This document shows positions 1 to 64,000 of a stretch of 64,000 bases of DNA, in pieces. How positions within the stretch are numbered: the first letter of the stretch is position 1; every line of letters starts with the position of its first letter. The DNA is from an uncultured Fibrobacterota bacterium. GTDB taxonomy: Bacteria > Fibrobacterota > Chitinivibrionia > Chitinivibrionales > FEN-1185. Under the pieces are notes generated by a model, which saw nothing but the letters and a program-made list of their open reading frames with translations, had not been told where the DNA came from and did no database searches. The position numbers and the translations under genes were made by a program. The stretch lies in the NCBI GenBank assembly GCA_963753345.1, contig CAVWBU010000024.1, positions 171,483 through 235,482 on the forward strand, in the 5' to 3' direction.

Positions 1-10
1 CGCTGCTCCC

Positions 11-48
11 AAAAAGAACGCCCGCATGTTGCACCTGCTGGCGTTCTT
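11..48 (-). terminator. putative rho-independent terminator after the lipoprotein gene
   Basis: On the minus strand a 9-bp stem GGCGTTCTT/AAGAACGCC (40-48 with 14-22) runs into a T-run (complement of aaaaa at 11-15). It lies 28 nt after the stop at 76. The loop is long (17 nt). Confidence 0.4.
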
Positions 49-75
49 CACGTCTGCAACTCCCGGCTTTTCACT

Positions 76-1272
76 TCATTTCACAAGCGTTGTTCCCGTC
101 CGTGCATCATAGTACGACATGACGTACGATGCCGTGCGCACTGTGTCCCGCGCAACCACCTGGTTCACATAGTTTGTGTCGCGCTTGGACCCGACAGAGT
201 ACGACCAGAGCGGTATTGACAAGTCGTTATTTATAAACGAATGCTCTGTGCGCAACGAGTCGGAGGCAACGGCTGTGTCGCCGGTGGCAATGACGGTTGT
301 ACCGAGGAAAACGATGGTCGTATCAGACACGTAGGTTGCATGCATGTTGTTTTGTGTCACCACTTCAAAGCAGGTGCGTGCCGCTCCCGCGAATTGATAT
401 GGCTGAGTGCCCGTCACCTCCCCCGAATCACTCATAGACAGGTACAGCTGAAGCCTTATCGGGATTAAGCCCACAAAAATCCTCACCGCCGTGTCCCCCG
501 ATAGAGAAAAGCCCTGCCACGACGTGCCGACCGCGAGAGGCAGATCGAGCACCGTCACATCGACACTGTCCTTATTTACAATAAAGAGCCTCGGCGGCAC
601 CGTGTAGTCGACCTTGGCGGCCGTGTGCCTGAGAACCATTCCGGATTTCGACGGCTGTGCCGTGTCGGAGAGTAGGGTGTCGGTTGTTTCGATGCCGTAA
701 TACAGATTTCCGGCGATGATGCCGGAGAACGTGACCTTGCTGTACTTGTGATGGTGGTCGTTCTTGTTGACAGTAACCCTGATGCCGGCGGTGTCCTTTA
801 CATACACCAACGAATCGTATTCATCGGTGGTCCACCACGCGCCGTTGGCGAGTTTCCGCAGACCACCCAGTCTGGTCGAATCCACGACCAGAAAGGAATA
901 CGAAAGCGACAGGGAGTCGACCGTGGCGCCGCCCGTGGCGCGGATGCGCACGGTGTAAAGAGAATCCCATTTCAGGCTGTCGCCCGTGAGGTTCAAGGTG
1001 ACGAAGGCGGTGTCGCCGCTCGAGGTGATATTGTATGCTCCCTGCGGCAGTCCGGTGACAACGGCAGCGGCCTTGTCGCCGTCGCTGTCGCCTATGGCCA
1101 CCTGGAACGTGGCCGACTGTCCGTAGTACAGGGTGTCGGGAATCGTCTTTGGTGAAACGACCCTGTACCACATGGTGTTGACCGTATCAACAGGCTTGGC
1201 AGGGTTACTGCAGGAAACCAGAAGGCAAAGACCGCCGATCAACAATACGCCTTGCGTGAGCAACGTCTTCAC
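76..1272 (-). CDS. hypothetical lipoprotein (secreted, beta-rich)
   Basis: The ORF spans 76..1305, where 1305 is a TTG. The preferred start is GTG at 1272, preceded by GGAGG (caaGGAGGtcctGTG). The N-terminus VKTLLTQGVLLIGGLCLLVSC is a signal peptide with a lipobox-like LVSC. No family motif was recognised. Confidence 0.6.
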   Translation of the reverse strand: MKTLLTQGVLLIGGLCLLVSCSNPAKPVDTVNTMWYRVVSPKTIPDTLYYGQSATFQVAIGDSDGDKAAAVVTGLPQGAYNITSSGDTAFVTLNLTGDSLKWDSLYTVRIRATGGATVDSLSLSYSFLVVDSTRLGGLRKLANGAWWTTDEYDSLVYVKDTAGIRVTVNKNDHHHKYSKVTFSGIIAGNLYYGIETTDTLLSDTAQPSKSGMVLRHTAAKVDYTVPPRLFIVNKDSVDVTVLDLPLAVGTSWQGFSLSGDTAVRIFVGLIPIRLQLYLSMSDSGEVTGTQPYQFAGAARTCFEVVTQNNMHATYVSDTTIVFLGTTVIATGDTAVASDSLRTEHSFINNDLSIPLWSYSVGSKRDTNYVNQVVARDTVRTASYVMSYYDARTGTTLVK

Positions 1273-1530
1273 AGGACCTCCTTGAGGGTATGGTAGGATG
1301 AACAAATGATATCATTCCTTCAAGGTTTGTGCTAGAGGTGAGCCGTCTTTCGGCCGGATTTCCATACTCCGCTTCTCCACAAATCATTTCCCGTATCCAT
1401 GGTGACTCTGGCTTCAGAACAAACGTATCGTTTATGACGGTGGCAATTGCAAATATGACCTCATCGTCCCAGCCTTGCCTCGATGATTTATATTATTCCG
1501 TACCCACATTCCCCCCCCCCAGGAGAAACC

Positions 1531-2229
1531 ATGCGCCGCCATTCCTTTATTATCTTTGTCCTGTGCACCATGTGTCTCGCTCAGCAGTCCACCATCGACA
1601 TCGAGCAGTACAAAAAATCAAAGAAGCATTCCTTCAGCGAACGTTCCTTTACCGTGGGCAAGCACACCTACCGTGTGGTGAACATCAAGCCGCTCGGCGC
1701 GTCCGACACCGCCTGCATATCCGCGGTCGTGCTGGACAAACGGAAATACGTGCTGTTCGACGTCAACGTGACGTCGGGCCCGTTCGGCATGATAGTCCCC
1801 TCCCGGCAACCGGTTCCCGGCGGTCTCATTATTCTCAAGGCGTCCCCGCTGGACGCCAAAGTATTTCTTATGTTGTCAAGCGGCAAGGTCGTGACCCTGC
1901 CCGGGGCCCTGGTGTTCGCCGACACCGCCGGCTCGTGCCTGTATTGCGTGTGGGACAACGACAAAACCTTCCGGCTCACCGTGTTCGACTACAAGAACCT
2001 CCGCCTCGTGTTCAACACCCTTGCGACAGCGGAGCCGAAGCAGTGGTACACCGACGGGTTTGCGTACGGATTTTCGGCCGCCGACGGCGCCTACTACACG
2101 GTGGACTTCCTGCAGAAGGCGGTCGTCAAAGGGGAAAAACCGGCAAGCGGGCTTGCGGCCGTGTCCTACGTCGCCGACCTCGACAAAATCGACCGTGCCT
2201 CGTGCTGCGGCGCCGCCATCCTCAAGTAG
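1531..2229 (+). CDS. hypothetical secreted protein
   Basis: An in-frame ATG at 1531 is preceded by aggaga. The N-terminus MRRHSFIIFVLCTMCLAQQ looks like a signal peptide. The composition is balanced and the opposite-strand ORFs are Arg/Gly-rich shadows. Confidence 0.6.
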   Translation: MRRHSFIIFVLCTMCLAQQSTIDIEQYKKSKKHSFSERSFTVGKHTYRVVNIKPLGASDTACISAVVLDKRKYVLFDVNVTSGPFGMIVPSRQPVPGGLIILKASPLDAKVFLMLSSGKVVTLPGALVFADTAGSCLYCVWDNDKTFRLTVFDYKNLRLVFNTLATAEPKQWYTDGFAYGFSAADGAYYTVDFLQKAVVKGEKPASGLAAVSYVADLDKIDRASCCGAAILK

Positions 2230-2238
2230 CGACAATGC

Positions 2239-2868
2239 TCAGCCGCAATACTGTTTGTAAACCGCCAGGATCCGCTTGAGCGTTGTTTCCGGCTCGGCTG
2301 AGGTTGTTACGGGCCGCACCATGCAGAAGTTTTTCGCGCCCGCCGAAAGCACCAGGGGCAGGTTTTCAAGGGTTATGCCGCCGATCGCCACCGCAGGAAC
2401 CGTCGCCTGCCCGATCATTTCCTTCATCCCTGTAATCCCGATTACCGGATCAGGTTTCTTTTTTGTCGGCGTGGCGTACACCGGACCCACGCCCACATAG
2501 CCGGGCGCATGGCCGCACGCCGCCCGCATCTGCGCAACGGAATGTGTTGACAAACCAATAATCGCGTTTTCCCCGACAATCCTTCGCGCATCGGCATACG
2601 GCATGTCGCTTTGCCCGAGGTGCACGCCGTCTGCCCCGGCTTCCCTCGCGATTTCCGGATCGTCATTGATAATAAGCCGCGTCGCGGTTCCGCGGGTGAT
2701 CTCGCGCATCGCCCGTGCCGTGTTGACCACGGCATCACGCGGCGCATCTTTCATCCTGAGCTGGACAAACGCAATTTGATAATCGACAAACAGCTTTGTG
2801 CAGTACTCGTAGCCGCGCACCGGATCGGTGAGTATGCCGTAGAATCCGAACGAGTAAGGGATCACCAT
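2239..2868 (-). CDS. thiE: thiamine-phosphate synthase
   Basis: The 209-aa product carries LRMKD, INDDPEIAREAGADGVHLGQSD, GVGPVYATPTKK and AIGGI, which match the ThiE/TMP-TENI pattern. Confidence 0.85.
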   Translation of the reverse strand: MVIPYSFGFYGILTDPVRGYEYCTKLFVDYQIAFVQLRMKDAPRDAVVNTARAMREITRGTATRLIINDDPEIAREAGADGVHLGQSDMPYADARRIVGENAIIGLSTHSVAQMRAACGHAPGYVGVGPVYATPTKKKPDPVIGITGMKEMIGQATVPAVAIGGITLENLPLVLSAGAKNFCMVRPVTTSAEPETTLKRILAVYKQYCG

Positions 2869-2930
2869 GGGGCGCTGTTCTTTCTGTCAAGGCGCGCCCT
2901 GGGGCGGGAACAACGCGCCGCTTGGCGGCC

Positions 2931-4685
2931 TTACAATTTCCGTATCAATTCGAAATTGCAGATCCGCGCGTCGAAACCGCCCGATTCGTCACGCATGATG
3001 ACGCCGCCGGGATCGAGCGCCAGAAGAATGTCGTTGCCCTCGAGCAGCGAGCCGTCGTAGCCGAGGCCAAGGAGCCTGCGCTGCACCGAGCCGAAGATCT
3101 CCTTGTATTCGGTGTGCGAAATCCGGTTGTTGGTGCGCGCGCTCACCAGGTCCATGGGCCTGCACAACAGTCCCTTCTGCTGGGCGACCCACGAGTCGGG
3201 GCCGTTGTAGTATCCGCGGATGGACAGGTAATTGCGGTTTTCCAGGAGGATCGGATTGCCGTCGGGCCCGACAAGGCTCTTGTGCGACTCATAGCGCCTC
3301 GCATCGGTCGACTGCTCCATCTTGTCGCTTCCGGTCATGTAAATCGCGCGCACGTACACAGTGCCCACCCCGTGTTCGAGAAGAACCTGCGCAATGGCGA
3401 ACTCCTCGAACGGAGAGTTGAATCCGAATTCGGCCGCCTTCCGGTTGTGTTCTTCCGACGGGCCGCCTGCGGGCGTTTCTCCCACGCGCGAGGTTTTCCA
3501 TACGATATGGACGTTGTCCTTGGTCACGGTGTAGAACACCTCGTTGTCCTCCGAAAGCCTGAAGCTCACGGTCTTGCGCCACCGCTCCGGCAGAAAATAG
3601 TCGAACAGGCGGGCGTTGCGGCCCACCACCCACAGCTGACCGCCCGTGCTTTCCACATGGCCGTGAACGTACGGCACGCCGAACACCTCCGTTGACTGCA
3701 GGTACGGCGGCAGCGGCGCGGGGATGAAACGGTCGCGCTGGTCATCGAGATACGAATGCCTGCGGGAGTACTTGACCTCCTCGTCGTGCGGCGGCGTGCG
3801 GAGCAGGAGTTCGTAATCGACGACCGAATAGCGTCCGGCCTCCACGAGACCGTACACGAATTCCACCTGCTTCGTGCGCGCCGCCTCCCCGCCGGAGGCC
3901 GCGATCTGCGCAAGCGCCCTCGTGTATTCCTCGCCGACAATCACGTGCTCCGGCTTCATGTCGGCGACCACGTAGCCCTTTTTGTCAAGATCCCCTATTG
4001 CCTTGCGGGTGATGGGCTCAAGGGCGGTGATAAGCGCCTCGTCGTTGAGCCCCAGGCCCGCAAACGCCTCCACCACGTTTTCCCCCTGTATCCAGCCGTA
4101 CACGAGTTTGTACTGCCGGAGGATGTCGAGGTCCACGCCCGGATGGCGCGCCTTGATCTTGTTGATCTTCGAGCGGGAGCGGCCGCTTTGCCACAACTGC
4201 ATCTTCTCGGGAGGGACGTAGATCGCCAGCGGTTCCTGCGTGTTGATGGCCACGTCCTGGGGGCCGTATTTCCCTTCGCGCAACTCCTCGACAAGGGAGA
4301 ATTCCTCCCACGGGCTGTTGAACTCCGCGTTGATGAACTCCATGAGCATGTGCGTGTCGAGCGGCACGTCCTCGCCCACGCGGCAGTTCTTCACCACAAG
4401 TTCGATGCTCACGCCATCCACGGTTTTCGTCGGAACCCGGTACACGGCGCCGGTCCCCTGGAGGTGCTCGCGGTGCTCCTCGAACCATTCCTTTTCGTAC
4501 CAGTTTTCGATCGCCAGGAGGGATGCGAGCGGCAGGCCGTGGCGCGTGAAATACATGTCGCCGTTGTCGCTGGTCTTCTTGTGCACATACACCACGCCCA
4601 GGATGCTGATGAGGGATTCCGGCGCGACAAGCACCTGGACGTTCGACGGGTTGTGCTGTTCCATGAAGAAAAACGCTCCAATCAC
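2931..4685 (-). CDS. hypothetical protein with two tandem protein-kinase-like (Kdo/RIO-like) halves
   Basis: The 584-aa product shows an internal duplication (FNSPWEEFSLVEEL versus FNSPFEEFAIAQVL). The first half carries a catalytic-loop-like GYVVADMKPEHVIV, and the second half is degenerate at that position. The start may be the MEQ codon at 4664. Confidence 0.6.
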   Translation of the reverse strand: MIGAFFFMEQHNPSNVQVLVAPESLISILGVVYVHKKTSDNGDMYFTRHGLPLASLLAIENWYEKEWFEEHREHLQGTGAVYRVPTKTVDGVSIELVVKNCRVGEDVPLDTHMLMEFINAEFNSPWEEFSLVEELREGKYGPQDVAINTQEPLAIYVPPEKMQLWQSGRSRSKINKIKARHPGVDLDILRQYKLVYGWIQGENVVEAFAGLGLNDEALITALEPITRKAIGDLDKKGYVVADMKPEHVIVGEEYTRALAQIAASGGEAARTKQVEFVYGLVEAGRYSVVDYELLLRTPPHDEEVKYSRRHSYLDDQRDRFIPAPLPPYLQSTEVFGVPYVHGHVESTGGQLWVVGRNARLFDYFLPERWRKTVSFRLSEDNEVFYTVTKDNVHIVWKTSRVGETPAGGPSEEHNRKAAEFGFNSPFEEFAIAQVLLEHGVGTVYVRAIYMTGSDKMEQSTDARRYESHKSLVGPDGNPILLENRNYLSIRGYYNGPDSWVAQQKGLLCRPMDLVSARTNNRISHTEYKEIFGSVQRRLLGLGYDGSLLEGNDILLALDPGGVIMRDESGGFDARICNFELIRKL

Positions 4686-5449
4686 GCGGCGGACGCGCCT
4701 AGTTTTGCCCCGTGGAAAATAACCCCTGCCGCGTCTCCTCCATCGGGTGGAGCTCGCACCCTGCCGGGAGCGTGAAGGCGTCGCCGCGCACCGCCCTGTT
4801 CACCGATGCGGCTGGAGATGAGGACCGTGTCGGCCGTGAGCATGCCGCCGCATTTCCTCCTCACCACGATGCGTACGGGAAAGTCATAGTTATGGCGGCC
4901 TTCGTCGAAGCGCGCCTTGAGCTGCTGAAACATCACGCCCTTCTCGTCAAAGCTTTCGATGCAGTCGACAGCGCCCGTTTCTATGCTTCGCGCAAGAATG
5001 TCGGTGCCGGAGCGGTTTCTCCGCCCATAGTACCAGTGGGACTCGGTGCAGCCCGCAGGCGTCAAGGTCTCCCGGTCGGCATTGACACATCGGAGATACG
5101 CGCCGAAGAAATGGACGGTTTCAAAGAGATCGTCGCACCCTTCCAGGTCCGTTGTGCGGCGCGCTGCATAGCCCGCGTTGCGCCTGGTGTCGATGCCGAC
5201 AATCGCGGTGTCGTTGACGATAAACCGGTAAAGAAACGGCGCATCGTATACATACGCCGCCGCACCCGCGGCAGCATCATAGGAGAACCGGCCCTTGACG
5301 ACCTTGGAAAATTTGTTGCAGGAGTTTTTCCTGATAATGGAGCATTCCACGGAGGCGACGCGGCCGGCCATGGGCGCGGCTTCCTGCGCGGAGAGTGAAG
5401 ACTGCGCGGCGAGAAGTGCAGCAATGAACAGAAGGTATGCGGGTATCAT
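4682..5449 (-). CDS. hypothetical secreted protein (weakly LolA-like)
   Basis: The signal peptide is MIPAYLLFIAALLAAQSSLSAQ. KGRFSYD..YVYDAPFLYRFIVNDTAIVGID resembles the LolA/LppX-fold N-terminal pattern. The stop overlaps the next ORF's start by 4 nt. Confidence 0.5.
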   Translation of the reverse strand: MIPAYLLFIAALLAAQSSLSAQEAAPMAGRVASVECSIIRKNSCNKFSKVVKGRFSYDAAAGAAAYVYDAPFLYRFIVNDTAIVGIDTRRNAGYAARRTTDLEGCDDLFETVHFFGAYLRCVNADRETLTPAGCTESHWYYGRRNRSGTDILARSIETGAVDCIESFDEKGVMFQQLKARFDEGRHNYDFPVRIVVRRKCGGMLTADTVLISSRIGEQGGARRRLHAPGRVRAPPDGGDAAGVIFHGAKLGASAA

Positions 5450-5512
5450 GATTCGTGCTTTACTTACAGCCCCTGCAAATGATAGAATTATGAATCCCGG
5501 CGAATACTGCTT

Positions 5513-5540
5513 TTGACAGCGCCGTTCATTTGATTATATA
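5513..5540 (+). promoter_or_regulatory. sigma70-like promoter for the OMP gene
   Basis: TTGACA (5513-5518) is separated by 16 nt from TATATA (5535-5540), about 95 nt upstream of the ATG at 5637. Confidence 0.45.
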
Positions 5541-5636
5541 TTGGTGAAAGGCCGGAGAAGCATACTTTTTTGTTCGGTGCGCAGGACATGCGACCGGCGT
5601 GGATACGGCACACACTTTTCCGCAAGGGGGTATTCA

Positions 5637-6551
5637 ATGTCGCGTCTTGTGAAAATCACGCTTTTCGCCCTTGGCTTTGTGCTCACAATGACTCTCCCTT
5701 CCGGAGCTCTGGTGGGAATAGGGCTGCACTACGGCCTTGATTACACCCTCAGCATGAAAAACACCACGGGGTTCGGCGAGCAGGTGAGCTTCGACAGCCT
5801 CAAGCTTGACCTGGGACCAAATACAGGCAACGCCATACTAATCGGGCAGGACATTCCCGCCTATGTCACGCGATCAAATTTCAAGTCCGATTTCGCTTTC
5901 GGCGGCAAGATCTATGTCGACGTCATCCCGTTTATTGACGCGGTGGAGGTATCGGCCGATTTCGGCCTGTGGGATTATGTCGGTCAAATCAAATACCCGA
6001 ATGGAATCGTAGACCCGACTGCGGCAAATCTTGCAGCCCCATCCAATTTCACCTATGACTCGACAAAGCTCACGCTTGACAATTTCGGCCTTGGATACTT
6101 CGGGCTCAAGAACACGCCGTACGCCAAACTGCAGCTTGACGCCACCGTGCGCAAGTACATCACACGGCTTCCCAAAACGCTCAAGGTCTTCAATCTTTAC
6201 GGCGGCGCAGGCCTCACCGTGAATTTCGCCACGCCCATGCTCTCCAGCAATCTCGTGGAGGATGTGATCAAGGAAAACGCGAACAGCAGTCTGGATCTTG
6301 GCACCCTTGGCCCCAACCTCCTCGACAACAGCCAGATCATGAAAGGCGTGGTGAATAAGATCATCAGCGGCCTCACCCAGCCCTCCTACGGGGCCCACAT
6401 CGACCTCGGCTTCATGGTGAAGATCCCGGTTGTCCCCCTCGGCGTGTATGTGGACGGCAAGTTTATGATTCCCTTCGGGAAACTTGACAAGTACGTTGAC
6501 ATCGGGGGATTAGGCGTCCTCCTCAACGGCGGCGTTGCGCTGGCGTTCTGA
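5637..6551 (+). CDS. outer-membrane beta-barrel protein (hypothetical)
   Basis: An in-frame ATG at 5637 gives MSRLVKITLFALGFVLTMTLPSGA as a signal peptide. The sequence has alternating beta-strand-like character and ends in GGVALAF (terminal Phe). Confidence 0.65.
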   Translation: MSRLVKITLFALGFVLTMTLPSGALVGIGLHYGLDYTLSMKNTTGFGEQVSFDSLKLDLGPNTGNAILIGQDIPAYVTRSNFKSDFAFGGKIYVDVIPFIDAVEVSADFGLWDYVGQIKYPNGIVDPTAANLAAPSNFTYDSTKLTLDNFGLGYFGLKNTPYAKLQLDATVRKYITRLPKTLKVFNLYGGAGLTVNFATPMLSSNLVEDVIKENANSSLDLGTLGPNLLDNSQIMKGVVNKIISGLTQPSYGAHIDLGFMVKIPVVPLGVYVDGKFMIPFGKLDKYVDIGGLGVLLNGGVALAF

Positions 6552-6564
6552 AAGGCACACATCC

Positions 6565-7062
6565 ATGGACAGACTCTGGGCGCCCTGGCGCATGAAATAC
6601 ATAAAGGAAAGCATTGACAAGCCGGAAAACGGCTGCATCCTGTGCACAAAGCCCGGCCAGGCCGACGACAGAGCGAACCTCATCCTTCACAGAGGGAAAA
6701 CCGCGTACGTCATCTGCAACAAGTTTCCCTACAACAACGGCCACCTCATGGTGGTGCCCTATGCGCACACGGCCAGCCTCGACGACGTGGGCGATGAGTG
6801 CGGCCTGGAGCTGTGGAAGCTCATCGCGCTGTGCCGCAGGATCCTCGCCGATGCGTTTTCGCCCGACGGGTTCAACATCGGCATCAACCTCGGCCGCGTG
6901 GCCGGCGCCGGCATCGACACTCACCTGCATATCCACATTGTTCCGCGGTGGAACGGCGACGTCAATTTCATGCCGGTGATTGGGGAGACAAAAGTGATTT
7001 CGCAGGGGCTGGAAGAAACGTATGAGGAGCTGGCGGGGAGGTTTACGGCGATAAAGGGCTGA
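6565..7062 (+). CDS. HIT-family (histidine triad) nucleotide hydrolase/transferase
   Basis: The histidine triad HLHIHIVPRW is present. The N-terminus MDRLWAPWRMKYI and CILC are typical of the Ap4A-phosphorylase/GalT-like HIT branch. Confidence 0.8.
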   Translation: MDRLWAPWRMKYIKESIDKPENGCILCTKPGQADDRANLILHRGKTAYVICNKFPYNNGHLMVVPYAHTASLDDVGDECGLELWKLIALCRRILADAFSPDGFNIGINLGRVAGAGIDTHLHIHIVPRWNGDVNFMPVIGETKVISQGLEETYEELAGRFTAIKG

Positions 7063-7273
7063 CCGCAACCCGGCTTTTCCTCCCGGCGGCAGCGGGTCGT
7101 TGCGGAATGCGACACAACGCACGATGCGGCGAACCTGGATTGACAACGTTGCGTGGAGAATCTGTTTTTTTTCGTTGTCGTTTTCCGTCAATGCCGCGCT
7201 TCCGCCAACGTTCGCACCGTGAATCCGACTGCACGACAATCGGCCACACACCTATTTCACCGAAGGGCCTCCC

Positions 7274-8167
7274 ATGAAAACCACCCGCTTGCTCCTGTGC
7301 GGCATTGCCTGCGCAGCCGCTCTTCTCTCGAATTGCACGACCACCACGGGTCCCTCGAGTCCAACCGGTCCTTCCCAGCCGACGCAGCCCGCCACGCTCA
7401 CCGTTTACAACAATTCTTTAGGGGTTATCGGGTATGTGTATCTGTCGACAAGCCAGGCGTCCCTGGGAACCGATGAGCTGGGAAGCTCGACGATCTCGGC
7501 AGGCTCATCCTTCAGCATCACCGGGATTTCGGCCGGATACTACTATCTTGCGGCCGTCCATCTTTACACGCACGACACTGCTTGGGCGAGCTTGAGTATT
7601 ACTGCGGGACAATCCTACACCTGGACGCTTTCCGATGCCGACTTTTCCAATGGCTCCCGCGGCGGCCTCACGATCATCAACAATTCCTCCTACACCATCG
7701 AATATGTGTATCTGTCGCAAAGCAACTCAACATGGGGCAGCGATTGGCTGGGCAGCAGCACCTGGATATCCCCGGGGTTCTACTACACTATTTCCGGTGC
7801 GCCCACCGGATACGTGAACTCGAAGATGGTGTGTACCGATGCAACCAGGTATGCGCTGCACCTGCTCTATGTTCCAAGCAGCGGCTTGGACACGATCACG
7901 GTCTATAACACCGATTTTCCAAGCTACGCGCACGGAAGTCTCAAGGTCGTCAATACTTCCTCAACTTCCATTTACTACCTTTTCATGCGCATGTCCGGCA
8001 CCACCACGTGGAGCGACGACGTGCTCGGCGTAGTATCAACAATCGGCGTTGGTGAACAGTACCAGCAGGACCTGATAGCTCCAGGCACCTACGATTTCCG
8101 CGTGGAGTCTTCGAGCGGCGCCGCGCCGAGGTCGACAATCAGGACATCACCGCAGGAGAGCTTCTGA
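7274..8167 (+). CDS. lipoprotein with three internal ~75-aa repeats
   Basis: The lipobox is LLSNC. Three repeats begin LTVYNNS.., LTIINNSS.. and LKVVNTSS.., and each contains Y(V/L)YLS..W(G/S)(S/D)D.LG. Confidence 0.65.
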   Translation: MKTTRLLLCGIACAAALLSNCTTTTGPSSPTGPSQPTQPATLTVYNNSLGVIGYVYLSTSQASLGTDELGSSTISAGSSFSITGISAGYYYLAAVHLYTHDTAWASLSITAGQSYTWTLSDADFSNGSRGGLTIINNSSYTIEYVYLSQSNSTWGSDWLGSSTWISPGFYYTISGAPTGYVNSKMVCTDATRYALHLLYVPSSGLDTITVYNTDFPSYAHGSLKVVNTSSTSIYYLFMRMSGTTTWSDDVLGVVSTIGVGEQYQQDLIAPGTYDFRVESSSGAAPRSTIRTSPQESF

Positions 8168-8276
8168 CCTGGACGGTAAGCTCGATGAACTGATGATGCG
8201 GGAAGCGTGCGTTTGTTTGTGCGGGAGAAACTTCACCGGACTGTTTGAGGTTTCACGGCCGCGGGAGTGGAGCGTC

Positions 8277-9026
8277 TCACCCCATCTTCTCCGCCTGCCT
8301 GCCGGGAAACCATTCCCATAACCCGATCGTTCCGTTTTCCATTTTCGCAAACGTGTATTTCCTGATCCATTCCCCTGTGTTAACGTACACCTTGTCGCCG
8401 TATCGCCGCAGTTCCGGACGGTGCGTGTGCCCGAAAATCACGATATCGCTTCCCTCAAGCAGCTTCCTGGCGCAGCGCCGGTATTCCTCGAGCTTTTCCT
8501 CGGTGATCCAGTCGGCGAGCATTTTCCTGCTGTTGCCGGAGAAGAATGAGGCCAGCGGCACCCCGATATCGGGGTGAAGCAGCTTGTAAAGCCGTTGATT
8601 GAGCCGATTGCGGAGAATGCGCTTGAGGATGCGGTATCCCACGTCTTTCTTGACCACGCCGTCGCCGTGAAACAGATGAACCCTTTTCCCCTGGATCGTT
8701 GTCTCGAAATGGTCGAGATGAATGCGAAGGCCCACAATGTCTCGCAGGAAAGGTCCCAGGGCGAAGTCGTGATTGCCGGCGAGATAGTGGATTTCCACCC
8801 CCGATTCCACCAGACCGGCCAGCCGCGAAACGACCGCAACATAGTCCGGCCTTATCGCGTGCCGGTATTCGATCCAGAAATCGAAAAGATCGCCCACGAT
8901 ATACAGCGCTTCGGCGCCGTCTTCGATTTCGTCAAGAAACGACAAAAGGTGCTTCTGCCGGTCATCGTGGCCCGGCATTGTTATGCCGAGGTGCGCGTCG
9001 GAAATGAAATACGTTGCCGATTTCAT
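8277..9026 (-). CDS. lpxH: UDP-2,3-diacylglucosamine hydrolase (calcineurin-like phosphoesterase)
   Basis: The metallophosphoesterase motifs FISDAHLG, VGDLFDFW, AGNHD and GHTH occur in LpxH order, and the 249-aa size fits. Confidence 0.8.
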   Translation of the reverse strand: MKSATYFISDAHLGITMPGHDDRQKHLLSFLDEIEDGAEALYIVGDLFDFWIEYRHAIRPDYVAVVSRLAGLVESGVEIHYLAGNHDFALGPFLRDIVGLRIHLDHFETTIQGKRVHLFHGDGVVKKDVGYRILKRILRNRLNQRLYKLLHPDIGVPLASFFSGNSRKMLADWITEEKLEEYRRCARKLLEGSDIVIFGHTHRPELRRYGDKVYVNTGEWIRKYTFAKMENGTIGLWEWFPGRQAEKMG

Positions 9027-9171
9027 GATAGTGCCCGATGTTCTTTACAAAGAGAGAAGACGAAATGCGGGGAATTTTTGGAAGGATGAGGCAGAGCGAC
9101 CATCCTGGAATGCGCTCTCTGCGGCGTGCGCGTCCGGGGAGTGCCCCGTGCACCGCCGCCGTACGCTCCCG

Positions 9172-9351
9172 CTATTCCCACAGGTCGTCGGTGCTATCGA
9201 GATCGCTTGCCATGTCGCTGAAGTTTGCGTTTTCGTCGTGGAGCGTGCCGAAATTAAGTTCCCTCATATCTTCGGGGGTGTCGTCGTCGTCGTCCAATTC
9301 ATCTACGTCGCGCAGGATTTCGTCCGCGTCGAACTGTTCGTCCAGAATCAT
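9172..9351 (-). CDS. small hyperacidic protein (59 aa), not in the ORF track
   Basis: By hand translation the product is MILDEQFDADEILRDVDELDDDDDTPEDMRELNFGTLHDENANFSDMASDLDSTDDLWE. There is a strong RBS (gGGAGGtgagatcgaATG). 24 of 59 residues are D/E. Confidence 0.55.
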   Translation of the reverse strand: MILDEQFDADEILRDVDELDDDDDTPEDMRELNFGTLHDENANFSDMASDLDSTDDLWE

Positions 9352-9648
9352 TCGATCTCACCTCCCTTCCCATGATGCTCGCTTGGCGTTCCGTAATTTG
9401 CAAGAGAATTATAATGGATTTTCTAATCCGTGTCAATATTTTTTTTGAAAAGGTTTTCGCGCAAAATCCCCGAATTCCCGCCGGTGCGCAACGTCCCGCC
9501 ACCGGCACTCGATACTACGTCGTGCGTTTCCCGAATATTACTCCCCATGCCGAAAAAGAGACGGACATTCGACGGCGGCTTGCAGGCGTGGAACGGTGCC
9601 CGTGTGCGACTGATTTGCCGAGAGGATTATACCGAGGATCCGAGGAGC

Positions 9649-9909
9649 CTACGACGAGCCTTTTTTCTTGAAGATGTCGTTGATTTCCTGCTGCACTTTC
9701 GCTTTGTAAAGCACTTCTTCGAGGTCGTGGGCAATCTGCTTGCCTTCGCTGAGCATTGCCGCCCTTTTTTCGAGAAGTGCGATTTCAAGTTCGCGGCGCT
9801 TGTTTTCTTCTTTGCGTATCTTGAAAACAAGGATCGAATGTCCCAGGGAGAGTCCCAGAAGCACGATGAGGATTTGAATAATCCAGAAAATGAGATATTC
9901 TTCGAACAT
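9649..9909 (-). CDS. small membrane protein with a coiled-coil tail
   Basis: The 86-aa product has one N-terminal TM helix (YLIFWIIQILIVLLGLSLGHSILVF) followed by a charged helical region. The RBS is weak. Confidence 0.45.
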   Translation of the reverse strand: MFEEYLIFWIIQILIVLLGLSLGHSILVFKIRKEENKRRELEIALLEKRAAMLSEGKQIAHDLEEVLYKAKVQQEINDIFKKKGSS

Positions 9910-10048
9910 CCGAATCGGCCCCGTTTCACTACGTGCGCACCTTTTTCCGCCGCCCTCTTTTCAATGCACCCTTAAAATATCTCCGGCATGAGGGGATTTC
10001 AATAATTTCGGGATTTATTTGGCCGCACGTCCAGGCATTTTTCCGGCG

Positions 10049-12508
10049 CTAGACCACCGGAAACGCATCGGTGTTGAAGTTCATCCTGCGCGCGAATTCG
10101 AGGAGCCGGATAAGGGTGTCCCGGTGCACCGAGCCCGGCGATTTCCGGAATTCCTGGTACAGGGGAACAAGCGTGGTTTCCATAATTGAGAAGAAAAGGT
10201 CTTCGGGCTTGCTTTTTGAAAACGGGATGCCGAACCGGTCGACGATGTTGAGCAGGTACCGCACACGGTCGGCGGAAACCTCGCTGAGCGTTTCGCCGAA
10301 TATCTGGAGCTCCGAGAGGAGCAGGTCGAGCAGGAGCCGGGCGCTTTCGGCGTAATCGATGGTGATGCCGTACTTCCGCGACTTTTTCCATAAGTCAAGA
10401 AGCCTGGTCCACACCTCGTCCTCGCGGCCGTAAATCTCTATCTCGTTGATGGTGACGTTCCACGTCGCGGTGAGGACGTAGGCGATGGGCGCGGCGACGT
10501 ACGGGGGCAGCGGCACGCCGAGGCTGGACAGCGAATCGAGTATCTTTTCGTTGCGCTCCATCCATGACGCGTACTTTTCGCGCGTGTCCTTCGCCATCTC
10601 GCCGAGAAAGAATCCGGCGAGTCTCACTTTCGATTCCTCGAACATCGACGAAAGGTTAAGCGCCACGGAGGTCGGATGGGCCTTGATGCCCTCGGGGTTC
10701 TCCGCGGCCGCATCGGCGGGAACGCACCACCCGTTAAGCAGGCCGTCCTCCTTTTCGAGGCACAGGGAAAAACGGCCGCGCTCCCCGCTGCTGCGGTTGC
10801 GTATGTCCGCCGTGAACAAGCCGCCGGCCTTGTGCCCGCCCGGCCGGGCACCCCCCGGAACCGACAGGGACACCTCGAAGCCGTAATAGTCGAACCTGCG
10901 CTCGGCCGCCTTGTCCGGCGCGACGGTCTTTTCCGCCGCCGCCGTAAAACAGAGCATTTCGAGATGGCGGAGGTAGGGCGCGACGGTCTCCCGGAAAATG
11001 GTGGCCCCGCTCTTTTCCGGAATGTTGCTTTTCGCGCCGGAAAGCATTTGCACGAACTCGTCGGTGACGCTTTCGCGCCGCAAGGGGTCGATGCCGAGCT
11101 GGAGCGCACGTCCGGCGTACATGATGTTCTGCACGGTCTCTATGCCGCTCACGTCCGAGAAAAACCACCCGCACGAGGTGAACGAGAACAGCATGTACTT
11201 CTGGGCCTCGAGCAGGCGCCTCAGGGCGAGAGCGTCCTCGTCGGAACAGCCGGCGCGCACGCCATGCTTTACAATATGCGATTTGAATTCCGCGAGCGTG
11301 CGGGTGTCTGCAAACCCCATATACGCATCGCGCAGTTTCCACGGATCGGCCGCGTGCGGCGAGACGGCCGCTTCGAATTCGTCGTCGACATGCTTCTGCA
11401 GGCGCTCAAACGCGGCGCGGAGCGGGCCGCGCCACGCCTGGTTCCACGAGGGCGGGCCGCCCGCCTTGCATCCGCAGTCCCGCGCCCACCTGCCCACGCC
11501 GTGGATGCAGCTCCATGCCGTGCCTTCGCCGAATTCGTTCTTGAGCGCCACCTCGAACACGGGAGGATTCTTCTCCAGATACCAGCCGAAATTGACCGGC
11601 ACGATGTTCATTTCGGACGCAAGCCTTCCAAAGAAATAGGCAAGGCACATGTCGCCGAACGGCTTGTGGTGACCGAACGTCTCGCCGTCGGTGGCGATCA
11701 CCACCACCTGGTCGCGTTCGTCTGCGTCGTCGTAGCAGGAACGTATCTTCGCTCCGAGCGCGCCGGCGCTCGACAGGAGATCGCCGAAGCTCACCTCTCT
11801 CGACAGGCCTTCGTTGAAGAAAAACGCGTCGATGTGGCCGCCGAGCCTTGCGCCGGCCTGGTCGCGGTTGTAAATACGGTACGCGCGCTTCGTGTCGAAA
11901 CCGCTCCCGGCGGGCCGCCACGGCCCCTTCCCGTCGAGGCCCCGGAATGTCTCGGCCTGGGCCGGCGACAGCACCACGAACCGCACGCCTTCCTCGATGA
12001 GGCACTGCACGGTCTCCATGTTGATTGCCGTCTCGGCGAGCCAGATCCCTTCGCATTCGCGTTTGTAACGCGACCGGAAGAATTCCTTTGCCCAGCGTAT
12101 CTGCGTTAGTTTGTCCCGCCGGGACGCGAGCGGCATAATCACGTGGTTGTACACCTGGGCCACGGCATTGCCGTGCCCGCCCCGGGCCGCGCAGGTCTCC
12201 CGGTCCGCCGCCACGATCCGCGCCGTGACCTTCGGGTGGTTCTTTTCGAGCCACCGAAAGAGCGTGGGGCCGAAGTTGTGGCTCATGTGCAGGTAGTTGT
12301 TGCGTATGTCAACGATCATGCCGCGCTGGTCGAGGATGCGCGAGAAGGCATTGGGCCGGTAGCACTGGTCGTAGATGCGCTCGTTCCAGTCGTGGTAGGG
12401 CGACGCGGAACCCTGTTTTTCTATAAAGTCAAGCCACGGGTTTTCGCGCGGCGGCTGGTAGAAATGGCCGTGGATCACCACGTACCGGTTCGCGGCGCCG
12501 CCCGTCAT
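10049..12508 (-). CDS. glycoside hydrolase family 57 protein with a C-terminal DUF3536-like extension
   Basis: VVIHGHFYQPPRENPW and ATDGETFGHH are GH57 hallmarks. The start is set at the in-frame ATG at 12508 (MTGGAANRYVVIHGHF), because the longer ORF extension reads through the intergenic repeat. Confidence 0.8.
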   Translation of the reverse strand: MTGGAANRYVVIHGHFYQPPRENPWLDFIEKQGSASPYHDWNERIYDQCYRPNAFSRILDQRGMIVDIRNNYLHMSHNFGPTLFRWLEKNHPKVTARIVAADRETCAARGGHGNAVAQVYNHVIMPLASRRDKLTQIRWAKEFFRSRYKRECEGIWLAETAINMETVQCLIEEGVRFVVLSPAQAETFRGLDGKGPWRPAGSGFDTKRAYRIYNRDQAGARLGGHIDAFFFNEGLSREVSFGDLLSSAGALGAKIRSCYDDADERDQVVVIATDGETFGHHKPFGDMCLAYFFGRLASEMNIVPVNFGWYLEKNPPVFEVALKNEFGEGTAWSCIHGVGRWARDCGCKAGGPPSWNQAWRGPLRAAFERLQKHVDDEFEAAVSPHAADPWKLRDAYMGFADTRTLAEFKSHIVKHGVRAGCSDEDALALRRLLEAQKYMLFSFTSCGWFFSDVSGIETVQNIMYAGRALQLGIDPLRRESVTDEFVQMLSGAKSNIPEKSGATIFRETVAPYLRHLEMLCFTAAAEKTVAPDKAAERRFDYYGFEVSLSVPGGARPGGHKAGGLFTADIRNRSSGERGRFSLCLEKEDGLLNGWCVPADAAAENPEGIKAHPTSVALNLSSMFEESKVRLAGFFLGEMAKDTREKYASWMERNEKILDSLSSLGVPLPPYVAAPIAYVLTATWNVTINEIEIYGREDEVWTRLLDLWKKSRKYGITIDYAESARLLLDLLLSELQIFGETLSEVSADRVRYLLNIVDRFGIPFSKSKPEDLFFSIMETTLVPLYQEFRKSPGSVHRDTLIRLLEFARRMNFNTDAFPVV

Positions 12509-12640
12509 ACTACACCGCCCGGGCCCGCCGGGGGTAATTCGCGGAACCTCGGGGAAAATACGCCTGCTCTTTTGTGGATGATCGCGCGTGCGGCCGGCCT
12601 GGTGCTCATGGTTCTCCGGGTGAAAGAAATCCGATCCAAT

Positions 12641-12801
12641 CGGTGGAGCCCCGCCGACAGGAGTCGGCGGCACCAAAAATTTCCTTCGGCTCCGGGAGCC
12701 GAAGGCTGCTTGTGCGACGCTTCGGCGTCCCCGAAGGGGGGCGACATCCCGAAGCAGAAGGCCCCCGACAAAATCGGGGGCCTTCTGCGTAGTGGGTAAA
12801 A
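12641..12801. repeat. hairpin-dense intergenic repeat, copy A
   Basis: The first 122 nt match 37582-37703 with a single mismatch (g12708 versus a37649). It contains stems CCGCCGAC-AGGA-GTCGGCGG, CCTTCGGCTC-CGG-GAGCCGAAGG, GACGC-TTCG-GCGTC and a 13-bp stem GCAGAAGGCCCCC/GGGGGCCTTCTGC. Confidence 0.85.
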
Positions 12802-12840
12802 ATATACTTCATGGAAATCAGCTTCCCGCAGGAGCATCCG

Positions 12841-14277
12841 TCAATGGCGCGGCCCCTTTCCGAGGCGCGAAAGGAGCTGCTTCGCCCTGATCGCGAACAC
12901 GTCGCCCGGACTCGAAAGCACGAGTTTTTCCAGAAGGGCGGCGCCCCGGCTGCCGTCGCCTTGCCTTATGAGAATTTCGGCGCGAAAGTATTCCAGTTCC
13001 GGCGACGTTTCGGCGGCCCCGATCTGCGAAAGAACCTTCGCGGCGTCGTCGACACAATCCTGTTCCAGCAAAGCGGCGACCATCTCGCACGCAAGCATCC
13101 GCCGCGCGCCGGGTGCAAACGCGGACAGCGGCACGGCCGCGGCCTTTTTCGGCCTGCCCAGCCACAGGGCGTATTCCACGGCGCCGAAATCCTTCAGCGC
13201 ATCGGGCGAGTCCCTGAGCACCTCGAGCTTGTAGCGGAACGCAAGCACCTCGCGGCCGTATTCCCAGCCCGGCGCAACGGCAACCGTGTCGATCCACCCT
13301 TCGAGGCTGTCCGCCTGCCCCAGAAACACGGTTGTCCGGATCTTCCACACCGTCTGCGCCTGGCGGTCTCCGCGGATCGCGGCAGCGCACCCGGCCGCGC
13401 GTACACAATCGCCCGAATACAGCGCCTGGCGTACCGCAAGGGTGTCCCGGGGGACCGACGCGGGAAGGGCGGCGATCAGGCTGTCTGCTTTGTCAAGGAG
13501 CCCGGCTCGCTGCAGGAACGCGGCCGCCTGCGCGCGGAAGCGCGGGTCGGAAAGCCGGGCACGCGGGAGCCACAGTGCGGCCTCCGCGTTTTTTCCCATT
13601 TTCAAATAGCACTGGTACACGATGGCCGCAGCCAGCGATTGCTCCCTGGGATCGGTACAGCGGCGGAAGGCCTCTGTGGCCGGCGCCACCGCATCGGAAA
13701 CAAAACCCATGGCCATCCGCTCGCGCGCGAGACCGAGAAAGTCGCGGGCCGACGGGAAATGCGGCGTGTCGAGCTCCCGAAGCACGTCGACCGCCTCCGC
13801 AAACAGGGAGGAATATTCGTAGGTGCGCGACAGCCATTGCTTGATTCTCAATGTGTCGCACCGGTCGCGGGCAAGGGCGCATTGGCGGTACGCACCAAGG
13901 GCCAGGCGCCGTGTTTCCATGGGCCTGTCTTTCAGGATTTCGGACAGCCGCGCGCAGGCGAGGTCCGCCATGCCGGGCGCCATCGAGCCGGTTTTGCAGC
14001 AGAGCACGCCGGCATCGCCGTATCGGGCAAGCGCGGCCTTTGCCGGCATCCAGGTGAGGTAGTCGAGACCGTCGAGCGCTCCCGCCGAATCGGCGATGGA
14101 AAGCAGGCTGTCGGCCTCCGCGATGTTCCCTTTGTCAAGATCGGAAAGGCCGCGCAAGCGGCAGGCTTGGACCTTCTGGCGGTCGAAACGGGGCGCAGCG
14201 CCGACCGGCGGCGGTCCGGCGGCCGCCGCGCACACCGCAACAAGGATCGTCAGCAAGGTCTTGACAGCATGCGCCAT
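12841..14277 (-). CDS. hypothetical secreted helical-repeat (TPR-like) protein
   Basis: The signal peptide is MAHAVKTLLTILVAVCAAAAG. The product is Ala/Leu-rich and helical, and the gene starts 4 nt after the BamA-like gene's stop. The + strand 527-aa ORF is an Arg-rich shadow. Confidence 0.6.
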   Translation of the reverse strand: MAHAVKTLLTILVAVCAAAAGPPPVGAAPRFDRQKVQACRLRGLSDLDKGNIAEADSLLSIADSAGALDGLDYLTWMPAKAALARYGDAGVLCCKTGSMAPGMADLACARLSEILKDRPMETRRLALGAYRQCALARDRCDTLRIKQWLSRTYEYSSLFAEAVDVLRELDTPHFPSARDFLGLARERMAMGFVSDAVAPATEAFRRCTDPREQSLAAAIVYQCYLKMGKNAEAALWLPRARLSDPRFRAQAAAFLQRAGLLDKADSLIAALPASVPRDTLAVRQALYSGDCVRAAGCAAAIRGDRQAQTVWKIRTTVFLGQADSLEGWIDTVAVAPGWEYGREVLAFRYKLEVLRDSPDALKDFGAVEYALWLGRPKKAAAVPLSAFAPGARRMLACEMVAALLEQDCVDDAAKVLSQIGAAETSPELEYFRAEILIRQGDGSRGAALLEKLVLSSPGDVFAIRAKQLLSRLGKGPRH

Positions 14278-14280
14278 GGC

Positions 14281-16071
14281 CTACCGCCCCATCCCGGCCG
14301 ATATCGGGTTCATGACCGACACATGCACCCTGCCCAGACTCTTGGTGTCCTGATAATTCCTGGCCCACTCAACGGCCGCGCTGCCGATTTTTGACGGAAT
14401 GCGAATGCCAAGGCCGTAGCCGAAGAGTTTGGTCCCGGAGGACAGGGTAAGACGGTCGGCGGGGCCGAAACCCATGCCGGCGTCTGCGAAGAGATAGAGG
14501 GAACCCTGGGGATTGTAATAGAACAGACACTCGGCCTGGCCAAAGCCGACCGTCTTGAACGCGAACTCCTGGTCGGCGTAGCCGCGAAGGGAATTGTAGC
14601 CGCCCACGCGATACAGCTCGGCCTGGTTCAGCGAGTCGGCCGCCTCGGAAAACAGCGCGTCACCCGTGAACCTTCCCGCAACTGCCCACCGCTTTGTCAA
14701 GGGCACGTGCAGGTTGCCCGTCATGTCGACATGCCAGCGGTCGAACTGCCGTCCGTTGTTTTTCGCTATACCGCTGCCCGACCGGAGGGAAAAACCGCGG
14801 CTCAGTTCGCCGGCGCGGTAGGCGTTCACGTTCCGCACCAGGATGATGTCGGCGCCCCCGAATTCCGACGACGAACCGGCGGACTCGTTGGAGACTTGGA
14901 CTTCGTGCGCGGTCACGGCCAGGCCGAACTGCCAGTAGGAACGCAGCTCCATGAGGCCTTCGAGGCTGCCGTGGAGGTAGCCGTACTGGGACGTATCCTG
15001 GCGGATTTCGAGCCCGAAATCGCCGGAAGCGAACACGGGAAAATCCAGAAGATACGGCTTGGAAAGCGAAAGTTCCATGCGCTGAAGGTCCTGCTGGCCG
15101 TTGTAGGAAAGCTGGGCCGTTTCGCCCGAATGCAGGATGTTGAGAAGGGAAATATTGACAACGCCGTAAAAGCTGTTCGCAAGCGATGCTCCGCCCGCCT
15201 GAAAGGTGAGCGCGCCCTCGAAGCCGAATCCGCTCTTGTCGGAGCAGGAAAACGGGACCATCACTTTGTCCGGCGGGGCCGTATTTGCTGCGCGGCCGAC
15301 CGTGTCGGACGGAAGCGCCGCGTCGAGCACCACGGCCGGTGACGAGACTTCCACCGAGGTCACGTATGCCCGCGACAGCAGCCGTTCACGGGATTCCTCC
15401 ACCGCGCGCACGCTGAACGGCGCGTTTTCCCGGATCGAAACATCGTGCAGAAGCAGCTTGCGGCCGGTCTTGAACTTGCCTATAAGGAGCGGCTTTGCGA
15501 AAACGTAGCGTCCGTTTTCGCGAACGTCAAAAACAACGGAAAGGGAACGTTGCCGCGCACCGCGGGGCCCGGCGGGAAAATCGGCGATGGTACGGACGGC
15601 AACTGAAAGGCTCGCAAACGGGTACCCCCGGCAGCCGAGATAGTAGATCGTCCTTCCGGCAAGCCACTGGACATACCCGGCGTCGTAGGGAAACGGCAGC
15701 TTTACTTTCGCAACCGAATCGAGCGGCACGGCGGCGTCGCCCTGCACCCGTACGGAGTCGACGCGGCTGCGTCCGCCCGGGTCGATATGCACGGTCTTCG
15801 GGGCAACCGTGTCCCACACGGCAAGGAAGAAACCCAGGGAATCGAGCAGGCCGCGCACAGCGGCCGCCTTTGCGCCGGGAGGCGCCTTCTGCACACGGTC
15901 GAGCACAAGCCGCGTTGCGAGGTCGCGTGATTCAACCATGAGATAGGTGTGACCCGAATCGGAGAACTGGACCGGGGTAAACGCTTGCTTTGCGGCTGCA
16001 GGAAACGCACAGAGCTGAATTACGAGGAGAAGAAGAACGTGTCGCGCGGGGCGCGGCAGGCGACGCGGCAT
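14281..16071 (-). CDS. BamA/TamA-family outer-membrane protein (surface antigen D15)
   Basis: The C-terminal barrel carries LYRVGGYNSLRGYADQEF. The start is set at ATG 16071 (MPRRLPRPARHVLLLLVIQLCAFPAAA signal peptide), which avoids overlap with the upstream gene. Confidence 0.75.
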   Translation of the reverse strand: MPRRLPRPARHVLLLLVIQLCAFPAAAKQAFTPVQFSDSGHTYLMVESRDLATRLVLDRVQKAPPGAKAAAVRGLLDSLGFFLAVWDTVAPKTVHIDPGGRSRVDSVRVQGDAAVPLDSVAKVKLPFPYDAGYVQWLAGRTIYYLGCRGYPFASLSVAVRTIADFPAGPRGARQRSLSVVFDVRENGRYVFAKPLLIGKFKTGRKLLLHDVSIRENAPFSVRAVEESRERLLSRAYVTSVEVSSPAVVLDAALPSDTVGRAANTAPPDKVMVPFSCSDKSGFGFEGALTFQAGGASLANSFYGVVNISLLNILHSGETAQLSYNGQQDLQRMELSLSKPYLLDFPVFASGDFGLEIRQDTSQYGYLHGSLEGLMELRSYWQFGLAVTAHEVQVSNESAGSSSEFGGADIILVRNVNAYRAGELSRGFSLRSGSGIAKNNGRQFDRWHVDMTGNLHVPLTKRWAVAGRFTGDALFSEAADSLNQAELYRVGGYNSLRGYADQEFAFKTVGFGQAECLFYYNPQGSLYLFADAGMGFGPADRLTLSSGTKLFGYGLGIRIPSKIGSAAVEWARNYQDTKSLGRVHVSVMNPISAGMGR

Positions 16072-16127
16072 TAAGAAATGGCGGGAAAGAACCGGAGCGC
16101 GAAAAGCGGAAACAACCGCTTTCCGGG

Positions 16128-16643
16128 TTACGCGGCGCCTTTCTGTTTGCGCTTTTCCAATATTTCCTTGCCCTTCACGGAGTACTTGGCAACCGGGACT
16201 TCTTCCAGGCGTTCCACGGGAATCGGCTCGCCCGTCACGAGGCACGTGCCATAGGTGCCCTCTTCAATACGTTGGAGCGCCTCATCTATTTGCTCAAGAT
16301 ATTTCTGCTGGCGTTCGGCCAGCCCCATGGAGAATTCCCTGCCGTAGGCAAGCGACGCAGTGTCGCCGAGGTGATAACTGTACCGTGAGTTCTCGCCGGA
16401 CTGGTCGGCGATGGAGGTCTTGAGGTTCTCGTTCTGGATCTCGCCCATTTCCTCGAGCACCCTCTTCTTTTCCTTGAGGAGTCTCTCCTTGAAATACGAA
16501 AGCTCCTTCCTGGTGAGCTTTCGCACGGAGACGGCTTCCCGGGACAGAGCCTTCGAGGCTTTCCGGGGCTTGTGCGGCTTTTGCTTTTTTGACGGCTTTG
16601 AGGGCCGCTTCGCACCCTTTTTCGGACGCGATTTCTTGTTCAC
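16128..16643 (-). CDS. DksA/TraR-family regulator, zinc-finger cysteines mostly lost
   Basis: The coiled-coil region leads to EEGTYGTCLVTGEPIPVERLEEVPVAKYSV, which aligns to the DksA C4 region but keeps only 1 Cys. There is a Lys/Pro-rich basic N-terminal tail of about 35 aa. Confidence 0.65.
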   Translation of the reverse strand: MNKKSRPKKGAKRPSKPSKKQKPHKPRKASKALSREAVSVRKLTRKELSYFKERLLKEKKRVLEEMGEIQNENLKTSIADQSGENSRYSYHLGDTASLAYGREFSMGLAERQQKYLEQIDEALQRIEEGTYGTCLVTGEPIPVERLEEVPVAKYSVKGKEILEKRKQKGAA

Positions 16644-16930
16644 GGTAAGGTTCCTTGTTGAAAAAGAATTTTCAAATATAGTTCTCGAAGCAGGTGAAAG
16701 ACAATCCTTTGTTTTAATCTTTGTCCTTCATTGTATCATTGCCCAGCAAGGCGTGCCATACAAAAAACCGATGTACCGCGCGCCGCAGGTGTTGGTGATG
16801 GCCGACCCTGCCATCGTTTACTTCCATAGCCCCCTAATCTATTTTTCGGAAGACGCACGAACATTTTCAGAATGTCTCCAACTCCTGCGCTTTGCCCTCC
16901 TTGGGGCCACAGAAAGCGAAACGCACCTTG

Positions 16931-18214
16931 ATGACACGAGTCGAAGCAGCAAAAGAAGGCCTGATCACACCAGAGATGAAAAAGGCGGCCTCCGCGGAGG
17001 GCATTGACGCCCGCACCCTTCGCAGCAGCCTTGCCGATGGCTCCATTGTCATCGCCCGCAACACCGGAAGAAAAATCCGACCGCTCGCCATCGGCGCCGG
17101 CACGAGGATAAAGGTAAACGCGAACATCGGCACGTCGTCGGCCAAGGCGAGCATCAGGGAAGAACTGCACAAGATGCGCGTGGCGGTCAAACACGGCGCC
17201 GACGCGATTATGGACCTTTCCACCTCCGGCGACCTTTCCGCAATCCGCGCGGCCATTCTCGACGCGTGCCCGGTGGCCGTGGGAACGGTGCCCCTGTACG
17301 AAATGGCGCTTGTCGCAAAGAGAAAACGCAAATCGATCGTGGATCTTTCGGCGCAGGAAATGTTCGAGGTCGTACAGAGCCACTGCGAGCAGGGCGTGGA
17401 CTTCCTCACGCTCCACTGCGGCGTAACGCTGCAGTCGGTGGAGCGTTTCAGGCGGGCAGGGAGGCTTGCAGGGTCGGTCTCGCGCGGCGGCACCATCATG
17501 ATGGAATGGATCCACCACAACCGGAAGGAAAATCCGCTGTACGCCGACTTCGGCCGGGTTCTTGACATCTGCGCAAAGCACGACGTGTGCGTGAGCCTGG
17601 GCGACGCCTTCCGTCCGGGCGCCATCGCCGACGCGACCGACCGCGTGCAGGTGGAGGAGCTGGTGATTCTTGGCGAGCTCGTGCAGGCGGCGCGCAAAAA
17701 AAACGTGGGCGTGTTCGTGGAAGGCCCGGGCCACGTGCCCCTCAACCAGATCGCGGCCAACGTGCAGATTGAAAAGACCCTGTGCAACAATGCGCCGTTT
17801 TACGTTCTGGGCCCCATTGTCACCGACGTGTCGCCCGGCTACGACCATGTCTCGGCGGCCATCGGCGGCGCGGTGGCGGGAATGGCCGGCGCCGATTTCC
17901 TGTGCTACGTGACGCCCGCCGAGCACCTGCGGCTTCCGTCCGTCGAGGACGTGCGGGAAGGGGTGATCGCGTCGCGCATCGCGGGCCATGCGGCCGACAT
18001 TGCCCGCGGACTCCCCGGCGCAGCCGATTGGGACCGCGCCGCTTCCCGGGCGAAAGTGGACCTTAACTGGGACAAGTTCCTTTCTCTCTGCGTCGACCCG
18101 GACAAGGCGCGCGCCTACCGCGCATCGCTGCCGCCCAGCGACGATGGGTCCCTGTGCAGCATCTGCGGCGAATTCTGCGCGATCAAGAGGTCTAAGAAGG
18201 TACGCCCATTCTAG
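16931..18214 (+). CDS. thiC: phosphomethylpyrimidine synthase
   Basis: The N-terminus MTRVEAAKEGLITPEMKKAA is ThiC-like, with conserved blocks throughout. The C-terminal CSICGEFCAIK matches the CX2CX4C radical-SAM-like cluster motif. Confidence 0.9.
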   Translation: MTRVEAAKEGLITPEMKKAASAEGIDARTLRSSLADGSIVIARNTGRKIRPLAIGAGTRIKVNANIGTSSAKASIREELHKMRVAVKHGADAIMDLSTSGDLSAIRAAILDACPVAVGTVPLYEMALVAKRKRKSIVDLSAQEMFEVVQSHCEQGVDFLTLHCGVTLQSVERFRRAGRLAGSVSRGGTIMMEWIHHNRKENPLYADFGRVLDICAKHDVCVSLGDAFRPGAIADATDRVQVEELVILGELVQAARKKNVGVFVEGPGHVPLNQIAANVQIEKTLCNNAPFYVLGPIVTDVSPGYDHVSAAIGGAVAGMAGADFLCYVTPAEHLRLPSVEDVREGVIASRIAGHAADIARGLPGAADWDRAASRAKVDLNWDKFLSLCVDPDKARAYRASLPPSDDGSLCSICGEFCAIKRSKKVRPF

Positions 18215-18251
18215 GCTGGTCCGTACTTTTCCTCACCCCAGGAACATCGTC

Positions 18252-19106
18252 ATGCGAGCCTATTGTCTTACGTGCGAACTTTCTCCTGAGTCAAGCGAGC
18301 TTGCCCAGGCCCAATGGTACGGGATAGGGATGCTCGGGTGCGAGGAGGAATCCGCAGGGAAAAACGTGCGGCTCAAATGCTATTTTCCCACGAGCGCGAC
18401 GCTGCACGCCGCAGAGTTCCATCTCATGGATTTGAGCCCGTCGCAGCCGATTACCGTTTCGGTGGTTCCGGACGAGGACTGGAACGCGCGGTGGAAGCAG
18501 TCGATGAAGCCCGTGCAGGTTGCTCCCGGCATCTGGGTGTCGCCCGCATGGCTTAGGCCGCCCCTGTCGCCCGGCCACAAATGGATAAAAATCGAGCCGA
18601 AAATGGCCTTCGGCACCGGCCATCACGAGACCACGAGGCTTGCCTGCCGCATCCTGCAGGAAGTGATGGAAAAGGCGGACGCCCCTCCGTCGCTTCTTGA
18701 CATAGGCTCGGGTTCCGGCGTCCTGTGCCTCGTTGCCGACTGTTGCGGCGCCTCGCGCGCCGTCGGCGTGGAGGTTGACCCCGTGTGCGGCCCGAACATG
18801 GCCGAAAACCTGCGCAGGAACCGCCCGAAATCGCCCGTGGGTTTTGCCGTGGGCGACGTGCGCTGCCTCAAGGAAAATGCGCGATTCGACATCGTCGTCA
18901 TGAACATGATATCGTCACAGGGAATGCCGATTCTCGACGACGTGCGCCTGCTGCTCAGGGACGGCGGGCGGTTTGTCTGGTCGGGGCTTCTGCTGGATGA
19001 GAGGAAGGGCCTTACGGCCTCGGCCCGCGCTCACGGATTCGCGTTCGACAAGGACGCCCACGAGAACGAATGGTGGTGCGCCTCTTTTGTCAAGACTGCG
19101 TCATAG
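18252..19106 (+). CDS. prmA: ribosomal protein L11 methyltransferase
   Basis: KMAFGTGHHETTRLAC and the SAM motif LLDIGSGSGVL are present. The start is set at the in-frame ATG at 18252. Confidence 0.8.
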   Translation: MRAYCLTCELSPESSELAQAQWYGIGMLGCEEESAGKNVRLKCYFPTSATLHAAEFHLMDLSPSQPITVSVVPDEDWNARWKQSMKPVQVAPGIWVSPAWLRPPLSPGHKWIKIEPKMAFGTGHHETTRLACRILQEVMEKADAPPSLLDIGSGSGVLCLVADCCGASRAVGVEVDPVCGPNMAENLRRNRPKSPVGFAVGDVRCLKENARFDIVVMNMISSQGMPILDDVRLLLRDGGRFVWSGLLLDERKGLTASARAHGFAFDKDAHENEWWCASFVKTAS

Positions 19107-19115
19107 GGAACCTCC

Positions 19116-21005
19116 ATGGAAAACGGATCACCCGATCGAGAAGTGGAGAGCGGCGGCCCTGGGCCTTCGTCCCCGGGCATTCTCTCACGGGAGATTCCGG
19201 TGCTGCCCGACGGCTCCGCTCCCCTGCCGCTCGGCTCCGGCACCATCGTGTCGGTGCTCGGCGAGGGCGGCGTTGCTATCGTGTACGAGATCTGGGTGGA
19301 AAAGCTCGGGGTCGCCCGCGCCGTGAAGGTGCTCAAGCCGAACGCCTCCATCGAATCGGCCGGCAGGTTCGAAACCGAAATGCGGATAACGGCCCAGTTG
19401 CGCCATCCCAACATCATCGAAATCCACAACGTGGGCGAGTGGCACGGGCTCCCCTACATCGAGATGGAAAAGATAGAAGGGTTTTCCCTCGACACCATCA
19501 TCCGCGAACGGGGGAGCCTGCCCCTTCCAATCTGCACGTCCATAGCGATCATCACGTGCAGGGCGCTTTCCTACACGCACAACCATGTCTATCTTGTAAA
19601 CGATGTGGAACACCGCGGGATCCTGCACCGCGACCTCAAGCCGGGCAACATCATGATCTCGCGGTCGGGCGCGGTGAAACTCATGGACTTCGGCCTTGCC
19701 ACGCCGACCGGCATCTCCATGCACACCATGGAGGGGACCGTGGTGGGATCGCTGCAGTACATAGCGCCGGAGCTTTTAGAGGAAAGCCGGCGGGCCGATG
19801 CGCGGTCCGACATCTTTTCGCTCGGCTGCGTGCTGTACGAGATGATAACCGGTCACAAAACGTTCTCCGAGAAGAACATGGCCAAGCTGGTGACGGCGCG
19901 GCTCAAGAACGACTACAAACCGCTGGGGGAATTCAGGGTCAAATGCCCTCGCTCGCTTGCAACGCTGGTGACCGGCTGTCTCGCGCTGCACCCGGAAAAA
20001 CGCTTTCGTTCCGCCGCGGAAGTCCTGAGGCGGCTGGAGAAAATTCACGCAAGACTGACAAATGACAAGCCGGAAGACCTTGTCGAATGCTACATCAACT
20101 CCAGCCTCCGGAAGAACACCGTCTCGTTCAGGCGGCCGCTGCCCCGTTTCGGCGTCGCTCCCGCGGTCGCCGCCGCGGCGGTCGCTATCGGCGGGTGCCT
20201 GTTTGCCATGCCCGATCTCCCCTACCGTATTGAGCGCTTCATCGCGTACGCGCGATTCACCAGCGCGCCGGAGGCCTATCGCCGGATAACCGGCTTGCCC
20301 GCGGCGAGGCGGTTGTCCGGGAAACGGCAGGGCCAGTCTTCCGAAGGACCGGTTCCCTCCCGTAAAGCTTGGACCGGCGAGAATCCTGCGTCCCCGGCCG
20401 AGCCGAAGAGCGGCTGGCAGTCCGGTGCGGCTCCCGGCCCGGAAGACCGGGCTCTTGTCGCGGCGCTGCAGAGAAAATACGGCACCAGAGACATGCTCGA
20501 CATACTGGGCCGCGAAACGGACAAAGGCAAATTCGTTTCCACGCTCAGGCTGTTCGACGCGCTCGACAGGGAGAGCGCCGCCACGGTTAGAGCGCGCCTG
20601 TACCTAATGCGCGCGCTGAAGGGGCTGGGCAACAAAGGGGCGCTCGCGGCATTCTTCATGAGGCCCGACATTCCCGACAAGGAATACTTTGTCGCCAAGG
20701 CCCAGTACCTTGCGTCCCTCAAACGGTACATCGAAGCGATTGACATGTGCGAAACAGGCAGGCAGTCGCCGGCCTGCATCGGCGTGGCCGATTCCCTCGA
20801 TCGGATGGCGTCGTATCTCAAGGCGTCCTGCCTCACGAGCCTGTTCGTGGCATCATCGACTGAGGCGAACAGAAAGCGCGCCCTGGAAAGCTGGAACGAA
20901 CTCAAGGCCCTTATGCGCACCAGGCAGGACGACCCGTACTACGGTCTTGCGGAAAAGAACATCCGCCTGCTCTCCGACCGGCCGAGCGGGGCGGCCCGTG
21001 AATAG
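19116..21005 (+). CDS. Hanks-type Ser/Thr protein kinase with a C-terminal helical-repeat domain
   Basis: Kinase motifs are GEGGVAIVY, VARAVKVLK, HRDLKPGNIM, DFGLA and YIAPE. One TM-like segment (VAPAVAAAAVAIGGCLFA) is followed by a TPR-like tail. Confidence 0.85.
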   Translation: MENGSPDREVESGGPGPSSPGILSREIPVLPDGSAPLPLGSGTIVSVLGEGGVAIVYEIWVEKLGVARAVKVLKPNASIESAGRFETEMRITAQLRHPNIIEIHNVGEWHGLPYIEMEKIEGFSLDTIIRERGSLPLPICTSIAIITCRALSYTHNHVYLVNDVEHRGILHRDLKPGNIMISRSGAVKLMDFGLATPTGISMHTMEGTVVGSLQYIAPELLEESRRADARSDIFSLGCVLYEMITGHKTFSEKNMAKLVTARLKNDYKPLGEFRVKCPRSLATLVTGCLALHPEKRFRSAAEVLRRLEKIHARLTNDKPEDLVECYINSSLRKNTVSFRRPLPRFGVAPAVAAAAVAIGGCLFAMPDLPYRIERFIAYARFTSAPEAYRRITGLPAARRLSGKRQGQSSEGPVPSRKAWTGENPASPAEPKSGWQSGAAPGPEDRALVAALQRKYGTRDMLDILGRETDKGKFVSTLRLFDALDRESAATVRARLYLMRALKGLGNKGALAAFFMRPDIPDKEYFVAKAQYLASLKRYIEAIDMCETGRQSPACIGVADSLDRMASYLKASCLTSLFVASSTEANRKRALESWNELKALMRTRQDDPYYGLAEKNIRLLSDRPSGAARE

Positions 21006-21006
21006 G

Positions 21007-21498
21007 ATGCCACAGCATGCGCGCGCCGCGGCCGCGCTGCTTGCGTGTTGCGCGCTGCACGCATTCCCCGACGCCATCGTTATCAGCGGCAACGGCCCCG
21101 ACTTCCCCCTTGACGTGGACAGCGTTTCCTTTGTCGCCTGGCACGACTCCGGCAAAACGGCCGATTCGCTGGTGAAGCCGCTTCCCGCCTCGCTGTACGC
21201 CGAAGTGCGGGACAACATCGACTCGGTGTACAATTACGCCTCCGCGCTCTCGCTGCGCAGAAAGGAACTTTCCGGCTGCCCGCATGGACGGCCCTACAAC
21301 GCGCGCCTTTCGTTCTTCACCATGGGAACGCCGTCGCTCAGGATCCTGTTTTCGTGCGGGAACTACGCAAGCGCCAAGCTGCTCACCGCGACCGACCGGT
21401 ATCCGTTCGTGGTAAAGTTTACAAAGGGGTTTGCGGAGAAATTGAGGAAGATTGCGCGGGGCAAGCAAGGACGGCTGAGTGAGGTCCCGATAAAGTAG
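21007..21498 (+). CDS. hypothetical secreted protein
   Basis: An in-frame ATG lies 2 nt after the kinase stop. The signal-like N-terminus is MPQHARAAAALLACCALHA. Confidence 0.5.
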   Translation: MPQHARAAAALLACCALHAFPDAIVISGNGPDFPLDVDSVSFVAWHDSGKTADSLVKPLPASLYAEVRDNIDSVYNYASALSLRRKELSGCPHGRPYNARLSFFTMGTPSLRILFSCGNYASAKLLTATDRYPFVVKFTKGFAEKLRKIARGKQGRLSEVPIK

Positions 21499-21540
21499 CC
21501 GGATATTTCTTGCGAAAAAGAGACTTCTCTTCTGAAATAA

Positions 21541-21575
21541 CCTCACCCCCGGCCCCTCTCCGCCCGGAGAGGGGA
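21541..21575. repeat. left inverted repeat flanking the DUF559 gene
   Basis: CCTCACCCCCGGCCCCTCTCCGCCCGGAGAGGGGA is nearly the reverse complement of 21967-22003. It also contains its own stem CCCCTCTCC/GGAGAGGGG. Confidence 0.8.
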
Positions 21576-21587
21576 GAATGGACTGCT

Positions 21588-22001
21588 ATGAAACAAAATA
21601 TGACAAGTGGTGTGGTGGCGCTGCAATATGTGGATGATTACAAGAAACGACAGTGCCGCGCTTTACGGCAGGAATCAACCAAAACGGAGAAATTATTCTG
21701 GCGTGCAGTCCGAAACAGGAAAATAGAGGGACTTAAATTCCGGCGTCAACAAGTGATCGAAGGTTTTGTTGTTGATTTCTATTGTGAGGAATTGAGGCTG
21801 ATCGTTGAGTTGGATGGATGCGTACACGATGAAATCGAACAGCAAAAAATGGACGAACAACGAAAAAGAGTATTTGAAAGACGCGGTCTGACTGAAATCC
21901 GGTTCTCCAACGATGAAATCATGAATAACATGCCGAAGGTGCTTCAAAAAATAGGTGCCCGAAAATTCCCCTCTCCGGGCGGAGAGGGGATACAGGGGTG
22001 A
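21588..22001 (+). CDS. DUF559 (Vsr-like fold) endonuclease-domain protein
   Basis: The LFWRAVRNRKIEGLKFRRQQVIEGFVVDFYCEELRLIVELDGCVHD pattern is typical of DUF559. The start is ATG 21588, and the stop codon lies inside the right inverted repeat. Confidence 0.75.
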   Translation: MKQNMTSGVVALQYVDDYKKRQCRALRQESTKTEKLFWRAVRNRKIEGLKFRRQQVIEGFVVDFYCEELRLIVELDGCVHDEIEQQKMDEQRKRVFERRGLTEIRFSNDEIMNNMPKVLQKIGARKFPSPGGEGIQG

Positions 22002-22003
22002 GG
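21967..22003. repeat. right inverted repeat flanking the DUF559 gene
   Basis: TCCCCTCTCCGGGCGGAGAGGGGATACAGGGGTGAGG is the partner of 21541-21575. Confidence 0.8.
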
Positions 22004-22070
22004 TTCCCTCGGATGTGGAAGGCGGATGGCATTTTGATCATTTGGTAAAAGCGCGCACAAGCTGCGGCCC

Positions 22071-23099
22071 CTATTTCTTCCTACTCTTATGCGTCAACTT
22101 TACCTCCCGCCACGCTCCGATGCGCTTGTCTTTCACGAGCTTGAGGTGCGGCGTCTCCCCGGCGTCGAATATCATAAGCTCCTTGTCGGTGATCACCGTG
22201 CGTCCGCGCAGCGTCACGCCCATTCTGTTGATCGCCCGGTACTGCGTCACGAGGTGCTCGCGCATGCGCTCGAAGTCGTCGTGCTGCTCGCTGAAGGAGA
22301 AGAACAGCGTGGCGATCCCGGCCTCCCGGAGGCGCCGGTAGAGTTTGAGGGGGAACTGCTTGATCTGGCGCCGCCGCTCGAAACCGCGCTTCTGGTAGAT
22401 GGAATTCCTGTCGGTAAATAGTAAATAACAGAAGTGGGCGTCGGGAAACAGGGTGGCGAGCGGTCCGAACAGGTTGCGCAGGAGATCGTCGGCGTTCACC
22501 GTGAGTTTCTCAAGCTTGCTTTCCAGCACCAGAATGTTGCGCTGGCGGAAGTAGCGGTAGTCGAACAGGCCGTCGAGCTCCTTGATGTTCTCATAGCCGA
22601 ACTTGCCCCTGCCGGTCTTCTTGAGGATCACAAGGTTGGGATATTTTCGTATTTTAAGGATATACTGCTGGGTGTTGGTGATGATGAAATCGTCGCGTTC
22701 TTTGGGATTGAAGCGCCGGTCGAAGATACCGCCGGTCTTGCCGAGCGGGTTAACGTGCTTAAGCCAGTATTTGGTGACGCGTCGCGCAATGCGCTCGGCG
22801 ATGTCGCCCACGATATTGCCCCACGCGGCATTGTCAAACGCGTACGGCGCGGCCAGAAGATCGCCCACGGTGTACAGCGGATAGCTGATGCTTTCGATCC
22901 GGTACTCGATGATGACTTTGTCAAGGTTGCCGCGGCCTTCGTTGATTTCGTCGTTGGGGTTGTGCAGGCGGTATGTTCCACGAACGCCGTGGTCGCGCCG
23001 CAGGGAATGGATGACCTCGCCGTCCGCCGCTCCGGAAGGGTTCCAGGCGGCCGGCTCAAAACCGGCGAACAGGGAATAGGGATCGTAGGGTGCGGTCAT
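22071..23099 (-). CDS. hypothetical protein, possible PD-(D/E)xK nuclease fold
   Basis: The 342-aa product has balanced composition. The candidate motif is ELD176GLF ... 12 aa ... VLE193SK195. No other family signature was recognised. Confidence 0.6.
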   Translation of the reverse strand: MTAPYDPYSLFAGFEPAAWNPSGAADGEVIHSLRRDHGVRGTYRLHNPNDEINEGRGNLDKVIIEYRIESISYPLYTVGDLLAAPYAFDNAAWGNIVGDIAERIARRVTKYWLKHVNPLGKTGGIFDRRFNPKERDDFIITNTQQYILKIRKYPNLVILKKTGRGKFGYENIKELDGLFDYRYFRQRNILVLESKLEKLTVNADDLLRNLFGPLATLFPDAHFCYLLFTDRNSIYQKRGFERRRQIKQFPLKLYRRLREAGIATLFFSFSEQHDDFERMREHLVTQYRAINRMGVTLRGRTVITDKELMIFDAGETPHLKLVKDKRIGAWREVKLTHKSRKK

Positions 23100-23111
23100 G
23101 GTCTTTTTACG

Positions 23112-23131
23112 CGCCGGTAAATTTACCGGCG
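23112..23131. promoter_or_regulatory. perfect 20-bp palindrome upstream of the orphan gene
   Basis: CGCCGGTAAATTTACCGGCG lies 13 nt upstream of the ATG at 23099, in the divergent intergenic region shared with the IMPase gene. Confidence 0.4.
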
Positions 23132-23302
23132 GTTGTCAATGTTCACGCTCGCCATTTGTGTAATGAAATACTGCATGGGACGCGCCCGCCGCAACGATTT
23201 GCGCCGGGCGTGCCCGGCGCTTGCGATGGCGCGCCGTTTGGATGCATATTTACAGAGTGAAATCCGCCCGACGCGCGGCTGCGGAGAAGGCGCAGGCATC
23301 CC

Positions 23303-24064
23303 ATGACCTACGACAGAGAACTCAAAACGGCAATGGACGCGGCGAGGGCCGCCGGTAAAATCCACCTTGCCTATCGAGGACGCGTTATGGCCGTGGAAAC
23401 CAAAGCCGACGCGTCGCCCGTCACCGAGGTCGACCGGAAATGCGAGACCGTGATCCGCGACATGCTGTTGCGCCGGTTTCCCGCAGACGGTTTTCTGGGC
23501 GAGGAGACCGGACGCGAACCGGGAAGGAGCGGCAGAACGTGGATCGTGGACCCGCTCGACGGCACGCGGCCGTTTCTCCGCGGCATCCCGACCCACAGTG
23601 TTCTTATCGCCCTTGAGGATGAAGACAAACTCGCGGTCGGCTGCATGCACCTTCCCGCGCTCGGCGAAACCTACTGGGCGCAGAGGGGCCGCGGCGCGTA
23701 CCTGAATGCAAGGCGCATCCGCGTTTCGAAGACCCGCAAACTTTCCAGGGTGATGGGCAGCGGCCTCGGATTTTTGGAGCATTCCACGGAGCGCAAGGGA
23801 AAGCGGCTTCTTTCCCTCATGAAAACGTGGGACTACGCCTACGGGTTCATGGACGCGTATTCGTACGGCGGCGTTGCGTGCGGTCGGCTTGACGTGTGCG
23901 TTAACCTTCTCGACAAACCATGGGACTGCGCCGCGGCCGCGTGCATCGTTGCGGAAGCGGGCGGCGCATTTTCTGATGTCAATGGACGCCGGTCGGTGCA
24001 CAACGGCTCGGTGATTCTTTCCAACGGCTTTGTCCACGATGCTGTTTTAGAGTATTTTGAGTAA
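23303..24064 (+). CDS. inositol monophosphatase family protein
   Basis: Motifs are EETG, WIVDPLDGTRPFLRG and WDCAAAACIVAEAGG. Confidence 0.85.
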   Translation: MTYDRELKTAMDAARAAGKIHLAYRGRVMAVETKADASPVTEVDRKCETVIRDMLLRRFPADGFLGEETGREPGRSGRTWIVDPLDGTRPFLRGIPTHSVLIALEDEDKLAVGCMHLPALGETYWAQRGRGAYLNARRIRVSKTRKLSRVMGSGLGFLEHSTERKGKRLLSLMKTWDYAYGFMDAYSYGGVACGRLDVCVNLLDKPWDCAAAACIVAEAGGAFSDVNGRRSVHNGSVILSNGFVHDAVLEYFE

Positions 24065-24121
24065 TCGCTTTGGCTTTTGATACTGGCGTTCGCTGCTCTG
24101 GCGGACCATGCAGGAGTTTTC

Positions 24122-25174
24122 GTGGGCACAAAATCGGACGAAAAACAGGACGAGGGACCGGGGCAGTCGCAGCGGCGATCCGAGAAAGCGGGCATCACCC
24201 ACTTCACCAAGGACATGGTTTCCGCGCTGGCCATGGCGCTCGTGGCAATCGTCTACATCATTCAGGCGTTCAAAATACCGAGCGGGTCCATGGAAGACAG
24301 CCTCCTGGTGGGCGACTTCCTTCTCGGCCTCAAGTTCATCTACGGCGCGCCGGTGCTGCCCTTTTCATACACCAAGTTTCCCGGCCTTGCCGACCCCAAG
24401 CCCGGCGACGTCATCATCTTCAAGTATCCCGGCACCGACAGGAAGGACTACATCAAGCGCTGCATCGCGGGCCCGGGCGACATTGTCAAGGTCGACACCA
24501 CGCGGGTCACGGTCAACGGCATGCCGTTCGCGCTTCCGCCCAAGGGGAAATTCATCCTTGGCGGCCGTGTGTTCGATTCATGCATCACCGACTTCGCGCC
24601 GCTGAGAGTGCCGAAGAAGGGCGACACCCTGCGGCTGGACGCCGACGTTCCCGGCCGTGAATTCCTGTACTACAAACACCTTGTCCATCAGGAAAATCCG
24701 CACGCGGTTGTTTCGGTGAAATATCAGCTTTACATCAACGGCGAATTCGCCAACAGCGAACGGGTGGTGGTCAGCTATTGGGGAGGCGCGTTCGGCGATA
24801 TCGATTTCAACCGGATGGACAACTGGGTGGAGATCGACAGGATACTACGGCAGGTGCCGGGACAATTCCCCGGCAAAACGGTTGAAATCAGGAAGCTCTT
24901 ATACCTCAACAACAGTCTCGTAAAGCAATACGTCATCAAGAACGACAACTACTTTATGATGGGCGACAACCGCGACAATTCCACCGATTCCCGCTACTGG
25001 GGATTCCTCAACCGCAACTTCGTGAAGGCAAAGGCCTTTATCCTCTATTTTTCCTGGGACAGCCGCCTGCCGCTGTGGGACCTGCCCGCAAAGATACGCT
25101 GGAACCGCATCGGAAAACTCATCCGCACCTGGGACGGCCGCGCGCTGCGCGCGCAGCACGCTGCGGTGCAGTAA
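24122..25174 (+). CDS. lepB: signal peptidase I
   Basis: Motifs are PSGSMEDSLLVGD, YIKRCIAGPGD and FMMGDNRDNSTDSRYWG. The preferred start is GTG 24122, with AGGAG 5 nt upstream. The ORF-track start at 24077 is a TTG. Confidence 0.85.
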   Translation: MGTKSDEKQDEGPGQSQRRSEKAGITHFTKDMVSALAMALVAIVYIIQAFKIPSGSMEDSLLVGDFLLGLKFIYGAPVLPFSYTKFPGLADPKPGDVIIFKYPGTDRKDYIKRCIAGPGDIVKVDTTRVTVNGMPFALPPKGKFILGGRVFDSCITDFAPLRVPKKGDTLRLDADVPGREFLYYKHLVHQENPHAVVSVKYQLYINGEFANSERVVVSYWGGAFGDIDFNRMDNWVEIDRILRQVPGQFPGKTVEIRKLLYLNNSLVKQYVIKNDNYFMMGDNRDNSTDSRYWGFLNRNFVKAKAFILYFSWDSRLPLWDLPAKIRWNRIGKLIRTWDGRALRAQHAAVQ

Positions 25175-25206
25175 GCGTTCCGCACGCTTTCCTCAGTTCT
25201 CTTAAG

Positions 25207-26148
25207 TCAATTTCTCCGGAGTTCGCCGCGCCAGTATTCGAGAAGGTCGCCAAGGGTTGTGGCAAAGGGGATTTCCGGCTCCCACGAGGTTTCGGCGCGC
25301 AGCCTGGCGTTGTCGCCGGCGAGCCTGAGGGAGGTCTTTACTTCCCGGAGCTTGGTCGGTTCCTCGACCACGGTCAGGGACGCTGTGGACATCCCCACCA
25401 GAGCGGCGAGAACGTCGGCCAGCCTGCGCGTGACGCCCGAACACACGTTGTACACCCGTCCGCGCCCGCCATTGTCCATGATGAGCCGGTAGGCGTTCAC
25501 CACGTCGCGCACGTCCGAAAAGTCAATTTCAACCTCGCAGTCGCCCACGCGGATCTCCTGCGGCGCAAGCCCGGCCTCGGCCTGCGCGATCTGCCTGGCC
25601 CAGTCGGAACAGACGAACAGGGGGGACTGTCCCGGTCCGGTGTGGTTGAACGAGCGGGTGAAGCGGATGTCAAGCCCGTACTGGCGGCAGTATTGAAGCC
25701 CGACAAGTTCCGTTGCATACTTGGAAATGCCGTAGAAATTCGAGGGGTTCGGCAGCGCGTCCTCGGACACAAGGCCTTCGGCGGTGATGTCGTATTCCTT
25801 TGCCGATCCGACCAGCAGCAGTTTTGCCTGCGGGGAGAACCGTTTCATTGCGTCGATGACGGAAATGGTTCCGACGATGTTGATCGCAAGCGCGCTGCGC
25901 GGCGTGCGGTCCGCTTCCGCCGGGAAGCTCACGCCGGCAAGGTGGTAGATTTCCTGGGGTTCATGGCGGGAGAGTGACTGGGCGACCATATCGCTGTCGG
26001 TGATATCGACGAAATCGTAGGCAACACCCTCGAGCAGGCACGTCTGCTCGATACCCATGCCTGTAACGCGCCGGCCGTTCCTTGACAGCAAGCCGGCAAG
26101 GTGCTGGCCCGCAAAACCGTTTATCCCGGTGATGAGCGCGGTGATCAT
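25207..26148 (-). CDS. NAD-dependent sugar epimerase/dehydratase (SDR family)
   Basis: The Rossmann motif ITGINGFAGQHL and the catalytic YGISK (YxxxK) are present. The size is 313 aa. Confidence 0.8.
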   Translation of the reverse strand: MITALITGINGFAGQHLAGLLSRNGRRVTGMGIEQTCLLEGVAYDFVDITDSDMVAQSLSRHEPQEIYHLAGVSFPAEADRTPRSALAINIVGTISVIDAMKRFSPQAKLLLVGSAKEYDITAEGLVSEDALPNPSNFYGISKYATELVGLQYCRQYGLDIRFTRSFNHTGPGQSPLFVCSDWARQIAQAEAGLAPQEIRVGDCEVEIDFSDVRDVVNAYRLIMDNGGRGRVYNVCSGVTRRLADVLAALVGMSTASLTVVEEPTKLREVKTSLRLAGDNARLRAETSWEPEIPFATTLGDLLEYWRGELRRN

Positions 26149-26182
26149 TGATTGGTGTTTTTCCTGTCCTTATTAAAAATAG

Positions 26183-29182
26183 TTACCGTGCATGGAATTC
26201 ATGAAATTTTCGATATACCTCTTTGAGAAGATTTTCGCCTACCAGGGTCTTGAAATCCTTGTCATTCATGTACTTCGCGGTGATCTCCTCATTGCTTTCC
26301 ATGCGGTCGATGAACAGCCCTTCAAGCGCCTTTACAAAAACATATCCGAAATTTTCCATGGTATTTGCCAAGGCAGCCTGCCGTAAGGCAGGATCAGCCA
26401 AGGCATCCTCCTTGATCGAATCGAAAAAGAGCTGGTCGGAAGGCTTGAACTCGGTCCCAAACCGTTCATTCAGAATGTCGATAAGTTTTGAAAGCTCGAT
26501 TTTCGGTTCACGCACGATATGAGTGCCAACCTCGGACGGTCCGCTCACCGGATACGGTTTCCCGCTTTCAAGAACAATTGAACCCTCGGAAATCTTTTGG
26601 AGCCGGTAATATTTGAGCGACACTTCATCGTCGAACGAATAGGATATTCCCGAGGAACGTCTTGGTAATTTGACAAGAAGGAAGCGAACAAATGCGTAGA
26701 ACTTTTCGAGGTCTACATCTTGAAACGGAATGATCTGCGAAAGGAAGGAATAGAGATTACGAAAAGCAGACAGAACCTTTCGGAAATTCTCCCGTTCCTC
26801 TTCTTCGAGTGCCTTAAACCGGCCAACCGCCGGATCGATGGCCGCATTGATGCGGGCGTGGTCGGTGGGCGTCTGGTTCGCCGTGGGCTTAAAGAACGCC
26901 TCTGCAAAGGCCTCCACCTCGGCCTTGTAGTACACCTGCGCCGAATCAAGACGGGCTTGGAGTTCATAAAGATGGCGTGCTTCGACCCGCTCCCCCACTT
27001 CAGTTTGTTCATAGTAGGGCTGAAATGCCTCTACTATTTCTTCCCTATCATTTACAAAATCGAGCACAAAGGTTTCTTCCTTGCCCGGATGAGTGCGATT
27101 CAAGCGAGAAAGGGTCTGAACAGCTTGAATGCCGGAAAGCCGTTTGTCCACGTACATGGTATGAAGGAGCGGCTGGTCAAAGCCGGTTTGGTACTTCTCC
27201 GCGACAAGAAGCACCTGGTACTCGTCGGTTCCGAATTTCTCAGGAAGTTCTTTTTCTTTGATACTCTTATTCATGGCTGGTTCCGTATATGACGCATCCG
27301 CGTTTTCATGGTCAATGACGGTTCCCGAAAATGCGACAAGTGTCTTGATACCGGCATATCCCTTCTCCGCGATATACTTGTCAAAAGCAATCTTGTACCT
27401 GACGGCATGAAGGCGTGACGAGGTCACGACCATGGCCTTTGCTCTTCCGCCAATGCGCTGTTTGACGAAGGTTCTGAAGTGCTCGACCATCACCTCTGTC
27501 TTCTGGGCGATATTGTGGGGATGCAGCGACATAAACCTCGCCAGCGCTTTGGCGGCCTTTTTCTTGTCCACCTGCGGATCGTCGGCTATGGATTTGATAA
27601 GGCGGTAATAGGTAGTGTATGTGACATAGTTCTCCAGGACATCGAGTATGAATTTTTCCTGGATAGCCTGACGCATGCTGTAAAGATGAAAAGGCTCCGG
27701 TTTACCGTCTTTTCCGACAATGCCGAACATTTCCAGCGTCTTGTATTTCGGGGTGGCCGTAAAGGCGAAGAAACTGATATTCGGCTGGCGGCCGCGGCGG
27801 GCAAGGGTCTTGAGAATTTCCTCTTCGAAATCGGGCAGGCTGCGTTCCTCCGCCTGCTCTGCCGCGGCATCCCCGGCTTCGCGGCCTGCAAGAACGCCCC
27901 GCATTTCAGCAGCGCCTTCCCCGCTCTGCGAGCTGTGCGCTTCGTCGATAATGACCGCATATTTGCGCGACGGCAGGTCGCCGATTTTGTCCGTAACAAA
28001 GGGGAATTTCTGTAATGTGGTAATAACGATTGGAACGGCAGATGAAAGCGCCGCGGCAAGTTGGTTCGAGCTTTCGTCAATTTTCTGCACCACACCCTGC
28101 TTATGTTCAAATTGGTAAACGGTGTTCTGCAATTGCTGGTCGAGCACCAGGCGATCCGTAATGACAATGACGGAATCAAAAACCTTTTCGTCCTTTGCAC
28201 TATAGAGGCTCGAAAGCCGGTGCGCCAACCACGCAATGGAATTGCTTTTCCCGCTTCCTGCCGAATGTTGCACCAGATAATTATTGCCAACGCCGTTTGT
28301 GCGTGCGTGCGCTATCATCTTCCGCACGGAATCGAGTTGATGGTAACGGGGGAAAATCATGGTCTCTTTCTTGAGTTTCTGCCCGCCGAATATTTTTTCC
28401 TCGATTTGCAAATGCAGGAAGCGTGCAAATATGTCAAGAAAACTGTCCCGCTGCCATACCTCTTCCCACAAATACGCCGTCTTGTACCCGTTTGGATTAT
28501 CCGGATTGCCTGCCGCCGTGCCGTTGCCCTTGTTGAAAGGCAGGAAATAGGTGTTCTGCCCTGCAAGCTTCGTAGTCATGTACACTTCATCCGGATCGAC
28601 GGCAAAATGAACAAGGCTACGTTTGCGAAATTGGAAAAAGAGGTCTTTAGGATCGCGGTCGTTTTTATACTGGTGAATGGCATTTCGCCAGGTCTGACCG
28701 GTTAGTGGGTTCTTGAGTTCCGCCGATACTACAGGAATGCCGTTGATGTTGAGTACAAGGTCAATTTCGTTCTTATGGTTTTGGCTGTAACGAAGCTGCC
28801 GCGTTACGGTGAGGCGGTTGGAGTCGTAGAGGCGTTTGATTTCCGGGTTCATTCCGCTTGCGGGCGCAAAATAAGCAACCCTGAAGAGCTTCCCGAAGCA
28901 CTTGAATCCGTGGCGGAGAACTTTTAGACACCCCTCACTTTCCGAGTCAAGCGCCTTGCAAAGGTCGTCGAGAAGCGTGGCCTCGGCTTTGCCTTTCTGA
29001 AGACCTTCGAGATAATCCCAGGTGTCCGGCTGAGTTTTTTTGACAAACGGGATAAGCACCGTAGGATCGAGACAGCGTGCCGGGTCGAACGATACCGGAT
29101 CGCCCCTGGAGAAGTCCCCTGTGGTGAGAAGGCAATGCTCGATTGCCGTTTCAAAGGCTTTTTCTGAATGGTCGGTGGGCAT
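26183..29182 (-). CDS. hsdR: Type I restriction enzyme, R subunit
   Basis: The 999-aa product has an N-terminal nuclease-like IDLVLNINGIPVVSAELK, helicase motif I HSAGSGKS and motif II IIDEAHSSQ (DEAH). Confidence 0.9.
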   Translation of the reverse strand: MPTDHSEKAFETAIEHCLLTTGDFSRGDPVSFDPARCLDPTVLIPFVKKTQPDTWDYLEGLQKGKAEATLLDDLCKALDSESEGCLKVLRHGFKCFGKLFRVAYFAPASGMNPEIKRLYDSNRLTVTRQLRYSQNHKNEIDLVLNINGIPVVSAELKNPLTGQTWRNAIHQYKNDRDPKDLFFQFRKRSLVHFAVDPDEVYMTTKLAGQNTYFLPFNKGNGTAAGNPDNPNGYKTAYLWEEVWQRDSFLDIFARFLHLQIEEKIFGGQKLKKETMIFPRYHQLDSVRKMIAHARTNGVGNNYLVQHSAGSGKSNSIAWLAHRLSSLYSAKDEKVFDSVIVITDRLVLDQQLQNTVYQFEHKQGVVQKIDESSNQLAAALSSAVPIVITTLQKFPFVTDKIGDLPSRKYAVIIDEAHSSQSGEGAAEMRGVLAGREAGDAAAEQAEERSLPDFEEEILKTLARRGRQPNISFFAFTATPKYKTLEMFGIVGKDGKPEPFHLYSMRQAIQEKFILDVLENYVTYTTYYRLIKSIADDPQVDKKKAAKALARFMSLHPHNIAQKTEVMVEHFRTFVKQRIGGRAKAMVVTSSRLHAVRYKIAFDKYIAEKGYAGIKTLVAFSGTVIDHENADASYTEPAMNKSIKEKELPEKFGTDEYQVLLVAEKYQTGFDQPLLHTMYVDKRLSGIQAVQTLSRLNRTHPGKEETFVLDFVNDREEIVEAFQPYYEQTEVGERVEARHLYELQARLDSAQVYYKAEVEAFAEAFFKPTANQTPTDHARINAAIDPAVGRFKALEEEERENFRKVLSAFRNLYSFLSQIIPFQDVDLEKFYAFVRFLLVKLPRRSSGISYSFDDEVSLKYYRLQKISEGSIVLESGKPYPVSGPSEVGTHIVREPKIELSKLIDILNERFGTEFKPSDQLFFDSIKEDALADPALRQAALANTMENFGYVFVKALEGLFIDRMESNEEITAKYMNDKDFKTLVGENLLKEVYRKFHEFHAR

Positions 29183-29353
29183 TTCTTATCTTTCGAAATT
29201 GTCTATTGCTATTACTTCCGTATTGCTACTACGCTTCTTTCTGAATGCGGAAGTAGCAAATCGTATCTCGCATTGATTCAATCCATTATATGATTTTACG
29301 GCTGCGTTTACTGCTAATTCAATCTCTTTTTTATTGCTATTGTTCTTCCATTG

Positions 29354-29382
29354 TTGACTTATGTTGTCTTTTGTGTTATCTT
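29354..29382 (+). promoter_or_regulatory. candidate sigma70-like promoter on the strand opposite the R-M genes
   Basis: TTGACT (29354-29359) is separated by 17 nt from TATCTT (29377-29382). Confidence 0.4.
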
Positions 29383-29388
29383 ATTATT

Positions 29389-29508
29389 GCAGGCAAGCGC
29401 AGGATTGTAGAGGTCGCCGGACAACGGCGGCAGCCCGTTTCGGGTGGGATCCTCGAACCTGGGGCCTGTTAAGAAGCGAACTTCTCAATATGAGAGTTCG
29501 CTTTTTTC
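29389..29508 (+). ncRNA. candidate ~120-nt structured small RNA (unclassified)
   Basis: It lies between the candidate promoter and the intrinsic terminator. Hairpins are GUCGCCG-GACAA-CGGCGGC (29413-29431) and GCCCG-UUU-CGGGU (29433-29445). A possible closing helix is AGGAU (29401-05) with AUCCU (29449-53). No convincing ORF is present. Confidence 0.35.
29474..29508 (+). terminator. rho-independent terminator (T-tract on the + strand)
   Basis: The stem AAGCGAAC(T)TCTC - AATAT - GAGAGTTCGCTT is followed by TTTTTC. It sits 5 nt beyond the stop of the minus-strand ATPase gene and is A-rich on the other side, so it may act in both directions. Confidence 0.6.
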
Positions 29509-29512
29509 ATTG

Positions 29513-31078
29513 CTATGCCGAACGCCATGTGGAAATGAATTCCCTGATTTTATTTGCCAATTCATAAACTTCACCACGTTTGGCAGAGGTTTCTTTTTTT
29601 GCGAGAATACGCATTATTTGCGGAGGGGTCTTTGCTAATTCAGTGGCAAATGAAAAAAATCTGTTTTTAGCTATGGCTTGAGGCTTATCGGCAGCATTGG
29701 CGTATAATGCGGTCAGGCGGCCCAATTTTTCGAGAATTATTTCTCCGGTCATGTTGAAAAGCTCGGTATAGTCTTCGGGATGCTGGCTAATTGTCTTCCA
29801 TGCCCATTCTTCCGGTACGTCGTTACCAGGGAGAAAAACAATCTGAGCAATCTGGCCCATTTGGGTAGCTTTCGCTTCCAACTCCGGGCCGATTTCCCTT
29901 CCGTCACCGTCAAGTACAAAGACCATATCATTTAATTTACGAAATTTTCCCAACGTATCAAGATGATTGGAAAATTGGTCTTTTCCGGTATCCCTGCCTA
30001 CGTCAATATCATTCTGTAGAAAATCGAGTTCGGGACCCAAATAATCAAGAATACCCCTGATAAAATTTTCCGACTCCTCATCTTCACAAAGGAAAGATAA
30101 CGTGTTTTGTGATCGACCGTATAAGGCTTTCTGGATTAAATCGCGATATGCATCTCGTCGAACAACGTTCCTGTTTGACCGCTCCAGAAAAAGCCGCCCT
30201 TCGGGTGGCACGGTTTCAAGAATCGTCGGGCTATGGCTGGTTACCACGATCTGCAGCTTGTTCCGAAGAGCGAGACGTTGTAATTCCAGCATGAGCATTT
30301 GCTGTAAATAAGGATGAAGCCCGGTCTCTACTTCGTCGATCAGCACCAGGGCTTCTGACATTTTCGATACTGCCATAGAGAGTCTCAGGATCGAACGTTC
30401 TCCGGCAGACATGTTGAATTCCGAATATGAGGGAATGGTTCCGTCGGATTCGGCGCTACGCTGGGCGAACAACAAGTCGCGAACGCCAGAAGAAATTTTA
30501 TTCAGCGCGGTGTAACGATACGGTAAAATGGCATGAGCGAAAGCTATATCCGAAGCGTCAATCACGATGGAGTCATATTGTTTATATGCCAATTGGAGGA
30601 CACTCCTGACTTCAGAAGGATTACTTAAATTCGCCAGTGTGCGAAGGTATACTTGTCGTTCAGGTTGCATGGCCTTGGGACGTCCAAAAAAACTCTTGCT
30701 CCACTTTTCCTTATTGCGCTTCCAACGCATCTGCATCGTCGCGCCCAGGTGGATATAGGTAAAAGTCAATTCGGTTTCAAACCGCGTGTCACGAAGATGT
30801 TCCTCCCCGCTCGAAGGAGAAAAAGCCGGAAAAAGACGCGCCGGCGTTAAATCGTAGCGACCAACATTATAAGCGGTAGCCAAGGCAAACAAAACCGTCG
30901 ACTTACCGCACCCGTTCGCGCCGGCCAGAACCGAAACAGGGTATGAAAGGGGTACATTCAACTCGGCAATGCCGCGCAGATTCCTGATTTCGATTTTGTC
31001 GAGATTTTCCGCGCGGTTCGGTTTCTGGCCGCGAAGCTGATCCCAGATTTGTTCAAGATTTTTTTTGATCGGATTCAT
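29513..31078 (-). CDS. ABC-type (AAA_15/21-like) ATPase fused to a Toprim/DUF4435-like C-terminal region
   Basis: ATPase motifs are Walker A GANGCGKST, signature-like MSAGERS, Walker B LVLIDEVETGLHP and H-loop TSHSP. The C-terminus carries LSFLCEDEESENFIRG ... VFVLDGDGRE ... LPGNDVPEEW. The RBS is AGAGGA. The gene is embedded between hsdS and hsdR. Confidence 0.8.
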   Translation of the reverse strand: MNPIKKNLEQIWDQLRGQKPNRAENLDKIEIRNLRGIAELNVPLSYPVSVLAGANGCGKSTVLFALATAYNVGRYDLTPARLFPAFSPSSGEEHLRDTRFETELTFTYIHLGATMQMRWKRNKEKWSKSFFGRPKAMQPERQVYLRTLANLSNPSEVRSVLQLAYKQYDSIVIDASDIAFAHAILPYRYTALNKISSGVRDLLFAQRSAESDGTIPSYSEFNMSAGERSILRLSMAVSKMSEALVLIDEVETGLHPYLQQMLMLELQRLALRNKLQIVVTSHSPTILETVPPEGRLFLERSNRNVVRRDAYRDLIQKALYGRSQNTLSFLCEDEESENFIRGILDYLGPELDFLQNDIDVGRDTGKDQFSNHLDTLGKFRKLNDMVFVLDGDGREIGPELEAKATQMGQIAQIVFLPGNDVPEEWAWKTISQHPEDYTELFNMTGEIILEKLGRLTALYANAADKPQAIAKNRFFSFATELAKTPPQIMRILAKKETSAKRGEVYELANKIREFISTWRSA

Positions 31079-31136
31079 TGAATATCCTCTATTCTTTGTT
31101 ACAAACTAAAATAACTATTCCACAATCGAAATGGCA

Positions 31137-32483
31137 CTATGTAGCACTATTAGGAACTTTCACTTCGTTGCGGACGTCGATTTTGCCGGTGACGGCGGAG
31201 GAGATGAGGGAGGTGCGATATTTTTGAAGAAGCACAACGCTCTGCGCTACTTTGCCAAAAACCCGATCAACCGAATCAAGCGCCTTTTCAACGGCAGAAA
31301 CGATTTGAGCCTGTTCGTCCGTTGGCGGAATCGCTAGAAAAAAATTGCCCAAGTCTTCCATGGACAAATTAGGCTGAGCAGATTGAACGGCGTCTATCCA
31401 AAGCCGTTTTTGCATGAAATCCGATTGTAAGCAAAAATGCAAGAAAGAGGGATTAGCGCTTGGCTTGGGTCTTATAAAAGCAACGGCTTGATTTGTATTG
31501 GCGGGCAGAAACTTCTTTTCGAGAATAGCAGATTTCCCAATTGTGGCACCTGCTATAACAAAAAGAATATCGGATTCCCGGAGGCATGATCTGAATATGA
31601 GCTTATTTGTTTCATCATCTATGAAGAATTGTGGATTGGGAGAGACCGTATTGTTTATTATGTTTTCAGCCTTAATAAACCGAACAGTCCCTTCAAGTTC
31701 AATTTCTTTGCCAATAGTAGAAGGAGTTGTACCCTTAGAAATACGATCAGTTTGGAATTTAAGTCGGGATATTTTCCAGTGCTCCGGCACCTTCCCCAAC
31801 CATTCCACCCCCGAATCCTTCATCTTCACCTTCGGGTCAAGCCCTTGGGTCACCGCTTGACTTATGAGCGCCACACGTTTCTTCTGCAAGAGCTCGAGTT
31901 GTTTGCGCTTCTTTTCTATGAGGGTATCTATCCGCTCGGTCTCGCGGTCGAGAAAGGCGGCGATGGCACGTTGTTCGGGGAGAGGGGGAACAGGTATTGG
32001 AATATCTCCAACGATATCTGTGTTAAGGTTAAGTTGGGTGCCAAATTTACCAAGACCGCCATATGGTTTACCACTTGAGAAGATGTAATATAGGAAGTCA
32101 CGGTTTTGTGAGAGATATGGGAAGTAAACAAAGCCGTCGTGAATACAGCACTTTATTTTGGTGATAATAGGCTTGCCTACTGAGCCTGCAATGCTCAAAA
32201 AAAGGTCGCCTGGTTGCATAGGAACGCTGAGTGATTTGCCCAGAATGGAAAGTCGTTGGGTAGTGGACTTAAGGTAGCGATCACTGGCTGTAACATCTGC
32301 AATACGAACCCAAGAATATTCACCATCAGCATCGAAATATTTGGGGTCATCTATTGGACGAGGGGACGCACCGCGTTTGACAAGTGATAGCCGTTTGGTT
32401 TTCATGACTTGCCAATGAGATGGAACACGGCCAATCCATTGACTACCCGACTCTTTGTATTGCAGGTGGAATTTGTATCTCAT
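31137..32483 (-). CDS. hsdS: Type I restriction enzyme, S (specificity) subunit
   Basis: There are two target-recognition halves. Each is followed by a conserved helix: PLPEQRAIAAFLDRETERIDTLIEKKRKQLELLQKKRVALISQAV, and PPTDEQAQIVSAVEKALDSVDRVFGKVAQSVVLLQKYRTSLISSAVTGKIDV. The start overlaps the hsdM stop by 4 nt. Confidence 0.9.
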   Translation of the reverse strand: MRYKFHLQYKESGSQWIGRVPSHWQVMKTKRLSLVKRGASPRPIDDPKYFDADGEYSWVRIADVTASDRYLKSTTQRLSILGKSLSVPMQPGDLFLSIAGSVGKPIITKIKCCIHDGFVYFPYLSQNRDFLYYIFSSGKPYGGLGKFGTQLNLNTDIVGDIPIPVPPLPEQRAIAAFLDRETERIDTLIEKKRKQLELLQKKRVALISQAVTQGLDPKVKMKDSGVEWLGKVPEHWKISRLKFQTDRISKGTTPSTIGKEIELEGTVRFIKAENIINNTVSPNPQFFIDDETNKLIFRSCLRESDILFVIAGATIGKSAILEKKFLPANTNQAVAFIRPKPSANPSFLHFCLQSDFMQKRLWIDAVQSAQPNLSMEDLGNFFLAIPPTDEQAQIVSAVEKALDSVDRVFGKVAQSVVLLQKYRTSLISSAVTGKIDVRNEVKVPNSAT

Positions 32484-34495
32484 TCTCCCCCCGCCAGCAT
32501 CTCCGCAATCTCCCTCTCAATCCCCTTCAACTCCGCCTCAATCTTCTCCAGCGGTTCCGGCGGCTCATACTTATAGAAATATCTATTGAAATTTATTTCA
32601 TATCCTATCTTCGTCTTTTCCTCATCAATCCAGGCATCCGGCACATGCGGCAGCACTTCCCGCTTCATGTATTCGTCAACCTTTTCCTTGAGCGGCACGT
32701 TTTCGTAATCCCGTAGTTCTGAGTCGGGTTCCGGCTTTCCGTCGCTGTCCAGGCATATTTCCGCGGTTGGGTCGCGTTCCGAAAGTGCATCGAGGATTCC
32801 ATTAAAAAGACCGGAAGATACGGGCACATCAGCATCCTTGAGGGCACGCCGCAGAATTGAAATAAACTTCTCCCTGTTTTTGCAGAGTGGCTGCTTCTTT
32901 AACGGTTCCAAAACGGAAAGTACCTGTTTCTGCTGTTCGCGGCCTTCCTTTTCTTCCTGATCTTTGGCTTTTATGTCCTTTTTCTTTTTGCTCTCCGCAA
33001 GGCCAACAAATGATGACAAGACTTTTACCCGTTCAATTCTCTCATCCGAGACAATGAAATTGAGCTTGAGCGGCCTTTCAACGGTGATCCGCCTGTATCC
33101 GAAATCTTCATTGTCAAATACTTTCACCTTCTCCCCGTCCTTGTAATCCCCATAGAGCCGAACTATTTCTTCAATGTGGGGCTGTGAAATTTCGTTGCGT
33201 TTGTTGCCCAGGCTCTTCCGCATCTTTTGGAAAGCTCCCGTGGCGTCGATCATCTGTATTTTTCCACGCCGCTGTCTGGCTTTGCGGTTGGTGACAATCC
33301 AAAGATACGTGCTGATGCCGGTATTGTAGAAAAGCTGGTCGGGCAAGGCGACAATGGCTTCCAGCCAGTCGTTTTCTATGATCCATTTCCTGATGTTACT
33401 CTCGCCGGAATCCGCGCTGCCGGTAAAAAGCGGCGAACCATTGAAAACAATGGCCAGTCGCGTTCCACCCTCGGCCATTGGTTTCATCTTGCTTATCATG
33501 TGCTGAAGGAAAAGAAACGAACCATCGTTGATCCGCGGCAGGCCTGCGCCGAAGCGGCCGTCTGTGCCGCGTTCGTTGTATTCCTTGTCAATGAAATCTT
33601 TTTCCGGTTTCCATTCGACGCCAAAGGGCGGATTTGCGAGCATGTAATCGTATTTCTTACCGGTAAAGTAATCCTCGGTGAAACTGTCCCCGAAACGGAT
33701 ATTCTCGATATTCTGTCCTTTTATCATCATGTCGGAGCCGCACACGGCAAAGGCTTGGTCGTTGTAGTCCTGTCCGAACACCTCCAGCGTCGCATCCGGA
33801 TTGAGCTCACGAAGATAATCTTCGGAAACCGACAGCATGCCGCCTGTGCCGCACGCAGGGTCAAAAAGCGTTCTTATTGTGCCGGGTTTCCGCAGCAGAT
33901 CATCATCCGGATCGAAAATCAGGTCTACCATGAGGCGGATAACTTCCCTCGGCGTGAAATGGTCTCCGGCCTCTTCGTTGGAGGCTTCGTTAAACCGCCT
34001 GATGAGTTCCTCGAATATGTATCCCATTTCGATGTTGGAAACGACATCAGGGTGGAGGTCAATTTCACAGAATTTCGAAACGACCAGAAAGAGACGGTTG
34101 TGCTTGTCGAGGTTTGCAATATGTTCTTCGAACTTGAAATGTTCGATTATTTCTCTCGCATGTGGGGAAAAATTCTTGATGTAGTGAGTAAGGTTTGCTG
34201 CAATATTTTCCGGGTCGCCTTTGAGTTTTTCGAACGTAAACCTGCTCGTGTTGTAAAATGACTGCCCGGAAGCCCGTAGTAGGATTCGTTCCTTGCCGAT
34301 TTCGTTGAGCTTGCCGCCTTTCAGTTCCTTGGCCTTGGCAAGGACTTTGTCCTTGGTTGATTCCAGGACGCAATCCAGGCGCCGGAGCACCGTGAGCGGC
34401 AACATCACATCTTTATATTGGTTGGGACGGTACGGGCCCCGGATCAGGTCGGCAACGCTCCAGATGAAACCCACTTTATCGCTGAAATTGGTCAT
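32480..34495 (-). CDS. hsdM: Type I restriction enzyme, M subunit (N6-adenine DNA methyltransferase)
   Basis: The HsdM_N-like FIWSVADLIRGPY, SAM motif DPACGTGGML and catalytic NPPFG (MLANPPFGVEW) are present. The start is set at ATG 34495 (MTNFSDKV). Confidence 0.9.
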   Translation of the reverse strand: MTNFSDKVGFIWSVADLIRGPYRPNQYKDVMLPLTVLRRLDCVLESTKDKVLAKAKELKGGKLNEIGKERILLRASGQSFYNTSRFTFEKLKGDPENIAANLTHYIKNFSPHAREIIEHFKFEEHIANLDKHNRLFLVVSKFCEIDLHPDVVSNIEMGYIFEELIRRFNEASNEEAGDHFTPREVIRLMVDLIFDPDDDLLRKPGTIRTLFDPACGTGGMLSVSEDYLRELNPDATLEVFGQDYNDQAFAVCGSDMMIKGQNIENIRFGDSFTEDYFTGKKYDYMLANPPFGVEWKPEKDFIDKEYNERGTDGRFGAGLPRINDGSFLFLQHMISKMKPMAEGGTRLAIVFNGSPLFTGSADSGESNIRKWIIENDWLEAIVALPDQLFYNTGISTYLWIVTNRKARQRRGKIQMIDATGAFQKMRKSLGNKRNEISQPHIEEIVRLYGDYKDGEKVKVFDNEDFGYRRITVERPLKLNFIVSDERIERVKVLSSFVGLAESKKKKDIKAKDQEEKEGREQQKQVLSVLEPLKKQPLCKNREKFISILRRALKDADVPVSSGLFNGILDALSERDPTAEICLDSDGKPEPDSELRDYENVPLKEKVDEYMKREVLPHVPDAWIDEEKTKIGYEINFNRYFYKYEPPEPLEKIEAELKGIEREIAEMLAGGE

Positions 34496-34638
34496 GGGTA
34501 ACAGTCCTCTTATGCAAAGAGTCAATCGCGGTATCAACAGGCAGTGAGGTAATATAATGCCGAAAGAAGTTTACAATCCAGCAATTTCTTAGTTTCAAAG
34601 CAATCGTTACCTCTGCGCGATTTCCTTTCCAACATGGC

Positions 34639-35629
34639 TCAACCGCATCGCCCCATAACCGCCATGCACGCATCAAACACCTGCGAAACCGGAATTGCAC
34701 TCATGCACGCCTTTCCGCACTCGCCGAGAGGAATGGAGGTTGACGGATGGCAATGGAAGCACGCTTCCTGCGGTGCGGAAACAACGGTGACGTTGTCGCC
34801 CCCGGGCCGCCACACGGCCGGATCGGACGGCCCAAACAGCACGACGCTGGGCGCGCCCGCGGCCGCGGCACAGATGGGAAATTCCGGAGTCGTTGCCCAC
34901 GTAGAAAACGCAGCGGGAAAAAATATGAACAAGCGCCGGCAGTGAAGCTTCCCGCACAACCCTGTCCTGGGCGCGGGCTGCAACCTTCCGTTCCGCTGGC
35001 CCCATGATCCACACGATGCGGACTTTTCTTTCGGCCAATTGTTCCGCTAAATCAAGATAGCGCTCCAAGGGCCAGTTCTTCCTCGCGCTGCCACTGCCGG
35101 GATGCAGTGCGACAAAGGTTCCGATTCCGTCAAGCAGCCGGTCCGATTCGCTTTTGAATTCTGGATGAGGGGCCAAAGCCGGGAGGTCGCGCGCGGCCCC
35201 GGTTCCCATGCCGAAAAGCGACAAATGGTAATCGCTGACATGAATGCACTGACGCGGAAACGGGTCCTGAAACAGGAGGCGGTGCATTCCGAATTGCCTG
35301 AACCGCGCGAGCACCGGGGAGTCGGGCGCGGTAAAAAGCAGGGCAGACCGGACAGCGGACAATTTGGCCTTTATTGACAAAGGAATTGCCGTCTCGCGTG
35401 CGTAAAGCCACGAAAACGCCGCGCTTTCGACATCCAAGACCTCGTCAAAAAGGCCGCAATGAACGCCCAGGATGCCGTAGGATGGTTTCCCGAGCAGAAC
35501 TCTTCTGCTTTGAGTGTCTTGCCTGTTCCATTCCCCCAGCGCAGGAAAGGTGGTGATAAAATCTCCCAGGCCGCCGGTGTGGTAGACAAGAGAGATAGTA
35601 GATGATTTTGGTTTGTTGATTTGAGGCAT
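34639..35629 (-). pseudogene. glycosyltransferase family 9 (heptosyltransferase-like), frameshifted
   Basis: Frame 1 reads LVYHTGGLGDFITTFPAL ... YVGNDSGISHL. Homology then continues in another frame as AAAAGAPSVVLFGPSDPAVWRP ... CFHC. The frame switch falls at about 34868-34876. Confidence 0.7.
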
Positions 35630-35668
35630 TGGGTGGAGAGTAAAATAAATTTGAAAAAGAAAAAGAGT

Positions 35669-35842
35669 TGCGCGTTCCCCTGCCTTCGGCAGGGTCGGTC
35701 CACCCCTTCGGGTGCTTCGAGGCGTCGTCCCTGTCGGGCTCGGCCTTCGTCCTCGTTGCCGCCCGTCCCTACCGCCTTCGGCGAGGGATCAGGCGGCAAT
35801 TCGCTTTAGCTCACCCTCCGGTCCACCTAACGCGCGGCAGAG
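35669..35842. repeat. GC-rich hairpin block, degenerate inverted relative of the 12641/37582 element
   Basis: It holds several UUCG-loop stems (CTGCCTTCGGCAGG, CACCCCTTCGGGTG, CGCCTTCGGCG). Its translation VHPFGCFEAS parallels SPPFGDAEAS from the reverse strand of copy A. The similarity is only partial. Confidence 0.4.
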
Positions 35843-35911
35843 GAATTCTTATAAGTCAAAATAATTTTCCTACGCCAATCAGCGTCAGCTGGAAAGCAAT
35901 TAATGCTTTTT

Positions 35912-35940
35912 TGAACTTCTCAACTCTCAACTTTTCAACT
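35912..35940. repeat. four tandem T(G/C)AACT units at 7-8 nt spacing
   Basis: TGAACT is at 35912 and TCAACT at 35920, 35927 and 35935. They lie within an AT-rich patch (35843-35945) between two GC-rich blocks. Confidence 0.7.
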
Positions 35941-36081
35941 TTCTTTCGTGGGTGCCGCCACAACAATGCATGGTCTTGCGACTGCTTTATCAAGGCGGCC
36001 ACCCAGGAGGGGGTAGCGGAGGACCGAAGGGCCGAAGCGAGGGGGATACTTCCCCCTATAAAAACTTCTTTTCTTATGCTA

Positions 36082-37074
36082 TCAAAAACACAACTTCGTA
36101 AAATATTCCTTCTCTTTGTCCAACGACACGTCAGGATATTTCCTCTCCAACTCCTGAACTCGTTTCAATTGCTCATTTCCAAACTTTTTTGCCGCCGCCC
36201 CGCCTTTCATCACCTCATGGCACATTGCGTTTCGTATCGGCTCATAGTCTTTGATAAACTTCTTTGATTCTTCATCCACGCACGCCTCAACGAATTTTTC
36301 CCACAAGTAATCGATTGCAATTTCATTCGGGTGCGCCATATCGCGTTCATAAAATCGGTAGTCGCGCAGCTCGTCCATCATTATTTCGTAGGCGGGAAAA
36401 TAGTACAGCCGGGGAAACATCTTTTCCAGCTCGTGCACCGCGCACGCGAGGATCGATTTGCTCACCAGATTTTCATGCGGATTGTCGCGAAGGTGGCGCA
36501 CCGGGCTCACGGTGAGGATGCAGTGGGCATCGGGGCGCAATGTGTAAACGCGATTGAACATACGGGCGTATTCGTCAACAATATCCTTTACAGACAATAG
36601 CTCCCTCGCAAACAGGCCCGGGGGCTGTTTGTGGCAGTTTGCAACGATGTTGCCGGTTATTGCATGCCGGTAGACAAACGCAGTGCCGAAGGTGAGCATG
36701 AGAACGTCGAGATTCTTGAATGCCGCGGCCCCGTCGGTGAGTGCCGCATTAATCGCCGCGAGGCATTCCCCGGGTGTGGCCGCCGAGAACGTCCCGTGAT
36801 GGTCCCAACTGTGCCACAGTCCGCCGCTTTCAAACAGGTCCGCCTCGGCGTATGGTTCCTGCAAGTCAAGTCTTCGAAGAAGAGCGGCGATGGATGCGGG
36901 ATTGAACAGCGAACCCGAGGGATTGACGCAGGCATCGAAGCGGAAGTCCCGGAGCCGCTGCCCCACGGTCTCGGCAAAGCACGACCCCGCGCAGAGAATG
37001 GCATGACGGCGCCCTATTGAGAATTGACTTCCGGGAACATCAACGACAGTCCTGAATCTGTCCGCCGTGCTCAT
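36082..37074 (-). CDS. GSCFA-domain protein
   Basis: The eponymous motif ILCAGSCFAETVG is near the N-terminus of the 330-aa product. Confidence 0.75.
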   Translation of the reverse strand: MSTADRFRTVVDVPGSQFSIGRRHAILCAGSCFAETVGQRLRDFRFDACVNPSGSLFNPASIAALLRRLDLQEPYAEADLFESGGLWHSWDHHGTFSAATPGECLAAINAALTDGAAAFKNLDVLMLTFGTAFVYRHAITGNIVANCHKQPPGLFARELLSVKDIVDEYARMFNRVYTLRPDAHCILTVSPVRHLRDNPHENLVSKSILACAVHELEKMFPRLYYFPAYEIMMDELRDYRFYERDMAHPNEIAIDYLWEKFVEACVDEESKKFIKDYEPIRNAMCHEVMKGGAAAKKFGNEQLKRVQELERKYPDVSLDKEKEYFTKLCF

Positions 37075-37553
37075 GGCGCCCCTTGCGCGGCCGCTCCCTG
37101 CACGGCGGAAAGCCGGGCGGCCACCGTCTCGTTCACCAGCTTGCCATCGGCCCTGCCCTTCACCTGCGGCATCACGATCTTCATCACCTTTCCCACGTCC
37201 TGTTTTCCCTGCGCGCCCGATTCGGTGATGGCCGCCGTCACGATCGTCTCGATTTCCACCTTGGAAAGCTGAGGGGGAAGGTACTTTGTAAAGAGACCGA
37301 TTTGGAACCGCTCGCGGTCGGCGAGGTCGGCACGGCCCGCGGCCCTGAACTGCTCCTCGGATTCGGTGCGCTGCTTGATGGCCTTGGCAACAACGCCTGC
37401 AACATTTCCGTCGGAAAGTTCCTTGCGCTCCATGAGTTCGAGGTTCTTGATCTCCGAGTGCAGCGTGCGCAGCGCCAGAAGTTTTTCCTTTTCCTGCGCC
37501 TTCATCGCGGCTTTGATGTCGGCAAGCAGCGTTTCGAGAATGGTTAATGCCAT
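37071..37553 (-). CDS. yqeY: GatB/YqeY-domain protein
   Basis: The 160-aa product starts MALTILETLLADIKAAMKAQEKEKLLALRTL and contains GKQDVGKVMKIVMPQVKGRADGKLV. Its stop overlaps the start of the downstream GSCFA gene by 4 nt. Confidence 0.8.
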   Translation of the reverse strand: MALTILETLLADIKAAMKAQEKEKLLALRTLHSEIKNLELMERKELSDGNVAGVVAKAIKQRTESEEQFRAAGRADLADRERFQIGLFTKYLPPQLSKVEIETIVTAAITESGAQGKQDVGKVMKIVMPQVKGRADGKLVNETVAARLSAVQGAAAQGAP

Positions 37554-37581
37554 GGCGTCTCCTTTTGCGGGTTTGTCGTTA

Positions 37582-37757
37582 CGGTGGAGCCCCGCCGACA
37601 GGAGTCGGCGGCACCAAAAATTTCCTTCGGCTCCGGGAGCCGAAGGCTACTTGTGCGACGCTTCGGCGTCCCCGAAGGGGGGCGACATCCCGAAGCAGAA
37701 GGCGCATTCATCCCCCGACAAAATCGAGGGCCCGCTTTGCGTGCGTAGTGGGTAAAA
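37582..37757. repeat. hairpin-dense intergenic repeat, copy B
   Basis: It is in the same orientation as copy A, with 121/122 identity over the first 122 nt. The 3' part differs by an insertion (gcattcat) and substitutions. It ends 28 nt from the yqeY ATG and overlaps the last ~16 codons of ykgJ. Confidence 0.85.
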
Positions 37758-38289
37758 TACGTTCGGGAAGGGCGCCGCTATGGACCTGCTCCATGGTGAA
37801 CCGTTTGGAGGCGAGCCGCGCGTCGCCCGCGGTTACGCAGAAGGCCATGTTGAGCCTCATGAGATTGCCGGTGACCGCTGCGGTGTCGAATACGTGGCCG
37901 GCCGGCAGCGATGCCGGCGCAACGTTCGTGAAATTGCGGCCGCAGCTCAAGTACGCGGTCGCCCCCCTGTCTGCGCGAAGCGCAGCGCCGTGCGTGCGGC
38001 AGATCACCGGCCTCGCCGGATAGGCCAGGCATTCCCCTTTGAAAAGCAACGCACAGCGGTCACCGGTTCTGCGCAAGGTGCGAATCTTTGTCCTTCGGCG
38101 GCGTACGGCAAGGAAGGCCGAAAGCGCATGCGCCTCGATCGCGCACACGCTGTGCAGCTCGCAGCATGCACTGCAGCCTTTTGTGCACCGGATCTCATTC
38201 CTATACAAACCGGAAACCGATTCGAAGAACGAGTCGCAGTACCGGCAGAGGGCGGCGTAATTGTCAAGAACTGCATGCATGCCGTTCAT
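37708..38289 (-). CDS. YkgJ-family cysteine-cluster protein (UPF0153)
   Basis: The CTKGCSACCE (CxxCxxCC) motif is present, with further Cys residues downstream. The C-terminal ~16 aa are encoded by the repeat element. Confidence 0.7.
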   Translation of the reverse strand: MNGMHAVLDNYAALCRYCDSFFESVSGLYRNEIRCTKGCSACCELHSVCAIEAHALSAFLAVRRRRTKIRTLRRTGDRCALLFKGECLAYPARPVICRTHGAALRADRGATAYLSCGRNFTNVAPASLPAGHVFDTAAVTGNLMRLNMAFCVTAGDARLASKRFTMEQVHSGALPERILPTTHAKRALDFVGG

Positions 38290-38344
38290 ACCGTTTCAGC
38301 GGGGCGCGCAGACGGCCGGCGCGGAAAGCAGGCTGTCGAGAAAG

Positions 38345-39088
38345 TCAACGGACTTGAAGCCGGAGGCCGTCTGGAAATGATACTGGCAGAACCGCGCAAA
38401 CAGCCCGAGTATCCTGCCGCGCCTCGACCGCGGAAATGCGGCGCGGTTCCGGCACGCATTCGCCGTCCAGCGGTTCGGACAACGTCGAAAGGACCGCGGC
38501 GGGAATGAACGCAGTGCCGCCCCGCGGCAGGCGCGCACACGCGTCGCACGCAAGAATGCCGCTTTCCAGAAGCAGGTGCGCGCCTGCCATTCCCGCAAGG
38601 GTTCTTCCGCACGTTCCGCAGGCGTCCACGTTGAGTCCGAAGCCCATAAGCCACGAGAAGTCGTGGAAGAACCGCCATGCCATGGCGGGAAAACACCGGC
38701 GGGGCGGCCTGCTTTCCAGACGCGAAAGAAAATCCGACAGATACGAAAAGACATCCGGATGAGGAGCGTCGGTCGACATGGTCTTGATGATCACCTCGAA
38801 CGCCATGTCGCGCACCGCGTTCTTGTGCAGGTCGGTGCGGATGCCGGGAAAGAAATCGAGCACCGAGATGCCCGAGAGCGTGTGCAGGTCCCGGTGCGGT
38901 CTTGAATACAGCAGAAGCTCCACGAGGAACCCCCGCTCCAGGCATGGAAGTCCGGTCTTTTTCCTGCGCACGCCTTTTGCAATGCCGTGAACCAGGCCGT
39001 GCCGTTCCGAGTACAGGTACAGGAGGCTGCTCGACTCGCGGTACGGGTTTGCCTTGAGGACAAAGGCCTTTGTCTTTTCGGCGGCCAT
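38345..39088 (-). CDS. recO: DNA repair protein RecO
   Basis: The N-terminal OB-fold pattern KAFVLKANPYRESSSLLYLYSERHGLVHGIAKGVRR is present. A C-terminal Cys cluster reads CGTCGR...CDAC. Confidence 0.8.
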   Translation of the reverse strand: MAAEKTKAFVLKANPYRESSSLLYLYSERHGLVHGIAKGVRRKKTGLPCLERGFLVELLLYSRPHRDLHTLSGISVLDFFPGIRTDLHKNAVRDMAFEVIIKTMSTDAPHPDVFSYLSDFLSRLESRPPRRCFPAMAWRFFHDFSWLMGFGLNVDACGTCGRTLAGMAGAHLLLESGILACDACARLPRGGTAFIPAAVLSTLSEPLDGECVPEPRRISAVEARQDTRAVCAVLPVSFPDGLRLQVR

Positions 39089-39216
39089 GGTTGCACTGCG
39101 CCCGGCGCGCCGGGCGTTCGTTTACAAACAGTTTTGGGTCGCGCGCGTCGTTGGCCGGCAGCCCGCCCGGCCAAGGAGCGCGCGGGTGCGGATAACGCCC
39201 CGCGCCTTGCGCACGG

Positions 39217-39522
39217 TTACTTCGTCTCCGGAATGAACTTGTACACCTTTTCGTCTTTCCGCGCCATGCCGAGCTTCTCCCGGGCGATTTTCTCCATGTA
39301 GGCGGTGTCGCTCTTGAGCCGGGCGTTCTGCGCGGCAAGCGAATCAAGCTCCGCCCGCTGGCGCACGAGCGCGCGTTCTTTTTTCCTCACGTCAACGAAA
39401 GACCGGTAGATCCGGCCCACGCCGGCCCTGCCCACAAACAAGGAAGCAACAAGCAGGCATGCCGCGAAAAGCACGATCCATCTGCCTATCTTCTTTGTGG
39501 GTATTCTTGGCCGGTGACTCAT
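39217..39522 (-). CDS. ftsB: septum formation initiator (FtsB/DivIC family)
   Basis: The 101-aa product has a single N-terminal TM, a coiled coil, and YMEKIAREKLGMARKDEKVYKF. Confidence 0.75.
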   Translation of the reverse strand: MSHRPRIPTKKIGRWIVLFAACLLVASLFVGRAGVGRIYRSFVDVRKKERALVRQRAELDSLAAQNARLKSDTAYMEKIAREKLGMARKDEKVYKFIPETK

Positions 39523-40650
39523 CTAGTCCGCCCGCACGTATTGCTGGCCCGCCACCTGGCGTATCACGCCCTTGAGCTCGAGGCTGAGCAGAATGTCGAA
39601 CAACTGCGAGACCGCACGTCCCGCTTTTTCGGCAATTGCATCGAGCCTGAGCGGCTCTGCCGACAGCACGCCCGCCACATTCTGTTCGTCGGGCGAAAGA
39701 AGCTCAAGCGGCATGGACGGCGCCGCTTCCCGGCCCGGCACCGCTGCACCGGTGACTCCCGGCATGGAAAGGTGCGTCATGTTGTCAAGGATATCGTCGC
39801 CGCTCCGCACGGGTATGGCCCCGCTTTTCAGGAGATTGAACGTGCCCGCGCTCGCGTTTGAAAAGATGGAGCCGGGGACCGCGAACACGTCGCGCCCCTG
39901 CTGGAGCGCGTAGCCCGCCGTGATGAGGCTGCCGCTTCTCTCCGGCGCCTCGACCACCAGTACGCCCGCCGACAGACCCGCGATGATCCTGTTGCGCCGC
40001 GGAAAATGATAGGCCTCGGGCAGCGACCCGAGATCGAATTCCGACACGAGAGCGCCCGATTCCGCGATGCGTTCCGAAAGCTCCCTGTTTGCGGCCGGGT
40101 ACACGGTGTCGAGCCCGCAGCCAAGCACCGCGATGGTGACGCCGCCGCAGTCGAGGCACGTTGTGTGCGCAACGGTGTCGATGCCGAGCGCAAGGCCGCT
40201 CACGACCGCCACCTTTTTCTCAACCAGCTTCTTTACAATATGGGCGGCGGCGTTCCTGCCGTACTGGCTCGCGCCGCGCGTTCCCACCACGGCGCAGGCA
40301 TGACCGGCAAAGCTGTCGAGCTTCCCCTTTACGAACAGGACTGGTGGCGGGGCGTAGATCTCGCGCAGCAGCGGAGGATAGGCGTCGTGGTCCCAGGTGA
40401 GCACCGTAATGCCGAGGGACTCGGCCCGCATAAGCTGCTCCTGCGCCGCGTCGAGAAGGGCGGGCGGGTCAATGGCGTCGCCGCCGGAAAACGCGGAAGC
40501 CGCCTGCACGAGCGAGGCCCGGCCCTCACGCTCAAATAATGAGGTCGCAGAGCCGTAGTGACCGATAAGCGCTTTGATGCGCACGGGGCCGAGGCCCTTC
40601 ACCGAATTGAGCGCAAGGAGCGCCGCGACCGTGCTTTTGTCCGGGTCCAT
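39523..40650 (-). CDS. dprA: DNA-processing protein DprA (Smf)
   Basis: Motifs are SGLALGIDTVAHTTCL, YPAANRELSERI, FPRRNRIIAGLS and VVEAPERSGSLITA. The C-terminus is winged-helix-like. Confidence 0.85.
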   Translation of the reverse strand: MDPDKSTVAALLALNSVKGLGPVRIKALIGHYGSATSLFEREGRASLVQAASAFSGGDAIDPPALLDAAQEQLMRAESLGITVLTWDHDAYPPLLREIYAPPPVLFVKGKLDSFAGHACAVVGTRGASQYGRNAAAHIVKKLVEKKVAVVSGLALGIDTVAHTTCLDCGGVTIAVLGCGLDTVYPAANRELSERIAESGALVSEFDLGSLPEAYHFPRRNRIIAGLSAGVLVVEAPERSGSLITAGYALQQGRDVFAVPGSIFSNASAGTFNLLKSGAIPVRSGDDILDNMTHLSMPGVTGAAVPGREAAPSMPLELLSPDEQNVAGVLSAEPLRLDAIAEKAGRAVSQLFDILLSLELKGVIRQVAGQQYVRAD

Positions 40651-40696
40651 AACCAGAAAATAATTCGGGGCTGTCCTGTTTACCGTGTGCGTTCAC

Positions 40697-40724
40697 TTGC
40701 CAAAAGGCCGGCCATCATTATATT
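40697..40724 (+). promoter_or_regulatory. sigma70-like promoter for the STAS gene cluster
   Basis: TTGCCA (40697-40702) is separated by 16 nt from TATATT (40719-40724), about 35 nt upstream of GTG 40759. Confidence 0.45.
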
Positions 40725-40758
40725 ATTAGGGTTCTCACCCACCGAAAGGAAACCTACC

Positions 40759-41616
40759 GTGAAATGCTACGAAGTGCGAAAATGCTCGAAAGAAGAACGC
40801 GAGGCGTGTTACGTCTGGAACAGCTTCCGTGACAATCCGCAGGACATCGAAAACGTCAAGTGCTGGGTGCTCAAAGGAGCCTACCAGGAAGAATCGGGCC
40901 AGCAGCTCAAGAAATGCAAACAATGCCCGTATTTTGCCGCCATGAACCGGGATGCCGGCATCGCCTCTGAAGGCGACGCCGACGTTGCGGTCATCACGTG
41001 CGAAGGCGCCATCAACACGGAGCGCACCAAGGCGCTGGAAAAAGTGTGGGAAACCCTGCGCCAGCAGAACCGCGTCAAGATTCTTCTCGACATGTCGCGG
41101 GTCAGCAACATCTATTCGTGCGGCCTGGGAGCCATCATCAAGATCCACAAGGAGGCCAGCGCCGCCAAGGGCCTGCTCGTGGTGGTGGTCAACGACGAGT
41201 ACATCATCAACCTGTTTACCGTCACCAAGCTTTCACGCCTTCTCCACATTGTCAAGAACAACCGCGACGCACGCGACGTTTTCGACGCCCTCAAGAAACG
41301 CGAACTGGAGGCGCAGAAGAAGGCGATGGAGACAACGGCGGCGGCTGCGGCAAAAGCGGGGGCCGACGCGAAGGCCGCGGCCGAGGCGGCGAAACCGCCC
41401 AAGCCCAAGGAGCGGCCCGCATGCTGGGTCTACTGGAAGGGCCACAATCCCAACAATGCGACCAAATGCGACGAGTGCTTCACTAAGATAAAACCCACCG
41501 GTCAGCCCTGCTGGATAGTTGACGGAATGATAGAAGGCATCTCGTTCCAGTACGTGGACCAGGACTGCGAGGCCTGCCGGTATTTCCAGGAATTCGCGGG
41601 CGCCGAGGAGCTGTAG
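40759..41616 (+). CDS. STAS-domain protein flanked by two Cys/Trp-rich modules
   Basis: The GTG start follows aAGGAAa. The N-terminus reads KCYEVRKC..ACYVW..KCWVLKG..CKQCPYF. The central STAS region is ITCEGAINTERTKALEKVWE..ILLDMSRVSNIYSCGLGAII. An Ala/Lys-rich linker follows. The C-terminus reads ACWVYWKG..CDEC..PCWIVDG..CEACRYF. Confidence 0.7.
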   Translation: MKCYEVRKCSKEEREACYVWNSFRDNPQDIENVKCWVLKGAYQEESGQQLKKCKQCPYFAAMNRDAGIASEGDADVAVITCEGAINTERTKALEKVWETLRQQNRVKILLDMSRVSNIYSCGLGAIIKIHKEASAAKGLLVVVVNDEYIINLFTVTKLSRLLHIVKNNRDARDVFDALKKRELEAQKKAMETTAAAAAKAGADAKAAAEAAKPPKPKERPACWVYWKGHNPNNATKCDECFTKIKPTGQPCWIVDGMIEGISFQYVDQDCEACRYFQEFAGAEEL

Positions 41617-41618
41617 CC

Positions 41619-41891
41619 ATGGCGCTTCTGGAATGTCCCGAATGCAAAGGCCAAGCGTCGTCCTCCGCGTGCCGCTGCCCGCACTGCGGGTTCCGCCTCA
41701 AGGGCCGGTGCGGCCCGCTGTGCCGGTGTGTTCCTGTTGTGCTCGCGTGCGCCCTTGCATGCGCGCTCCTCTTCATTTTCTGCTCCGTTGCCGTGAATAT
41801 CAACAGCAACAACGGCATGATCAATTTCAACTCGAACAAACGAGGAATCTTCCCGCGGCTCCGGATCAGGTGCGGGCGGCGTTGCAGGTAG
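41619..41891 (+). CDS. zinc-ribbon membrane protein (hypothetical)
   Basis: The gene starts 2 nt after the STAS stop. CPECKG...CPHCG is followed by one Cys-rich TM segment (VPVVLACALACALLFIFCSVAV). Confidence 0.5.
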   Translation: MALLECPECKGQASSSACRCPHCGFRLKGRCGPLCRCVPVVLACALACALLFIFCSVAVNINSNNGMINFNSNKRGIFPRLRIRCGRRCR

Positions 41892-42059
41892 GATCGTTTT
41901 TGCGCACCCTTGCACCTGTGAAGAATCCCCTTTTCACTTCGCTTGCCAACACTCCGCCAATCGGTATTATCATTCTTGACAAAACTTAATGGGGACCGTA
42001 TATTCTCATTTGAGGATTTTCTCGGAAGAGACAGCAGTGCAAAGTACAGGGGGGGCAAT

Positions 42060-42788
42060 ATGGCGGATGATGAAGAATTTATTGTACTCTACCAAAAACC
42101 ACTGGAAACAAAATCCCTCTCAGTATCTGTCCGTCCCAGCTTGCGGGCACGTTGCTTTTTCGCCGTGCTGCTGCTTTCCGCTTTTGGAATGTCGGCGGCC
42201 GCAGTTGTCCCGGTAAAAGTCATGGGGACTCAACAAACATCGCTTCTGGTTGTCCCAAATCCTTCAAGTCCATCAGCGATGCATGAAATGCCGGGAGAAT
42301 TTTATTTTTCGAACCAGCCGAATGCCCGTAACTGGGTGCGGGTGGACAATAGAGGAATCGTTATTTCCTTTATGGTTGGCCCCCAAAATTATTCTTTCAC
42401 GGAATCAAGTCTCAAGATTTATGATTCCTATGGTACTGCGGTGGCTACTGCCGGGGGTTCAATAGTTATTCCTGCCAGTTGGACTGCCGCTTCGAACACC
42501 TACGATTACGATGTCTATTGGAACGGCACAAAGACGAATGGGGAATTTGTTCATGAGGGAATTTACACGGCGGAATTGAAGTATACCTTGACAGGTTCAA
42601 CCGATCCTGTGGTACTGACTGGAGCATTTTACATGGAACAGCCGGGAGCAGCGGATACCCTCTACAGTAATGTAAAAAAGAATGTCTGTGGCACCGGCTA
42701 TGCTCTTGCACTAATTCCAGCCATAGGTATTAGGCTACGGCGTCCGCTCCTTGCGGCTTTCAGAAAGAAATCGGGGAGGCAATCATGA
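42060..42788 (+). CDS. membrane-anchored protein with an FlgD-Ig-like module
   Basis: ATG 42060 follows a G-rich RBS. There is an N-terminal TM (CFFAVLLLSAFGMSAAAVV), then YDYDVYWNGTKTNGEFVHEGIYTAELKY, then a C-terminal hydrophobic-plus-basic tail (GYALALIPAIGIRLRRP). Confidence 0.55.
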   Translation: MADDEEFIVLYQKPLETKSLSVSVRPSLRARCFFAVLLLSAFGMSAAAVVPVKVMGTQQTSLLVVPNPSSPSAMHEMPGEFYFSNQPNARNWVRVDNRGIVISFMVGPQNYSFTESSLKIYDSYGTAVATAGGSIVIPASWTAASNTYDYDVYWNGTKTNGEFVHEGIYTAELKYTLTGSTDPVVLTGAFYMEQPGAADTLYSNVKKNVCGTGYALALIPAIGIRLRRPLLAAFRKKSGRQS

Positions 42789-43411
42789 AACGATTAGCCT
42801 TCTATCTCATGATCGTCTTGTTTTCCACGAATGCCTGCTCCTTTGATAACGACCGTAAGGGGTTCGTTTTCGGCATTGGATTGTCACCAGACTTCACGTA
42901 CACGTATGTGTCAACCTCCCTCGGCAGCCAATCCGGTTGGTACAATAACTATCTTGGGGGACTTGCCGGGGAGTTGCGCCTCGGTTATTCGAGATCAGGG
43001 AAGAATATTTCAAGCTTCATTTCTTCCTTTACATGGAATTATCCAAGCGACCAGTTTAATTATTCTTTGTTCGGAGGTTACGCATTTTCCCATTATATCA
43101 ATGAATCGGGGCCGTCACTTGCATATGATTTTTCTGTGGACTTGGGTTTTAGGCATACCAACGTCATTGACCAAGGAATAGGTTCCTTTGGGATGAGGAC
43201 GGCTTTCAAGGTGGGGTTTGAGCTTGGCAAGCACATCAGTGTCTGGCTTGGGGACAGGATATTTTATCAGGTTGATTCTTACACTATTAATCGGACGACG
43301 ATTGATCCAAACGACCCTACAAATACGATCCGCTCTCTGGGCAGCCAAAGTGTGACGGAAAACGGCTTCGGCAATTCGGTTTTTATTATTCTCGGTTACA
43401 CGCTGTATTGA
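42785..43411 (+). CDS. small outer-membrane beta-barrel lipoprotein (hypothetical)
   Basis: The start overlaps the upstream stop by 4 nt. The signal/lipobox is LFSTNAC. The product is Gly/aromatic-rich with beta-strand character and ends in GYTLY. Confidence 0.55.
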   Translation: MKRLAFYLMIVLFSTNACSFDNDRKGFVFGIGLSPDFTYTYVSTSLGSQSGWYNNYLGGLAGELRLGYSRSGKNISSFISSFTWNYPSDQFNYSLFGGYAFSHYINESGPSLAYDFSVDLGFRHTNVIDQGIGSFGMRTAFKVGFELGKHISVWLGDRIFYQVDSYTINRTTIDPNDPTNTIRSLGSQSVTENGFGNSVFIILGYTLY

Positions 43412-43460
43412 TTAACGGGGCGGGACCCGTTTAAAATAAGAATACCCGCGCGCTTCTCAC

Positions 43461-43730
43461 CTACCGCAGCACCCTTGCCGTCACCTCTTCCTTTGTCAAC
43501 CCGATAACCTTCACCAGTTTGTTCTTCGATGCCAGCCCATGCAGTATCGAGATGCAGGATTTCGGCAGGTCAAGCGTTTCGGCAAGGAGCGCGATAAGAG
43601 CGGCATTGGCCTTTCCCTCGATGGGAGGCGCGTGCACGCGCGCCAGAAGCGAACCGTCGGGCCCTGTTTCGATTGCGTCCTGTTTCGCGTTCGGCCTGAG
43701 GCGGACGCCGACGGTGCAGGACGGCGCCAT
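43461..43730 (-). CDS. DUF167 (YggU) family protein
   Basis: The pattern RLRPNAKQDAI...PPIEGKANAALIALLAETLDLPKSCISILHGLASKNK is present. The start is set at ATG 43730, just after the DivIVA stop. Confidence 0.75.
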   Translation of the reverse strand: MAPSCTVGVRLRPNAKQDAIETGPDGSLLARVHAPPIEGKANAALIALLAETLDLPKSCISILHGLASKNKLVKVIGLTKEEVTARVLR

Positions 43731-43734
43731 CGCG

Positions 43735-44292
43735 TTACAGGTCCATGCCCTGCGCGAGGTCGGGCCGGGAGGGAATTTCGTCCAGGGTTTCTTCGCCGGC
43801 GATGGACGTGTCGGAAGCACGGCCGGCCGCAGCCCCTCCGCTCAGGTCGTCGCTGATCACGCTCAGCAGTTCGAGCTGGGTCTTGAGCATGGCGCGGAAG
43901 CGGGCGAGAAAACTGTCGCGCTGGGTCTTGAGCGATATGATCTCGCTTTCCAGGTCGTGCACGCGGCGGCGCGAATCGTCCTCGTAGCGGCCGGCCCGCA
44001 CCTGCGCGTCCTTCAGGATAAGCTCCGCTTCCTTCTGCGCATTGAGCCGCGCCTCGTCGGTCGCCTTCTGGGCGGTAAGCAGGGTGTCGCTGAGGGTCTG
44101 CTCTATCTTGACATAATGATCGAGCTTCTCCTCGAGGTGCTTGATGCGCGTGGTGAACTCGTCGTTCTCCCGGATGATCTTCTCGTACTCGTTCGCCACC
44201 TGTTCGAGGAACGTGTTGACCTGGTCCCGGTCAAACCCGCTCAGGGTGTGGCGGAACGGCATTTTTCTGATGTCAAGGGGCGTAAGGTGCAT
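43735..44292 (-). CDS. DivIVA-domain protein
   Basis: MHLTPLDIRKMPFRHTLSGFDRDQVNTFLEQV is followed by a coiled coil. The RBS is AGGAG (aaagAGGAGacagtctATG). Confidence 0.8.
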   Translation of the reverse strand: MHLTPLDIRKMPFRHTLSGFDRDQVNTFLEQVANEYEKIIRENDEFTTRIKHLEEKLDHYVKIEQTLSDTLLTAQKATDEARLNAQKEAELILKDAQVRAGRYEDDSRRRVHDLESEIISLKTQRDSFLARFRAMLKTQLELLSVISDDLSGGAAAGRASDTSIAGEETLDEIPSRPDLAQGMDL

Positions 44293-44458
44293 AGACTGTC
44301 TCCTCTTTGAGGTACCGGCTGTGCGGATAAAATAATTCGTGAAGCGCCGCGGGTTTCGGTTTGTGAAGACTCCGCGGGCCGCCGGCTTCCTTGCCTGATT
44401 GTTCAAAACCTCGCCGCCAAGGCTCGCCCGCGACCTGATCGGGGGCGCAAAGGACGGG

Positions 44459-45154
44459 CTAGCGCTGCGGCGCATTCCTGTTCCCCAGAAGCAAGGTCCC
44501 GACCCGTATGATGGTCGCGCCCTCTTCTATGGCCCATTCGAAATCCGAGCTCATGCCCATGGAAAGCTCGGGCCTGGGGCGCCATTGCCTGCACCCTTCG
44601 GCAAGCGCACGCAGCGCTGCGAACGACGCGCGCGTTGCGGCCTCGGGGGCCGAAAGCGGGCCGATGGTCATGAGGCCGCAAAACTCGAGATTGGCGCAAG
44701 CGGCAACGTGTCCCGCGAGTTCGAGGCATTCTTCCGGCGCGCAACCCGACTTGGCCTCCTCGGCCGAGGTCTTCACCTGCACGAGCGCTCTTATTCTCTT
44801 CTGACAAGTCTGCGCCGCGGCATTCACCTTGTCGGCGAGACGGGCGCTGTCGATGGACTGGATCCAGGACACCAGCGGGACAGCCTTGTTCACCTTGTTG
44901 GTCTGCAAATGGCCCACCAGATGCATGTCGAACGCGCCGCAAAGATGCGGGACCTTGGCCTCGATCTCCTGCACCCGGTTCTCGCCGATGTCCCTTATCC
45001 CCGCGTCGACAAGCGCCTGCACGGTCTCTGTCGGGTGCGTTTTCGTCACGACCACGATGCGGATGTCGGAGGGATTTCTTCCGCAACGGGCGCAGGCGGC
45101 GGCGATGCGGTCTTGAAGTGCGCGATAGCGGGAGGAGAAATCCAAGGTGTCCAT
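44459..45154 (-). CDS. yggS: YggS-family pyridoxal-phosphate homeostasis protein
   Basis: VVVTKTHPTETVQALVDAGIRDIGENRVQE and HLVGHLQTNK are present. The start is set at ATG 45154. Confidence 0.85.
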   Translation of the reverse strand: MDTLDFSSRYRALQDRIAAACARCGRNPSDIRIVVVTKTHPTETVQALVDAGIRDIGENRVQEIEAKVPHLCGAFDMHLVGHLQTNKVNKAVPLVSWIQSIDSARLADKVNAAAQTCQKRIRALVQVKTSAEEAKSGCAPEECLELAGHVAACANLEFCGLMTIGPLSAPEAATRASFAALRALAEGCRQWRPRPELSMGMSSDFEWAIEEGATIIRVGTLLLGNRNAPQR

Positions 45155-45328
45155 ACAGTACCTTTCGCATATACTGCGAAGGAAAAGGGTTTCGATGATA
45201 TGTCTGATCAAAAAATAATTCGAGCCCCACCGCCGGTTTCCCCGGTTCTCTTTTGCGCGCCGCACCGGCGCTCCTCAGTTATTTTTCCATCAAACACTTT
45301 CCTTTCATTAACCTTGTTATCATACAGT

Positions 45329-46375
45329 ATGCCGACACCAACCATCCTTCACTTTTCCACCGGAAGACATTTTCGCGGCGGAGAACGGCAGATCGAATTC
45401 CTGCATACCGGTCTCGGCGGCGCGGGAATGCGAAGCATTCTGGTCTGCAGAAAGGGCGGCGGGCTTTCCGGCCGGAACCTTGCCAACGTCATTCCCCTGC
45501 CGTGGCGCGGAGAGTGGGACGCCCTAGGTTTGGCGGAGTTTATTCGCATTTGCAAACAGTACCGTCCTGCGATCATCCACAGTCACGACGGCCACTCGCT
45601 TGCGCACGCGTCAATTGCCGGCGCGTTCACGGGCGCGGCCGTGGTCCACACGCGGCGCGTGAACTTCCCGCTCGGGCAGTCGGCGTTTTCCCGGTGGAAA
45701 TATGCGCGGTGCAGGGCCGTCATCGGCGTTTCCGAAGCGGTCGCGCGCGCCTGCAAGGAGGCGTTCCCCACGGTGCGGGTGCACACGGTGCACGACGGCG
45801 TCGACTGGTCCGCGCCCATCCTTGCGCGGAGCAACGCGCGGCAAGAGCTCGGCATCAGCGGCGAGGCATTCGTGATCGGCGCGGTCGCATACTTTACCGA
45901 AGAGAAAAACCTTGTGCTTCTCGCCTCCCTCGCGCGGTCCCTTCTGTCCCGCTTCCCGTCGGCGCGCGTCGTATGCATCGGACCGGTTCACGCCGGAACA
46001 AAGGGACTTCCCCCGAACATGGTCTTTGCGGGGTTTCGCGACAACGCCGTCCGCTACTACGCCGCGTTCGACGCGTTCGTCTCGGCATCCCTGTGGGAGG
46101 GCCTGGGCAGCGCGCTTCTCGACGCGGTGGTGCGCGATATCCCGTGCGTTGCGGTTGACGGAGGCGGGACGCGCGACCTGTTTCCCGACCCGGGCGCGCT
46201 CGTCAAGCCTGGGGATGAGGAGGGATTCGTTTCCGCAACGGCGCGTCTCATTGACGGATACGAGCAAGCGCGCGCAGCGGCAGCCGCCTGCGGCGTACGC
46301 GCGCGGGACATGTTTTCAATCAGGACCATGGTGCAAAGGACTATGGACGTGTATCGGACGGCAGCGTCCCTGTGA
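45329..46375 (+). CDS. glycosyltransferase family 4 (GT-B fold)
   Basis: In-frame ATG 45329 gives MPTPTILHFSTGRHFRGGERQIEFL. A C-terminal E-x7-like block reads SLWEGLGSALLDAVVRDIPCVAV. The upstream part of the 658-aa ORF is a shadow of yggS. Confidence 0.7.
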   Translation: MPTPTILHFSTGRHFRGGERQIEFLHTGLGGAGMRSILVCRKGGGLSGRNLANVIPLPWRGEWDALGLAEFIRICKQYRPAIIHSHDGHSLAHASIAGAFTGAAVVHTRRVNFPLGQSAFSRWKYARCRAVIGVSEAVARACKEAFPTVRVHTVHDGVDWSAPILARSNARQELGISGEAFVIGAVAYFTEEKNLVLLASLARSLLSRFPSARVVCIGPVHAGTKGLPPNMVFAGFRDNAVRYYAAFDAFVSASLWEGLGSALLDAVVRDIPCVAVDGGGTRDLFPDPGALVKPGDEEGFVSATARLIDGYEQARAAAAACGVRARDMFSIRTMVQRTMDVYRTAASL

Positions 46376-46401
46376 TCAATGGAAGGTAGTGCGAGATAAC
46401 G

Positions 46402-47301
46402 GTGAAAATATCCGGATTTTCATTTGCGAGAAACGCGGACACGCTTGGCTACCCGGTGGCCGAGTCGATTCAATCCATCCTGCCGGTGTGCGACGAATTT
46501 GTTGTTGCCGTGGGCAAAGGCGACCCCGGCGACCGCACCCGCGATCTCATCGAAGGGATAGCGTCGCCCAAGATCAGGATCATCGACACCGAATGGACCG
46601 ACCGCGAGACCCTGAGGAGCCGCATCTACAGCCAGCAGACCAACCTCGCCCTTGCGCAGTGCACGGGCGACTGGTGTTTTTACATCCAGGCCGACGAGGT
46701 GATGCACGAGCAGTATCTGCCCGCGGTCCGCGCGAGGTGCGAAGCGCTTCTTGACAATACGCAAGTCGAGGGGCTGCTCTTCGCCTTTCGCCACTTCTGG
46801 GGGGATTACCGCCATTACCAGGACGCCCACGGCTGGTATCCGTTCGAGATTCGGATCGTGCGCAACCGCATCGGCGTGCAGTCCATCAACGACGCCCAGT
46901 CGTTCCGGAAGGAAGAAAGGAAACTGCATGTCGCCTATGCAAACGCCACGATGTTCCATTACGGCTGGGTCCGGCACCCGAGGCTTATGCAGCAGCGGAA
47001 CCGCGCGGTGAGAACCACCTACCAGGGAAGCGAAGCCGCGGCCCTCCAGTGCGACAAGGCGCCCGACTCCTACGATTTCGGGGCAGTCGACGCGCTGCCC
47101 GTGTTTTCCGGCACGCATCCGGGCGTGATGGAACAGCGGATACGGGCCATGGACTGGGCCCACCTTCTCGTGCGTAAAGGACCTTTGCGGCCGCCCGGCC
47201 AGTCGCTCAAGCACCGGATCCTCACGGCAATCGAAAAGCGGTTCTTCGGCGGGAGACAAGTCGGCGGATACAGGAATTATGTGCTGCTGAAGCGGGTTTG
47301 A
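46402..47301 (+). CDS. putative glycosyltransferase (GT-A/GT2-like)
   Basis: The start is GTG. The pattern FARNADTLGYPVAESIQSILPVCDEFVVAVGKGDPGDRT..IRIIDTEW recurs in GT2-annotated LPS-locus proteins. The assignment is by recollection only. Confidence 0.45.
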   Translation: MKISGFSFARNADTLGYPVAESIQSILPVCDEFVVAVGKGDPGDRTRDLIEGIASPKIRIIDTEWTDRETLRSRIYSQQTNLALAQCTGDWCFYIQADEVMHEQYLPAVRARCEALLDNTQVEGLLFAFRHFWGDYRHYQDAHGWYPFEIRIVRNRIGVQSINDAQSFRKEERKLHVAYANATMFHYGWVRHPRLMQQRNRAVRTTYQGSEAAALQCDKAPDSYDFGAVDALPVFSGTHPGVMEQRIRAMDWAHLLVRKGPLRPPGQSLKHRILTAIEKRFFGGRQVGGYRNYVLLKRV

Positions 47302-47330
47302 GACGTTGTGCGGCCTGCGGAACATACGAA

Positions 47331-47360
47331 AGGCGCCGTCATGTGCCGGCGCCTCGTTTG
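47331..47360. terminator. possible bidirectional terminator between convergent genes
   Basis: An 8-bp stem AGGCGCCG (47331-38) / CGGCGCCT (47347-54) is followed by CGTTTGTC on the + strand and by TTTCGTATGTT on the minus strand. Confidence 0.4.
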
Positions 47361-47381
47361 TCATACGCGAATGCCTGACAA

Positions 47382-47909
47382 TCAGAACTGCAAGGTGAGC
47401 CCTCCATCGAGAAACCCGAACCCGCCGCAGTCTTCGAGAAACACGCCGAGCTTCGGGGTGAAATGCCAGCGCGCCCCGAGATACTCCCGGACGCCCCAGT
47501 CGGGAGCATACCCATTGAGCGCCGGCGCGACCCAGACGGTCGGCCCCACCCACACGTCAAGCTTGTCGCGGACCTTTATCTTGTCGGCCCACACCTTCAG
47601 ATTGAACGGATGAAACGCGGCCCTGCCGAGAAAGGTGATATAGGCTGCGTCCCAGGGGTACCATGCAGCGTCGGTGTAATAGTATCGAAAACCGATTCCG
47701 CCGCCGCCGGATATCGCGTCATGAAAAGCGTAATCGAAGGCAACGTGCGTGCCGAACACAAAAACCGGAAGCGCCACGCCCATGTCGAGATACTTGTCCC
47801 CTTTTGCGTAGCAGCTCCCCGAGCCCGTCGCCCAGTCTGCGGCGGCATTGGTTGACAAAACAAAACAGGCGCTCACAACGGCGCACAACAACGCAACGTG
47901 CTTTTTCAT
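47382..47909 (-). CDS. small outer-membrane beta-barrel protein
   Basis: The signal peptide is MKKHVALLCAVVSACFVLSTNAAA. The sequence has aromatic/Gly-rich strands and ends in GGLTLQF. Confidence 0.65.
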   Translation of the reverse strand: MKKHVALLCAVVSACFVLSTNAAADWATGSGSCYAKGDKYLDMGVALPVFVFGTHVAFDYAFHDAISGGGGIGFRYYYTDAAWYPWDAAYITFLGRAAFHPFNLKVWADKIKVRDKLDVWVGPTVWVAPALNGYAPDWGVREYLGARWHFTPKLGVFLEDCGGFGFLDGGLTLQF

Positions 47910-47958
47910 GGAAAACCTCCCTGTCTGAACGTTTGGGGGACCCTTGCTAAAAATATAA

Positions 47959-49605
47959 CTATTGTCGCGCGACCAAGTCCTGTTTCACGATTCCCTTTAC
48001 GGCCCAGGGGGTCTGCGGCCGGCCCATCCGGGAAATCGTCTCGCGGTCGTGCGGTATCGGGTTCGATTCGTGAAACAGGTGGTACTGAATCGCCGAGCGC
48101 GCCACGGTGCGCACCCGCACGCCAGCGACCTTGAACCGGTTGGAAAGGTTGTTGTCCTCGAGCCCCCTGCCCACGATGCTCTCCTCGTAGCCGTTGACAC
48201 GAAAGAAATCCCCCGTAAACACCGAAAAGTTGCTGCCGAGGATGCAGTAGTTTTTCCCGGCCGCCCGTTTCCATCCGTCCTCGAGGGCGGCCACGACCGG
48301 CGCGCGCACGCCGTGCCTGGAGCTTCCCTGCTCGGCGTGGCCGAACCAGAACGACATTCGCTCCAGCCGCCCGCTTTCCACGTCGTCGAGCGTGAGCGCG
48401 GAGGTGAGCTGTTTGTCAAGCATCACGCGCCTGCCGGAAAGCACGGTCCCCACGCGGCGCGCGCGCAGATGGCTGTGCAAAAACCGCCGGTGCGGCACCG
48501 AGTCGCCGTCGATGAAGCAGAGGTAGTCGCTGCGCGACCGCAGCGCGGCCCTGTTGGCGATCATGGTCTTTCTGAACCCGCAATGCTCCTGCCGCACATG
48601 CGCTACGGGATAGCGGAAGCGGCCCTGCCACTTGTCAATTACGCCGGCGACCTCCGGCCCCGACCCGTCGTCGGCGACGACCACTTCGAAGTCGCCGACG
48701 GTCTGGCGTGCAAGACCGGCAAGGACTTTCTCAAGGAAATCCGGCCTCTGGTGAACAGCAACAATCACCGATAGTGCGGGCCGGCACAGATAGACCAGGT
48801 CGTTCTTACGGTACGCCTCCGTGATCACGCGCAGCGGATGGGTGCAAGCGCGCGCCGAGGGCCGCGCGCGGAACGTTGCGCGGATAAAGTGGTGCACGAA
48901 CACGTCGCCGGCGATCATGCACTGCCGGGCGCGGCCGTCTTCGCTCTGCGACTTTACACAACGGAGTTGCAGGTCCCAGTCCGGCGCGGCGGCCGTCTCG
49001 TTCCATTGCCCGATCCGTTCGAAGAGGTCCCTTCTCGCCACCACCGCGTTGCCGGAAATGCCGGGATACATAAAGCGCGCGAAGTCCCTGCGTCTCTTGT
49101 CGGTAAACCTCTCCCAGTTGCCGTACATGCGGCCTATGAGCTTGCCAAGATCGCGCGCGGCGTACCGGATTCCGGATGCGGCGCGGAGCCGCTGCAGGGC
49201 GTTTATCCTCCGCCAGCGCCGCATGAAGCGCTTCGTCTTTTCAGGAGATTCCATGGTCTCGATGCCGCAGGGCGATATCGCATCGAGCTTGTAGTCGTCC
49301 ATGTAGCCGATGAGGGTCGCGTCCCAGGCTCTTGACAGATAGATGTCGTTGTTGAGGAACGCAACATAGTCGCCCATGGCCTTTTTGAGGCCCAGGTTCT
49401 GCGAGCAGCCATAGCAGAGGTTGTGCGGATTGCGGATCACCTCCGCGCCGTTTTCCTCAAAAAAATCGGCCGAGCCGTCGCGGGAGCCGTTGTCGACCAC
49501 CACGAGCTGATAGGGCTGCGACGTGTACTTCTCGAGCGACTCCAGGAACAGCCTGGAGTACTCGATCTGGTTGTGGACCGCGGTGACAACGGACAGCTTC
49601 TTCAT
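47959..49605 (-). CDS. two-domain glycosyltransferase family 2 protein
   Basis: The N-terminal domain reads LSVVTAVHNQIEYSRLFLESL..VVVDNGSRDGS. The C-terminal domain reads LSVIVAVHQRPDFLEKVLAGLARQT..VVVADDGSGPE. Confidence 0.8.
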   Translation of the reverse strand: MKKLSVVTAVHNQIEYSRLFLESLEKYTSQPYQLVVVDNGSRDGSADFFEENGAEVIRNPHNLCYGCSQNLGLKKAMGDYVAFLNNDIYLSRAWDATLIGYMDDYKLDAISPCGIETMESPEKTKRFMRRWRRINALQRLRAASGIRYAARDLGKLIGRMYGNWERFTDKRRRDFARFMYPGISGNAVVARRDLFERIGQWNETAAAPDWDLQLRCVKSQSEDGRARQCMIAGDVFVHHFIRATFRARPSARACTHPLRVITEAYRKNDLVYLCRPALSVIVAVHQRPDFLEKVLAGLARQTVGDFEVVVADDGSGPEVAGVIDKWQGRFRYPVAHVRQEHCGFRKTMIANRAALRSRSDYLCFIDGDSVPHRRFLHSHLRARRVGTVLSGRRVMLDKQLTSALTLDDVESGRLERMSFWFGHAEQGSSRHGVRAPVVAALEDGWKRAAGKNYCILGSNFSVFTGDFFRVNGYEESIVGRGLEDNNLSNRFKVAGVRVRTVARSAIQYHLFHESNPIPHDRETISRMGRPQTPWAVKGIVKQDLVARQ

Positions 49606-49611
49606 CGCGCC

Positions 49612-50439
49612 TTACCTTTTGACAATGCCAAGGTCGGCCCACGCCTTTGCGGGAAAGCAGTATGCAAGCACCGCCTCCCTGTCGTGCGGGACCGGGTCCG
49701 ATTCGTGGAACAGGTGGTACTGGAGCGCGACCCGGGTGACCGAGCGCACGGCGGCGCCCGAAAGTTTGAGCCGCTCGCGAAGGTTGTCGTCCTCCAGGCC
49801 CCTGCCCACGATGCCCTCGTCGTATCCGTTGACGGAACAGAAATCGTCCTTAAACAGCGAAAAATTGCTGCCGTACATCGAATATCCCTTTTTCCGCAGG
49901 TTCGAAAACCGCTGCAGCGCGGGGGCATACAGTCCGTGCTTGCGGTCGGACGGGTCGCAGTGGTTCCACCAGAGCCAGGGGCGCTCGATGCGGCCCGACA
50001 ACACGTCGTCGTTTGTCAATTTATCGGTGAGGAATTTGTCGAGCATCACACGCCTGCCGCCGAGCACGAAGCCGCGACGGCGATACCGAACATGGTTTTC
50101 CAGGAACCGCCGGTGAAGGATGCAGTCGCCGTCGATGAACGCAAGGTACTCGGACGACGACGACGCGACCGCCGCGTTGGCGATGGCGGTCTTGCGGAAC
50201 CCCTGATGCTCGTGCCGGACGTGCACGATGGGCCGCCCGAACCGCGGCGAGTACTGTTTGACAAGATCGACTATTGCCGGGCCCGAACCGTCGTCGGCCA
50301 CCACGGTCTCGAAGTCCCCGAGGGTCTGGTTTACAAGCGACAAGAAAACCTTTTCGAGAAAATCGGGCCTCTGGTACACCGCCACAATGAGCGACACGAG
50401 CGGCCGGTTCCCGGCCGAAGCAGGCCTTGCGCTCATCAT
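49612..50439 (-). CDS. glycosyltransferase family 2 protein
   Basis: VSLIVAVYQRPDFLEKVFLSLVNQT..TVVADDGSGP marks it as a paralogue of the C-terminal half of the upstream gene. Confidence 0.8.
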   Translation of the reverse strand: MMSARPASAGNRPLVSLIVAVYQRPDFLEKVFLSLVNQTLGDFETVVADDGSGPAIVDLVKQYSPRFGRPIVHVRHEHQGFRKTAIANAAVASSSSEYLAFIDGDCILHRRFLENHVRYRRRGFVLGGRRVMLDKFLTDKLTNDDVLSGRIERPWLWWNHCDPSDRKHGLYAPALQRFSNLRKKGYSMYGSNFSLFKDDFCSVNGYDEGIVGRGLEDDNLRERLKLSGAAVRSVTRVALQYHLFHESDPVPHDREAVLAYCFPAKAWADLGIVKR

Positions 50440-51314
50440 GCCTCACCGCAATTCTTTTTGATCCGCCGCGACCAGTCCTCCGATGCGTACCCGCCGCGCG
50501 ACTTGACACCCACGTACACGTCCCACAGCGATCCGAAATCGATGAGCCACGATGTTGCGCCCAGGTCGGGATACAGCCGGTGAATGAGCACGTTGGCGGT
50601 CATGGACGCCGAAAACGCAAACACCGCGGGACCGGACCGCAAGAAATACTCGCGCGCCTGCGCTTCGGTCTCGCGCCGTGCGGTGTAGCAGTTCTTGAGC
50701 GGCACCTCTATGAAATGATCGTAGGGAAACAACATGCTCTTTACGCCGCGAAGGTGCGCCGGACCCACCACCACCACCTTCATGGCCCGGAGCTGCTTTA
50801 CGAGAGGGAACAGAGTCGCGTCGTTGTTTGCATAGTGGAACACGTCGGCGTCGTGCCAGTCCAGCGCAACCGCGTTGGCGTCGAGAAACGCGCGGATGGC
50901 GGTCCCCATGTCGCGGATGGCACGGTATTGCATGCCGCACCAGTAGGCCGGGCGCGAAACGAGCGCCTCGCGCAAATCTGCGCCGAGTTCGGGAAAAAAC
51001 TCGTGGCCGTCGCAGTTTTCGCCGGGACGGCCCAGTATGGCGTTCCATTCCCCGTCGCCGAACCGGGAGAACGAAAAGGGCTTCCCCGCGGCCATCATCG
51101 AAACATAGTGCGACACCGGCCTGGCCTTCACCCGCACGAGCGAGCCCGGAAGATATTTCTGGCGAAATCGTTCAACAAATCTCAAGCGGTTTCCTCTTTG
51201 TTGCAGTGGCGCGGGAAGACTGCGACGGCGCCCTGAGGCATGCCCCGGGGCCACGCGCCGGCGGACCCTATCAAAATACATTTTCTCGGCGCGGAGCCAT
51301 ACGGCCGTCGTCAA
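50436..51314 (-). CDS. GT-D type glycosyltransferase (DUF1792-like)
   Basis: The motif FSFSRFGDGEWNAILG is present. The start is uncertain and several in-frame ATGs exist. The stop overlaps the next gene by 4 nt. Confidence 0.55.
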   Translation of the reverse strand: MTTAVWLRAEKMYFDRVRRRVAPGHASGRRRSLPAPLQQRGNRLRFVERFRQKYLPGSLVRVKARPVSHYVSMMAAGKPFSFSRFGDGEWNAILGRPGENCDGHEFFPELGADLREALVSRPAYWCGMQYRAIRDMGTAIRAFLDANAVALDWHDADVFHYANNDATLFPLVKQLRAMKVVVVGPAHLRGVKSMLFPYDHFIEVPLKNCYTARRETEAQAREYFLRSGPAVFAFSASMTANVLIHRLYPDLGATSWLIDFGSLWDVYVGVKSRGGYASEDWSRRIKKNCGEA

Positions 51315-51415
51315 ATCGAAACTGCGGCGCGGTCCTTTTCATTTGCGTCCAGAGCGGACATTGCCGCGCCGGTATATACTATATTTTTCGAACGACATTT
51401 TGTGCGGGAAACCCC

Positions 51416-52093
51416 ATGCTCGACTACATTCTCCTCCAATTCCAGCGCCTGCGCGGCCGGCGCCGTTACTTCCTTGCAAAGAACCGTCTTTACGGCCAGC
51501 GCGACTATTGGAACTGGCTCGCCGACGGAAAGCCGGCTGCGGTGCCGCATATTGTCAAGCAGATGGCCGTCAAGGAGTATGCGCGGCGGTTCGGGACCCG
51601 CGTGTTCATCGAAACAGGCACGTTTCTGGGAGAAATGATCGACGCGGTGCATCCGCTGTTCTCCCGCGTCTATTCCATCGAGCTGGCCGACCGGTTCTTC
51701 CGGGAGGCCCGGCACTATTTTCGCGGGCTGCCCCACGTCACCATCGTGCACGGCGACAGCGGCTCCCGGCTCCCCGAGCTTCTCTCCTCCGTCAATGAGC
51801 CCGCATTGTTCTGGCTCGACGGGCACTACTCCGGCGGGGACACGGCGCACGGCGCGCAGCCCACGCCCATTGTCGCCGAGCTGCGCGCCATTCTGGGCCA
51901 TTTTGTCAAGAGCCACGTCGTCCTCATCGACGATGCGCGCTGCTTTACCGGCAGCGGCGGGTATCCCACCCTTCGCGACGTGTACGACCTGGTGCGGCCC
52001 GAAGAACGCGGCCTTCGCATGGAACTCCGCGACGACATCGTCCGCATTTGTCCGGACATTGGCCCGCTCGAGACGTTTTCGCGCCCCGCGTGA
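51416..52093 (+). CDS. class I SAM-dependent methyltransferase-like protein
   Basis: The start is the in-frame ATG at 51416. VFIETGTFLGEMI (motif I-like), VTIVHGDS and LFWLDGHYS are present. The upstream part of the 421-aa ORF is a shadow of the opposite-strand gene. Confidence 0.5.
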   Translation: MLDYILLQFQRLRGRRRYFLAKNRLYGQRDYWNWLADGKPAAVPHIVKQMAVKEYARRFGTRVFIETGTFLGEMIDAVHPLFSRVYSIELADRFFREARHYFRGLPHVTIVHGDSGSRLPELLSSVNEPALFWLDGHYSGGDTAHGAQPTPIVAELRAILGHFVKSHVVLIDDARCFTGSGGYPTLRDVYDLVRPEERGLRMELRDDIVRICPDIGPLETFSRPA

Positions 52094-52120
52094 TCTCGTT
52101 GCACGCCCGCACTCGGCAGG

Positions 52121-52939
52121 CTACCCTGCATGCTTCACAAAATGCAATCCGGCGTCAAAGTGGGTCGCGGTCGGCTCGGCCGCGTAAAGTCTGGGGTTGT
52201 CGATCCGCATTCCTCCGAGAAACGCCCTGTTAATCTCCTCCGGCGAAACGCCGGCGTTCCATGTTTCTCCCTCGTCCTGAACACGGTTGAGCGGATTGTT
52301 GAATACCACGGCGTCAAGGGGCGCCAGGGCCTTCTTTATCCGTTTGACCCACCAGCGATGGCGGTACGCGTGCATCCTGCCTTCAAGGGAGTTGGGGGCC
52401 GCAAACGAAATCTCCCGGATGATCTTTTTGATATGCGCGGCATGAAAGATATTGCCGTCGATGCTGAAGGGATAATTCCACGTGACCGGTTTTCTTTTGG
52501 AATAATTCCATTTCCACTCAAGGTACGGCTCGGCAACAATAAATTCCGGGGGCATGTCGCACCCATACCTCCTGCTTGCGCGCAGGCTTACAAACAGGTG
52601 CTCTTGTGTGAATGCGTCGAGCGTCTCTGCAAGCGAGGCTTTGCGGTGCACGACGTCGTCGTCGACCAGGAACATCGCCAGAGCCTCATCGTCGAGCCTG
52701 TTGCACAGCGCCGCCACGTCGCCGCGAAACGATTGTTCCTGCCGCCACAGCAGCCCGTCTGCCGCCGTCTCCCGCTGCGCGAGTTCGTATCCCGCCGCAA
52801 ACGCGGGGGACGTCGCCCTGTGCAGCACCGTGATGCTGGTGCAGGGCGCATAAAAATGATCGCTAAGGCTTTGCAGGAGAGACAGGACCTGACAGGCGCG
52901 GTCCTTGGAAAAGATTACGATATGAAGATCTCGAGACAT
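52121..52939 (-). CDS. hypothetical glycan-locus protein (possible glycosyltransferase)
   Basis: The 272-aa product starts MSRDLHIVIFSKDRACQVLSLLQSL, which looks like a GT-A-type N-terminus. The call rests on context only. Confidence 0.45.
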   Translation of the reverse strand: MSRDLHIVIFSKDRACQVLSLLQSLSDHFYAPCTSITVLHRATSPAFAAGYELAQRETAADGLLWRQEQSFRGDVAALCNRLDDEALAMFLVDDDVVHRKASLAETLDAFTQEHLFVSLRASRRYGCDMPPEFIVAEPYLEWKWNYSKRKPVTWNYPFSIDGNIFHAAHIKKIIREISFAAPNSLEGRMHAYRHRWWVKRIKKALAPLDAVVFNNPLNRVQDEGETWNAGVSPEEINRAFLGGMRIDNPRLYAAEPTATHFDAGLHFVKHAG

Positions 52940-52992
52940 CGTGGTTTGGTTGCGGACGGGCGCACAAGGGGAAAGCAGGCACGCCTCGGCCG

Positions 52993-54828
52993 TTACGCGG
53001 TCGCCTGCATAAACTGGATCTGATGGAGATACTTGTATCGTTTGTTAAGCTTCATGAGCTCGTCGTGCGTTCCCTGTTCGGTGAGCCGCCCGTCCTCCAG
53101 CACCAGGATCCGGTCGGCGCGCGCAATGGTCGACAGCCGGTGCGCCACCACAAGCGCCGTGCGGTCCTTCATGAGGGTGTTGATCGCGCTTTGCACCAGC
53201 CGCTCCGATTCGGTGTCCAGCGCGGACGTGGCCTCGTCGAGGATGAGGATCTGCGGGTTCTTGAGCAGGGCGCGCGCAATGGCCAGGCGCTGGCGCTGGC
53301 CGCCCGACAGCATGACGCCACGCTCGCCGATTACCGTTGAAAGCCCGCGGGGCATTTTCTCGATAAACTCCCAGGCCTGCGCCGCTTTGGCCGCCTCGAC
53401 GATGGCTTCGAGCGGCGCGCCGGTTATGCCGTACGAAATATTGTTCTGCACGGTATCGTTGAACAGCACCGTCTCCTGCGACACGATCCCGAACAGGCTG
53501 CGCAGGCCGACCAGGTCGAATTCCCTTGTGTCAATGCCGTCGATGGTGATGGAACCGCCCGAGATGTCGTAGAAGCGCGGCAGCAGGTCCAGAATGGTAG
53601 TCTTGCCGCTGCCGCTCGACCCCACGAGCGCGACCACCTGGCCCTTCGCAACCGTAAAGCTCACGTTGCGGATCACTTCCTCTTCGCATCCGGGGTAGGT
53701 GAAGCGCACGTCGGCCAGCCTAATCTCGTGTTCAAACGCCGGCGCCACGCTCGCGGCCACGCTCGGCAGCTTCTCCGGCGGCGTGTCGAGAATGGCGAAC
53801 ACCCGGTCGGCCGCGGCGAGCCCTGCCTGAATGGAGTTGTTTACCTGCGAGAGCGATTTGAGCGGCTGGAACATGATGAACAGAAAGGCCAGGAACCGAA
53901 CGAAATCCTCGCCGGTAAATCCTTTTCCCATGAGAACGTCGCGGCCGCCCAGCCAGAGCAGCGCGGCAACCATGAAAATGCCGAGCGTTTCGGTAAGCGG
54001 ACTCGACATCGCATTAAAGACCTGGACGCGAAAGCTGGTCTTGGTGAACCGCCTGTTCTCGGCCCGAAACTTCGCTTCCTCCGCCTCGTTCATGTTGAAC
54101 ATCTTGACGACACGGATGCAGTTCACCGTCTCGTTCATTATGGAAGAAAGTCCGGATATTATTTCGAGCGAACGCCTGCTTCTGCGGCGGACCGTTCTTC
54201 CGATTTGCACGACGAGCACGCCGAGAATGGGATAAATGCCGAACACGAACAGCGTGAGTTTGGGGCTTATGATGATAAGGACGGTAATGAAGAAAATCAG
54301 CCGGAGCGGGTCGGTGACGATCTTTTCGAACGTCCCCGTCATCGAATTGTTGATTGCGGCGATATCGTTGAACATGAGGGAAATGATATTACCCGACCGG
54401 TTGCGGTCGTAATAGGTTACCGGCAGGACGAGGGCGTGGGAATACAAGTGGTTGCGCATGTCGCGCGTGATGAAGAAATTAAGGTTGCCGGTGACCAGCC
54501 CCTTGACATAAGAAAAGATGTTCTTCGCGAGGAAAAATAGGATAAGCCACAGGCAGACGATCTTGAGCGTGTCGAAAACGTTGTCGCGCTTGACAAGAAG
54601 ATAGGTCCAGTATTTGAGGACCTCGTTGGCGTTGTTGATGGAAAACGCGGGCCGCGCCATGGTGAAGGATTCCGGCTTGAAAATCGACTTGATGAGGGGC
54701 CCGAAGAACCACAGGGACAGGGATTCGAACGTCACCACGAGGAGCGAGAGGACCACCGTGAGCACCAGCATGGGGATGTACGGCTTGAGGTAGCCGAGCA
54801 TGCGGAGATACTGTTTAAAGTGGTTCAT
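52993..54828 (-). CDS. ABC exporter, fused permease/ATPase (MsbA-like)
   Basis: There are six N-terminal TM helices. ATPase motifs are Walker A GSSGSGKTT, signature LSGGQRQRLAIARAL and Walker B ILILDEATSALD. Confidence 0.85.
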   Translation of the reverse strand: MNHFKQYLRMLGYLKPYIPMLVLTVVLSLLVVTFESLSLWFFGPLIKSIFKPESFTMARPAFSINNANEVLKYWTYLLVKRDNVFDTLKIVCLWLILFFLAKNIFSYVKGLVTGNLNFFITRDMRNHLYSHALVLPVTYYDRNRSGNIISLMFNDIAAINNSMTGTFEKIVTDPLRLIFFITVLIIISPKLTLFVFGIYPILGVLVVQIGRTVRRRSRRSLEIISGLSSIMNETVNCIRVVKMFNMNEAEEAKFRAENRRFTKTSFRVQVFNAMSSPLTETLGIFMVAALLWLGGRDVLMGKGFTGEDFVRFLAFLFIMFQPLKSLSQVNNSIQAGLAAADRVFAILDTPPEKLPSVAASVAPAFEHEIRLADVRFTYPGCEEEVIRNVSFTVAKGQVVALVGSSGSGKTTILDLLPRFYDISGGSITIDGIDTREFDLVGLRSLFGIVSQETVLFNDTVQNNISYGITGAPLEAIVEAAKAAQAWEFIEKMPRGLSTVIGERGVMLSGGQRQRLAIARALLKNPQILILDEATSALDTESERLVQSAINTLMKDRTALVVAHRLSTIARADRILVLEDGRLTEQGTHDELMKLNKRYKYLHQIQFMQATA

Positions 54829-55009
54829 CGAACGTTCCTGTTGCGCGGCGCCGACGCGCCTGCGGTACGAAGAAAATACCTCAACGAAGGAATATCATCA
54901 ACAGATTCGCGCGCGAAGTTTGTGGAGGCGCGCGAGAAACCGATACTATATTAGTTGATCCAAGGATCGATGTCTCATGCCGTTCTCCCTTGTCCCGAGC
55001 GAGCCTTCG

Positions 55010-55726
55010 ATGAGATGGGGCAGAAAAAACGTTGCGGGATTGATTGTCCTCTGTTGTTCCTTTTTGGCAATGGGCCAGCAGCAGGAGCTTTCATTCTCCT
55101 CGCGTCAACTATATGCCGCCGTAAGCCTCGCCTACAGCGCCCGCGCGGGGTACATCGATTTCGACAGCCCGCAAAAGAGCGTCGCCGTGGCAAAACCGGA
55201 CCTGCTTGCGCTCGGGCTCACGGCGGGATTCCGCTTTCCCCTCACTCGTCTGCTGCGCGCGCAACTCGGCCTGGCATTCGATGCGGGCGCAGCCACCGAC
55301 GACACCCTGTTCACCGCCCAGCCGTCTCTTGACAATTACTACTACTACCGCATCTCGTTTGAACCCTCGCTCCACTGTGCGCTCGCGCCGCCGTCGTGGC
55401 GCGCGGTCCCCTTTGCGGTGCTCGGCGCGGGCGTCAACGCTGTCTACGTGGACGAGCGGACGTTTTTTGCAAGCGACCCGGGCCAGGAGGTGATCTACAC
55501 CGACCGGTACTATGTCAAGCAGTGGTCGTGGTCGGTGAGCGCCAGCGCGGGCCTCGGACTCGACGTGCGGCTCACCCGTCGCATGGGAATCACCCTTGTC
55601 TCAACCTTTCGCTGGCTGTATCCCGTGTCCTGGGACGTCCAGGAGGATTTTCCGCTGTATGCGCTTCACTACACCGAAACGCTCTACGGCGACGTGACGT
55701 GGCTGGGCGTGACCTTCCGCATGTAA
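55010..55726 (+). CDS. hypothetical secreted beta-rich protein (possible OMP)
   Basis: The signal-like N-terminus is MRWGRKNVAGLIVLCCSFLAMGQQQ. Aromatic-rich strands are present. The start could also be 54977. Confidence 0.5.
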   Translation: MRWGRKNVAGLIVLCCSFLAMGQQQELSFSSRQLYAAVSLAYSARAGYIDFDSPQKSVAVAKPDLLALGLTAGFRFPLTRLLRAQLGLAFDAGAATDDTLFTAQPSLDNYYYYRISFEPSLHCALAPPSWRAVPFAVLGAGVNAVYVDERTFFASDPGQEVIYTDRYYVKQWSWSVSASAGLGLDVRLTRRMGITLVSTFRWLYPVSWDVQEDFPLYALHYTETLYGDVTWLGVTFRM

Positions 55727-55735
55727 ATCGCGGCG

Positions 55736-56581
55736 TCAGCGCCCGTGCTCCGGCAGCACCGCGCTCCTGACGAATCCGCACAATACCACGGCGGCAAGCT
55801 CGGTACGGAGCCGGTTCCCGGAGAGGGATACGAACACCGCCTTGCGGGACATGAGCGCCGTACTTTCCTTAGGAGAAAATCCTCCCGGCGGGCCCACAAA
55901 GCAGGACACGAACGGCGCATCCCGCACAACGCCGGCCGCCAGAGGCAGGGGCGCGCCCTTTTCGTCGGCAACAAGCGCCGGGCATCCCTCGCCCGCCGAA
56001 AGCGCCTCGGAAAATGCCGTCGGCCGGGCGAGAAGCGGCAGCCAGGCGCTGCGCGCCTGCTTGATTCCCGCGATCATTTTGGCGCGCAGCCGCGCCTCGT
56101 GTTTTTCCCACGCCCGCCACCACGGCTCCCGGCAGGACTCGCACAGGACCGGGACAATGGCCGCCGCGCCGAGCGCGGCCAGGTCCTGCACGAGGCCGCC
56201 GAATTCCTCTTTGTCGCACAGGCCCACGCACATGCGGACCTCGGGCGCAGCCCTCTCTGTTGTCACCATTTTCTCGACCGACAGCTGCGCCCCGTCGGGT
56301 GCCCGTCGTCCGGCGCGGCATTCGAAGATACGCCCCTTTCCGTCGGTGACGCGGAGCATTTGGTCCCGCGCGGCGCGCACCGCCGAAAACGCATGCCGGC
56401 ATTCCTCTTTGTCGAGGAATACCGCGCCGTTTTCGATGCGCGACGAAAAGAAGAGAAAGTGGGACGGGTCCGTGGCCTGTTTCTCCGGTTGATGGGTTGA
56501 CCAGGTGACGCATGAACGCGTCGACCTCAATCTTCCACTACGATCGCGTCCACCGGGCAATTCGCCGCAGCTTCGCGGCAC
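55736..56581 (-). CDS. rsmE: 16S rRNA (uracil1498-N3)-methyltransferase
   Basis: HFLFFSS..., VGPPGGFSPKEST and VSLSGNRLRTELAAVV are present. The true start is unresolved. The only canonical start (56581) overlaps the ferredoxin gene by 55 nt. Confidence 0.7.
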   Translation of the reverse strand: MPRSCGELPGGRDRSGRLRSTRSCVTWSTHQPEKQATDPSHFLFFSSRIENGAVFLDKEECRHAFSAVRAARDQMLRVTDGKGRIFECRAGRRAPDGAQLSVEKMVTTERAAPEVRMCVGLCDKEEFGGLVQDLAALGAAAIVPVLCESCREPWWRAWEKHEARLRAKMIAGIKQARSAWLPLLARPTAFSEALSAGEGCPALVADEKGAPLPLAAGVVRDAPFVSCFVGPPGGFSPKESTALMSRKAVFVSLSGNRLRTELAAVVLCGFVRSAVLPEHGR

Positions 56582-56721
56582 TTGTCCTTGAGCTCCACGG
56601 GAACGCGGTCCGTCGCGGGTTTTGCCACGTTGAACTCATCGTCCATCACAAAAACTTCGGGACACGTGTCGGCGCACAGGCCGCACCCGATGCAAACATC
56701 TTTCTTCACCGTCGCCTTCAT
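56527..56721 (-). CDS. 4Fe-4S ferredoxin (single-cluster type)
   Basis: The 64-aa product carries CIGCGLCADTCP ... CPVDAI. Confidence 0.8.
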   Translation of the reverse strand: MKATVKKDVCIGCGLCADTCPEVFVMDDEFNVAKPATDRVPVELKDKCREAAANCPVDAIVVED

Positions 56722-56774
56722 GAAATCCTCCTGGATGCCGTTTCGGAAAAAATAACTTGCAGCACCGGCCGGGA

Positions 56775-59700
56775 CTACTTCACGTACAACGTGAGAAGGC
56801 TGTCCAGCCTCCTGCTCAATTTCTGCGCGCCGGCGTAATTGAGGTGGTTGGGATCAAAAGCCTCGCTGCCGTCGTAATCGTGGTCGCCGCCGTTGTTCGC
56901 GTCGTAGAAATGGACAGCGGGGTTGGCGCGGCACAGGCTGTCGACCCATTGCGCAACGAGGCCGTACGTTGCGCGCGACGGCCCGTACCTGCCGATGGAA
57001 GAGGTGTATTTGTAAAGAGGGTTCTGGGGATAGTTGACGATAATGAGCTGCATGCCGTGCGCGGCCAGCGTGTCGGCCGTTGCCGCCACGGTGCGCAAGT
57101 TGGTCTGGACAAAAGTATCGGCAAAGGCGTAATCTCCTTTGTCAATAAGCGTGTCGCCCCACCCGCCCGACAGCCGGGACAGCGTAAACCCCGTCGAATC
57201 GACGTCGGGCCAGGAGGCGGGCGAGAGCGCGGCGATCTTGGACGCGACCTGCGCAGGGATCCCCGCCTTCCAGAAATTGTTTTTCTGATCGAACTGGAAC
57301 CCCTGCGAATCGTGGAGGCCGTCGAGAAACGGGTCGCTCCAGTAGTAATTGCTGTTGAGGAACCCAGGGTCGAGGTCCAAAATTACCCCTTTAAGGGGCG
57401 AATGCAACAGGAAGTAATCCTGGGCCAGCACCTCGGAGAGCAGCAGCTCGCCCATGAACGTGGCCATGTTGACGGCGGAGAAAGACCGGATGGCCGAAGG
57501 ATCGACACCGTAATACGCGGGGGAACTTCCCACCACGGCGACCTGGAATGCGGCGCACCGTTTCCAGAACAGCTTGAGCTTCTCGGTGATGGTGAGCTGC
57601 GAACCGTAGTTGGCCTCCATGGGCACGTCGTACTTGGCAAAATCCACATACGGGTCGGGAACCTCCGACACCTGGGCCGGATCTATCCAAAGGTAAGGGT
57701 CGCAGAGTCCGTCGCCCTGGGCCACTTTGAGGTACGACGAATCCTTGAGCGAAATCAGATACAGGGTGCCGTATGAGCCGGAGCTCTGCTTCGCGATTGC
57801 CGCGGCAAAATCCGGATGATTCGACCACTTCACATCGTCCCACTCGGCAAAGCCCGAGGGTTTTTCAAACCACTTTTGAACATGGTTGGGACAGGCAACG
57901 CACGAATTGCAGACAAAGATTATCGCATGGAATCCATACGGTTTTCCAACGACCGTGCTTGTTTTAGAATATCCGAAATCGAGAAACATGAGCTGGTCGG
58001 GATTCGAAAGGCTCGGGGAAATCGACACGTTGCACACCTGAATCGTATCGGCGTTGGTGCCCGAATAGGGCGGGAGGAAATATCGCGACAGGAAATTTTC
58101 TTTCACATCATAGAGATAGGCCCTTGGATACCCGGTGGCAAGATACAGTCCGTTTTTAGAAAATCCCCCGTTAAAGGAACCCTTTGCCGTCACCACCTGA
58201 GGTGAGGCGGATATCTTGCCGGCGGCAATATGCCAAAGCAGGGTGCGTTGGGAAGTCCATTGCGGGTCGTTATCCATGGTGGCTGCCTCGGCGCACACCA
58301 GGCTCGTGTCGCCTGTCGCCGTGTCGACCCACCACGACGGAAAATATGCCGACGCCGAGGCGGAGGTGCGGTCGCTGGGTTTCAGCGAATCGCCGAGCTT
58401 CCATACCGTGGTCTGTGAACGAGAGGAGAATCCCATGTCTTTTGATCCGTATGCCACGTATGCGCCGTTGGGAGATATCCGCGGCCCGAACGGCGTGGCC
58501 GTATCTCCAATCACGCGCACGGCCGGCGCGGACGAAGTAAAATCGACGTAGCACACCCTGCGCCTGATGCCGTTATCCTTGACAAAAGCAATTTTGAGCG
58601 ATGATGTGCCGACAAACGTGATAAGGTCCGATTTCTCGCAGGTCACGGTGATGCCCAGCGTGTCGCTCGCGTTAACCGGCGGCCTGCCGGACGTGTCCGG
58701 AAAGAAAACGCCGAGCACCGTGCGGAAACCGATGTGCGGGCTGATCACAAGCGCCGGGGCCTTGTAGGGCTCCTCGCTGCGGCTGCTCGAGCGCAGGAAC
58801 GACGTGCCGAGCTGAAAGCAGCCCCCCCGCACCGGTCGCTCGTAGGTCGCCTCGAATTGCTCGAGCGTCAGGTTTGTGGGTCCAATTGTGTTTGTAAGAG
58901 GCGAATCGGGGTACGGTGCGAGCCAGTCATTCACGAACTCGGACACGTTGCCTGCCATGTCGAACAGCCCGAAGGCGTTGGGCCGCGTATGGCCCACCGG
59001 GTGCGTGGTGCCTCCTGCATTGGTGGAATTCCAGGCATAGGCGCCCGCAGAAGCGGAATCGGCGGTGCTGTCGCCCCAGAAATAATCCGACGTCGTTCCC
59101 GCGCGGCACGCGTATTCCCATTCCGCCTCGGTGGGAAGCCGGTAGCCCATGCGGTCGTATTGCGATCACCAGGTTCTCGAGCATGTAGGGACAGCCCCCC
59201 GCCGTAGGGCACACCGCGTCGTAGGTGTACACTGTGTCGTATCCGTCAATCTTGCTTCGAGCGTTGCAGAACAGGGCCGCATTGTACCAGGTCACGTAAT
59301 ACACCGGGAAGCTGTCGCCCACGCCGAAGGTCCCCTGCGTGGCATTGGCCGTGGAGGGGTTTGTCCCCATCAGCGACCGGTACATGCCCTGCGTCACTTC
59401 GCATTTGTCCATAAAGTAGGCGTAGGTGAAACGCACCGGGTGCGGCGGCCGCTCGATGTCGTACGACATGCCGCTTTTCGACCCCATCAGGAATACGGCT
59501 CCGGCGGACCGGATCTCCACCATCTGCGCCGAGCCGGGTCTTTTGGCAAACCTTGCCGTGACGGAAACGTTCTTAGACGCTATGATACGCAATGGATTGG
59601 CGGTGGAACGGACGTCCCCGAAAAATCCAATAAAAACATAGCCGGTGCTCGCGGCAGCAGTCACCACCGCTTCGCTTCCCACAGCCACTTTGCCGCCGAC

Positions 59701-59898
59701 CGGGAAAACAGACACCGTGCCGTTGGAATCGACAGACGCGGTGATGGTCACCTTGGCGACGTTCGGGGAACCGAGCTGGTCGAGAGAGCATGAAACAAAG
59801 AGGAGGACAATGGCCGCCACAATGGCACAAGCGGCACGTATGTTGCATGGAGGTGCATGTTGCTTTGACATGACGTTATAAATACGTTTGTTCATCAT
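56775..59898 (-). pseudogene. large lipoprotein (Ig-like + FGE-sulfatase + PD40 propeller + C-terminal hydrolase-like region), frameshifted
   Basis: The upstream ORF (to 58927) contains YFMDKCEVTQGMY..VYYVTWYNAALFCNARS. The FGE domain continues in another frame from 59150 as GYRLPTEAEWEYACRAG..NAFGLFDMAGNVSEFVNDW. The frame switch falls at about 59150-59175. The lipobox is LLFVSCS. Confidence 0.7.
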
Positions 59899-60139
59899 AA
59901 TGATTGAGCGATTCTTATTGATTCGCAGCTGCTTGTCGCAGGAAAAATACATCGGAGGACGGAGCGCGGGAACATAGGCGGCAGGGCTGTCATTGACTTT
60001 GTCAGTACGCAAGTTCGTCCACTTTCAAATCAGAGCGCTGCCCTCCCTCATCCTAGGTTTCCGCCCGATTTACAAAATGTATATTATCACTCACGGTTAT
60101 TAATTCCGGTTTCTCTCTCACCCCAAAAGGAACCCCCCC

Positions 60140-61585
60140 TTGCCCGGTCCCGAAAACCTCAATCTCCTCCGCCTGTTCAGGGGCGCCGCGCTGTACGGCG
60201 TTTCGGACGTGGTGTTCGCGCTTGTCAGGTTCCTTCTCATCGCCGTGTACACCCGAATCCTCGCGCCCGCCGAGTTCGGGACCTACGCAATCATCGCGGC
60301 CACGCTCCAGCTTGTCTGCATTGTCGTTCCCGCCTGCATCCCCTCCGCAATGATGGTTTCGTTCAGGGAAAGTGACCCGAAAGGCATGGCCGCGCTCAGA
60401 AACACCTCCATGCTGTTTATTCTCCAGGTCTGCGTTGCAATCGGCGCGGCTTTCTTTGCATGCGCGCGCACCCTGTTCACGGGCACGGCCGTGTCGTCGC
60501 TTGCGGTCTGGCTGATCGTGTGGGGCGCATCCGACATGCTCTGCATGGTGCCGAAAATGTCGCTACGCTTCAACCAGAAAATCGTCCGGTTTGGCGCTGC
60601 GCGGATTCTGCGGGTGGCGGTGATGGTGGGCGTGCTCCTGTGGCTTGTCGAAGCCCGCGCCGCCGGCCTTGCCGCGATTGTCATTTCGGAAGCCGCGGCC
60701 GCTGCGGCAGAACTTGTGTTCTGCTGCATATTTGACGGGTTTTTGCCGCGACCTGCGCCCCTTGCGGGCCTGGGGACACTGCTCGGGCTGGGCCTGCCGC
60801 TCACCGCCGTGGGACTTGGCGTCTTTCTGAATGACCTTTCGGACAGGTATGTGGTCTTCCTGCTTCTGGGCAAGGAGGCAAACGGTTTTTATGCGGCGGC
60901 CGCGAAGATAGCCCTGGCAGGCTCGTTCTGCGCAGAAGCGTTCAATTCCATGTGGCTCCCCTATTACTTCAGGTATGCTCAGAAAAAGGAGTGTCATGAC
61001 CAGGAACTGCGTGAGTTTTCAAAAAAGCTTGTCCTGCTCTTTGGCGCGCTGTTCGGGTTTCTGTGCATCGTGCTGCCCCTCCTGGTGAGCCTCAGGATTC
61101 TCGGCAGGGATTTCCTTTCCCCGGCCTATCGCGGGGTTGCGGTTGTTGTCGCGCCGCTCACGCTTGCGTACTTCTTCAAGATGGCCACGTATGTGTCAAC
61201 GCCCATTCTCACCTTTCGTAGGAAAATCCTGAAACTCTCGGCCATCATCTGGACCGCCGCAGCCATAAATATCGCCGCCAACGTGGTCTGGTGCCGCGTG
61301 TTCGGGGAATCGCATCTGTATGCGGCCCTCACCGCAATCGCGCTCATGACCTCCCTGTCCTACGGCGTGTGCATGGTGTGGGTGTCGCGTGACGCCGGTC
61401 TGTTTACGATGCGTGACTGGTTTCTTTCGCCCATGACCCTTTTCTGCGGCGCACTCCTTGTTCCGGCTTTCCTGCCCCTGCCGGTGCTGCTCAGGCTCGG
61501 ACTGTGGGTCGTGCTTGCCGCCGTTCTCTATAAGAGGGAGTTTGCAAACAGCAACATACTGGGGCGGCTGATACACGGGGAGTGA
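60140..61585 (+). CDS. polysaccharide/O-antigen flippase (Wzx-like, MOP superfamily)
   Basis: The 481-aa product starts at a TTG and is highly hydrophobic, with about 12-14 predicted TM helices. It sits in the glycan locus. Confidence 0.65.
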   Translation: MPGPENLNLLRLFRGAALYGVSDVVFALVRFLLIAVYTRILAPAEFGTYAIIAATLQLVCIVVPACIPSAMMVSFRESDPKGMAALRNTSMLFILQVCVAIGAAFFACARTLFTGTAVSSLAVWLIVWGASDMLCMVPKMSLRFNQKIVRFGAARILRVAVMVGVLLWLVEARAAGLAAIVISEAAAAAAELVFCCIFDGFLPRPAPLAGLGTLLGLGLPLTAVGLGVFLNDLSDRYVVFLLLGKEANGFYAAAAKIALAGSFCAEAFNSMWLPYYFRYAQKKECHDQELREFSKKLVLLFGALFGFLCIVLPLLVSLRILGRDFLSPAYRGVAVVVAPLTLAYFFKMATYVSTPILTFRRKILKLSAIIWTAAAINIAANVVWCRVFGESHLYAALTAIALMTSLSYGVCMVWVSRDAGLFTMRDWFLSPMTLFCGALLVPAFLPLPVLLRLGLWVVLAAVLYKREFANSNILGRLIHGE

Positions 61586-61775
61586 AATGCGCGGCCGGCC
61601 GCGGCACATGCACAAAGAAACATCAAAACGCGTTTCTTAATCGTAATGTCTGTTGCGCTGCGCGGTCATTGCCGAGTTTACGGGGCGGCGCCGCGGGAAT
61701 TAATTTATCCGTCTTGACATTGTCCGCCGGGCAGCGATCAAGGTCGAACGTCATTTTTTCCAAGAAATTCTTTTC

Positions 61776-64000
61776 ATGAAAAGATCCTCTGTTGCGATCC
61801 TCTCTCTCGCGTTGACCGGGCTGGCAGTCCCTGCGCTCGCTCCGAGCCCGGTCCACGCGGGCACCATCCTCAAACAGTTCGGCTCGTTCAAGGCCGTCAA
61901 TGCCGTTGTTCCGGCGGGCAATATGCTTTGGCTTGCCACATCCGGCGGTGTGGTGCGGTACGATAGGACCAGCGGCGCGACCAAAGTCTACGCCGAGGTT
62001 TCCGACATTCCGGACCTCAACATTACTGCCGCGGCGATCGACAATGCCCAGGACCTCTGGTTCGGCACCGGAAGCGGGTTCCTCCTGCGATGCCATCCGC
62101 AGACCGAGACATTCACCTCGTTTAACGCTCTCGCCTCGACCGGTTGGCAAATCGGCTGCCTGGCACGAAGCGGTGGGTTCCTTTTCATTGGCACCCAGAA
62201 GGGACTCGGCATTTTCAATATTGCGCGGCAGTCATTTCAAAACGCCACCCAATTTGGCACCTCCACCACAGACAGCGTGACCGACGTCCGGGTGTTCGGC
62301 GATACCGTCGCCTTCGTGGTGCCGGACGGCATGGCCTATACCGTGTCGAACAGTTTTGCAAATACCATTTTTTCCGATCCGAGCATCTGGACCTTTGTCC
62401 CCTCTCCCGGTGCTTTCGGAATAGTCCGCCGCGCCGACAGCCTGGTTCCCAGCCCCAGAATTTCGATGCAATCCGGCTCGAACCTGTGGCAATACGGAGG
62501 TGGCGGCAACGGTCTGTGGCTCAACGGGACGCCGGTCGGCATACCCGCAAAGGATTTCGGATCTCCGGTGAGGTGCGTCGCCCCGCTGTCCGATTCTCAG
62601 GTGGCCGTGGGCACGCAAAGCACCTTCTGGTACCTCTGTGATATGGGGAAACAAACCTACGTTCAGCAGACGCTCAACGGCCCCGAGGATTCGTACATTA
62701 AAGGGTGCGCGGTCGACAAGGACGGCGTGCTGTGGTATGTTCCCTACGATCTTACGAACGGCATAGGCAAATTCGACGGGAAGCAGTGGACAAGCTTGAC
62801 ATACCTTACTACGCCGGGACTCCCGCCCATGTACGGCGGCCCGTTCGTCAGCAAGAACGGCGTCATGGTTACCTCGCAGAACGACATCTGGGTTTCGACG
62901 TTCGCCTATGGCGCCAAATGGTTCAACCGGCAAGCCAGCACCTGGACATCATACGAGGACAGCTATTCTCCCTATTACGTGCAGCCGTCTCCCATTGTCC
63001 GGTATGCTTCCGACACCACGAAGTGGTGGAGCATTGTTTCGTCGGCTTCCGAAGACTCTCTCGGCTACATCTGGCTGGCAAACAACAACGCCTACGACGG
63101 AAATTTTCTCCATGTCCGCAAGCCGCGCGACAATGCCGCGTCCGCATGGCGGAGTTTTAATTTCACCCAGCTCAACGACAACAGATTTCCGCTTGCCATC
63201 GGCGCCGTTGCCGCAAACCAGAACAGGGCAACCGGTACCCAATACATTTATCTGGGGTTCAACCTGCAAGACGACATGAAGGGCGGAGGCATGGCTATCC
63301 TGAGTTATTCGTCGTCGAACAGTCCGGTGGATTCGCAGACCCCGGTTCAATTCCAGACAAACGGGGCGAAGTTGTTTTCGGGGTTCGCGGTTATCAACGA
63401 CACGCTCGTGTGGATCGCCGTTGAAGACGGGATTTACCGGATAACAAACAACGACATTTCGACCCTTTCCAGGATGAGCGCCATCACCTCAAGCACCACC
63501 TTTGACGCGATAGCGGCGGGTCCGAACGGCAAGCCCGTGTTCTGCAAGGACAACGACCTTTATTCATACAACGACGACGACTCCTCCCTCACCAATCTCA
63601 CACGATGCGGAACGCTCGCCTCGCCGGTGAACTGGATCACCTTCGACAGGAAAAGCGGCGCATACTGGATTGCGACGTCGTCCGGGCTGTACCGGTTCCA
63701 GGCCGGCGACACCGGCGCGGTCCAGGCCGGCGCATCGGCGGCAACCATCGACGTATTTCCGAATCCCATTTCGAGGACCGCGCTCCGGAACATGCACCCG
63801 ATCAGGTTCACCCGGCTCAACGCGCAGAGCCCGCATGTCCGCATTTACGACGCGTCCGGCACGCTCGTGAAGGTGTTGACGGACCAGAACACCACCATCA
63901 TCAACTGGAACGGCGCCAACAACGCGGGCCGCATCGTGATTCCGGGAGCCTATTTCTACCAGGCGAATTCTTCGAACGGCACGTCGTGCAGGGGGAAGAT
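61776..64000 (+). CDS. secreted beta-propeller repeat protein with a T9SS C-terminal sorting domain (partial, runs off the window)
   Basis: The frame is open from ATG 61776 to the window end, so it is absent from the ORF track. The signal peptide is MKRSSVAILSLALTGLAVPALA. LWFGTGSGF-type propeller repeats are present. The C-terminus reads IDVFPNPISRT..VRIYDASGTLVKVL..INWNGANNAGRIVIPGAYFYQ. Confidence 0.75.
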   Translation, partial: MKRSSVAILSLALTGLAVPALAPSPVHAGTILKQFGSFKAVNAVVPAGNMLWLATSGGVVRYDRTSGATKVYAEVSDIPDLNITAAAIDNAQDLWFGTGSGFLLRCHPQTETFTSFNALASTGWQIGCLARSGGFLFIGTQKGLGIFNIARQSFQNATQFGTSTTDSVTDVRVFGDTVAFVVPDGMAYTVSNSFANTIFSDPSIWTFVPSPGAFGIVRRADSLVPSPRISMQSGSNLWQYGGGGNGLWLNGTPVGIPAKDFGSPVRCVAPLSDSQVAVGTQSTFWYLCDMGKQTYVQQTLNGPEDSYIKGCAVDKDGVLWYVPYDLTNGIGKFDGKQWTSLTYLTTPGLPPMYGGPFVSKNGVMVTSQNDIWVSTFAYGAKWFNRQASTWTSYEDSYSPYYVQPSPIVRYASDTTKWWSIVSSASEDSLGYIWLANNNAYDGNFLHVRKPRDNAASAWRSFNFTQLNDNRFPLAIGAVAANQNRATGTQYIYLGFNLQDDMKGGGMAILSYSSSNSPVDSQTPVQFQTNGAKLFSGFAVINDTLVWIAVEDGIYRITNNDISTLSRMSAITSSTTFDAIAAGPNGKPVFCKDNDLYSYNDDDSSLTNLTRCGTLASPVNWITFDRKSGAYWIATSSGLYRFQAGDTGAVQAGASAATIDVFPNPISRTALRNMHPIRFTRLNAQSPHVRIYDASGTLVKVLTDQNTTIINWNGANNAGRIVIPGAYFYQANSSNGTSCRGK

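Follow-up and report, generated by a model that had tools for sequence, protein, structure and literature searches.

The window analyzed here, a stretch of 64,000 nt, lies on contig C24 of the source genome (G000), a 4.5-Mb MAG in 55 contigs that is 94% complete. A repeat search of the window returned two nearly identical segments, 12641-12762 and 37582-37703 (122 nt, 99% identity, one mismatch), at the same coordinates as those given in the initial annotation of this DNA; the pair ranks second by length among the repeats of the window. We refer to the two segments and their extensions as copies A and B. As had been noted, both are flanked by minus-strand genes on either side and share the same orientation, with copy A placed between a TPR gene and the start of a GH57 gene: it lies 45 nt past the stop of the former and 134 nt ahead of the ATG of the latter, at 12508. 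Copy B adjoins a gene with a CxxCxxCC domain and lies 25 nt ahead of the start codon of yqeY.

The initial annotation described an element of ~160 nt. Its repeated, hairpin-rich nature held, and its extent had to be redrawn: the homology between copies A and B runs past the 122 nt, beyond an indel, to ...GCGTAGTGG^GTAA (a caret marks an element boundary or cleavage point throughout), and the units, of 153 and 168 nt on the minus strand, are longer than the matched core. Read on the minus strand, in the same sense as the flanking genes, the unit is 5'-CCACTACGC...GGGGCTCCAC-3'; the top strand of copy A is the minus strand of the window, with the left end at 12795 and the right end at 12643. All the stems previously listed could be read in the sequence: one of 8 bp with an AGGA loop (CCGCCGAC/GTCGGCGG), one of 10 bp with a CGG loop (CCTTCGGCTC/GAGCCGAAGG), one of 5 bp with a TTCG loop (GACGC/GCGTC), and, in copy A, one of 13 bp (AGAAGGCCCCCGA/TCGGGGGCCTTCT). 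Both strands of the element fold much better than shuffled sequences do (z = -6.7 and -6.8).

In left-to-right order, the parts of the element are an 11-nt tail, a left guide, a nested left hairpin, a core, an internal hairpin followed by a T-run, a right guide, a right hairpin and an 8-nt tail (Table 1). The inner left hairpin is enclosed by an outer stem (GCAGAAGG/CCTTCTGC), and the AAGG directly 5' of it in copy A is the putative left guide. Most copies carry an 8-nt bulge, ATGAATGC; it has been lost from copy A. The nested 27-nt mini-repeat is an optional insert between a duplication of GTCGC: it is present in copies A, B and C, missing from copy D and from most copies in other genomes, and also found on its own elsewhere in G000. 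The internal hairpin with its T-run was flagged by a terminator scan as terminator-like in the left-to-right direction, and its stem covaries, reading TTTCTGCTC/GAGCAGAAA in the copies of the congener G002. The right tail terminates in the cleavage tetranucleotide CCAC.

Table 1. Positions in the window of the two copies, their parts and an affected gene
Feature	Position	Strand	Remarks
Copy A	12643-12795 (153 nt)	minus	boundaries from ~25 aligned copies and empty sites
TTAC target/left cleavage tetranucleotide of copy A	12796-12799	minus	outside the element; TTAC or a one-base variant before every copy
Left-end long hairpin, copy A: GCAGAAGG-CCCCCGA-TTTTG-TCGGGGG-CCTTCTGC	12754-12788	minus	alignment, covariation, likeness to IS200 left ends
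Inner left hairpin, putative TnpA-binding IPL	12762-12780	minus	
Conserved core CGGGATGTCGC	12741-12751	minus	found in all subfamilies
Nested 27-nt mini-repeat CCCCCTTCGGGGACGCCGAAGCGTCGC	12714-12740	minus	contains the 5-bp TTCG-loop stem
Internal 10-bp hairpin CCTTCGGCTC-CCG-GAGCCGAAGG, then AAATTTTTGG	12673-12705	minus	terminator scan, covariation
Right end, copy A: putative guide GGTG, IPR CCGCCGAC-TCCT-GTCGGCGG, 8-nt tail GGCTCCAC	12643-12674	minus	
Copy B	37584-37751 (168 nt)	minus	variant left arm (GCACGCAAAGCGGGCCCTCGA...); bulge ATGAATGC retained
TTAC target of copy B	37752-37755	minus	formed by the end of the CxxCxxCC-domain gene (final codons ATT TTA C^CG TAA)
CxxCxxCC-domain gene	37708-38289	minus	last sense codon split by copy B

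Copies, ends and empty sites

G000 contains four full copies, A and B on C24, one on C31 and one (copy D) on C41, all with unrelated flanks. The initial annotation had allowed for a case in which only the two copies of the window existed, duplicated together with their surroundings; instead we collected ~25 copies (four in this genome and ~20 elsewhere) from 11 genomes and one metagenome contig, with sharp common ends and unrelated flanks. Among 60 relatives, the carriers were members of the same genus only. A scan with a 21-nt motif of the element (GCGACATCCCGNAGCAGAAGG), run on one genome for each of 185,579 species, identified complete copies in five MAGs labelled "delta proteobacterium" or Syntrophaceae (phylum Thermodesulfobacteriota; here Syntrophales-like), which come from Danish soils, bog and fen sites and carry 1-7 copies each. 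Four alphaproteobacterial matches, all within a permease gene, were set aside as chance; apart from these, the scan returned gene-less copies only. The metagenome scan, which demanded non-G at two positions ahead of the right hairpin and so excluded the mini-element, gave one further gene-less copy, downstream of polA. BLAST searches of plasmids and phages returned nothing similar to the element, and pattern matches in viral contigs, all in coding sequence, were attributed to chance.

Copies from G000 and its closest relative, G001, are 88-91% identical to the cross-phylum copies, versus only 72-85% to those of the congeners G002 and G003. The family is shared by bacteria from peat and soil that belong to two unrelated phyla. 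The Syntrophales-like genomes also contain two shorter subfamilies and a chimera; since these have the core and the GGCTCCAC tip in common with the copies studied here, the family is broader than those copies.

All of the ~25 copies have the form TTAC^CCACTACGCAG...GGGGCTCCAC^ followed by unrelated flank, with a right end in CTCCAC; the rare variants in place of TTAC at the left flank are TTAT, TCAC and TAAC. Neither inverted repeats at the two ends (CCACTACGC... and ...GGCTCCAC) nor a target duplication is present. Four pairs of filled and empty sites could be compared between G000 and G001, whose flanks are 87-92% identical. Site B is filled in G000 (...GTATTTTAC^element^CGTAACGACA, or in short TTTTAC^element^CGTAAC) and empty in G001 (...GTATTTTAC^CGTAACGACA, TTTTAC^CGTAAC); site A measures 168 nt filled in G000 and 15 nt empty in G001. 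The reverse is seen at L014, filled in G001 (TTTTAC^element^AAATACC) and empty in G000 (GGTTTAC^AAATACC), and at L017, again filled in G001 (TTTTTAC^element^TGTTCTT) and empty in G000 (TTTTTAG^TGTTCTT). TTAC or a one-base variant was kept at the four empty sites; the precision observed at site B is observed again at the C49 and C30 sites. As the differences go both ways between the two genomes, insertion, or precise excision, must have taken place in both lineages after their split. In the IS200/IS605 family, "peel and paste" transposition has as its signature an insertion point 3' of TTAC together with exact resealing of the donor site.

Relationship to IS200 elements and the guide rule

The congener G002 (uncultured Fibrobacterota MFD03044.bin.1.58) carries 7-8 copies of an IS of roughly 0.7 kb that encodes a 144-aa TnpA (Pfam Y1_Tnp, 2.5e-28; NCBIfam transpos_IS200, 112 bits with the cut-off at 55). 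The right-end hairpin of this IS200, GCCGCCGACTCCTGTCGGCGG, is identical to that of the element, its right end reading GCCGCCGAC-TCCT-GTCGGCGG plus the 8 nt TCTTTTAC; thus the two share both the hairpin and an 8-nt tail ending in AC. At the left end, CCCCAGAC..GTCTGGGG-ATGGATGGGC in the G002 IS200 resembles CCCCCGA..TCGGGGG-ATGAATGCGC in the element. The likeness extends to the IS200s of G064 and G061, which together with that of G002 share with the element an ATG(A/G)ATG(C/G)GC-type motif after the left hairpin and a spacing of 14-15 nt between cleavage site and hairpin. In the IS200 of G061, a Syntrophales-like genome, GGG-ATGAATGC likewise follows the left hairpin, and the right tail, again of 8 nt, ends in CAC. 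In contrast, the tips (GGCTCCAC in the element versus TCTTTTAC), the left tails and the targets (TTAC in the element versus TTAG or TTAT) differ, indicating that these IS200s are relatives of the element and not its parent, and between its ends the element shows no relationship to tnpA. Its left and right hairpins diverge from each other more than those of reference IS200s do, a point that speaks against the family assignment.

In IS608, the cleavage and guide tetranucleotides form the pairs TTAC/AAAG on the left and TCAA/GAAT on the right, with the guides just 5' of the hairpin feet. Contacts in its crystal structure (A+16:T-3 and A+17:T-4) place position 1 of the guide opposite position 2 of the cleavage site, and position 2 opposite position 1; we extended this rule here with a pairing of position 4 with position 4, which is complementary at both ends of IS608. 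Both ends of the element conform to the rule: AAGG faces TTAC at the left end, and at the right end the guide facing CCAC is GGTG in the Chitinivibrionales copies and GGGG in those of the other phylum. It is satisfied as well by the IS200s of G002 (AAAC/TTAG and AATG/TTAC) and G064 (AAAA/TTAT and GAAG/TCAC), and by the right end of the G061 IS200 (GATG/TCAC). The exception is found in copies B and C, which have CGGG at the position of the left guide and so break the rule, yet sit at two different TTAC sites. In our view, this covariation of guide and target across relatives is the strongest mechanistic support short of experiment. The family also supplies, from uncultured lineages, a clean and natural case of the IS608 rule, guide and target covarying in four independent types of IS or element.

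We conclude that the repeat is very probably a non-autonomous, gene-less element of the IS200/IS605 family, a MITE-like derivative of an IS200 of the kind termed palindrome-associated transposable element (PATE). The placement in this family follows from the TTAC target, the lack of target duplication and of inverted repeats, and the IS200-like end hairpins. The kind of repeat is known and ordinary; the family itself is undescribed. If the mechanism resembles that of IS608, a Y1 (HUH) TnpA provided in trans would bind the subterminal hairpins at both ends (CCCCCGA/TCGGGGG as IPL and CCGCCGAC/GTCGGCGG as IPR) on the single-stranded top strand. It would cleave after TTAC^ in the left flank and after CCAC^ at the right tip, these sites being recognized not directly by TnpA but through pairing with the tetranucleotides 5' of the hairpin feet, the left one being AAGG and the right one GGTG or GGGG. 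The top strand would then leave as a single-stranded circle, with the donor resealed exactly, and the circle would re-insert 3' of another TTAC, preferably on the lagging-strand template. The common ends, the target, the four clean site pairs, the homology of the ends to IS200 and the covarying hairpins are observed; which transposase acts in trans, the pairing of the guides in vivo and any remaining ability of the copies to move are inferred.

From the preference of the IS200/IS605 family for the lagging-strand template, one would expect to find the top strand on the G-rich strand. This is the case for all four copies of G000 at scales of 10, 25 and 50 kb, by local GC skew, which is noisy, and for ~7 of 10 informative copies elsewhere, in noisy 20-kb skew windows and with copies that are not all independent. 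On a 2.1-Mb contig of G061, the orientation of the element switches between 0.29 and 1.0 Mb, coinciding with a switch in the sign of the skew. At most, the bias in orientation is suggestive of the strand preference of the family.

A transposase matching the element was searched for by profile in G000 and G001, and no IS200-type TnpA was found in either genome, the G000 MAG being 94% complete as stated. The lack of a cognate Y1 TnpA to act in trans bears on current mobility and not on the classification of the element by its ends. Nor was an autonomous element with these exact ends found in the species-representative genomes, metagenome contigs, plasmids, phages or viral contigs searched. The IS200s of G061, G064 and G065 and the RAYT of G004 were considered as parents and rejected, as their ends differ. 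The mobilising enzyme may possibly reside in unassembled sequence, or may have been lost, or a non-cognate enzyme may do its work.

Alternative explanations

In the initial annotation the repeat was taken for a dispersed structured element, either REP/MITE-like or a multicopy cis-regulatory or small RNA. Of this, its dispersed and MITE-like character stands, whereas support is lacking for the REP-like and the RNA options; the type of transposon had not been named. Under the former option, the repeat would be a REP/BIME-like mosaic moved or maintained by a RAYT-like host enzyme and not by an IS200 TnpA. G000 does have two RAYT-like Y1 genes (C27:~259600-260420 and C35:~162300-162790; NCBIfam REP_Tyr_transpos, 59 bits), which the Pfam search of the genome had missed, in the absence of an IS200 TnpA; the element is modular and has acquired the nested mini-repeat; and RAYTs and IS200 TnpA are reported to use the same chemistry. 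We nevertheless consider this very unlikely. The genome holds four copies only, where REPs usually number tens to hundreds, and the unit is 135-195 nt long with distinct left and right ends, as opposed to a palindrome of 20-40 nt. Its ends are homologous to those of IS200, the right hairpin being the same as in a bona fide IS200, and not to the repeats beside the C27 RAYT-like gene, which are unrelated to it in sequence. The occurrence of the element in Syntrophales-like MAGs may count against this reading as well. That the two copies of the window, 25 kb apart on one contig of a 55-contig MAG, stem from a local segmental duplication or an assembly artefact, with no mobility involved, has next to no probability: it is refuted by flanks that are unrelated right up to the ends of the element and by the precision of the empty sites, and further copies lie on C31 and C41, with the same ends in ten other genomes and one metagenome contig.

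The RNA option would make the repeat a multicopy structured RNA gene, either an omega-type guide RNA for a TnpB or IscB acting in trans or a small RNA with a terminator acting on its neighbours. It has in its favour that PATEs often encode omega RNAs, that conservation extends from the core to the right tip, that the internal hairpin and T-run resemble an intrinsic terminator, that copies A and B are co-oriented with neighbouring genes, and that the stems covary. Compensatory changes, proposed earlier as a mark of a structured element, are indeed present: across 20 aligned copies, 94.5% of the cells in the three hairpins are paired, and 10 pairs have changed on both sides, versus 1.9 in shuffles and 1-2 in slid controls. 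However, the mismatches within stems show no strand preference (14 G·T versus 16 A·C). For an RNA copied from a single strand, G·U pairs would be acceptable and A·C would not. Because the two are equally frequent, the stems are better explained as DNA palindromes than as an RNA fold, and the symmetry fits palindromes that mutate and then re-symmetrise; in one G002 copy, the left arm is now a perfect 25-bp palindrome that includes two bases of the flank. A guide RNA would also be without a TnpB partner: the TnpB-type domain (PF07282) had no match in G000, in four of five congeners or in the five Syntrophales-like carriers, and the single TnpB of the congener G001 has unrelated ends, without motifs of the element. 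The nearest autonomous relatives are tnpA-only IS200s without omega RNA. Orientation relative to neighbouring genes is mixed, with copy D antisense, 14 nt ahead of the dcd start codon, and several delta copies anti-oriented (neighbours were called by longest ORF in the AT-richer MAGs only, this approach being unreliable in a GC-rich genome). No promoter-like site was found in the element by a promoter scan. The earlier statement that it belongs to no known RNA family agrees with our search of Rfam, which gave no match at the gathering threshold and no credible one at E <= 10; the best, BjrC80 (17.9 bits versus a threshold of 80, E = 0.31), was dismissed, as it shares the order of hairpins only. 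An RNA gene, with either role, therefore seems to us highly improbable, and a mobile, gene-less IS200 derivative remains the reading that we adopt.

Neighbouring genes, significance and known systems

Copy B has altered the protein encoded upstream of it. The CxxCxxCC-domain protein, which ends in ...ERILP in G001, ends in ...ERILPTTHAKRALDFVGG in G000, having gained 13 residues (TTHAKRALDFVGG), and its stop codon is now inside copy B. The warning in the initial annotation that ORF callers would extend neighbouring genes into the repeat proved apt: ORF 37708-38289 stops inside copy B, and a TTG-start ORF, 10049-12676, enters copy A. The internal hairpin and T-run may terminate read-through transcription; a role as the terminator of the upstream gene was rejected, since other copies are anti-oriented or lie ahead of start codons. 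These effects on the host look incidental. For annotation, such elements lead ORF callers to overextend genes, as with the GH57 ORF and copy A, and they can pass for structured RNAs.

The significance of the element lies mainly in its sharing across phyla and in the absence of a transposase; beyond that, it is a bacterial repeat of an ordinary kind. Copies ~90% identical in Chitinivibrionales and Syntrophales-like wetland MAGs would mark a recent exchange of DNA between phyla, and pose a practical question, namely by what transposase the element is moved where none is apparent. A speculative scenario, which we regard as unlikely, is that, in peat and soil, a gene-less IS200-type mini-element was passed between Fibrobacterota (Chitinivibrionales) and Thermodesulfobacteriota (Syntrophales-like) and then kept transposing without a cognate IS200 transposase, or was kept as a host insulator, given its conserved interior (the CGGGATGTCGC core and the terminator-like hairpin). 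If true, transposition without the cognate enzyme would imply a non-cognate Y1 mobiliser, for example a RAYT-like protein of the host.

Gene-less PATE-like derivatives of IS200/IS605 mobilised in trans are documented: PATEs in Haloquadratum walsbyi and PATE-like elements in Geobacillus stearothermophilus. The element described here resembles them in lacking coding capacity, in having left and right IS200/IS605-type ends with subterminal hairpins and neither inverted repeats nor target duplication, in its low to moderate copy number, and in its presumed mobilisation in trans by a TnpA encoded elsewhere. The published PATEs, however, relate to tnpB-bearing (IS1341/IS605-type) elements, often with omega RNAs, whereas ours relates to tnpA-only IS200s, its carriers have no TnpB except for the unrelated one of G001, and its cognate transposase was not found in its own genome. 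With the REP/BIME-RAYT systems of Enterobacteria and Pseudomonas, REPINs included, it shares an intergenic location, a hairpin-rich and mosaic structure and, by analogy, Y1 HUH enzymes acting on single-stranded hairpins. REPs, with units of 20-40 nt, number tens to hundreds, are frequently arranged in inverted pairs and flank a RAYT gene. In contrast, the element measures 135-170 nt, has two different ends, occurs in 1-7 copies per genome and is unlinked to the RAYT-like gene. Finally, the element and IS608 both insert 3' of a TTAC that is kept at the left flank and in the resealed donor, both would be cleaved 5' of the left hairpin (15 nt in the element, 19 nt in IS608) and a few nt 3' of the right one, and their guide tetranucleotides 5' of the hairpin feet obey the same pairing rule. 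They differ in that the element has neither tnpA nor tnpB and is unrelated in sequence, in the right cleavage tetranucleotide (CCAC versus TCAA), and in the left hairpin, which in the element sits within a longer outer stem able to sequester the guide.

RAYT-like genes and the IS200 transposase of a Syntrophales-like genome

We found two RAYT-like Y1 genes in the source genome, G000 (coordinates of all features are in the table). In the gene on C27, GC hairpin repeats totalling about 280 nt are inserted in frame between the HUH and Tyr motifs; because of this insert, the gene scores under the cut-offs of both Pfam and NCBIfam, and the genome search with PF01797 did not return it. Its paralogue on C35 is without the Tyr region.

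The IS200 of G064, a Syntrophales-like MAG of another phylum, carried an identical in-frame TAG in tnpA in all seven full copies (L112, L115 and L117-L121), within the context ..ATYKT*YHLVW.., where the homologue in G002, a congener of G000, has Glu. This is either a nonsense allele that spread or a codon that the host reads through or recodes. The left-hairpin loop of the same IS200 occurred in two inverted forms, TCTT and AGGA.

Other repeats and features

The element studied here contains a 27-nt mini-repeat (CCCC-NNN-GGGG.. then TTCG/CCGAAGCGTCG), nested in it and flanked on both sides by duplicated GTCGC. The mini-repeat also stands alone outside the element, in tandem on C19, and is present in the closest relative (G001) and in G006 too; it looks like a distinct, smaller repeat family. 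A separate repeat, about 85-140 nt long, was observed beside one copy of the element in G001 (L009, on C253), at 77-215 nt past the element. With about 100 matches across G000 contigs, it is far commoner in that genome than the element itself.

In the window, DUF3800-VII RNA alone among the Rfam families exceeded its threshold (69.1 bits, against a gathering threshold of 36.2; E = 3e-12). The window also holds a further direct repeat, with 76% identity over 202 nt and a spacing of 1635 nt.

Features and their coordinates
Feature	Sequence	Position	Strand
RAYT-like Y1 gene	G000 C27	~259600-260420	-
RAYT-like Y1 gene, paralogue	G000 C35	~162300-162790	-
27-nt mini-repeat in the element	window	12714-12740; 37655-37681	
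27-nt mini-repeat, further sites	G000 C19	158476-158530	
	G000 C6	~4640	
	G000 C18	~96358	
	G000 C31	~22643	
L009-flank repeat, example match	G000 C26	232965-233112	
DUF3800-VII RNA	window	29388-29475	+
Direct repeat	window	48037-48238; 49672-49873	
Shorter subfamilies/chimera	L130	12443	+
	L130	14941	-
	L133	3124	-
	L136	2803	-
	L131	10018	+
Interrupted copy (L080)	G061 C7	996532-996786	
Copy downstream of polA	L126	3900-4110	

Shorter subfamilies and insertions at single copies

Two shorter subfamilies were found in Syntrophales-like genomes, which have the core CGGGA(T/G)GTCGC and the tip GGCTCCAC in common with the element studied here and differ in their hairpins. We also saw one chimera, in which the left half of one of these subfamilies is fused to the element's right half.

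Downstream of polA on the metagenome contig Ga0182027_10002712 (L126), a copy is flanked by a long inverted repeat, with one arm on each side (GTTGAGAAGT.../...ACTTCTCAAC), and may have inserted into an already existing hairpin. The copy at L080, in the Syntrophales-like genome G061, is broken by a nested classical MITE, an insert of about 125 nt with terminal inverted repeats (ATACCAAGTCGCATTC...GAATGCAACTTGGTAT); the orthologue of this copy in G062 (L058) has no interruption.

Follow-up and report, generated by a model that had tools for sequence, protein, structure and literature searches.

The window that we analyzed is a 64,000-nucleotide stretch of DNA from an uncultured Fibrobacterota bacterium, and it contains a Type I restriction-modification (R-M) locus on its minus strand. 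The end of hsdM (32480..34537; Pfam N6_Mtase and HsdM_N; PADLOC MTase_I, 3.5e-293) overlaps the start of hsdS (31137..32483; two matched stretches of Pfam Methylase_S; PADLOC Specificity_I, 2.9e-112) by 4 bases, and further along the same strand is hsdR (26183..29182; Pfam HSDR_N, SWI2_SNF2, ResIII and T1R_D3-like; PADLOC REase_I, 9.6e-41). By Pfam and PADLOC, all three Type I proteins are encoded here: an HsdM, an HsdS that has two target-recognition domains, and an HsdR in which nuclease and helicase regions are joined by a domain-3 region. Direct repeats flanking the R-M island were looked for and not found, nor was there a tRNA or an integrase at its edges.

Between hsdS and hsdR is the gene under study, a HEC-04-like open reading frame (29513..31078, minus strand) that we refer to as ORF X and that reads as 521 amino acids without stops. 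Its ATG is 6 nt downstream of a Shine-Dalgarno sequence, AGAGGA (31085..31090, minus strand), located within the 58-bp spacer that separates it from hsdS. The translation, the AGAGGA, and the Pfam and PADLOC assignments of the neighbors confirm the original prediction, which had placed here a same-strand ORF of this length with its own ribosome binding site. ORF X follows hsdS on the same strand after 58 bp, with no terminator in between, and is therefore probably co-transcribed with hsdM and hsdS. The transcript would end at a terminator just past ORF X, and hsdR would have an upstream region of its own. The 330-bp, AT-rich spacer between ORF X and hsdR (29183..29512), which holds an RNA gene, contains two promoter-like sites on the minus strand upstream of hsdR (29411-29383 and 29322-29293).

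Each of the motifs quoted in the original prediction could be located in ORF X at the position given for it: the Walker A motif GANGCGKST (residues 53-61, bases 30896-30922), MSAGERS (residues 223-229), the Walker B motif LVLIDEVETGLHP (residues 244-256), TSHSP (residues 280-284), an acidic stretch, LSFLCEDEESENFIRG (residues 327-342), VFVLDGDGRE (residues 386-395), and LPGNDVPEEW (residues 416-425). Full-length homologs of ORF X, at 47-61% identity, are carried by many phyla. In 51 such homologs, K59, E227, D248, E249, H282 and E332 are invariant, as are D333, E337, D390, G391, D392 and E423. Because full-length homologs occur in many phyla and the quoted motifs are invariant, ORF X is, judged by its conservation, a real gene, and a chance ORF is ruled out.

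The N-terminal two thirds of the protein had been described as an ABC/SMC-like ATPase of the AAA_15/AAA_21 kind, and both Pfam (AAA_21, 1.1e-21; AAA_15, 4.1e-20; also SMC_N) and Foldseek support this. The Foldseek search with the ORF X model matched PtuA, GajA and OLD at E values of 1e-10 to 1e-11. Together with the invariant motifs, these matches place the ABC-type ATPase domain at residues ~22-305 (30164..31015, minus strand), with K59 in the Walker A motif, a signature-like MSAGER (residues 223-228), D248-E249 in the Walker B motif, and H282 as the H-loop histidine.

When ORF X was compared with the PADLOC models, HEC-04 was the best of 147 hits (E = 2.9e-36, 123 bits), with residues 19-439 of 521 (81%) aligned to positions 20-413 of 494 (80%) in the model. 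HEC-04 is Hma-embedded candidate 04 from E. coli MOD1-EC5853 (WP_044502283.1/WP_081360980.1; PADLOC PDLC04149), an ATPase-TOPRIM fusion that protects E. coli from phages (Payne, Hughes, Fineran, Jackson, 2024 preprint, bioRxiv 10.1101/2024.01.29.577857). Its defense is abolished by K62A and also by an E319A/D375A/D377A triple mutant, it is toxic upon induction, and the validated protein itself scores only E = 5e-53 against its own PADLOC model, with coverage 0.80/0.83 (Table S2, bioRxiv 10.1101/2024.01.29.577857). By BLASTP, ORF X residues 21-392 align with residues 24-377 of the validated HEC-04, for which the comparison sequence was the first 399 of 490 residues, at 27% identity over 392 columns (E = 1e-26). 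In this alignment K59, E332, D390 and D392 of ORF X fall on K62, E319, D375 and D377 of HEC-04. A comparison of the ORF X family profile with HEC-04 in hhalign gave 99.8% over 348 columns and extended to LPG..PE. HEC-04 was also the best match for 10/10 ORF X homologs tested, some of them solitary and others located in Hma, Type I or BREX-like systems.

A second characterized relative is IbfA of the IncI1 plasmids R64 and pUA1135, which acts by abortive infection on phages that include BF23 and P22-like ones and was labelled HEC-04 by a published PADLOC run (PMC12111858). The R64 protein scores 141 bits on the PADLOC HEC-04 model, similar to ORF X. It has the same architecture and length (518 aa), with equivalents of VEDD, LDGD and LPxxxKPE, and in hhalign the ORF X family profile aligned with it at 99.3% over 384 columns, covering both domains, whereas BLASTP picks up no more than the first 230 residues (27% identity). 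Unlike ORF X, IbfA is plasmid-borne and not embedded. A tblastn search of ORF X against 72,556 plasmids returned only AAA ATPases at 24-42% identity and did not reach IbfA. NCBIfam contained no specific model for ORF X (22/22 hits were far under cut-offs).

On these alignments, ORF X is a distant but clear homolog within the HEC-04/IbfA family. It shares with HEC-04 a single-polypeptide organization, in which an ABC ATPase at the N-terminus is joined to a TOPRIM or Toprim-like domain at the C-terminus, as well as the motifs YSEFH, LVLI(D/E)E(V/I)E.GLHP, (V/C)ED(E), (I/L)DGD and LPG..PE. Embedding in Hma systems (a DUF1156 methylase, a DUF499 ATPase and a helicase), the defining context of HEC-04, is found in members of the ORF X clade as well. 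The two proteins differ in length (521 aa against 490 aa), in context (a Type I R-M locus against Hma) and in host (an environmental bacterium of roughly 58-60% GC against E. coli). The suggestion that this fusion and its context might be an undescribed variant therefore does not hold: the protein belongs to the HEC-04 family (PDLC04149), and embedding of defense genes in Type I R-M is already treated as a general phenomenon (bioRxiv 10.1101/2024.01.29.577857).

The C-terminal third had been likened to Toprim/DUF4435 nuclease domains. In AF2 models of ORF X (pLDDT 88.6 and 89.9), residues ~320-430 (29789..30121, minus strand) form a Toprim-like core with four parallel strands at residues 327-331, 358-362, 385-389 and 412-415. 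E332 (30083-30085) follows strand 1, D390-G-D392 (29903-29911) follows strand 3, and E423 (29810-29812) follows strand 4; a conserved Glu after strand 1 and a DxD after strand 3 are the Toprim-type layout. In isolation (residues 305-521), the domain had no match in Pfam at E <= 10 and nothing significant in a profile search of PDB sequences. Foldseek likewise returned no significant match, either from the PDB (best E = 0.066, lumazine synthase; GajA, E = 0.3) or from BFVD (an RloB-like protein, E = 0.08; DnaG/twinkle TOPRIM, E = 0.09). Among the PADLOC models, the C-terminal fragment matched the retron I-B ATPase-Toprim model marginally (E = 0.003), and a profile of residues 305-521 searched against 1.84 billion representatives gave 241 hits, all from the ORF X family. 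We thus found no independent bridge from this domain to other Toprim families in Pfam, the PDB, Foldseek, hhalign to P2 Old or the 1.84 billion representatives. With nothing significant from Pfam, the PDB or Foldseek for the domain by itself, its assignment as Toprim-like draws on homology to HEC-04 and IbfA, on its motifs and on its topology. The Toprim-like E...DxD arrangement of the original prediction is supported on this basis, and Pfam gave no match to DUF4435. On the refuting condition that the prediction set for itself, the lack of a significant nuclease or Toprim-like profile or structural match of the C-terminal region, the isolated domain gave only the marginal retron I-B match.

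Could the C-terminal domain instead be a degenerate Toprim- or flavodoxin-like regulatory or oligomerization domain, with the protein acting only as an ATPase sensor or scaffold? The searches with the isolated domain are compatible with this, as the top structures were generic three-layer alpha/beta folds. We nevertheless regard this alternative as very improbable. E332, D333, E337, D390, G391, D392 and E423 do not vary across the 51 homologs, and the AF2 models put the acidic residues where a Toprim domain would have them, at the C-terminal ends of strands 1, 3 and 4. Moreover, the equivalent residues are essential to HEC-04 defense (bioRxiv 10.1101/2024.01.29.577857), and the retron I-B ATPase-Toprim profile aligns through the C-terminal region.

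Beyond the core, residues ~431-521 (29516..29788, minus strand) make up a clade-specific helical region, with AF2 helices at residues 434-520, which falls outside the alignments to IbfA and HEC-04 and in which R490, E496 and W518 are invariant. Because ORF X is only 27% identical to HEC-04 and its last ~90 residues are clade-specific, its trigger and specificity may differ from those of HEC-04.

The domain order and structural matches of ORF X bear out its place in a broad class of ATPase-plus-Toprim systems that includes OLD, GajA and PARIS. As in ORF X, an ABC ATPase is followed by a Toprim domain in the OLD family (P2 Old, Thermus and Burkholderia OLD), in GajA and in the retron I-B (Eco8) effector. 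Structural alignments of the full-length ORF X model to GajA, Thermus OLD and the retron Eco8 effector extend over 600-700 columns, with E values of about 1e-10 to 1e-9, and the retron I-B ATPase-Toprim profile matches ORF X at E = 1.2e-25 (PADLOC). Against OLD, GajA and the retron I-B effector, however, the Toprim part of ORF X is below significance, and an hhalign comparison of its family with phage P2 Old aligned the ATPase alone, with no Toprim. Pfam identified no OLD/Gabija-type partner (GajB-like helicase, UvrD) and no retron RT adjoining the gene. With its Toprim part left out of the P2 Old alignment and with HsdS and HsdR as neighbors, ORF X was not assigned to OLD/GajA. A type I-B retron was rejected as well, as there is no RT among the neighbors and Rfam detected no retron RNA in 25800-35000. 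PARIS also combines an ABC ATPase with a Toprim-class effector, and AriA models match the ORF X ATPase at 1e-22, but PARIS consists of two proteins, AriA and AriB, whereas ORF X is one polypeptide. The AriAB fusion model of PADLOC matches ORF X through the ATPase motifs only, Pfam found no DUF4435 in ORF X, and the C-terminal fragment matched nothing at E <= 1 in the AriB and AriAB models, so PARIS was rejected.

PrrC, RloC and rloA/rloB of Type I R-M loci also encode accessory ABC-type ATPases from positions between the hsd genes, and the C-termini of PrrC and RloC are anticodon nucleases. ORF X differs from PrrC and RloC in its Toprim-like C-terminus and in that its family is mostly not R-M embedded, whereas PrrC is almost exclusively so (bioRxiv 10.1101/2024.01.29.577857). 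Its C-terminal fragment matches a Toprim model only, and 6% of its homologs are Type I-embedded, for which reasons we rejected a PrrC/RloC type. PrrC and RloC models were absent from the best 25 PADLOC hits of ORF X.

We asked of the genomic distribution of the family whether ORF X is coupled to the R-M enzyme beside it. Neighborhoods of homologs were described from greedy gene calls and Pfam summaries, as raw six-frame ORFs were too noisy in high-GC loci. Of 80 genomic homologs, 62 have neither a Type I locus nor an Hma system around them; 13 lie within Hma systems and 5 within Type I loci. The relatives nearest in sequence (58-61% identity) stand by themselves, surrounded by housekeeping genes. 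In Type I loci, the slot varies: the gene is between M and S in three cases and between S and R in three, the window included. Among these loci, HsdM identity is only 27-53%, which, as far as sequence divergence can tell, points to independent insertions. The Type I loci that carry homologs belong to unrelated Type I families.

This distribution bears directly on the earlier proposal that ORF X monitors or backs up the flanking Type I enzyme. A PrrC-like guard of this kind would be kept latent by the enzyme, or would sense its state, and would fire when an Ocr- or Stp-like anti-restriction protein of a phage disables it. Such a role would suit the probable co-transcription with hsdMS and the presence of five other homologs inside Type I loci of unrelated families, far above random-gene expectation. 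It would also suit the report of Ocr as a trigger of the related ABC-ATPase systems PARIS and Gabija (discussion, bioRxiv 10.1101/2024.01.29.577857). Yet most homologs have no R-M or Hma genes nearby, 13 are in Hma, the nearest relatives are solitary, and the variable position and divergent HsdM proteins speak for independent insertions. In addition, HEC-04 gives protection in an E. coli strain devoid of R-M (MG1655 Delta-RM), and IbfA is functional on a plasmid where it has no R-M partner (PMC12111858). We therefore find the monitoring or backup role unsupported, and consider a guard function improbable.

The spacer downstream of ORF X holds a DUF3800-VII structured RNA (Rfam RF02967; 29388..29475, plus strand), which is convergent with ORF X and 37 nt from its stop. 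The Rfam match covers model positions 1-90 of 90 and scores 69.1 bits (E = 1e-14), above the gathering score of 36.2, and there is covariation among 10 copies of the RNA. A promoter-like sequence for the RNA, TTGACT-17-TATCTT, is found at 29354-29382. By folding, a hairpin with a T-run at 29474..29509 forms a canonical intrinsic terminator for the RNA gene on the plus strand and, on the minus strand, a hairpin 9 nt after the ORF X stop (dG -17.2, z -3.35). The whole RNA with its terminator on the plus strand, a stem followed by UUUUUU, has dG -56 and z -4.9. A local HMM made from five DUF3800 partners found no DUF3800 gene in the window, and Pfam detected no DUF3800 in ORF X, HsdR, HsdS or HsdM. 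Other copies were compared with this one. In a metagenome scan with a loose pattern, 118/120 stretches among the matches listed were there by chance, and with a tighter pattern on viral contigs 7/8 hits were true copies. The RNA forms a convergent pair with a DUF3800 gene in 6/9 other instances, in the same geometry as it has with ORF X. Two more copies face an unrelated 85-aa ORF in convergent orientation; the partner of the RNA can therefore vary.

From this geometry one might suppose that ORF X, sitting in the slot of DUF3800, forms a protein-RNA module in which the adjacent RNA is a regulator, antitoxin or cofactor, the more so as the RNA is intact and has its own promoter-like site and terminator. 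A covariance model of the RNA, however, found it in 0/87 other loci with ORF X homologs (1.44 Mb), and ORF X and the RNA as a conserved pair were rejected on this ground. In the 15 of these loci that were scanned with Rfam, there was no DUF3800-type RNA. No such RNA is reported to take part in the action of HEC-04 or IbfA, and a relic of a replaced DUF3800 cassette is a simpler account of the adjacency. We thus hold a protein-RNA module at this locus to be very unlikely.

The reading that we prefer, and that we consider likely, is that ORF X acts on its own, as a single-protein anti-phage effector of the HEC-04/IbfA family, and was dropped into the hsdS-hsdR gap. An autonomous module fits because the closest homologs are solitary and HEC-04 is active in a Delta-RM host. 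In this model, the Type I R-M island would have been acquired horizontally, and its hsdS-hsdR gap would have received ORF X. The N-terminal ABC ATPase would bind ATP through K59, the signature-like S224-G226-E227, D248-E249 and H282, and, as an ATP-engaged dimer or oligomer of the kind that other ABC/SMC/OLD heads form, would sense an infection cue. It would then license a C-terminal Toprim-type two-metal center composed of E332, D390, D392 and probably E337 and E423. The licensed center would cut nucleic acid, most likely DNA, the substrate of OLD and GajA, and less likely tRNA, that of AriB. Cutting would stop phage replication, probably at the cost of the cell, which would amount to abortive infection.

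ORF X opens no new class. The locus adds a divergent clade, at 27% identity to the tested protein, to the HEC-04/IbfA single-protein ATPase-Toprim defenses, and this clade spans many bacterial phyla and Methanothrix. Because members of the family turn up repeatedly inside Hma, Type I and BREX-like systems and yet mostly live alone, the family supports a view of "guilt-by-embedding" in which such slots are landing pads for autonomous defense genes and do not indicate functional coupling. The orphan DUF3800-VII RNA beside ORF X hints at cassette exchange within the R-M operon, and it offers a handle on an RNA class that has been without a known function since 2017. There is a small chance that RNAs of this orphan class are portable and serve varied nuclease effectors, here an ATPase-Toprim protein, as regulator, antitoxin or cofactor, or that the Type I-embedded ORF X is wired to R-M and answers anti-restriction proteins; if either were true, the locus would be more than another HEC-04 homolog.

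The Type I R-M operon is read from the minus strand and comprises hsdM (32480-34537), hsdS (31137-32483, overlapping hsdM by 4 bases), the 521-aa ORF that we refer to as X (29513-31078), and hsdR (26183-29182). X begins after a gap of 58 bp from hsdS and is preceded by an AGAGGA ribosome-binding site. The longest hsdM ORF begins with a TTG at 34537; residue 16 is the first to be covered by its PADLOC MTase_I alignment, and the real start may lie further downstream. The original prediction read X as an ATPase joined to a Toprim-like nuclease domain, and each motif that it quoted was found at its stated position. These motifs are invariant or nearly so among 51 full-length homologues with 47-61% identity to X. 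Among the invariant positions are K59, E227, D248, E249, H282, E332, D333, and E337, and likewise D390, G391, D392, and E423.

We found that the top PADLOC match for X among 147 was HEC-04 (E 2.9e-36, residues 19-439), an ATPase-TOPRIM fusion defence protein from E. coli reported in a 2024 preprint (10.1101/2024.01.29.577857); the second was the retron I-B ATPase-Toprim model (1.2e-25). HEC-04 was also the best match for all ten X homologues tested, regardless of context. When X was compared by BLASTP with residues 1-399 of the tested HEC-04 protein (Table S2 of 10.1101/2024.01.29.577857), the two aligned over 392 columns with 27% identity (E 1e-26), pairing K59, E332, D390, and D392 of X with K62, E319, D375, and D377 of HEC-04. 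Defence is lost in the K62A and the E319A/D375A/D377A mutants of HEC-04, and its induction is toxic (10.1101/2024.01.29.577857). The X family profile matched HEC-04 with an hhalign probability of 99.8%. It also matched IbfA, taken from the plasmid R64 record, at 99.3% with both domains aligned; IbfA has long been known as an abortive-infection gene, and was placed in HEC-04 by a 2025 paper (PMC12111858). The HEC-04 model scores IbfA at 141 bits and X at 123 bits. These PADLOC, BLASTP, and hhalign matches place X within the HEC-04/IbfA family, as a divergent member. The suggestion that X might be an undescribed variant is therefore not upheld, as its kind is already known and experimentally validated in HEC-04.

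The ATPase part of the predicted architecture was accurate. The strongest Pfam matches to residues 22-305 are AAA_21 (1.1e-21) and AAA_15 (4.1e-20); SMC_N and AAA_23 match less well. A confident AlphaFold2 model built from the family alignment (mean pLDDT 88.6) has as its best PDB matches defence-system ABC-type ATPases (E 1e-11 to 1e-9), namely PtuA of Septu and retron I-A, GajA, Thermus OLD, and the retron Eco8 effector, the last three each aligning over 600-700 columns.

The Toprim part of the claim stands on homology, motifs, and modelled strands, and drew no significant Pfam, PDB, or Foldseek match when the C-terminal domain was searched alone (residues 305-521; separate model pLDDT 89.9). 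Pfam returned no match to these residues even at E <= 10, and a PDB profile search with them found nothing. Foldseek found no PDB match at E <= 0.001 (lumazine synthase came closest at E 0.066, and GajA reached E 0.3) and none in BFVD at the same threshold, where an RloB-like protein reached E 0.08 and a DnaG/twinkle TOPRIM E 0.09. The sole marginally significant direct Toprim link was the retron I-B ATPase-Toprim profile (E 0.003), and a profile of the domain run against 1.84 billion representatives gave 241 matches, all from its own family. The model contains four parallel strands, and the invariant acidic residues follow strand 1 (Glu), strand 3 (DxD), and strand 4 (Glu). The HEC-04 authors superposed the HEC-04 TOPRIM domain on Burkholderia OLD, and the HEC-04 residues homologous to the acidic motif of X are essential for defence (10.1101/2024.01.29.577857). 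This strand layout and these essential residues favour a Toprim identity, which is well supported by homology and motifs rather than independently demonstrated here.

The original prediction also proposed that X monitors or backs up the flanking Type I enzyme. We classified the surroundings of 80 homologue loci from species-representative genomes. Only five homologues lie in Type I loci, between M and S in three (L011, L049, L056) and between S and R in two (L012, L029), and the HsdM proteins of these loci share 27 to 53% identity with that of the window. Thirteen are embedded in Hma systems, adjoining the DUF1156 methylase, DUF499 ATPase, or helicase. The remaining 62 lie in neither; one of them sits between a PglX-like methylase and RhuM, and many adjoin SMC, SecA, Lhr, or metabolic genes. 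Of the relatives examined, the two closest (58-61% identity) are solitary among housekeeping genes. Moreover, HEC-04 is active in an R-M-free host, and such embedding has been described as a general phenomenon in Hma, BREX, DISARM, and Type I R-M systems (10.1101/2024.01.29.577857). The homologue contexts, the solitary relatives, and the activity of HEC-04 without R-M argue for X as an autonomous module, inserted time and again into the gaps that multi-gene defence systems offer, and against X as a co-evolved monitor of its neighbour. The proposed guard function is not upheld, and we found no support for functional synergy with the Type I enzyme or for triggering by anti-restriction proteins.

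Other gene arrangements were seen among these loci. One Hma locus (L075, from a Candidatus Azotimanducaceae genome) carries tandem X-family genes at 7983-9839 and 9632-11560 (E 8e-131 and 3e-144), and a second, weaker AAA_15-type gene lies near the X homologue in L066 and L011. In 4 of 72 loci, a HEPN_Swt1-domain gene is found directly 3' of the X homologue; it may likewise be a defence gene that is repeatedly embedded or co-embedded.

The 8.4 kb spanning hsdR to hsdM (about 26100-34600) has 43-52% GC versus 56-63% in its flanks, and interrupts a series of genes for cell-envelope and housekeeping functions (epimerase, heptosyltransferase, signal peptidase, GSCFA, YqeY, DprA); this region is thus an island acquired horizontally. 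We found no integrase, no tRNA, and no direct repeats flanking it, and no other defence genes lie nearby. Because the hsdS-X gap has no terminator-like site, a strong hairpin lies directly downstream of X, and the AT-rich, 330-bp X-hsdR spacer contains promoter-like sites ahead of hsdR, it is probable that X shares a transcript with hsdMS and that hsdR is served by a separate promoter. The 64-kb window contains three AATAGCAATA-like repeats (29204-29213, 29221-29230, and 29332-29341, minus strand), all of them <=140 bp upstream of hsdR; chance alone would give about 1.2 matches over the full 64 kb. They could serve hsdR as an operator or regulatory site.

The same spacer encodes a full-length DUF3800-VII RNA (Rfam RF02967; 29388-29475, plus strand), which scores 69.1 bits (gathering score 36.2) and is convergent with X, 37 nt from its stop. 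A promoter-like TTGACT-17-TATCTT (29354-29382, plus strand) ends 6 nt ahead of the RNA, and the hairpin after X (29474-29509) forms a canonical terminator with a U-run on the plus strand. Aligned with nine other copies, taken from metagenome and viral contigs, the RNA shows strong covariation (98.6% of cells paired, compensatory changes in 10 pairs). Six of the nine have a convergent DUF3800 gene 0-200 bp from the RNA 3' end; two have an unrelated 85-aa ORF there instead, and one copy is truncated by the contig edge. The window contains no DUF3800 gene, X filling that slot, and the RNA's covariance model found no copy in the other 87 X-encoding loci. A functional pairing of X with the RNA is possible but unlikely; the simplest reading is that an earlier DUF3800-plus-RNA cassette occupied the hsdS-hsdR gap and that X took the place of its protein gene.

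The 85-aa ORF, which has no Pfam match, lies on viral contigs (L214, 7374-7631, plus strand; L215, 504-761, minus strand), and adjoins a C-5 DNA methylase in L214. In another RNA-bearing contig (L213), the RNA-paired DUF3800 gene (7426-8223, minus strand) is followed by a DUF4145 protein (8316-9113, minus strand); DUF4145 is also the N-terminus of the HsdR adjoining the X homologue in L012. This shared domain hints that DUF3800-RNA modules also occur in restriction-type neighbourhoods.

X adds a divergent member to the known, experimentally validated HEC-04 kind, and apart from the orphan structured RNA its locus offers no surprises.
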